Source: Abditibacteriaceae bacterium (GTDB lineage Bacteria > Armatimonadota > Abditibacteriia > Abditibacteriales > Abditibacteriaceae). Taken from it: a stretch of DNA of 22,381 bases. The notes under the pieces were generated by a model. That model saw only the letters and a list, made by a program, of their open reading frames with translations, searched no databases and was not told where the DNA came from. Below are positions 1 through 22,381 of this stretch, piece after piece. Location: contig JANMKN010000230.1 in the NCBI GenBank assembly GCA_031372065.1, forward strand, positions 1 to 22,381, written 5' to 3'. The translations under genes and the position numbers were made by a program. The first letter of the stretch is position 1. Each line of letters begins with the position of its first letter.

Positions 1-30
1 TTGACATATCCAACAACATCAATCTACAAT
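1..30 (+). promoter_or_regulatory. Sigma70-type promoter for the leader/sulfate operon
   Basis: TTGACA (1-6), 18-bp spacer, TACAAT (25-30), oriented towards the leader ORF and sbp. Confidence 0.65.
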
Positions 31-171
31 CTTCCCGTTAATCCCACCTCTAAGGTGGTTTAACAAAGAAAAAGAGTCAGAATTTCCGGTTCAGCGCGTA
101 AAAATTGCCTAAAAAACGCTAAAGCGCGCTGACAATCGGACTTTAGACTATCCGCGATGCGGACAAAACAC

Positions 172-324
172 ATGAAACACGACCTGCGCCCTTTCAACAG
201 CACTATGACTTACGCCACCGGCACGTTTTGCCGCACGGCGATGTGTTGCTGCTGTTGTCTGAGGCCGACGGCGTGGTTGATGAAAATGCAAAATAGCGCA
301 TTCGCTGCTTTTTTCATCGCTTGA
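172..324 (+). CDS. Polycysteine leader peptide (putative cysteine attenuator uORF 1)
   Basis: Manual translation: MKHDLRPFNSTMTYATGTFCRTAMCCCCCLRPTAWLMKMQNSAFAAFFIA*. Five consecutive Cys codons at 244-258, one more Cys at 229-231, TGA at 322-324. Other in-frame ATGs lie at 157, 205 and 241, so the true start is uncertain. Sits upstream of the sulfate transporter. Confidence 0.8.
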   Translation: MKHDLRPFNSTMTYATGTFCRTAMCCCCCLRPTAWLMKMQNSAFAAFFIA

Positions 325-369
325 TCCTCCCACGTCCGTCGGCTGTTCCGGCGGATTTCGCTGTTTCTT
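264..369 (+). promoter_or_regulatory. Attenuator 1: competing antiterminator and terminator-like hairpin
   Basis: GCCGACGGCGTGG (264-276) pairs with CCACG-T-CCGTCGGC (330-343): 13 bp with one bulge. The competing hairpin TCCGTCGG-ctgtt-CCGGCGGA (335-355) is followed by TTTCGCTGTTTCTT, an imperfect U-tract. Both structures use 336-342. Confidence 0.7.
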
Positions 370-515
370 GACTTCCAAGAACGCAACGCAAACTCCTTCC
401 GCCCTTTATTACCTACCCCAGACCTGTGATTTAACGCCCGGTGCGAAATCACGACAGACCCGGCGATGAAAATTATCGCCCGCACGATTCAGATTTAAAT
501 TTCAACGGAGACACC

Positions 516-1613
516 ATGTCCAACTTTTTCAACAAAAATTCAAGCGAAGGCCCAACTCGCGTTCATCATTCGCGAGTGCGCTCACTCAAACTCATCGTGG
601 CCAGTTACGGCATTGCTTTGGCGGCGCTGACTTTCAACACACAAAAGCAAGATGCACTTTTGAAACCGGCTTGGGCGGCTGGCTCGCAAACACTGCTTAA
701 CGTCAGCTACGATCCAACCCGCGAGTTGTATCAGGATTTTAACAAGTCGTTTGCGGCCTACTGGAAGAAGAAAACCGGGGCCGATTTGACGGTGAAGCAG
801 TCGCACGGCGGTTCGGGCAAGCAAGCGCGTTCGGTAGTGGACGGCTTGGGCGCCGACGTGGTAACGCTGGCGCTTGGTTATGACATTGACGCCATCTCGG
901 ATGCCGGTTTGATCGCGCCGAACTGGCAGCGCCGCCTGCCAAACGGCAGCGCGCCTTACACCTCGACGATTGTTTTCTTGGTGCGCAAGGGCAATCCCAA
1001 GAAGATCAATGACTGGAATGACTTGGTGCGTCCCGGCGTGAAAGTGATTACGCCCAATCCCAAAACCTCAGGCGGCGCGCGCTGGAATTATTTGGCGGCG
1101 TGGGGCTATGCGTTGCAGCATAACAACAATAATCCGGCAGCGGCCAAGGCGTTCGTCACGAAATTGTATAAAAACGTGCCGGTTCTCGATTCGGGAGCGC
1201 GTGGCGCGACGACGACTTTCGTAGAGCGCGGCATCGGCGACGTGCTGCTGGCGTGGGAAAACGAAGCGGTGCTTTCGGTGAAGGAACTGGGCGTTGGCAA
1301 GTTTCAAATCGTGACGCCTTCGGTTAGCATTTTGGCCGAGCCGACAGTGTCCGTCGTGGACAAAGTGGCGGCCAAGCACGGCAACACGGCGGTGGCGCAG
1401 GCGTATTTGAAGTATCTTTACACACCTTACGGGCAGGAAATCGCGGCGCGCAATTATTATCGCCCGCGCTCGGCAGCCGTTAAGAAGCGCTACGCCAAGC
1501 AGTTCCCGAACGTGAAATTGTTCACCTTGGCGCAGTATTTTGGCAACTGGCGCAAGGCGCAGAAGACGCATTTTGCCGATGGCGGCGTCTTCGACCAGAT
1601 TTACCAGCCGTAA
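516..1613 (+). CDS. sbp: Sulfate ABC transporter substrate-binding protein
   Basis: Motifs [42 protein letters not shown] and [12 protein letters not shown]. Start moved to ATG 516 because GGAG lies at 507-510. Confidence 0.96.
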
Positions 1614-1619
1614 TTGCCC

Positions 1620-2031
1620 ATCCGCTGACCTGAACGTTCGATTTCTCGACTTGAACGGGCTATCCGCTAACCTGAAAGTTCGATCCGCTGACCTGAACGG
1701 GTCATCCGACGACCTGAATCTGCCTTCCGACGCCAGCGGATGACCCGTTCAGGTCGTCGGATCGAAGTCTCAGGCCGTCGGATCGAAGTTTCAGGTCACT
1801 GGATCGAAGTTTCAGGTCACTGGATCGAAGTTTCAGGGCGTCGGATCGAACTTTCGGGTCAGCGGATCGAAGTTTCAGGTCACTGGATCGAACTTTCAGG
1901 GCGTCGGATCGAAGTTTCAGGGCGGGAAATCGAAGATTCAGACGCCAAAAAGCAAAATTCAGATGCCAAAGTCACAAGTTCAGGTCAGAAAATGACCTTT
2001 TCAGGTTCAGGTAGAGATTCTTCAGGTTTTT
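1620..2031. repeat. Two inverted arrays of a 21-bp tandem repeat (fold-back element)
   Basis: About 5 units like ATCCGCTGACCTGAACGTTCG (1620-1724), then about 9 clear reverse-complement units like GGATCGAAGTTTCAGGTCACT (1738-1926) and about 5 degenerate units retaining TTCAG up to about 2031. Confidence 0.92.
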
Positions 2032-2034
2032 AGT

Positions 2035-2931
2035 ATGAAAACACAAGCTGCGAAGCGTGTATTGCCCGGTTTTGGATTGTCGCTGGGCTACACCTTGCTT
2101 TATTTGAGCCTCTTGGTGCTGATTCCACTGGCGATGTTGTTCTTCAAAACCGGCGAAATGGGTTGGGATCACTTCGTCAAAGCCGTGAGCGCGCCGCGCG
2201 CTGTGGCTTCCTATAAGTTGAGCATCGGCGCCTCGCTGATTGCGGCGACGATTAATGTGATTTTCGGCGTTTTGGTGGCGTGGGTTTTGGCGCGCTACAC
2301 CTTTCCGGGACGTGCTTTGATGGACGCCATCGTGGATTTGCCTTTTGCCTTGCCGACTTCGGTGGGCGGCATTGCTTTAACCACGCTTTACGCGCCGAAC
2401 GGCTGGATTGGGCAGTATCTTGAAAAATTCAACGGGCTTTCCGAGCATTTGACGTGGCTGCCGCTGGGACTGGGCGCTTATTTTAAGGAATGGGGCTTCA
2501 AAGGCGCTTATTCGCCGCTGGGCATTATCATCGCGCTGATTTTTATCGGTTTGCCGTTCGTAGTGCGCACTGTGCAGCCGGTTTTGCAAGAATTGGACGC
2601 CGAAATCGAAGAAGCCGCCGCCACTTTGGGCGCTGGGCGCTTAGCGATTTTCCGCCGCGTTTTGATGCCCCATCTCTTACCAGCCATTTTGACGGGTTTC
2701 ACGTTAGCTTTTGCCCGCGCATTGGGCGAATACGGCTCGGTGGTCTTTATTTCCGGCAATATGCCGATGAAAACCGAAATCACGCCGCTTTTAATCATTA
2801 CCAAGTTGGAGCAATACGATTATTCCGGCGCGACAGGCATCGCTGTGATGATGCTGCTCGGTTCATTTTCGCTGCTGCTTTTGATTAACGGCCTGCAATG
2901 GTGGAGCGCGCGGAGGTATGGCGCGGTTTAA
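2035..2931 (+). CDS. cysT: Sulfate ABC transporter permease CysT (CysU)
   Basis: [11 protein letters not shown]-terminus, [18 protein letters not shown] loop ([11 protein letters not shown]), [16 protein letters not shown]; operon position. Confidence 0.95.
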
Positions 2932-2943
2932 TCCCCAATTTCT

Positions 2944-3897
2944 ATGTCCGAACGAATTTTGACTCTACAACCGCAGGTGACGACGCTCGAAGGCGCGGTA
3001 GCCAAAGGCGACGCTTCCGCCTCGAAAAAGACGGCGCAGCCTGTCGCGACGCGGCGCGCGACGACCGAGCCGTGGCCCGTAAAACTGCTGCTGATTCTCA
3101 CCGCTGTGCTGTTTTTACTGGTCTTTTTGGTGGCGCCGCTGTCGCTGGTGTTCATCGAAGCCTTTAAAAAGGGTTTCGAGGTTTACAAAGCCTCTTTGGT
3201 TGACCCCGATGCGCTTTCGGCCATCAAATTGACGCTGCTCACGGCGGCGATTGCGGTGCCGCTCAACACGCTTTTTGGCCTTGCCGCTTCGTGGTTGATC
3301 GCGAACTTTCATTTCCGGGGCAAAAGCGTGCTGCTGACGCTGATTGACCTGCCTTTCGCGGTTTCACCGGTTATTTCGGGCCTGATTTTCATCTTGCTTT
3401 TCGGTGCGCGGGGCACGTTCGGGCCGTGGCTGGAAGCGCACGATTGGAAAATTGTTTTCGCCACGCCGGGCATTATCTTGGCGACGACGTTTGTCACTTT
3501 CCCGTTTGTGGCGCGCGAACTCATTTCGTTTATGCAGGCGCGCGGCACCGAAGAAGAAGAAGCGGCGGTGGTTTTGGGCGCCTCGTTTTGGCAAACCTTT
3601 CGCCGCGTGACGCTGCCCGCTATCAAGTGGCCGCTGCTTTACGGCGTGATTTTGTGCAACGCCCGCGCGATGGGCGAATTCGGCGCGGTTTCCGTCGTTT
3701 CGGGCCACATTCGCGGCGAAACCAACACCATTCCGCTGCAAGTGGAAATTCTTTATAACGAATACAATTTCACCGCTTCTTTCGCCGTCGCCTCGATTTT
3801 AGCGGGCTTGGCGATGGTGACGCTGGTGATTAAAGCCTTCGTGGAGCGCCAAGCGCATCGCGTGCTGGCCGAAGGCGCCAAACAGGAATTAACATGA
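2944..3897 (+). CDS. cysW: Sulfate ABC transporter permease CysW
   Basis: [60 protein letters not shown]. Confidence 0.95.
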
Positions 3898-4979
3898 CCA
3901 TTCACGTTGAAAATATCAGCAAACATTACGGCGCCTTTCGCGCCTTGGAAAATGTCAGTCTTGATGTGCCGCCCGGCGAACTGACGGCGTTGTTGGGGCC
4001 GTCGGGCAGCGGCAAAACCACGTTGCTGCGTATTATCGCCGGTTTGGAGTCGCCCGATAGCGGCAGAATTCGCTACGAAGGCAGCGATGTCACTAAAAGC
4101 GCCGTGCGCGAGCGTAACGTTGGCTTTGTCTTTCAACATTACGCGCTGTTCGGTCACATGACGATTTTCGAAAACATCGCTTTTGGCCTGCGTGTGCGCA
4201 AATGGAAAAAGGACGCCATCGAAAGCCGCGTGACGGAATTGCTCAAGCTGATTCAACTCGAAGGTTTGGGCAAGCGTTTTCCCTCGCAGTTATCGGGCGG
4301 ACAGCGACAGCGTGTCGCTTTGGCCCGCGCTTTGGCGCCGCAACCGCAGATTTTGCTGCTCGACGAGCCATTTGGCGCGCTGGATGCCAAAGTGCGACAA
4401 GAATTGCGCCGCTGGCTGCGCCGTTTGCACGATGAAATCGGCATGACCAGCCTGTTTGTGACGCACGATCAGGAAGAAGCCTTTGAAGTGGCTGACCGCG
4501 TAGTCGTGATGAACAAAGGCCACATCGAACAAAATGGCGCGCCGGATGATGTTTTCGCGCAACCAGCCAACGCGTTCGTCATGGACTTTTTGGGCAACGT
4601 GAATGTGTTTCATGGCCGCGCCGCAGCGGGCCAAGTGCAAGCGGGCGGGTTTGCCCTGCCCTTTCCCGAATATTCCCACAGCGACGCGCAACCCGCGACG
4701 GCTTATGTGCGCCCGCATGAAATGGATATTGATCGCAAGCCGCACGGCGAACAATCGGTTTCAGCCCGCATCGCGCGCATCAATCGCAGCGGGCCTTTGG
4801 TGAAGTTGTCTTTGGTGGGCGCCGACGATGAAACGCAGGTCAACGTCGAAATTGACCACGCGCGCGACCGCGAATTGAATCTGAATGTGGATGACACCGT
4901 TTATCTCTATCCGCATCATGTCCGCGTTTTTCTGCCGGAAAACAACGTGAAAAGCGCCACCCAAGTCGCTGCCAAATGA
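3894..4979 (+). CDS. cysA: Sulfate ABC transporter ATP-binding protein CysA
   Basis: Walker [23 protein letters not shown] signature, [24 protein letters not shown]-terminal TOBE-like region. ATGA overlap with the cysW stop. Confidence 0.95.
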
Positions 4980-4987
4980 GAATTTCC

Positions 4988-5086
4988 ATGACCACGCTTG
5001 CTTTTTCGCCCTTTAATCGCTGTCTGTGTTGCATCTGTTTGTGTTTGTGGCCGACCACAAGGCAAAGGAGTTCGCACAGGTTTTAA
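4988..5086 (+). CDS. Cys-rich leader peptide (putative cysteine attenuator uORF 2)
   Basis: ATG 4988, 8 nt after the cysA stop: MTTLAFSPFNRCLCCICLCLWPTTRQRSSHRF*. Five Cys in 8 codons (5021-5044), TAA at 5084-5086. Confidence 0.75.
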   Translation: MTTLAFSPFNRCLCCICLCLWPTTRQRSSHRF

Positions 5087-5127
5087 CCCACATCAAAGAC
5101 CTGTTAGAACATTGATTTCTTTCCTGC

Positions 5128-5169
5128 GCGCCGGCTGCTTTACAATAAACAGCAACCGGCGCCTTTTTT
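5128..5169 (+). terminator. Intrinsic terminator between uORF2 and the porin (attenuator 2)
   Basis: GCGCCGGCTGCT (5128-5139) / AGCAACCGGCGC (5151-5162), 11 of 12 pairs, then C-TTTTTT. The 5' arm can instead pair with GTGGCCGAC (5047-5055). Confidence 0.75.
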
Positions 5170-5234
5170 GTGCCGGACAGCTTACTTTCGCCGCAAAAAC
5201 CTAAAACTTGTCGTATCAGAAATCAGGAGAAACC

Positions 5235-6467
5235 ATGCACCATCAAGATCGCCCCGCGACACGGGGCCTCACAACTTTAGCCGCGCTGGGCCTTTTTAAC
5301 GTAGCATTACCCGCGCAGGCACAACAAAGCGAAGTCGAGGCCTTGCGCGCCATCATCGGTGACCTTCAGGCCCGTTTGAGCAAACTCGAAGAAGCACAAA
5401 GCAGCGCCGCTGCTGCCGCCAAAACCGCACCCAAAACGGTCACCGCCAAAAGTGCGCCCATCACGGTTTCTGGCAATTTCCAGATTCATGGCTTGGCCTA
5501 TTTCAATCAAAAAGGGCCGGGCGCGAAAGTGCCGGACACTTTCCGCCTGCGCCGCAGCGACATTCGCCTGACCGCGCAAATCACGCCCAAAATTGTGGGC
5601 ACGGTGCAACTTGACCCGGCGAAAAGCCTCAACTTGAACGCGTCGGGCACCGCCATCAACCAAACCGGCAACGTATTACAAGAGTTGACTTTGATTTATC
5701 AGTTGCAAAAGTCGGCCAAAGGCGCCAATTACATAGATGTCGGCCAGTTCAAGATTCCCATCGGTTACGAAGGCGACCTTTTGGCATCATCAGCCATTCC
5801 CAATGTTGAACGCGCCCTGCTCTTCACGCAGCGCGATCCCTTTGGCGGCGGCTATGGCGACATCCGCGAAACCGGCGCGCGATTGCGCGGCACTTCGGGC
5901 GAATTCGGTTATGATCTGGGCATTTTCAACGGCTTCGGCGACCGCCAAAACGCTTTGGCGACCAGCGATCAAAAAGCGGTCATCGGGCGCTTGATTTACA
6001 CCCCGAAATCGCTGAAAAATGCCCTGCAACTCGGCCTCAGCGGCGGCACCGGCAGTCCCGGCAACACCAGCCGCGACATCGTAAACGCTTTTGCGGTTTA
6101 CAAGAAAAGCAAACTGACGCTGCAATCGGAATATCTCGACGGCAAAACGCAAGGTTTGTTGGGCGCGCCGCCTGCCGCCACAACGCGTGACGTGAAAGGC
6201 TATTACGGCCACGTCGGTTATTTCTTCGCGCCGAAACTGGAAGGTATCGCGCGCTACGATTATTTCAACACAGACAAAAACGTCGCGAACGCCGACGCGA
6301 CCGACATCACGTTGGGCGCCAATTATTACATCAAGGGCAACAACGCCAAAATCCAGTTGAATCTGGTGCGTCGCGACGGCAATCCTGCCGCCAAAACCGG
6401 CAACGGCGCTGGCGATTTGCGCAATGACCGCTACGAACTGCGCACCAATTTCCAAGTCGCCTTTTAA
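5235..6467 (+). CDS. OprO/OprP-like anion-selective outer-membrane porin, probably for sulfate
   Basis: Signal peptide ending AQA, short N-terminal coiled coil, FRLRR, GQFKIPIGYE and VER motifs of porin O/P, amphipathic beta strands, C-terminal Phe. AGGAG precedes ATG 5235. Confidence 0.8.
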   Translation: MHHQDRPATRGLTTLAALGLFNVALPAQAQQSEVEALRAIIGDLQARLSKLEEAQSSAAAAAKTAPKTVTAKSAPITVSGNFQIHGLAYFNQKGPGAKVPDTFRLRRSDIRLTAQITPKIVGTVQLDPAKSLNLNASGTAINQTGNVLQELTLIYQLQKSAKGANYIDVGQFKIPIGYEGDLLASSAIPNVERALLFTQRDPFGGGYGDIRETGARLRGTSGEFGYDLGIFNGFGDRQNALATSDQKAVIGRLIYTPKSLKNALQLGLSGGTGSPGNTSRDIVNAFAVYKKSKLTLQSEYLDGKTQGLLGAPPAATTRDVKGYYGHVGYFFAPKLEGIARYDYFNTDKNVANADATDITLGANYYIKGNNAKIQLNLVRRDGNPAAKTGNGAGDLRNDRYELRTNFQVAF

Positions 6468-6480
6468 TCGTTTCGATCTG

Positions 6481-6522
6481 CAACGCCCGCTGCTTCAGGG
6501 AAGCAGCGGGCGTTGTGTTTTT
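6481..6522 (+). terminator. Intrinsic terminator ending the sulfate operon
   Basis: Perfect 16-bp stem CAACGCCCGCTGCTTC-agg-GAAGCAGCGGGCGTTG followed by TGTTTTT. Confidence 0.88.
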
Positions 6523-6603
6523 CCGCAGATTAAACTTCGCGGTGACTTTTTTCGTCGCGGCACGGTCTAAAAACGACAAGTTCGAAAGTCAGTATTCAAC
6601 GCC

Positions 6604-7932
6604 ATGCGCGTCTCACGAAGTCCTCTACCCTTTTTCTGCGCGCCGCTTTTGCTTTTTGTCGGTTGCGCGCCCAAAGCCAGCACGCTGTTGCCCGGCAGCT
6701 AATTTTTGCGCGACAAGCAGCAGCGCGCCGCCGAGACAAAAACAGAAAGCATCGCCGATAAATTGCCCGTCGGCACGCCGCAGCCTGCCTTTATTGATGT
6801 TTCGGCATTGGCAAAGCGTCTGCCCTCGTGGAAATTGGCCCAGCAATTGGAAAAGGGCGGTCAAAACGTGCGTTTTTCGGCCATTGACGCGCCGCAAGCA
6901 CCCCGCGCCTTGCAACTTCAAAGCGCACCGTCCGAAAAGCCAAGCGGCAGTTTGCCACGTCCGGCAGGTGAAATTGACGAACCAATGAACGGCACTGGCG
7001 CTTTTGAGCGCGCGCCGCTTCGTGTGGCCGCGCGCGATGCCGCACCGCTCGAAAATCAGGCCCGCCAGCGGCAGGAAGGCACACTGGAAGCGTTTTTGAC
7101 TGACGTAGCTCATCAACAAGACGCCACTCGTGCCGATGACAAGATGAGCCTGCGCGCCGAATTGGAAGACGAAATCGAAGCGACACAACGTTTGGCTTTA
7201 GCCAGTCTGGAGCCGCTTTTGCCACCGCCCGCGATTCAATTGGAAATGACCAATCTGCGCATCCAACTGTTGCCCAATTCGGCCCCTACCGAAGCCGAAC
7301 GACAACAAGCCGCCGCGCGTTTGGAGCAACTCGAAGCCGAATGGCGCACGCAATTGCGCGCACAAGCCAACCAACGTTTTGAAGAATTGCGCCATCTGCT
7401 AACCGAAGTCCCCGTCGAAAAACGCGTGGCTGGTTATCACGAAATTCAAAAAACCTTAAGCGAACGCGCTGTGCGCGACGAAAATCTGCGTAAATTAGTC
7501 GAAAGTGCCCTGCGCGAACGCATCGCCGCCGGTTTCGGCAGCGATGACAGGGCGGCACTTTTCATTCAATTGCCCGGCGCAAAGCTGGCCCCGCAAACAA
7601 TGGGCACCGCCCCAATTTCCCCCGCAGCGGCGCCGTTTAATTTTATTGACAACCAAATTAATTCAAACACGCCCTTGCTTTGGCCGTCTGCCGCCGCGTT
7701 TATCGAAAATGGCGGCGCCGTTTCCAGCGTGGCTTCACGCAGCACGACGCCATTGACCAACACACAAAAGCACGCGGCCACACTGCGGCAACAAGCCTTA
7801 AAAGAAGCTGCGCATTGGGCGAAATCCATCGCACGGCGGCGCAATTGGAGATTGCAAAGCCGACGCACCAGCCCTGCCGGACAAAGCATTCCTGATCGCA
7901 CGGGCGAGGCATTGCAGTTATTGAACTTGTAA
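6604..7932 (+). pseudogene. Long Skp/OmpH-like coiled-coil lipoprotein gene interrupted by an in-frame TAA at 6700-6702
   Basis: ATG 6604 gives MRVSRSPLPFFCAPLLLFVG-C (lipobox-like) APKASTLLPGS*, in frame with the 408-aa ORF 6706-7932. That ORF has Skp-like ends (AFIDVSALAKRLP; IARRRNWRL…PDRTGEALQLL) and precedes lpxD. Confidence 0.55.
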
Positions 7933-7954
7933 CGTGCGCCCTTTTGGTCACTTT

Positions 7955-7963
7955 TGCTATGAT
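7955..7963 (+). promoter_or_regulatory. Possible extended -10 promoter for lpxD
   Basis: TG-C-TATGAT about 105 bp upstream of the lpxD ATG. Confidence 0.4.
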
Positions 7964-8068
7964 AGCCCTAAGATAGAAGGGGAGCAAGGATTGCTTGCAC
8001 CCTGTAAACTCAGGGCAATTTGGAGAAGGGAGTGCCTCAAGGCAATGCCTTAGCGGCAAAATATCAAC

Positions 8069-9340
8069 ATGGCTCAATCGAAACACCACATCACCAGCCC
8101 CAGCCATAATGGCAATGCCGTTCCGGATGCCTCAGAACTCACCAGCAACGACACCCTCACTTTGGCGGCCCGCCGAGGCAAGGCGTCCCCGACCTCACTG
8201 CCCCTTGATGTGCCCAATTCACCCAACACTGTGTCACTAAATCATTCCAACGGCTCGCATCATGGCGTGCATTTAACATTGGGCGACATCGCCCGTTTGC
8301 TGAACGCCGAATTTGTCGGCGATGCCGAAACAGTCATTACCAGCGTCGCCAGTCTCGATAGCGCCGGGCCGGGCGCCTTGGCCTTCGTCGAACACGATAG
8401 CCGCCTCCAGTCGGCGCTTGATTCGCAAGCGGCGGCGCTCATTGTGCCACCGGGCAGTGAAATGGCGCTCCGCGACCCACAAACGCGCTCGAAACCGGCA
8501 GTCATCGTGGGCAATCCACGTTTGGCATTTGCGCGGGTGATGGAATTTTTCCAACCCGCCGCGCCGCCGGAACAAGGCGTTCATCCCACCGCCATCATTG
8601 ATCCGACGGCCATCATCGGCGACAACGTGACCATTCGCGAATTTTGTTACGTTGGACGCCATGCCCGCATTGCCGAAGGCACTGTCATTTATCCGCACGT
8701 CACCGTCGGCGATGGCGCACAAATCGGCGAGAACTGCGTAGTTTTCGCCTCAGTTGTCATCGGCCATCATGTTTGCATCGGCTCACGCGTGCGCATTCAT
8801 TCCGGCACGGTGCTGGGCGGCGATGGCTTCGGCTATGTCATTGACGAAAAAGGCAGTCATTACAAAGTGCCGCAAGTCGGCACAGTAATTATTGAAGACG
8901 ATGTGGAAATTGGCGCCAACGTTTGCATTGACCGCGCCACGATGGGCGCTACCCGCGTTGGCTCCGGCACCAAGATTGATAACCTTGTGCAAATCGCCCA
9001 CAACGTGCAAATCGGGCGCAATTGTATTTTATGCGGCCAATCGGGTTTAAGCGGCAGCGTCGAAGTCGGCGACGGCGCCATTTTAGCCGGACAAGCTGGT
9101 TCGCGCGATCACGTTAAAATCGGCAAAGGCGCCATCGTCGGCGCCAAAAGCGGCGTGATGGACGATGTGCCCGACGGCGAATTTGTGGCCGGCACGCCCG
9201 CCTTACCGGGCCGCCAACGCATGAAACTCGAAGCCGCCTTCCGCAAAATGCCCGACACCGCCAGATCGGTGCGCGATTTGGAAAAACAAGTCAAAGCGCT
9301 GCAAGAACAACTTGACGAATTATCCAAACGACTCTCGTAA
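8069..9340 (+). CDS. lpxD: UDP-3-O-(3-hydroxyacyl)glucosamine N-acyltransferase
   Basis: NPRLAFA, hexapeptide repeats, GGDGFGY, PQVGTVIIEDDVEIGANVCIDRA, TKIDNLVQIAHNV, C-terminal helix. About 65-aa low-complexity N-terminal extension; start uncertain. Confidence 0.95.
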   Translation: MAQSKHHITSPSHNGNAVPDASELTSNDTLTLAARRGKASPTSLPLDVPNSPNTVSLNHSNGSHHGVHLTLGDIARLLNAEFVGDAETVITSVASLDSAGPGALAFVEHDSRLQSALDSQAAALIVPPGSEMALRDPQTRSKPAVIVGNPRLAFARVMEFFQPAAPPEQGVHPTAIIDPTAIIGDNVTIREFCYVGRHARIAEGTVIYPHVTVGDGAQIGENCVVFASVVIGHHVCIGSRVRIHSGTVLGGDGFGYVIDEKGSHYKVPQVGTVIIEDDVEIGANVCIDRATMGATRVGSGTKIDNLVQIAHNVQIGRNCILCGQSGLSGSVEVGDGAILAGQAGSRDHVKIGKGAIVGAKSGVMDDVPDGEFVAGTPALPGRQRMKLEAAFRKMPDTARSVRDLEKQVKALQEQLDELSKRLS

Positions 9341-9523
9341 TTTGCAAAATAAAAAGCGCGCATGGAGTCCACTCCAATACTCCAAAGTCATTCTGTGCCG
9401 CTACTTTAAATCGGACACCAATTTTTGCTTGTGTTCGGCCACGCGACGCTGAATATTCTTTGTAACACCGATATACAGCGTCCGGCTGTAGCTGCTCAAA
9501 ATATAAACCGCATACGAGGCCAT

Positions 9524-11494
9524 TTATTTTTCTTCTGCCGCCGTCACTTTGTCGCGGCCTGCGGCTTTGGATTGATAAAGCGCGGTGTCGGCGGCGTGCA
9601 ATAACTCGTCGCCGGAAGTGCCATGGGCCGGAAAACAGGCCACACCCAGCGACAGCGAAATCGGCCCGACGGTTTGGCGGCCATAACGGATTTCCAAACG
9701 TTTCGCGGCTTCGCGCAGTTGTTCGGCTTTTTGACACGCGGCGTGCAAATCGGCTTCGGGCAAGATCAACGTGAACTCTTCGCCCCCGTAACGGCAGGCG
9801 CTGTCGGCTTTGCGCAGATGGCTCGCCAGCATTCCCGCCACTTCGCGTAAAACGGCATCACCAGCGTCGTGACCGTGCGTGTCGTTGAATTTCTTGAAAA
9901 AATCAATGTCCAACATGACCAGCCCCAGCGGTTTGTTGCTGCGCGCCGCGCGATTGATTTCTCGATCCAGACTTTCTTCCAAATAACGCCGGTTGAAAAG
10001 GCCGGTCAGCGGGTCGCGAATGCTTTGATTGCGCAGGCGTTCTTGCAAATGCAGGTTGGCTAAGGCCAGCGAAATTTGCTCGCTGACGGTGCGCGCCAAT
10101 TGTTGACGGTCTTCGCTGAACGCTTGATTTTCCGCCGCCATTAAATGCAACAATCCCAGCGTTTCGCGCTGGGCAATCAGCGGCAGGCACAAATAATCGC
10201 CGCAGGTCGCTTCGTCGCCGCTTATCGCATGAGGACAGGTCATTTCGCAGCCGGTAGATTCAACCGCGTGCATTCGATTACGCCGCAAACCCCAGCAGTC
10301 ATCGGGCGAAAAATAAGTTTCGCTGTGCATTTCGCCCCAAGTGACAACCGCTTCGACGTGATTATGCGTCGCGTCGAAAGCGAAAAGCGCGCCGCCGGTT
10401 TCGGGAAACAATTGGCGCACGGTGCGCGCCATGATTTTGTAGGCTTCGCCCACGCTGCGACACGATTGCAAAAACTCGCCCATCTCGCCGATGAGTCCCA
10501 TTTCGCGTGTGCGTCGCTCCAATTCGCCGACGCGCACTTTGAGTTCTTCGTGCGCGTATTGCAATTCGTCTTCGGCGTGCTTGCGCTTGGTAATGTCCTG
10601 CAACTGCGCCAGAAAATACAGCGGTTCGCCGCCTGCATCGCGCACCAGCGACACACTGAGCAAAACCCACGCTTGGCTGCCGCGCCGCAAATTCAGGCGC
10701 CGCTCGATTTCATAGGAGAGAATTTCGCCTTCGAGCATTTGCCGCATTTGTTCGAGGTCAAATTCCAAATCATCGGGGTGCGTGATGCTTTGAAAATTCG
10801 TCGCCAAAAGTTCCTGCGCCGTATAGCCCGCGATGCCGCACAGCGACGGGTTGACCGTAAGAAAACGCCCATCCAAATCCAAGAGCGCCATGCCGATCAC
10901 GGCGTGTTCAAAGGCGTTGCGAAAGCGTTCTTCGGGCGAAGGCGGCGCGATTTTTTCGTCGGCTTCCTCGTCATCTATCTCATCTATCGGCAAAGGCCGC
11001 GCGGGCGCAAACGCATGGCGGCGCCATTCGAGTTGCAAGGTCGCTTGCCGCGCCAAGGCGCGCAGGGCGTTTTTTTCTTCGTTCGATAAGCCGCGCGGCG
11101 CGAAATCCAAAATCGCCAGCGTGCCGAGCGCGTAGCCATCGTGTGTCACCAGCGGCGCGCCGGCATAAAAGCGCACTTTTTGGCCGTTGCTTTCGAGTTT
11201 TTCAAAGCGCGGATCAAGCTCTAAATCGCGCACAACGAGCAAGTCATCGCCTAAAAGCGCTTGCGCACACGGCAAACCATCGCGCGGCAATTCGCGCGGC
11301 GTGAAATTATGGCGCGCTTTGAGAAATAAGCGATTTTCATCGGCCAAAGCCAGCCATGCGAGGGGCGCAAGGCTCAGTTGCGCGGCTAAATTGACCACAT
11401 CATCGAACTCGGCTTCGGGCGGCGTGTCGAGAATCTGACAACGCCGCAAGACATCAAGCCGATGAATTTCGTTGAAGGGCAAAGGAAAGCGCAT
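9524..11494 (-). CDS. Diguanylate cyclase, GAF-PAS/PAC-GAF-GGDEF
   Basis: GAF (ILDTPPEAEFD…RFYAGAPL), PAS (FQSITHPDD…QDITKRK), second GAF (DDCWGLRR), DPLTGLFNRRY, DIDFFKKFNDTHGH, GGEEF active site and RxxD I-site (RKAD). Confidence 0.93.
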   Translation of the reverse strand: MRFPLPFNEIHRLDVLRRCQILDTPPEAEFDDVVNLAAQLSLAPLAWLALADENRLFLKARHNFTPRELPRDGLPCAQALLGDDLLVVRDLELDPRFEKLESNGQKVRFYAGAPLVTHDGYALGTLAILDFAPRGLSNEEKNALRALARQATLQLEWRRHAFAPARPLPIDEIDDEEADEKIAPPSPEERFRNAFEHAVIGMALLDLDGRFLTVNPSLCGIAGYTAQELLATNFQSITHPDDLEFDLEQMRQMLEGEILSYEIERRLNLRRGSQAWVLLSVSLVRDAGGEPLYFLAQLQDITKRKHAEDELQYAHEELKVRVGELERRTREMGLIGEMGEFLQSCRSVGEAYKIMARTVRQLFPETGGALFAFDATHNHVEAVVTWGEMHSETYFSPDDCWGLRRNRMHAVESTGCEMTCPHAISGDEATCGDYLCLPLIAQRETLGLLHLMAAENQAFSEDRQQLARTVSEQISLALANLHLQERLRNQSIRDPLTGLFNRRYLEESLDREINRAARSNKPLGLVMLDIDFFKKFNDTHGHDAGDAVLREVAGMLASHLRKADSACRYGGEEFTLILPEADLHAACQKAEQLREAAKRLEIRYGRQTVGPISLSLGVACFPAHGTSGDELLHAADTALYQSKAAGRDKVTAAEEK

Positions 11495-11498
11495 TCTG

Positions 11499-11586
11499 TT
11501 TGGGTTTTGGGTCTTGGGTTTTAGGTGTTAGGTCGTGCGAATATCTGTGAAGATAAAGACCGAAAACCAAAGCCCAAAAACCAAAG
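11499..11586. repeat. Inverted heptamer tandem repeats
   Basis: TTTGGGT-like x5 (11499-11533) facing ACCAAAG/CCCAAAA-like x4 (11559-11586). Confidence 0.75.
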
Positions 11587-11673
11587 TGAGGCTTAGTTTC
11601 CATTGCGCTTTGCGCGCTAACAAGCGGTCTTTCTTTCTTCGTCACTTCCTTTCTTGCTGCCTTCCTGATAAAA

Positions 11674-12711
11674 ATGAATTCCATGTCCCCATCATTTCGC
11701 ACCGTAGTTATCGGCTACGGCTTCGCTGGAAAAAGTTTTCATGCTTATCTTGTCGGCCTGACGCCCGGCTTGACGCTGCACGGCATCGCCTCGCGCAACC
11801 CCGAAACGCGCGCCCAGATCTTAGAGCGCGGCGATTGCAAAGCCTACGCAAGTTTTGACGAAGTTTTAGCCGACCCCGAAGTAGATTTGGTGGTCATCGC
11901 CTCGCCCAATTCGCAGCACGCGCCGCAAGCGATTGCCGCTTTGAATGCCGGAAAAAACGTCGTGGTAGATAAGCCGATGTGCCTTTCGCTGGGCGAAGCC
12001 GACGCCATGATTGCCGCGTCAAAAAGCAGCGGCAAACTGCTTTCGATTTTTCACAATCGCCGCTGGGACGGCGACTTTTTAACGGCGCAACACGTGATAA
12101 ACAGCGGCGACCTTGGCGAAGTGAAATGGATAGAACTCAGTTGGGGCCGCGTGGGCGCTTATCGCAGTTGGCGCGGCCAAAAAGAGCATGGCGGCGGGCG
12201 TTTTTGGGATTTAGGCGCCCATTTGCTCGACCAGTTGATGCTTTTTTACCAAGGCCACGCCGTAGAAAGCGTTTACCTGCGCAAGCAATACGATTTCCCC
12301 GAAGCGGACGTAGAAAGCGAAGCCTTGTGCGTCCTGACCTTTGAAGGCGGACGCACGGGCATCATTGACACCAGCAGCGTGATGGCCGTCGAAAAGCCGC
12401 GTTTTTACCTGCGCGGCTTGAAAGGCACGTTTCAAAAATACGGCGTTGACCCGCAAGAAAAAGCCATGATTGCCGGTGACATTGACGCCGCGCAAGAAGA
12501 CGAATATTTTCACGGGCTGATCGGCGACGGCCAAAACGAAAAACGCGTCCCCACCATTCAAGGCCGCTGGCGCTCTTTCTACGAAAATGTCGCCGCTGCT
12601 TTAGCGGGCACCGAACCATTGGCCGTCACCCCCGAAAGCGTGCGGCAGCGCCTCGTCATCTTTGAAGCCGCGCTCAAATCCGAAGAGCAAAATCAGGTTG
12701 TGAAGTTGTAG
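11674..12711 (+). CDS. Gfo/Idh/MocA oxidoreductase (IolW/YdgJ-like)
   Basis: GYGFAG Rossmann motif, VVVDKP, FHNRRWDGDF, DLGAHLLDQ, KYGVDPQE. Confidence 0.88.
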   Translation: MNSMSPSFRTVVIGYGFAGKSFHAYLVGLTPGLTLHGIASRNPETRAQILERGDCKAYASFDEVLADPEVDLVVIASPNSQHAPQAIAALNAGKNVVVDKPMCLSLGEADAMIAASKSSGKLLSIFHNRRWDGDFLTAQHVINSGDLGEVKWIELSWGRVGAYRSWRGQKEHGGGRFWDLGAHLLDQLMLFYQGHAVESVYLRKQYDFPEADVESEALCVLTFEGGRTGIIDTSSVMAVEKPRFYLRGLKGTFQKYGVDPQEKAMIAGDIDAAQEDEYFHGLIGDGQNEKRVPTIQGRWRSFYENVAAALAGTEPLAVTPESVRQRLVIFEAALKSEEQNQVVKL

Positions 12712-12740
12712 AAACCTACCGTCTTTAAAGGAGGTGAAAT

Positions 12741-13188
12741 AGGGTTTTGGGGCGTTTGAGGCTCGAAAAGGGGCGAAAAAAGGGCGTTGGGGGCGCCCAG
12801 TAGGGTTTTGGCGAGCAAAAAAAGACTTCGGGCACGCCCGGAGGCTTTTGGGGAACGAAAAAACTGTCTGTCCCGTGGGCGGAGACTTTTCGCGGAGCGG
12901 AAAAACGCTCCGCCCGCAGGCGGAGACTTTGCGCGGAGCGGAAAAACCGTCCGCCCGTGGGCGGAGACTTTTCGCGGAGCGCAAAAACCGTCCGCCCGCA
13001 GGCGAAGACTTTTCGCGGAGCGCAAAAACCGTCCGCCCGCTGGCGGAGACTTTTCGCGGAGCGCAAAAACCGTCCGCCCACGGGCGAAGACTTTTCGCGG
13101 AACGGAAAAAACGTCTGTCCCGTGGGCGGAGACTTTTCGCGGAGCAAAAAAACGCTCCGCCCGCTGGCGAAGTGTTTTCGGGAAAAAA
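12741..13188. repeat. 41-bp tandem array of alternating hairpins
   Basis: AGACTTT-like anchors at 12842, 12883, 12924, 12965, 13006, 13047, 13088, 13130 and 13171 (41-bp spacing, one 42). Consensus AGACTTTTCGCGGAGCGCAAAAACCGTCCGCCCGYWGGCGG. Degenerate ~20-bp units continue back to about 12741. Confidence 0.92.
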
Positions 13189-13244
13189 GTTCTGTGGCCT
13201 GTGGTTGCCAACGGCGTGCAGAGGACGAAAAGGAGAAAATCATT

Positions 13245-14186
13245 ATGGCATCGAACAAAATTCGCAAAGACGTGCCCGATGTGCGGGATGCTTCGATTGT
13301 GGCTGAGGGCGGGTTGACACGCAATGCGGCGTTAGCCGTTGGCGATCCGCAAAAAATTACCTTTCATCGCGTCACCGCGCTGCTTATTCACACCCAGCGC
13401 GACGATTTATTGGACAAAGACCGCATTTACAACAATCGCCGCACCGATAAAAACAGCGCCGTCCATGCCCGTCAAGGCGCCAATCTCAGTGTCGGCAAAG
13501 AATTGTTGGATATTCGCGACGCGCTCAAAAAACCGCTCGGACGCGAACACAACTCGATGTGGACCAGCGCTGGTTGGACGCATAACACCTTGGAAATCCC
13601 CGACGATGCCGCAGATAAATCAGCCTTACTCGGCACTTTAATCGTCTATCTCGGCGAGCATCCCACCTACGAAAATGCCGGACAAGGTGCCACCGCCGCG
13701 CATTGCACGACGCTCAAAACGCAAATTGATACCGCCATCGCCGTCGAACAAGCCACCCAAACGCCGCTCACTCAAGCCAAAACCGCGCGCAAAGCCGCTT
13801 TGAACCTGCTGCATAAATCGTTGATGACCTTGCTCGGCGAGTTGGGCGAGGAATTGGACGATCTCGACGCGCGCTATTACGATTACGGCTTCACGCCGCC
13901 CGGTTTACAAGGTCGTCCCGGCCTGTGTCGCGGCTTTGTCTGGCATCCCGGACATGAAGCGGGCACCATCGAACTCGATTGGCTGAACGCCGATCTCGCC
14001 GAGCGTTATCAAGTGCAAAAGCAAATCGTCGGCAGCGATCTGGATTTCGTTTTAGCTGAAACCGTTCAAGACAGCGACGCCACATTGGAAGGGCTACCCT
14101 CCGGTAGCACCGTAAAACTGCGTGTGCGCGCCGTCAATTCGCACGGCGAAGGCCCGTGGAGCGAGGTTTTGGTAGTTGTGGTTTAA
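13245..14186 (+). CDS. Hypothetical protein: helical N-terminal region plus C-terminal fibronectin type III domain
   Basis: AGGAG (13231-13235) precedes ATG 13245; 313 aa. FN3 pattern IELDW…RYQV…LEGLPSG…LRVRAVNSHGEGPWSE. No signal peptide. Confidence 0.82.
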   Translation: MASNKIRKDVPDVRDASIVAEGGLTRNAALAVGDPQKITFHRVTALLIHTQRDDLLDKDRIYNNRRTDKNSAVHARQGANLSVGKELLDIRDALKKPLGREHNSMWTSAGWTHNTLEIPDDAADKSALLGTLIVYLGEHPTYENAGQGATAAHCTTLKTQIDTAIAVEQATQTPLTQAKTARKAALNLLHKSLMTLLGELGEELDDLDARYYDYGFTPPGLQGRPGLCRGFVWHPGHEAGTIELDWLNADLAERYQVQKQIVGSDLDFVLAETVQDSDATLEGLPSGSTVKLRVRAVNSHGEGPWSEVLVVVV

Positions 14187-14189
14187 AAT

Positions 14190-14343
14190 AACCCCATCCC
14201 CGGCCCTTCCCCTTGAAACGACAAAAGGGGAAGGGAGAACCACACCATTCTGCCCCGAATTAATTTCTACTTTCTCAGAGCGTAATACGCCAGCACTCCC
14301 TTCCCCTTCTGCCGTTTCAAGGGGAAGGGCCGGGGATGGGGTT
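14190..14343. repeat. REP-like palindrome doublet (REPIN/MITE-like)
   Basis: 48-bp arms 14190-14237 and 14296-14343 are reverse complements with 2 mismatches and a 58-bp spacer. Each arm is itself palindromic (CCCTTCCCCTT…AAGGGGAAGGG). Confidence 0.88.
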
Positions 14344-14483
14344 TACAAGGACATATCACGCAATCTCCGGCGTTGCCGTTTCGATTACGGCCTACTGCCT
14401 ACTTTTTTACCCTTTCCCCTTGACCTTCTAATGGCATCGTGTTTATCTGTGATGCAGTTCCCCATTTCGCGGAGAGACAAAAT

Positions 14484-15677
14484 ATGAATCAACAACAATT
14501 GTTCAAACTGTTAGACGAATTTCAAATCGAAGTGCCCAGTTGGGGCTTCGCCGATACTGGCACACGCTTCGGCAAGTTTTTGCAGCCCGCTGCCGCTTCG
14601 ACCATCGAAGAAAAACTCGAAGACGCCGGAACAGTGCATCATTATACCGGCTGCTGCCCGTCGGTGGCAGTTCACGTTTTATGGGACTTCAAAGCGGGCA
14701 CCGACCCCGCTGAAGTGGCGGAAATCGCCGCGCAAAATGGCGTGCGCATCGGCTCGATTAATCCGAACCTGTTTCAAGATCAAGCCTATAAATTCGGCTC
14801 GGCCACTTCGCCCAATGAAGCCGCGCGAGACGAAGCCGATAATCACGTTCTCGATTGCATCGAAATCGGCAAAGCGACGGGCAGCGATTTGCTGAGTTTG
14901 TGGTTCGCCGACGGCACCAACTATCCCGGCCAAGACGACATCGTAAAGCGCAAGAAGCGCATGGAAACAGCGCTCACAGCATGGCACGATGCCATGCCCG
15001 CCGATATGACGATGCTGGTCGAATATAAGCCGTTTGAACCGGCCTTTTACATGACCGACATCGCCGATTGGGGCATGAGTTATCTCTACGCGAAAAAAGC
15101 TGGCCCGCGCGCCAAAGTTCTCGTGGACACCGGCCATCATTTGCCCGGCTGCAACATCGAACAAATCGTGGCGTGGCTGCTTGATGAAGAAATGCTGGGC
15201 GGCTTTCATTTCAACGACCGCAAATATGCCGACGACGATTTAACGCTCGGCTCGATTGACCCTTATGCGGTTTTTCGCATCTTCCACGAAATCCGCAACG
15301 CCCATGAAATTCACGGGCGCGACGTGAGCGGCATCGCATACATGATTGACCAGTCGCACAATCTCAAACCGAAAATCGAAGCGATGATCCAAACCGCCAC
15401 AACTGCGCAGGAACTGTATCTCAAAGCCTGCTTGGTTGACCGCGCCAAATTACAAGACGCGCAAAACGCAATGGACATCGTGACCGCCGAAGAATGCCTG
15501 CGCGAAGCGTTTTGGACGGATGTCAAACCGATTTTAGCCGCGTGGCGCGAAAGCAAGGGACTCGCCGCCGACCCGATGGCCGCTTATCGCACCAGCGGCT
15601 ACGAAGCCGAAAAAGCCGCCGAGCGCACCGCCGCCCGCGAAGCACGCGGCGAAGTGGCAACCGGCTCTTATGCGTAA
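14484..15677 (+). CDS. rhaI: L-rhamnose isomerase (RhaI type, xylose isomerase-like TIM barrel)
   Basis: IEVPSWGF..TGTRF, WFADGTNYPGQ, EYKPFEPAFY, VDTGHH, GGFHFNDRKYADDDL, MIDQSHNLK. GGAG precedes ATG 14484. Confidence 0.85.
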   Translation: MNQQQLFKLLDEFQIEVPSWGFADTGTRFGKFLQPAAASTIEEKLEDAGTVHHYTGCCPSVAVHVLWDFKAGTDPAEVAEIAAQNGVRIGSINPNLFQDQAYKFGSATSPNEAARDEADNHVLDCIEIGKATGSDLLSLWFADGTNYPGQDDIVKRKKRMETALTAWHDAMPADMTMLVEYKPFEPAFYMTDIADWGMSYLYAKKAGPRAKVLVDTGHHLPGCNIEQIVAWLLDEEMLGGFHFNDRKYADDDLTLGSIDPYAVFRIFHEIRNAHEIHGRDVSGIAYMIDQSHNLKPKIEAMIQTATTAQELYLKACLVDRAKLQDAQNAMDIVTAEECLREAFWTDVKPILAAWRESKGLAADPMAAYRTSGYEAEKAAERTAAREARGEVATGSYA

Positions 15678-15679
15678 TT

Positions 15680-15740
15680 GTAGGGGCACGCTATGGGGTG
15701 TCCTAACTTGACAATCGGACACGCTGTAGCGTGTCCCTAC
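15680..15740. repeat. GTAG-family REP doublet
   Basis: GTAGGGGCACGCTATGGGGTGTCC (15680-15703) is inverted relative to GGACACGCTGTAGCGTGTCCCTAC (15717-15740). GTAG/CTAC outer ends and internal palindromes. Confidence 0.82.
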
Positions 15741-15748
15741 GAGATGCT

Positions 15749-17488
15749 ATGCCTGATTTCATTCGCGTCGCCTCGCTCGATGAACTGCAAGAAAAAAACG
15801 TCATGGTGGTGCGCGGCGAATCGTGTCCGATTGCGGTTTTCCCGCATGAAGGCGGCGCGTTTGCGGTGGATAATCGCTGCCCGCATTTGGGATTTCCGCT
15901 GCATCGCGGCACGCTTCAAGACGGCATTCTCACCTGCCATTGGCATCACGCGCGTTTTGATTTGTGCAGCGGCTGCACATTCGACCCGTTCGCCGATGAT
16001 GTGCCCGCTTTTGAAGTCGAAATCCGCGACGGCGTGGTTTTCGTCGCGCCGCAACCACGTCAAATGCCGCGCCGCGACTATTTTTTGCGGCGCTTAAATG
16101 AAGGCATGGCGCAAAATATCAGTCTGATTCAGGCCAAAAGCCTGCTCGGACTGCTGCAAACCGGCGCAACTTACACCGAAATCATCCGCGAAGTGGCGCT
16201 TTTCGGTGTGCGCAACCGCAACGGTTTCGGGCCGGGTTTGGTTTTGCTGACCACTGTCGCCAATGTGCTGGAACATCTCGACGACGAAACGCGATATACG
16301 GCGCTTTATCAAGCCACTCGCCAAGTCGCCGCCGATTGCGCCGGACAAGCGCCACGCCGCCCGTTGCAACCTCTCGACACCAAAGAAATTTCATACGCCA
16401 CGCTCAAACGCTGGATGCGCTATTGGACAGAAGTGCGCCACGCCGAAGGTGCCGAACGCACTTTGCTGACCGCGATTCATAAAGGCGGTGGCAAACCACA
16501 TCTCGCCGATATGATTTTCGCCGCCGCGACCGACCGCATTTACGCCGATGGCGGGCATGTTCTCGATTTTTGCAACAAAGCCTTTGAACTTTTGGAGGTC
16601 ATCGGCTGGGAACATCGCGCCGAAATTTTGCCGACGCTCATTCCGCAACTTGTGCGGGCGCGCGGCGGCGAAGAAATGAATTCGTGGCGGCATCCTTTCG
16701 ATTTAGTCGCTGCCTTGCGCACTTGGGAAGAAGAATTTCCACAACTGTATCTTTCGCGCGGCAAATCCGAAAAACCATTCGAGAACACATTAAAACTCGC
16801 CAAGGATTTGCTTCGAGACGATGCCACGCAAATCTTCACCGCGCTGCGAGAGGCCATTTTGCGAGGCGCGATGCCGGAACACATGGCCCTCGCACTAACC
16901 CACGCCGCTGCCATGCGCTTGGCGCGCTTTAGCAACTCCAACGAAGTCGGCGATTGGTTCAATCCACTACACACTTTCACTTATTGCAACGCGGTTTATC
17001 AATCCTTGCGACGCTGTCCGAGTTTGGATTTACAACGCGGCATTTTCCACGGCGCGATGTCGGTTTATTTGGATAGATTCCTTAACGTGCCGCCCGCCAA
17101 ATTACCGAGCGAAGTGCTTCCACTTGAACGAACAAATCTCAGCGTGCCGTCGCGTCTGCAAAGTTTTCTGGATGCGCTCGACCAGAAACACGATACCGAA
17201 AGCGCAGCCCATCTTGTGGCCGATTACGACGAAATGGGCTTCCCAAAAACAGATTTGTTCAACACATTCATGGCAGCTACTGCGCGCGAAGATTTGGATT
17301 TTCACTCTTATCAAATGCTCGAAGCGGCGATTCGCCAATACGCCTTATGGCAAACGGATGGCGAACATATTCTCATAGCCGAAGCGCGTTATTTGGCGGC
17401 ACATTCGCCAACACAACGCGCCCGTTCGCACACGGCCCGCATTGCATTGCGATTGCAACGCGGCGACAATCTTTACGAAGAAGATTAA
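15749..17488 (+). CDS. Rieske [2Fe-2S] domain fused to a large helical domain
   Basis: NRCPHLGFPL and LTCHWHHARFD Rieske boxes in a NirD/ferredoxin-like N-terminus. Start set at ATG 15749 because the GTG at 15731 lies inside the REP. Confidence 0.85.
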   Translation: MPDFIRVASLDELQEKNVMVVRGESCPIAVFPHEGGAFAVDNRCPHLGFPLHRGTLQDGILTCHWHHARFDLCSGCTFDPFADDVPAFEVEIRDGVVFVAPQPRQMPRRDYFLRRLNEGMAQNISLIQAKSLLGLLQTGATYTEIIREVALFGVRNRNGFGPGLVLLTTVANVLEHLDDETRYTALYQATRQVAADCAGQAPRRPLQPLDTKEISYATLKRWMRYWTEVRHAEGAERTLLTAIHKGGGKPHLADMIFAAATDRIYADGGHVLDFCNKAFELLEVIGWEHRAEILPTLIPQLVRARGGEEMNSWRHPFDLVAALRTWEEEFPQLYLSRGKSEKPFENTLKLAKDLLRDDATQIFTALREAILRGAMPEHMALALTHAAAMRLARFSNSNEVGDWFNPLHTFTYCNAVYQSLRRCPSLDLQRGIFHGAMSVYLDRFLNVPPAKLPSEVLPLERTNLSVPSRLQSFLDALDQKHDTESAAHLVADYDEMGFPKTDLFNTFMAATAREDLDFHSYQMLEAAIRQYALWQTDGEHILIAEARYLAAHSPTQRARSHTARIALRLQRGDNLYEED

Positions 17489-17490
17489 AT

Positions 17491-17560
17491 GATTTTAGGT
17501 TTTCGGGATAGCGACAAGAATCAAAGCCCAAAAACCAAAGTCCTAAACCCAACACCGAAA
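17491..17560. repeat. Second heptamer-repeat element
   Basis: Shares the identical 20-mer CAAAGCCCAAAAACCAAAGT (17522-17541) with 11568-11587. Short inverted TTTTAGGTTTTCGG arm upstream. Confidence 0.7.
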
Positions 17561-17573
17561 GGGAATTTATTTC

Positions 17574-18632
17574 ATGGCAAAGACACTGAAGGTTGGCGTA
17601 ATTGGCGTGGGCGGCATTGCCGGCACGCATTTTCCGGGCTGGAAAAACAGCCCGCACACCGAACTGGTCGCGCTTTCCGACCCAATGGGCGAAGTTTTGC
17701 AGCGCGTTGGCGCAGCGCAGGGCGTTTCTAAACTTTACGAAAAGCCCGAAGACCTCATCAACGATCCCGACATCGACATCATTGATGTTTGCACGCCCAA
17801 CGCTTACCACGCGCCGCTTTCCATCGCCGCGCTCGAAGCGGGCAAGCACGTCATTTGCGAAAAGCCCCTCGCGCCCGGCCCCGACGAAATTAAAAAGATG
17901 ATTGCCGCGCGCGATAAAAGCGGCAAATTGCTGATGACAGCGCAGCATTTTCGCTTTCAAGGCAGCGCCAAATCGCTGAAAAAAGAAATCTCCGGCGGAC
18001 TTCTCGGCAACATTTACCACGCGCGCTCATGGATGCTGCGCCGCTCGTGGGCACCGATTCGCCCCGGTTTTATCATGAAAAAGCACAGCGGCGGCGGGCC
18101 GTGCATTGATATCGGCGTGCATATTTTGGATTTAACGCTGTGGATGATGGGCAATCCGCGCCCGATTACCGTTTCGGGCGTGGCCGGTGCGCCACTCGCC
18201 AAAGCCAAAGGCGCTTTCTCCACTTGGGGCGGCGCCATTCCCAAAGAATACGATGTCGAAGATTACGCTTCGGCTTTTGTGCGCTTTGAAAACGGCGCCA
18301 CGCTGATTCTCGAAGTGTCGTGGCTGCTGCATCATAAAACCAACGGCGAAGATATGCAAATGTGGCTTTATGGCGACAAAGCTGGCGCCCATTGGCCCGG
18401 CAAGGAAATTATCAGCGCCAACAACAAAACGCAGCAATTGCTCAACACCCAATTGCAAATTGATGACGGCAACACCGAACCGCACGCCCTCGAATGTATG
18501 GAATTCGCCGAAGCGATTGTCAAAGGCAAACCTTCGCCCGTGCCCGCCGAACAAAGCATGGATGTCATGGCGATTCTAAACGGCCTCTACAAAAGCGCCG
18601 AAACCCAGCGCGAAGTCGTATTGAAGTATTAA
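17574..18632 (+). CDS. Gfo/Idh/MocA NAD(P)-dependent oxidoreductase
   Basis: GVIGVGGIA, CTPNAYH, HVICEKP, SGGGPCIDIGVHILD, YDVEDYASAFVRFENGA. Confidence 0.9.
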   Translation: MAKTLKVGVIGVGGIAGTHFPGWKNSPHTELVALSDPMGEVLQRVGAAQGVSKLYEKPEDLINDPDIDIIDVCTPNAYHAPLSIAALEAGKHVICEKPLAPGPDEIKKMIAARDKSGKLLMTAQHFRFQGSAKSLKKEISGGLLGNIYHARSWMLRRSWAPIRPGFIMKKHSGGGPCIDIGVHILDLTLWMMGNPRPITVSGVAGAPLAKAKGAFSTWGGAIPKEYDVEDYASAFVRFENGATLILEVSWLLHHKTNGEDMQMWLYGDKAGAHWPGKEIISANNKTQQLLNTQLQIDDGNTEPHALECMEFAEAIVKGKPSPVPAEQSMDVMAILNGLYKSAETQREVVLKY

Positions 18633-18667
18633 ATTTCACCGCAGAGACGCAGAGTAAAGAAGCAGTC

Positions 18668-18710
18668 AAAACGCCGCGCCGGAAAAATTCCGGCGCGGCG
18701 TTTTTGTTTT
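18668..18710 (+). terminator. Intrinsic terminator
   Basis: AAAACGCCGCGCCGGAA-aaa-TTCCGGCGCGGCGTTTT then TGTTTT. Confidence 0.88.
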
Positions 18711-18716
18711 AACCCC

Positions 18717-18745
18717 TTGACATCCGATCCATAACACCGCATAAT
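18717..18745 (+). promoter_or_regulatory. Sigma70-type promoter of the GntR-ABC operon
   Basis: TTGACA, 17-bp spacer, CATAAT. Confidence 0.7.
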
Positions 18746-18753
18746 CTGTCTCA

Positions 18754-18778
18754 ACTGTATTAGTTGTATTAGCACAGT
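18754..18778. promoter_or_regulatory. Putative YtrA-family operator
   Basis: Imperfect palindrome ACTGTATTA-N7-TAGCACAGT just downstream of the -10 box, resembling YtrA-subfamily boxes. Confidence 0.65.
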
Positions 18779-18797
18779 GTTCGAAAAAGGAGCAAGC

Positions 18798-19202
18798 GTG
18801 GCCCTCGAATTTCGCGTGACGACGGGAAGCAATCTTCCCATTTACCGACAAATTACCGATCAGGTGCGCAGGGCAATTGCAACCGGCGCGTTGCTGCCGG
18901 GCGAGCAGTTGCCCAGCGTGCGCGCGCTGGCGGAAATCCTTGTGGTTAATCCCAACACTGTCGCGCGCGCTTATGCCGATTTGACGCAGGAAGGCGTGCT
19001 GGAATCGCAAGCGGGCAAAGGCTTGTTTGTGGCACAGCGCCGCCAAAAATACTCGCGCGCCGAGCGAGTGCGGCGCCTCGATTCGGCGTTGGATGCTTTT
19101 GTTCACGAAGTTTTGTTTTTAGATTTTAAAGCCGAAGAAATCGTGACGGTTTTGCAGCGCAAGTTAGCCGAAATCGAAGGAACTTCGGCCAGCAAAAAGT
19201 AA
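18798..19202 (+). CDS. GntR-family regulator, YtrA subfamily
   Basis: PIYRQI…GEQLPSVRALA…VNPNTVARAY…GKGLFV with a short C-terminus. AGGAG precedes GTG 18798. Confidence 0.92.
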   Translation: MALEFRVTTGSNLPIYRQITDQVRRAIATGALLPGEQLPSVRALAEILVVNPNTVARAYADLTQEGVLESQAGKGLFVAQRRQKYSRAERVRRLDSALDAFVHEVLFLDFKAEEIVTVLQRKLAEIEGTSASKK

Positions 19203-19221
19203 AGCCTAAGTGAGGTTTTCC

Positions 19222-20205
19222 ATGAACGAACCAGTAATCGAAACGCGCGACTTGACGCGTTATTTTGGAAAAAAGCAAATCGTGGCGCCTTTGAATTTAA
19301 GCGTGCCGCGCGGCTCCATTTTCGGGTTTTTGGGGCGCAACGGCGCCGGCAAAAGCACCACGATTCGGATGCTGCTGGGCCTACTTGAACCAACGCGCGG
19401 TAGTTCCCTTGTGCTGGGCGAAGACAGCCAGAATTTATCGCCGCAAACGCGCGGGCGCATCGGTTATTTGGCAGAGGGGCATCACGTTTACGGCTGGATG
19501 AGCATAGCCGAATGTGCGCGATTTCAGTCAAGTTCGTTCACGCATTGGAACGACAAAATTTTCGAGGGCATAATTCGTCATTTTAATTTAGAGAGGGCGA
19601 TGAAAGCCGGAAATTTATCGCGCGGCCAACGAGCCGGTTTGTGTCTGGCGCTGACTTTGGCGCCTGAACCGGAACTGTTAATTCTTGATGACCCGGCGCT
19701 TGGCCTTGACCCCGTGGCGCGGCGCAGTTTGCTGCAATCCATGCTTTTTGTGGCGCGCGGCGAAGGGCGCACGATTTTGTTTTCGTCGCATTTACTGTCA
19801 GATGTCGAACGCGTCGCCGATCATATTGCAATTTTGGATAATGGCGTTTTACGCGCCAATTGCCCGCTCGATACCTTCCGCGAAAGCGTGCGACAATGGG
19901 TCTTGCATTTCGCCGGTGATGTGCCGGTTTTGCCGCCGTTGCCGGGCCTTTTGCAAAGTTTTCGCACGCCCGGAGAAATCGCTTTGACGTTTGCTAACTT
20001 CGATGAAAGCATTATGGCGCAGTTGGAAAATTTGGGCGCTTTTCGCATTGAAGAAGTGCCGCTCAGTTTGGAAGATGCCTTTATCAGTTACCTGAGCGAA
20101 CGCGGCGAAAAGAGTTTTTTCTTGCAGGAAAACGGCGCTGATGGCGCGCTTAAAATGGACGTTGAACAACCTTCACGGAACGCATCACAGGAGGTCGCCC
20201 GATGA
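19222..20205 (+). CDS. ABC-2 type transporter ATP-binding protein (YtrB-like)
   Basis: GRNGAGKST, LSRGQ, LILDDP, SSH switch, SLEDAF tail. GAGG precedes ATG 19222. Confidence 0.9.
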   Translation: MNEPVIETRDLTRYFGKKQIVAPLNLSVPRGSIFGFLGRNGAGKSTTIRMLLGLLEPTRGSSLVLGEDSQNLSPQTRGRIGYLAEGHHVYGWMSIAECARFQSSSFTHWNDKIFEGIIRHFNLERAMKAGNLSRGQRAGLCLALTLAPEPELLILDDPALGLDPVARRSLLQSMLFVARGEGRTILFSSHLLSDVERVADHIAILDNGVLRANCPLDTFRESVRQWVLHFAGDVPVLPPLPGLLQSFRTPGEIALTFANFDESIMAQLENLGAFRIEEVPLSLEDAFISYLSERGEKSFFLQENGADGALKMDVEQPSRNASQEVAR

Positions 20206-22205
20206 AAGCGATTATTTGGAAAGATTGGCGTGAAAATACGTGGCCCACCGTGTCGGCCATCGTGTTTTCTTCTCTCATTTGTGCTTGGATGCTGCATCAA
20301 GCGTTGACGGCCAACAGCAGTTGGGAAACGGTGTGGGCGCAAGGCGTAGTGCTGCCCTTCACCGTATTAGCGCCCCTGCTGGGCGCGCTAACGGGTTTCA
20401 CACAAATTTACCCTGAATTAAAGCGCGATCAATGGGCGTTTTTGATTCATCGGCCCCTGACGCACAGCACGATTTTTTGGGGCAAAGTCGTGGCGGGTTT
20501 GACCTTGTATTTACTTCCGGCCACGCTGCCATTGCTGGGCTTGTTTTTGTGGCTCAGTCGTCCCGGCCACACACCCGGCCCGTTTATTCCTCAGATGTTT
20601 TTAGCGCCCACCGCCGATATTTTGGGCGGCGTCATCTTTTATTTCGCGGCGATTTTGGCGACGCTGCGTTTATCGAAATCGCGCCTTTCTTACGTTCGCG
20701 TGCTGGCTTTTGCTGTTAGTTTCGTTTGCGCTGCATCGTCCTCAGTCATGCCCGAATTCTGGCAGTCGTTAGTTGTTGTGGCACTGGGCATTCTCATCGT
20801 CGGTAGCGCGGCGTGGGGCAGTTTTGTCAGTCTGGATAATTACGAAAAGCAGCCGATTAAAGCGCGTGCCGGATTGGTAATCACGCTTTATATTGGCATC
20901 ACGGCCACGATAATCGCTGGCATTGTCGTCATCGCCAGCACACTTCCTTCAAGGCCGTCTGACTACTCCTACACCGACTACAAGGTCGCTAAAAGCGGGC
21001 GCGTTGTAAAAGCGGAAAACAAGAATGGCAACTGGAGCGTTCGTGATTTGCAAGGCAAACCAATCGCACCGACTAAAGGCCAAGATTGGAATTACGAAGG
21101 TTTTATAAACGAAGCACCACTTTATCTCAAGCGAGGCAATCCTGACCGCCCAAGTTATCGTTCGCCGCAACGCTATGCGATGTATGTGAATTACGCTGTT
21201 TTAGGCCTCAATTGGTTTTTTAACCGTAATAAGCATTGGTTTGAAGCCTACTCCGATGAAACTCACTTGCCGGTGGTGTTTGTCGGGCCAAATGGATTTT
21301 CGCAGACGCCACCGCAAACCAACTTTGGCAAAGACCTCGACGAAACGCTTTATTACTACGGAGGCCAACTGTTCCGTTTCGGCAGTAATGCTTACTGGGT
21401 AGATTTTAAAACGCGCCAACTGTCACTTTTGACTGCCAATGATGGGATTGTAGCTGCGACTGACATCGCCGCCGGCAGCTATTTGGACAATACCGCGTGG
21501 GGCGCGGTGACTGCCACATCAGGTCACCTTCGCTTTTTCTCGCGGCAAGGGCAATTCCGTTTCGCCGTGCCCATAGAAGCCGATCCGCAAGAGTATGCTT
21601 TTGTCAGCATCGCACCGATTTCCGACAACAAATTAATCTTGATTCAAAAGGGTAATCGCGAAAACAAGGGCATATTTACGTCTCTGCCCACTCATGTGCG
21701 TGAGATTTCCAGCAATGGACAGGCGCTCAAAAGATATGATCTGCCAGTGCTCGCGCAGCCTAAACCGGTAGATTCAAGTAATCCCCACCCATTCGCCGTC
21801 TTAACACCTGCGGCTCCTTTATTCGGTCTTTTCGCTTATGGCTACATCGGCAGCGTGTCGGGCAAAAAATTCGCGACGGAGATGTGGCAACACATGGGGC
21901 GCGAGGCCATTATGTGGAAGGTCTTCGCTATGCTCGTGGTTTTAGCAAGCCTAATTTACGCTGCGTTGGCATGGCGTTTTGGTTTGCGGCATCAAGTCAG
22001 CCCAAAAACGCGCTGGCTATGGACTATCAGTGTTTTTTGGACGGGACTTTTCGGTTTGCTGACGCTTTTGGTGTTGCGCGAATGGCCGCCACGCATTGCT
22101 TGCGAAACCTGCGGCAAAAAACGCAGCGTGGCGCAGGAAACGTGCGCTCATTGCGATGCCGCGTGGCCTGTGCCCGCTTTGGATGGGACAGAAATCTTCG
22201 CCTAA
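20202..22205 (+). CDS. ABC exporter permease with a large extracytoplasmic domain and C-terminal Zn-ribbon
   Basis: MKAIIWKDWRE start, WAFLIHRP…IFWGK motif, several TM helices flanking a soluble domain, CETC…CAHC at the C-terminus. ATGA overlap with the ATPase. Confidence 0.8.
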   Translation: MKAIIWKDWRENTWPTVSAIVFSSLICAWMLHQALTANSSWETVWAQGVVLPFTVLAPLLGALTGFTQIYPELKRDQWAFLIHRPLTHSTIFWGKVVAGLTLYLLPATLPLLGLFLWLSRPGHTPGPFIPQMFLAPTADILGGVIFYFAAILATLRLSKSRLSYVRVLAFAVSFVCAASSSVMPEFWQSLVVVALGILIVGSAAWGSFVSLDNYEKQPIKARAGLVITLYIGITATIIAGIVVIASTLPSRPSDYSYTDYKVAKSGRVVKAENKNGNWSVRDLQGKPIAPTKGQDWNYEGFINEAPLYLKRGNPDRPSYRSPQRYAMYVNYAVLGLNWFFNRNKHWFEAYSDETHLPVVFVGPNGFSQTPPQTNFGKDLDETLYYYGGQLFRFGSNAYWVDFKTRQLSLLTANDGIVAATDIAAGSYLDNTAWGAVTATSGHLRFFSRQGQFRFAVPIEADPQEYAFVSIAPISDNKLILIQKGNRENKGIFTSLPTHVREISSNGQALKRYDLPVLAQPKPVDSSNPHPFAVLTPAAPLFGLFAYGYIGSVSGKKFATEMWQHMGREAIMWKVFAMLVVLASLIYAALAWRFGLRHQVSPKTRWLWTISVFWTGLFGLLTLLVLREWPPRIACETCGKKRSVAQETCAHCDAAWPVPALDGTEIFA

Positions 22206-22318
22206 ATCGGAGGGCGCGCTGAATCGAGGGCAGCAAAAAAGCCTTACATTGCAAGATTTCCGCGCTTTTCGGCTCAAAAGCACAGCCGGAGACGGCAATT
22301 TTGGCATATGATCGCGCA

Positions 22319-22381
22319 CATATCGCCTGTGGTCGCACGCATATCGCCTGTGGTCGCACCCATATCGCCTGTGGTCGCACC
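22319..22381. repeat. 21-bp tandem repeat running off the window end
   Basis: CATATCGCCTGTGGTCGCAC(G/C) x3. Confidence 0.85.

Follow-up and report, generated by a model that had tools for sequence, protein, structure and literature searches.

Leader-peptide attenuation is a textbook mechanism, and its classical examples are the trpL leader of E. coli, the hisL leader of Salmonella, and the leu, thr, ilv and pheA leaders. Cysteine is so far the odd one out among leader-peptide attenuators. The mechanism of the classical amino-acid-operon attenuators is summarised in a preprint by Canestrari et al. (bioRxiv 10.1101/834739), the consulted part of which also notes that no case of uORF-mediated attenuation was on record for cysteine. 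That part of the preprint presents mycobacterial Ms5788A and its relatives as leaderless polycysteine sORFs. Candidate cys leader peptides upstream of cys and cbs genes of Actinobacteria were reported by Seliverstov et al. (2005; PMC1262725) on the basis of comparative genomics. In the report of Naville and Gautheret (2010; PMC2965389), the word "cysteine" appears solely in the reference list. Within the open literature that we searched, the Cys leader ORFs found are from Actinobacteria only and either lack terminators or act on translation. The same search turned up neither a terminator-type Cys attenuator nor any RNA regulation in Abditibacteriota.

We analyzed a stretch of 22,381 nucleotides from an Abditibacteriaceae bacterium (GenBank assembly GCA_031372065.1, contig JANMKN010000230.1), referred to here as the window, in which a leader of the type considered below precedes the sulfate ABC transporter genes sbp-cysTWA. 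We consider it likely that this leader is a ribosome-mediated transcription attenuator of the trp/his type that senses charged tRNA-Cys. What we observe are sequence features, their conservation, covariation in the antiterminator, the overlap between the hairpins, and the sulfur-related genes downstream; from these we infer the transcription start site (TSS), translation of the leader, ribosome stalling, termination, and a response to cysteine. Such a leader would be a complete terminator/antiterminator version of a cysteine attenuator, in the barely studied phylum Abditibacteriota. All features described here lie on the forward (+) strand. The gene sbp, for the substrate-binding protein of the transporter, occupies 516..1613 (NF008022, E 4.8e-165) and is followed at 2035..4979 by cysT (2035-2931), cysW (2944-3897) and cysA (3894-4979), and at 5235..6467 by a gene of the phosphate-selective porin O/P family (PF07396, E 4.3e-20).

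The contig begins exactly at a promoter-like site (1..30) that consists of TTGACA at 1-6, an 18-nt spacer, and TACAAT at 25-30, with 11 of 12 matches, and that predicts a TSS near position 37. The sequence TTGAC(A/G)...TA(C/A)AAT is likewise found upstream of sbp in relatives. The position of this conserved promoter, ahead of the leader ORF, argues against a TSS beyond position 324, the TSS itself being a predicted one. Just inside the predicted transcript is a promoter-proximal dyad, AATCCCACC-N5-GGTGGTTTAA, at 40..63, which forms a 6-bp RNA hairpin at 44-58 (-8.1 kcal/mol). Its consensus, AAATCC(C/T)AC...GGT(G/A)G..TT, is present in 16 of 16 sbp leaders, including those that have no Cys ORF, and the dyad could be an operator or a 5' stem-loop.

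The original prediction described an unlisted ORF with Cys codons within 229-258 and a stop at 322-324, and the window does contain it. This leader ORF (172..324), as judged from its sequence and translation, has 50 codons (MKHDLRPFNSTMTYATGTFCRTAMCCCCCLRPTAWLMKMQNSAFAAFFIA), ends in the TGA at 322-324, and is presumed to be translated in vivo. An upstream in-frame ATG at position 157 would give a leader ORF of 55 codons; the frame is open throughout 157..324 and translates as ...TFCRTAMCCCCCLRPTAW...FFIA*. The ATG at 172 and the CGGACAA that precedes it are conserved in both same-genus relatives that have the leader. Most copies of the element have a weak Shine-Dalgarno-like sequence ahead of the leader ORF, or none at all, and in this genus it amounts only to GGA. 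Cysteine accounts for 6 of the 50 codons, five of them consecutive. The putative regulatory codons are TGC at 229-231 and TGT TGC TGC TGT TGT at 244-258. Runs of at least five Cys codons are found only 5 times in all six frames of the whole 6.14-Mb genome, and 244-258 is the sole intergenic one. Each of the remaining four falls within a long ORF or antisense to one and was set aside.

When we folded the RNA of 225-380, the minimum-energy structure paired 263-276 with 330-344 through 14 base pairs, including G263-U344. The 5' arm of this predicted antiterminator (region 2, hereafter arm 2; 263..276) lies within the leader ORF and starts after a gap of 4 nt from the last Cys codon. Its 3' arm (region 3; 330..344), supported by both the fold and covariation, has T335 bulged. 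A nested hairpin, 278-286/311-319 (278..319; -11.8 kcal/mol), joins the two arms. In the folds, masking of arm 2 allows a terminator hairpin to form from 334-342 and 348-356 (334..356), with its loop at 343-347; it has 9 pairs and a folding energy of -14.1 kcal/mol, and its 5' half, 334-342, is the 9-nt stretch that it has in common with the 3' arm of the antiterminator. The U-rich tail that follows (TTCGCTGTTTCTTG, 357..370) is interrupted. Within 357-369, 8 of the 13 bases are T and the longest run is 3, so that the tail fails a strict test of at least 4 consecutive T. Each of these elements had been proposed beforehand with slightly different limits, namely a pairing of 264-276 with 330-343, an inner stem of 279-286 with 311-318, a GC hairpin at 335-355 that re-uses the 3' arm, and an imperfect U-tract, and each was recovered in our folds. 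The antiterminator at 259-346 alone has a folding energy of -36.4 kcal/mol. The complete fold of 225-380 has one of -54.8 kcal/mol (z -2.29), which 3 of 200 shuffled sequences match, and these fold statistics for the single window sequence are only moderate. Support against a chance structure comes from its being conserved and covarying in relatives, as described below. A generic terminator scan returned 5 sites, compared with 3.9 expected.

When ribosome footprints were masked and the entire leader was folded at equilibrium, irrelevant long-range pairs swamped the result, and we turned to a procedure in which only the RNA 3' of the ribosome is folded. RNA that is free from position 260 or 266 onward forms the antiterminator, and RNA that is free from 272 or 298 onward forms the terminator hairpin. 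In this procedure arm 2 would be partly covered by a ribosome stalled at the final Cys codon, and induction would thus depend on stalling at the early codons. We found no protector or pause hairpin of the 1:2 type: the RNA of 172-262 folds on itself without pairing to the arm at 263-276. An untranslated leader would thus be read through by default. In the folds, the partner of the Cys run (244-258) is 195-202 and not the region before 516. In an Rfam scan of window positions 1-2200 at E values up to 10, no family fits, the only hits being COG2908 at E 9.4 (221-246) and miRNA-like matches. A repeat array at 1660-1784 attracts miRNA-like matches in that scan.

We then compared the leader with those of 27 family genomes, the family set being relatives titled Abditibacteriaceae. 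The sbp gene is present in 17 of the 27, with readable upstream DNA in 16 of these. A Cys-rich ORF with the same arms lies ahead of sbp in 11 of the 16 readable loci, from 5 genera, and in all 11 the Cys codons are directly 5' of an arm resembling GCCGGCGG, whose distal pairing partner resembles CCGCCGGC. A search for conserved Cys runs upstream of sbp in relatives is what the original prediction had called for. In five family genomes, sbp lies behind a different leader. In a MAFFT alignment of the 11 leaders, the 3' arms of two of them, G007 and G013, fell in the wrong place, so a covariance model was built from the remaining 9. A search with this model located 8 further copies ahead of other genes: two precede sulfatase genes (PF00884), four precede prepilin-like genes, of which the two that were scanned carry N_methyl and DUF1559, and two precede genes without known function. 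At the DNA level, a search of the leader against 60 relatives found only two same-genus genomes that match beyond chance; short Cys-run matches in L005, L007, L014 and L021 turned out to fall within long ORFs that are read in a different frame. The model found no such element outside the family in a 150-genome sample of the phylum. Model matches outside the family in L061 and L062, and one within it in L073, are inside long ORFs and were rejected. Among 80 sbp loci from many phyla, the 4 Abditibacteriaceae records alone have ORFs of the family type; a further 35 loci showed a frame with at least 3 Cys in 8 residues, which we judged by eye to be out-of-frame or GC-rich noise.

For covariation, copies with E values up to 0.001 were aligned, giving 18 copies; an earlier version of the alignment had included 3 reverse-strand matches of the palindromic stem, and the threshold also excludes from the count the sbp leader of G013, a genuine copy with a weak score (E 0.011). 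Eight of the 14 antiterminator pairs have changed on both sides, compared with 3.2 ± 1.2 in shuffled alignments, and 0 of 500 shuffles reach 8, although the alignment was fitted to the model and its sequences are related, which overstates their independence. Paired cells make up 86.5% of the total across the 18 copies, versus 81.8 ± 0.9 in the shuffles, and sliding the partners by 1-3 columns leaves 27-55% paired. The register between codons and arm is equally regular. Every copy (18 of 18) has a gap of 4 nt between the last Cys codon and the 5' arm, and in each a frame that begins with ATG and has 30-60 codons stays open through both the Cys cluster and the 5' arm, with the Cys cluster in the same place each time. 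The leader peptides have 2-9 Cys each, and together 86 of their 802 residues (10.7%) are Cys, versus 1.03% in the long ORFs of the genome. Over the 15 codons up to the last Cys codon, there are 73 Cys in frame versus 26 and 10 in the other two frames. The nested hairpin is variable in sequence and length in the folds of relatives, and the distance from the 5' arm on to the stop codon ranges from 0 to 54 nt among the copies. A script that tried only hairpins starting within the 3' arm found the lowest-energy enclosing one to have 5-16 nt in common with that arm in every copy (18 of 18). At least four consecutive T are present within 8 nt of the hairpin in 10 of 18 copies by a strict script and in 13 of 18 by reading of the folds; the interrupted tract of the window (TTCGCTGTTTCTT) and 7 other copies fail the strict script. 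The hairpin of G002 is weak (-6.1 kcal/mol), and the sbp leader of G013 has no clear terminator.

The mechanism that we propose for the window would operate as follows. Transcription would begin at approximately position 37, and a ribosome would load at the ATG at 172. When Cys-tRNA is scarce, this ribosome would stall early in the run, at 244-252, with its leading edge short of 263, which would leave 263-276 free to pair with 330-344 as the latter emerges, aided by the nested hairpin at 278-319. Formation of the antiterminator would block the terminator and allow RNA polymerase to continue into sbp-cysTWA. With ample cysteine, the ribosome would cross 263-276 toward the stop at 322-324. The segment 330-344, now without its partner, would instead pair with 348-356 to give the terminator hairpin, and RNA polymerase would terminate or pause at the U-rich tail, at approximately 357-370. 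The trp/his-type stalling logic put forward in the original prediction thus gains support from the recurrence of the element (11 of 16 sbp leaders and 8 other leaders), from the compensatory changes, and from the T-runs. Its account of the ribosome at the stop codon holds in part: crossing arm 2 would free the terminator, but parking at the stop, with the RNA covered to 334, is not general. Given that the stop lies 0-54 nt past the arm, the general rule would be that a ribosome that passes the Cys codons translates across arm 2.

This arrangement resembles trpL- and hisL-type leaders in several respects. There is a short leader ORF in which codons for the amino acid provided by the pathway cluster together, the 5' arm of the antiterminator lies just 3' of the regulatory codons, the 5' half of the putative terminator is part of the 3' arm of the antiterminator, and stalling is predicted to result in read-through. 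Unlike in those leaders, the amino acid sensed here would be cysteine, and the targets are uptake and scavenging genes rather than a biosynthetic operon. The ORF is also long (30-60 codons) and continues through arm 2, and the 1:2 protector or pause hairpin, which is typical of trp but not universal, is lacking. There is no sequence similarity to the classical leaders and no Rfam match, and the lineage, Abditibacteriota, is a different one.

With the Ms5788A type, as described in the consulted part of the preprint (10.1101/834739), the element shares Cys-codon runs in a short upstream ORF, here the putative sensor of cysteine supply, and a distribution over several loci per genome that amounts to a regulon of sulfur or cysteine genes. 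The original prediction had pointed to polycysteine attenuators as known in mycobacteria and other Actinobacteria. Sensors made of Cys-run sORFs are indeed published, but the mycobacterial device, according to that part of the preprint, is leaderless, pairs its Cys tract with the Shine-Dalgarno sequence of the next gene, and acts on translation without a terminator. The Cys leader of the Abditibacteriaceae is therefore not the mycobacterial device. In the element described here, the ATG at 172 follows the predicted TSS by ~135 nt, so the ORF would not be leaderless, a long distance separates the Cys run from the start of sbp, and there is a conserved putative antiterminator/terminator pair with T-runs. 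The actinobacterial leaders of PMC1262725 are likewise short ORFs with Cys-codon runs predicted by comparative genomics. In the consulted part of that paper, however, the Cys runs adjoin the stop codon, no conserved hairpins or terminators accompany them, and Rho is invoked, whereas in the family described here both hairpins are conserved and covarying.

Several other explanations share parts of this evidence. The same Cys-codon sensor could act through a hairpin at 334-356 that is a pause site, that depends on Rho or another factor, or that gives leaky regulation. We regard this as unlikely. The absence of any run of more than 3 T in the tail at 357-369 and the failure of both same-genus copies in the strict T-run test are in its favor, and Rho was proposed for the terminator-less actinobacterial cys leaders in the consulted part of Seliverstov et al. 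(2005; PMC1262725); both orthologous and paralogous copies in other genera, however, have textbook terminators with T6 to T9, the second element of the window (described below) has T6, and 8 T in 13 bases may still allow termination. Beyond the tail, there are 150 nt more of leader (370-515), with predicted hairpins, before sbp, and the only experimentally studied Cys leader ORFs, as far as the consulted part of 10.1101/834739 goes, act on translation. Control of translation or mRNA stability as in mycobacteria, with the sbp ribosome-binding site exposed or hidden or decay altered and no premature termination, is nevertheless very unlikely in this family. The Cys run is ~260 nt from the sbp Shine-Dalgarno sequence, with which nothing pairs in the folds; conservation resides in the arm pair and in the hairpin with its T-run, not near the start codon; and the distance from terminator to gene start is variable.

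The remaining two explanations treat the codons or the RNA structure as incidental. With the frame open across the arm in 18 of 18 copies, Cys codons concentrated in that frame (73 against 26 and 10), and TGT and TGC interchanging while the amino acid is kept, a ligand- or protein-binding RNA switch to which the reading frame and its Cys codons are irrelevant is less likely still. The region between the arms, being unconserved in length and sequence, offers no aptamer-like core, and there is no match in Rfam. Such a switch would nonetheless fit a long-range helix that is the best conserved feature and that covaries, a peptide motif, (R/W)-P-x-x-W, that merely translates the GC-rich arm, and the weak Shine-Dalgarno signals. 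Least likely of all, in our estimation, is that the short ORF, cotranscribed with the sulfur genes, yields a small, Cys-rich protein with a function of its own, such as metal or sulfur binding, and that the hairpins are ordinary transcript-end or processing signals. A content of 2-9 Cys and the hydrophobic N-termini of some peptides, which resemble those of small membrane proteins, would suit this explanation, but between gene contexts the peptides cannot be aligned beyond the Cys cluster and the arm-encoded motif, compensatory stem changes alter residues (e.g., Ala to Thr), the number of Cys falls to 2 in some copies, and a Cys-rich product would be odd beside sulfur-stripped proteins.

Returning to the reading as a cysteine-sensing transcription attenuator, we asked what genes the element accompanies. 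Sulfate uptake feeds cysteine synthesis, and sbp-cysTWA, the sulfatase genes and the porin O/P-family gene all serve cysteine supply. The encoded proteins are themselves poor in sulfur: Sbp (365 residues), the porin (410 residues) and two DUF1559 proteins behind copies of the element (271 residues each) are all free of Cys, with 1 Met apiece. To judge from composition, the products under the element look like sulfur-starvation proteins. A small regulon with covariation support points to sulfur scavenging and not to biosynthesis, and a ribosome-based sensor tied to sulfur-depleted proteins would provide a testable handle on gene regulation in Abditibacteriota. A broader and more tentative reading, to which we give somewhat less than even credence, is that one modular, ribosome-read Cys sensor has been copied before at least four gene classes and constitutes the main sulfur-starvation switch of the lineage. 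The four classes would be the sulfate ABC transporter, the sulfatases, the in-operon anion porin, and the prepilin-like DUF1559 proteins, whose only sulfur is in the initiator Met. If this is true, an RNA- and ribosome-based regulon would fill the role that CysB-type transcription factors fill elsewhere, and that regulon would include a swap of cell-surface pseudopilins for sulfur-free versions.

The porin gene is preceded by a second, weaker element. A second Cys-rich short ORF (4976..5086) has an ATG that overlaps the cysA stop codon, and a gap of 4 nt separates its last Cys codon from a weak arm at 5049-5062. Within the window, the family model ranks this element second among its matches (5036-5174; 14.4 bits, E 0.03). 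It is followed by a second putative terminator (5128..5169), in which a hairpin of 5128-5139 with 5151-5162 precedes a C and T6 (5164-5169). A homologue of this element is present in G001, where it likewise lies between cysA and the porin gene. Besides the sbp leader, it was the only element to emerge from a scan of the genome for Cys-rich short frames; as a screen, that scan was far too noisy, with 986 short frames having at least 4 Cys in 8 residues. The source organism is known solely as a metagenome assembly, and the sequencing runs listed as containing the stretch include no RNA run and comprise four DNA runs of one freshwater-sediment study.

The stretch under study comprises the initial 22,381 nt of a contig in a 6.14-Mb, 410-contig assembly from the family Abditibacteriaceae, which NCBI taxonomy places in the phylum Abditibacteriota. 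On its forward strand, the frame 157..324 is open and encodes a peptide containing TFCRTAMCCCCCLRPTAW and ending in FFIA, with a TGC codon at 229-231, five Cys codons in a row at 244-258, and a TGA stop at 322-324. Since the ATG at 172 and the CGGACAA that precedes it are kept in both same-genus genomes that have the leader, the ORF probably spans 172-324 (50 codons). Such a Cys run is rare: a six-frame translation of the whole genome contains five, and the four besides this one lie inside or antisense to long ORFs. In the minimum-energy fold of 225-380, bases 263-276 pair with 330-344 through 14 pairs with T335 bulged, and this helix encloses a hairpin at 278-286/311-319. The computed energy of this antiterminator, nested hairpin included, is -36.4 kcal/mol. 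The alternative to the long-range pairing is a GC hairpin, 334-342/348-356 (-14.1 kcal/mol), followed at 357-369 by an imperfect U-tract with 8 T among 13 bases and no run longer than 3. The Cys-rich ORF, both pairings, the inner stem and the imperfect tail thus all agree with the original prediction. Taken alone, the window leader is only moderately unusual (fold z-score of -2.29), and a generic terminator scan of the window gave no enrichment.

The original prediction read this architecture as attenuation of the trp/his type. We modelled the position of a ribosome by folding only the RNA that lies 3' of it. When the ribosome is placed on the first Cys codon of the run, or on the third, the RNA is free from 260 or 266 and folds into the antiterminator; when it is placed at the last Cys codon or beyond, the RNA is free just from 272 or 298 and folds into the terminator hairpin. 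These folds indicate that a shortage of Cys-tRNA would give read-through, by way of a ribosome stalled early in the Cys run and formation of the antiterminator, and that an ample supply would give termination, with the ribosome covering the antiterminator 5' arm while the two halves of the terminator hairpin (regions 3 and 4) are made. A hairpin corresponding to the 1:2 protector of trp leaders is absent in folds of the window leader, so a leader left untranslated would default to read-through. With some refinements, the trp/his-type reading is supported by conservation, covariation and the ribosome-position folds, and the leader is predicted to be a complete Cys-specific terminator/antiterminator attenuator whose functional steps we infer.

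We looked for the leader ahead of sbp in relatives. At an E-value of up to 1e-40, sbp is present in 17 of the 27 family genomes, a count that includes the genome of the window; the copy in G026 is truncated where its contig ends, leaving 16 readable upstream regions. Nine of these have an ORF with at least three Cys in 8 residues, located 250-390 nt ahead of the conserved SYDPTR motif of Sbp, and two more (G024 and G014) have a homologous ORF with just CC, of sequence MMRGCCRPPAAR. In all 11 leaders, the Cys codons are followed directly by an arm of consensus GGCCGGCGGCGTGG, which pairs with a distal partner resembling CCACGCCGCCGGC. At single positions the arms show compensatory exchanges, for instance GCCGACGG/CCGTCGGC in the window versus GCCGGCGG/CCGCCGGC in G001, GCCGGAGG/CCTCCGGC in G020 and GCCAGCGG/CGCTGGC in G005.

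The remaining five sbp leaders, all from genus g2, have no Cys ORF of this type and carry instead a different short covarying hairpin. Its copies are at L039:2584-2664, L045:2589-2668 and L046:2530-2609 (minus strand) and at L040:1280-1359 and L041:1265-1344. This hairpin spans about 45 nt, UCCGGCAAAGGCGCCGC...GCGAAGGGCCGGA, with a conserved asymmetric internal loop and compensatory changes in 5 of 14 pairs. An Rfam search with it returned no match, and it may represent an undescribed cis-regulatory RNA for the sbp operon. A response-regulator gene lies divergent and upstream in the g2 sbp loci.

A covariance model built from 9 sbp leaders was used to search the 27 family genomes and a sample of 150 genomes from the phylum, as the resource defines it. 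This yielded eight copies beyond the sbp leaders, every one of which has a promoter-like site of its own as well as a Cys-rich ORF. Two stand ahead of sulfatase genes (G013 and G011; PF00884, E about 1e-52), four ahead of prepilin-like genes (G020, G026, G005 and G011), and two ahead of genes of unknown function (G012 and G023, the last with an OsmC-like gene farther downstream). Two of the prepilin-like proteins were scanned and contain N_methyl and DUF1559 domains, DUF1559 falling below the Pfam cut-off in one; the other two share the N-terminal GFTLIELLVV. Three additional matches lie inside long ORFs and were counted false. Outside the family, no credible copy was found in the 150-genome sample or in the sbp loci of other lineages that were searched. 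The element appears to have multiplied to form a small regulon for sulfur scavenging in this phylum, which has been little studied.

For structure tests, 18 copies were aligned under guidance of the model, leaving out the weak G013 sbp leader and three reverse-strand matches. Standard pairs occupy 86.5% of cells, and pairing falls to 27-55% when partners are shifted by 1-3 columns. Both-sided changes occur in 8 of 14 pairs, a count and a covariation score reached by none of 500 column shuffles, in an alignment that is fitted to the model and made of related copies. In all 18, the lowest-energy enclosing hairpin overlaps the antiterminator 3' arm by 5-16 nt, as determined with a script that tried only hairpins beginning within that arm. 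A run of at least four T within 8 nt of the hairpin was counted in 10 copies by the script and in 13 by reading the folds; the script count is lower because, for three copies, its hairpin absorbed some of the T-run or it chose a longer alternative. The interrupted tails include those of the window copy and its two same-genus orthologues.

The same 18 copies all have an ATG-started frame of 30-60 codons that stays open across the Cys cluster and the 5' arm, which begins exactly 4 nt from the last Cys codon. Cys accounts for 86 of 802 leader residues (10.7%), versus 1.03% in long ORFs of the window's genome, and the 15 codons up to the last Cys codon hold 73 Cys in frame versus 26 and 10 when read in the two alternative frames. 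The stop codon lies 0 to 54 nt beyond the arm. Most copies have weak Shine-Dalgarno-like signals, which we consider the main weakness of the case for translation.

The window element has the logic and anatomy of classical trp/his-type attenuators. It differs from the leaderless polycysteine ORFs of mycobacteria, which act translationally through pairing of the Cys tract with the Shine-Dalgarno region of the next gene (10.1101/834739). There, Canestrari et al. describe uORF-mediated attenuation for cysteine as previously undescribed (10.1101/834739). It also differs from the cys leader peptides that Seliverstov et al. (2005) predicted in Actinobacteria, which they describe as "without obvious terminators" (PMC1262725). 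A 2026 paper likewise speaks of translational attenuation (PMC13236596). The full-text searchable literature yielded neither a terminator-type Cys attenuator elsewhere nor any account of RNA-based regulation in Abditibacteriota.

Scanning the genome that the window comes from, we located a second Cys-rich ORF of 36 codons at 4976-5086 (forward strand), the ATG of which overlaps the cysA stop. Its Cys pattern is CLCCICLC, then LWPTT, and it is followed on the same strand by a textbook-type terminator, a hairpin at 5128-5162 and then T6 (to 5169), directly ahead of a phosphate-selective porin O/P-family gene. This element is the second-best model match in the window (E of 0.03, which is weak), and its own antiterminator is weak; the G001 homologue in the same location is clearer, with a 6+6-bp antiterminator. 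We count it as a ninth, weaker copy inside the sbp-cysTWA operon, and it may gate read-through from cysA to the porin gene.

A motif scan placed a promoter-like site, TTGACA-18-TACAAT, at the extreme contig start on the forward strand; next comes a dyad or hairpin at 40-63. The sbp leaders of relatives keep both features, so the transcript is predicted to start well ahead of the leader ORF. The first base of the contig is the first base of the -35 hexamer (window 1); in relatives a divergent response-regulator gene lies immediately upstream of this promoter, and it is missing in the window only because of the contig break. In all 16 sbp leaders (window 40-63; also L032-L046), including those that have no Cys ORF, the dyad AAATCC(C/T)ACC-N5-7-GGT(G/A)G..TT stands immediately 3' of the conserved promoter. 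Its half-sites both vary (CCCACC/GGTGGG versus CCTAC/GTAGG). The dyad may serve as an operator bound by a sulfur regulator, or as a stem-loop that stabilises the 5' end. At the corresponding place, the leaders that precede other gene classes carry 5' hairpins unrelated to it.

Strong NCBIfam matches identify sbp at 516-1613 and cysT, cysW and cysA downstream of it, all on the forward strand. Proteins produced in sulfur starvation are often sulfur-poor in composition. Sbp (365 residues), the porin (5235-6467; 410 residues) and two attenuator-linked DUF1559 prepilin-like proteins (L063:624-1436, minus strand, and L069:1689-2501; 271 residues each) all have no Cys and one Met, the initiator, against a genome average of about 1.0% Cys and 1.9% Met. 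The sulfatases behind the leaders are not poor in sulfur. The near absence of sulfur from Sbp, the porin and the DUF1559 proteins is an independent physiological hint, and sparing of sulfur to this extreme suggests a role for the prepilin-like genes as replacements, in sulfur starvation, for paralogues containing sulfur.

Tandem repeats of 21 nt (window 1618-1941) occupy the 420 nt that separate sbp from cysT. About three units run one way (1647-1718) and 8-9 the opposite way (1748-1941), and jointly they form a large inverted-repeat array. This array explains miRNA-like Rfam matches at 1660-1784. Relatives have a second sbp paralogue in its place.

Follow-up and report, generated by a model that had tools for sequence, protein, structure and literature searches.

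How can a porin gene be served by the transcript of a sulfate transporter operon when an intrinsic terminator and a short cysteine-rich open reading frame (ORF) stand between the two? This question is raised by the locus described here, which lies within a 22,381-nucleotide stretch of DNA from an Abditibacteriaceae bacterium (contig JANMKN010000230.1; the whole stretch is hereafter called the window). The initial annotation proposed that a second, operon-internal cysteine attenuator is located in front of the porin gene. This proposal was supported by conservation in a sister genome, by recognition of the element with a covariance model (R2) of related leaders and by the geometry shared with those leaders. 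We consider it fairly likely that the segment 4976-5169 is a leader-peptide transcription attenuator, in which readthrough from cysA into the porin gene takes place only upon ribosome stalling at Cys codons.

Organization of the sulfate-uptake operon

The genome from which the window was taken (6.1 Mb) is designated G000, and G001, G002 and G003 are genomes of the same genus. A promoter-like site, TTGACA-N18-TACAAT, is located at positions 1-30, the start of the window. Directly 3' of its -10 box is a small hairpin, CCCACC-tctaa-GGTGG (44-59), which may form the 5'-end stem of the operon transcript; hairpins unlike it in sequence occupy the equivalent position in G001 and G002. The first leader (leader 1; 157-372, forward strand) includes a Cys-rich ORF with MCCCCC, starting at 157 or 172 and ending at 324, antiterminator strands at 263-276 and 330-344, and a terminator hairpin at 334-356, followed by a weak U-rich stretch. 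Both leader 1 and the TTGACA-N18-TACAAT site are kept in G000, G001 and G002. An antiterminator pair that is A-U in G000 and G002 is G-C in G001, and the leader 1 ORFs of all three genomes end at a conserved TTGA just 5' of the 3' strand.

The sulfate-binding-protein gene ends at 1613 and is followed by cysT (2035-2931), cysW (2944-3897) and cysA, the gene for the ATPase of the sulfate ABC transporter (3894-4979, forward strand; Pfam ABC_tran, CysA_C_terminal and TOBE_3), of which the stop codon is TGA at 4977-4979. Between cysA and the porin gene lies the second element, composed of leader ORF, antiterminator and terminator (4976-5169), and then a 65-nt spacer (5170-5234, forward strand), in which the porin Shine-Dalgarno sequence AGGAG is found at 5225-5229. 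The porin (5235-6467, forward strand; Pfam Porin_O_P, E 5e-20) belongs to the phosphate-selective O/P family, and an 18-bp terminator (6479-6517) is located 3' of its gene.

Leader ORF and cysteine codons of the second element

The 32-residue ORF with CLCCICLC that had been annotated downstream of cysA was found as described: an ATG at 4988, 8 nt past the cysA stop, opens the 32-codon frame MTTLAFSPFNRCLCCICLCLWPTTRQRSSHRF. An in-frame ATG at 4976, missed by the initial annotation, shares the sequence ATGA with the cysA stop and lengthens the frame to 36 codons, and from either start leader ORF 2 ends at TAA 5084-5086 (forward strand). The cluster C-L-C-C-I-C-L-C (5021-5044, forward strand) has five TGY codons. 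The short ORF of a leader-peptide attenuator is thus present, with five Cys in eight codons and with the porin linked to sulfate-uptake genes. No convincing Shine-Dalgarno sequence was found before either start, ATG 4976 or ATG 4988, and for this reason we infer a start by termination-reinitiation after cysA; translation of the leader probably begins by coupling to that of cysA. The leader ATG of G001 is located 30 nt past the cysA stop.

Terminator and antiterminator

The intrinsic terminator (5128-5169, forward strand) is formed by the stem 5128-5139/5151-5162, with 11 pairs and one C.A mismatch, the 11-nt loop 5140-5150, and then C and a U-tract of six T residues (5164-5169). It folds at -19.2 kcal/mol and is conserved in G001, and its position between the ORF and the porin gene was correctly recognized at first. 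Equally real are the two hairpins annotated upstream: the local hairpin TTGTGG-ccga-CCACAA (5045-5060, forward strand; -7.0 kcal/mol), which competes for the antiterminator strand, and the inner stem 5076-5084/5096-5104, which constitutes the apical hairpin of the antiterminator (5076-5104, forward strand; -8.7 kcal/mol) and contains the leader stop codon.

The antiterminator had been described as a pairing of 9 nt between 5047-5055 and 5130-5138. The pairing itself was confirmed, but it is one part of a larger three-tier stem that spans 5047-5138. The 5' strand (5047-5073, forward strand) lies entirely within leader ORF 2, and the last part of the 3' strand (5107-5138, forward strand) is the terminator 5' arm. 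In the first tier, GTGGCCG (5047-5053) pairs with CGGCTGC (5132-5138); in the second, scattered pairs are formed between 5055-5062 and 5123-5130, which begins with CCTG (5123-5126); and in the third, AAAGGAGTTC (5064-5073) pairs with GAAC (5107-5110) and TTCTTT (5117-5122), the apical hairpin being set on top. The 5047-5053/5132-5138 pairing was present in the minimum free energy (MFE) structure of every nascent RNA starting at 5035-5044 and ending before the terminator 3' arm. With a ribosome set on each Cys codon in turn, the stretch of nascent RNA reaching from behind the ribosome to where the terminator 5' arm ends was also folded. For a ribosome stalled at Cys 12, 14 or 15, the MFE structure was one long imperfect antiterminator stem of -30.6 kcal/mol, whereas with a stall at Cys 17 or 19 the ribosome itself masks some of the first tier. 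The 5047-5138 stem is thus the MFE structure of the nascent RNA, and the homologous helix covaries among related leaders, as described below. With a ribosome at the leader stop codon, only the terminator was left to form in the folds. As calculated from the coordinates, a ribosome parked at this codon covers 5069-5097, which is the inner part of the strand only and not 5047-5062, while a ribosome in transit covers the antiterminator 5' strand.

In the window copy, the terminator fold is more stable than the antiterminator once the terminator 3' arm is present, and the choice between the two folds would therefore be kinetic, as in classical attenuators. A conserved anti-antiterminator (1:2 pairing) was not found in the folds of the window copy and the G001 copy. 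The window fold shows a possible 5001-5010/5061-5070 pairing, to which nothing in G001 corresponds, and the local hairpin 5045-5060 is the only conserved competitor of the antiterminator. As long as the 3' arm has yet to be made, the default fold of the naked RNA is the antiterminator in both copies. Termination would then need ribosomes on the strand at the right moment, and untranslated RNA would default to readthrough.

When the antiterminators were folded alone, that of the window copy was the weakest of 17 (-27.5 kcal/mol). Its basal helix carries an A.C mismatch at the 5054/5131 region and further unpaired positions, and non-standard pairs are marked by R2; the window copy is the most decayed of the 17 elements. 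The corresponding values for leader 1 are -36.4 kcal/mol for the antiterminator and -14.1 kcal/mol for the terminator, which has a broken U-tract. The second antiterminator is thus weaker than the first, as the initial annotation had it, and with a weaker antiterminator and a stronger terminator (-19.2 kcal/mol, U6) the second switch should pass fewer transcripts than leader 1. The porin Shine-Dalgarno sequence (5225-5229) lies outside every predicted structure, 56 nt beyond the terminator.

Conservation of the second element in sister genomes

Conservation in related genomes had been suggested as a check on the attenuator, and the Cys ORF, the sequence block following it and the terminator were all found to be kept in G001. 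The order in G001 is cysA, a Cys ORF with NSMCCCSCPWPATRQRSSLAST, a terminator and the porin gene. The block after the Cys run, GTGGCCG[A/G]CCACAAGGCAAAGGAGTTCGC, is identical at 28 of 29 nt between G000 and G001, and because it is nearly identical, the conservation of the two intercistronic copies alone cannot separate constraint on the RNA from constraint on the peptide. The terminator arms are kept in G001, and the terminator folds there at -20.4 kcal/mol with T6. Divergence between the two genomes is seen in the apical hairpin, in the terminator loop and in the N-terminal peptide, the N-terminal 11-19 residues of the leader peptide being unrelated. A local hairpin, GTGG-ccgg-CCAC, is found in G001 at the matching position, and so is an apical hairpin of unrelated sequence, which also holds the stop codon. 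The A at 5054 of the window is G in G001, a change that restores a pair. The G001 antiterminator, with a closing helix of 16 bp and -44.8 kcal/mol, beats the terminator even in the full-length fold. The spacer 5170-5234 is poorly conserved between the window and G001 except for the Shine-Dalgarno region.

Porin homologs were detected in all of the family (Abditibacteriaceae) genomes (27/27), and 33 porin-upstream regions were compared after six duplicate loci had been dropped. The cysA gene is located directly upstream of the porin gene in 13 of the 33 regions, each in a different genome, and this adjacency ties the porin to sulfate uptake. Cys ORF and terminator are present in the cysA-porin gap in only two of these 13, G000 and G001. 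In G002 the porin gene follows cysA directly without the Cys element. Alignment of the G002 spacer with both elements for a remnant was uninformative, so that gain in the G000/G001 line is indistinguishable from loss in G002. The cysT, cysW and cysA matches of G002 (locus L137, contig G002:C8) are split over several frames, which points to frameshifts or assembly errors, and its missing second leader should therefore be read with care. G003, in which the best cysA match shows 47% identity and thus is not a close one, says nothing either way. A metagenome scan with CysA (80 loci) gave a best identity of 62% and no genus-level relatives, and hence no further intercistronic copies; the contigs of three DNA runs over 4800-5400 carried no variant letters.

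A family-wide class of cysteine leaders

Elements related to the two intercistronic copies were collected by pattern search and then with a first covariance model, R1, which gave 22 matches at E up to 0.01 in 14 of the 27 family genomes. In the convincing members, a terminator comes after the coding sequence of a peptide like MCCCLCPWPAA or MCCRDCMWPAT. Every checked match except the two intercistronic copies precedes a first gene and is not located between cistrons. As judged by Pfam, the 15 downstream ORFs code for four sulfate-binding proteins, two sulfatases, eight N_methyl/DUF1559 proteins and one peptidase M16, the last of which stands behind a weak partial R1 match that we doubt. From this set of downstream genes, the class marks genes for sulfur scavenging. 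The N_methyl/DUF1559 (prepilin-like) genes with Cys leaders are those of loci L192, L201, L202, L203, L196, L198, L188 and L190/L209. In one genome (G012) a DUF1559 gene heads a cluster of genes for a luciferase-like monooxygenase, an ABC ATPase, an NMT1-type binding protein and a second monooxygenase, a gene content that suggests an ssu-like cluster for alkanesulfonate utilization; there are thus hints that some DUF1559 proteins belong to sulfur scavenging. The lengths and C-termini of the leader ORFs vary freely across the class.

Alignment A2 and the model R2 derived from it include 15 5'-leader elements from 12 genomes, with both intercistronic copies excluded. R2 recognized the window element (5024-5170) with 35.8 bits (E 2.5e-8 over 31 kb, 4.9e-6 over the entire 6.1 Mb of G000) and the G001 intercistronic copy with 66.2 bits. 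When 151 genomes of the phylum were searched with R2 under stricter filters, seven were matched, all of them members of the family (G000 and six of its 13 relatives), and the 137 genomes from outside the family gave no match (0/137). The class is probably restricted to Abditibacteriaceae. No match was found in Rfam for 4976-5235 at E up to 1.

Among the 15 leaders, 88.6% of the cells of the basal antiterminator helix are paired, compared with 36-50% for slid partners, and 9 of 14 pairs have changed on both sides. The observed value was reached by none of 500 shuffles on four measures and by 3/500 on a fifth, and with the two intercistronic copies plus seven leaders (87.3% of cells paired, with two-sided changes in 6 of 14 pairs) again by 0/500 on four measures, but since the aligned sequences are related, these shuffle figures are not probabilities and the slid controls are the fairer guide. 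The geometry is also shared. In 16 of 17 rows the pairing strand begins 7 nt downstream of the first base of the last Cys codon; for the remaining row (G019) a different frame had been picked by the script. The stop codon always follows the start of the 5' strand and precedes the 3' strand by 8-54 nt; relative to the end of the 5' strand, its position ranges from 4 nt before to 46 nt after. With a spacing of 7 nt, the stop codon 22 nt past the strand end and 38 nt before the 3' strand, and T6, the window element conforms to the class. In all 17 strand-to-strand segments folded alone, the strand after the Cys run pairs with the terminator 5' arm. Each intercistronic copy is closer in sequence to the DUF1559-type leaders found in other genera (GGCCGGCCACAG ... 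CTGTGCGCCGGCT) than to leader 1 of the operon in which it lies.

By these comparisons of sequence, the second element is homologous to a family-wide class of 5' leaders with a covarying antiterminator helix. The arrangement is not due to chance as judged on the same grounds, since it recurs in G001 and was found by a model built without it. Cysteine is, we infer, the amino acid to which the second element responds.

Searches of the window's own genome gave the following picture. The pattern GGCCGRC...GYCGGCT had 19 matches, three of them with at least five TGY triplets in one frame just upstream; two of the three are the second element and leader 1, and the third, on contig C329, was unmatched by both RNA models. 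One extra exact match of a shorter pattern was rejected as a chance occurrence, because it lies within a recombinase-like ORF of 555 codons. The six-frame listing of Cys clusters, with 309 matches, was too noisy, and a terminator filter reduced it to 15, among which only the second element looked real; leader 1 was missed by this filter because of its broken U-tract. In genome contigs, exact GGCCGNCCACAAGGCAAAGGAG was found in five records, one of which is the G001 element, and the other four, with titles of unrelated taxa, were taken for chance.

Upstream regions of the porin genes

No promoter-like site was detected in 4980-5234 at the scan threshold, and the porin gene therefore appears to depend on readthrough. 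Most porin homologs of the family (loci L015-L042, for instance L041 = G000:C382) carry three to four direct CTTAA boxes upstream, about 11 nt apart, and a conserved CCTG[C/A]AAGATGGG motif about 60-90 nt before the start. Both are present downstream of cysA and of a histidine kinase gene alike, and both are absent from the porin genes of the window and G001. The CTTAA boxes may be response-regulator boxes, and the CCTG[C/A]AAGATGGG motif may belong to the 5'-UTR.

Alternative explanations

The decay of the window copy raises the prospect that it is a duplicate which has lost its sensing function, and which acts as a fixed, leaky terminator, blind to cysteine here, to hold the porin mRNA at a constant fraction of the transporter mRNA. 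An antiterminator that is the weakest of 17 (-27.5 kcal/mol) facing a strong terminator (-19.2 kcal/mol, U6), an R2 score of 35.8 bits against 66.2 for the G001 copy, a poor start-codon context and the cysA-porin junction of G002, a member of the same genus without the element, are all in line with such decay. We regard it as unlikely, because the five in-frame Cys codons, the 7-nt spacing and the position of the stop codon are all intact, a ribosome at the first three Cys codons still leaves the antiterminator as the nascent fold, and the ATGA overlap with cysA has the look of a feature adapted to ribosome loading.

Still simpler would be a plain end terminator of the sbp-cysTWA operon, with the porin transcribed from its own promoter and the Cys-rich ORF irrelevant. 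This is very improbable: the terminator is strong and most other porin homologs of the family do have their own upstream region with CTTAA boxes, but here only 65 nt without such boxes separate the U-tract from the porin ATG, nothing promoter-like lies in 4980-5234 at the scan threshold, and the conserved Cys ORF, its homology to 15 leaders and the antiterminator would be left unexplained. That the ORF instead encodes a functional small Cys-rich protein, a metal-binding or membrane peptide rather than a sensor, is hardly credible. The Cys cluster and the residues W-P-T/A-T-R-Q-R-S-S are common to G000 and G001, as such a protein would have it, yet the 11-19 residues at the N-terminus are unrelated between the two genomes, ORF lengths and C-termini vary freely in the class, and what recurs class-wide is limited to the Cys run and the residues specified by the pairing strand, a strand that covaries with its RNA partner.

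Proposed mechanism

For the leader-peptide attenuator, the following sequence of events is proposed. After finishing cysA, a ribosome would begin again on the leader, either within the ATGA overlap (4976) or at ATG 4988. When Cys-tRNA is plentiful, it would run through 5047-5083 and unzip the antiterminator 5' strand while RNA polymerase is making 5128-5169; the terminator would then form and transcription would end at about 5169. When Cys-tRNA is scarce, the ribosome would be held up at Cys codon 12, 14 or 15, with its A site at 5021-5030 and its leading edge no further than about 5043. The segment 5047-5138 would then fold as the antiterminator (about -30 kcal/mol), and with the terminator 5' arm sequestered, transcription would read through into the porin gene. 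As these transcripts have already passed leader 1, the porin would need two cysteine-dependent readthrough steps and the transporter genes one.

More tentatively, it is possible that an attenuator has moved between cistrons and is loaded via the ATGA overlap, so that cysteine is tested twice and porin induction becomes both steeper and later, all within a family-wide 'ribulon' that includes DUF1559 pseudopilin-like proteins. An intercistronic site can work only when the gene before it passes translation on to the leader, and a duplicated leader, if functional, can set different induction thresholds within one operon. Two leads for experiments follow: an O/P-type porin beside cysA could be a sulfur-starvation channel, and the large DUF1559 family, of which the function is unassigned, could include members switched on by cysteine shortage.

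Comparison with known attenuation systems

Ribosome-mediated attenuation is textbook knowledge for trp, his, leu, thr, phe and ilv, and trpL, hisL, leuL, thrL and pheL of Escherichia coli and Salmonella are the classical leader-peptide transcription attenuators. Like them, the second element combines an intrinsic terminator with a short ORF in which codons for the sensed amino acid are clustered; its antiterminator recruits the terminator 5' arm, and the fold adopted is predicted to depend on where the ribosome stands. Unlike the classical attenuators, it would sense cysteine and sits between cistrons instead of at the 5' end; the whole 5' strand of its antiterminator is within the ORF; and no conserved anti-antiterminator was found in it, so that untranslated RNA is predicted to default to readthrough.

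A full-text literature search, with subscription papers outside its reach, found no terminator-based cysteine leader in print. In a genome-wide survey of premature terminators, as far as a term search of its text shows, cysteine occurs in the reference list only (PMC2965389). A close parallel is the mycobacterial 'Cys ribulon' of Canestrari et al. (bioRxiv 10.1101/834739), described in the parts of that paper concerned with polycysteine leaderless sORFs at the transcript 5' end; its Discussion also outlines the classical leader-peptide attenuators. In the case studied there, stalled ribosomes free a downstream Shine-Dalgarno sequence, which is translational attenuation. Tiny Cys-run ORFs before cysteine and sulfur genes at several loci, with the ribosome as a regulon-wide sensor of cysteine, are common to that system, as there described, and the class presented here. 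The ORF of the second element differs from those leaderless sORFs in that it follows cysA inside the operon and has a canonical terminator, with the porin Shine-Dalgarno sequence outside the switch. Poly-Cys leader ORFs were also predicted in Actinobacteria by Seliverstov et al. (2005; PMC1262725), for which, according to the relevant passages, no terminators were found. What would be new here, as far as the sequence goes, is a terminator-based cysteine leader with covariation support, in a little-studied lineage and between cistrons.

The initial annotation considered two serial attenuators in one operon to be unusual. Serial attenuators for the same signal do have precedent: according to the account of the Bacillus subtilis pyr operon in PMC7430163, three attenuation regions before pyrR, pyrP and pyrB are read by PyrR with UMP/UTP. 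There, as in the window operon, same-signal terminator/antiterminator switches are located in the leader and between cistrons of one operon, but in the pyr switches as described an RNA-binding protein takes the place of the translating ribosome as the reader, and there is no sensor ORF. The Salmonella mgtCBR leader carries two short ORFs, each anticipated, in the portion of PMC3641672 that deals with them, to control RNA structures and transcription into the coding region. Both mgtCBR ORFs, as presented there, are in one 5' leader and respond to different signals, whereas the two switches of the window operon are 4.8 kb apart, with four genes between them, and have the same amino acid in common.

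A repeat array upstream of cysT

An array of 21-nt repeats occupies 1620-2010, between the sulfate-binding-protein gene and cysT. It comprises about 18 copies, of which about five run one way (1620-1730) and about 13 are reverse complement (1737-2010), so that its arms form imperfect inverted repeats of up to 113 nt. An ORF within the array (1740-2033) is probably not a gene. At the position of the array, G001 carries a second binding-protein gene and a different, GC-rich inverted repeat.
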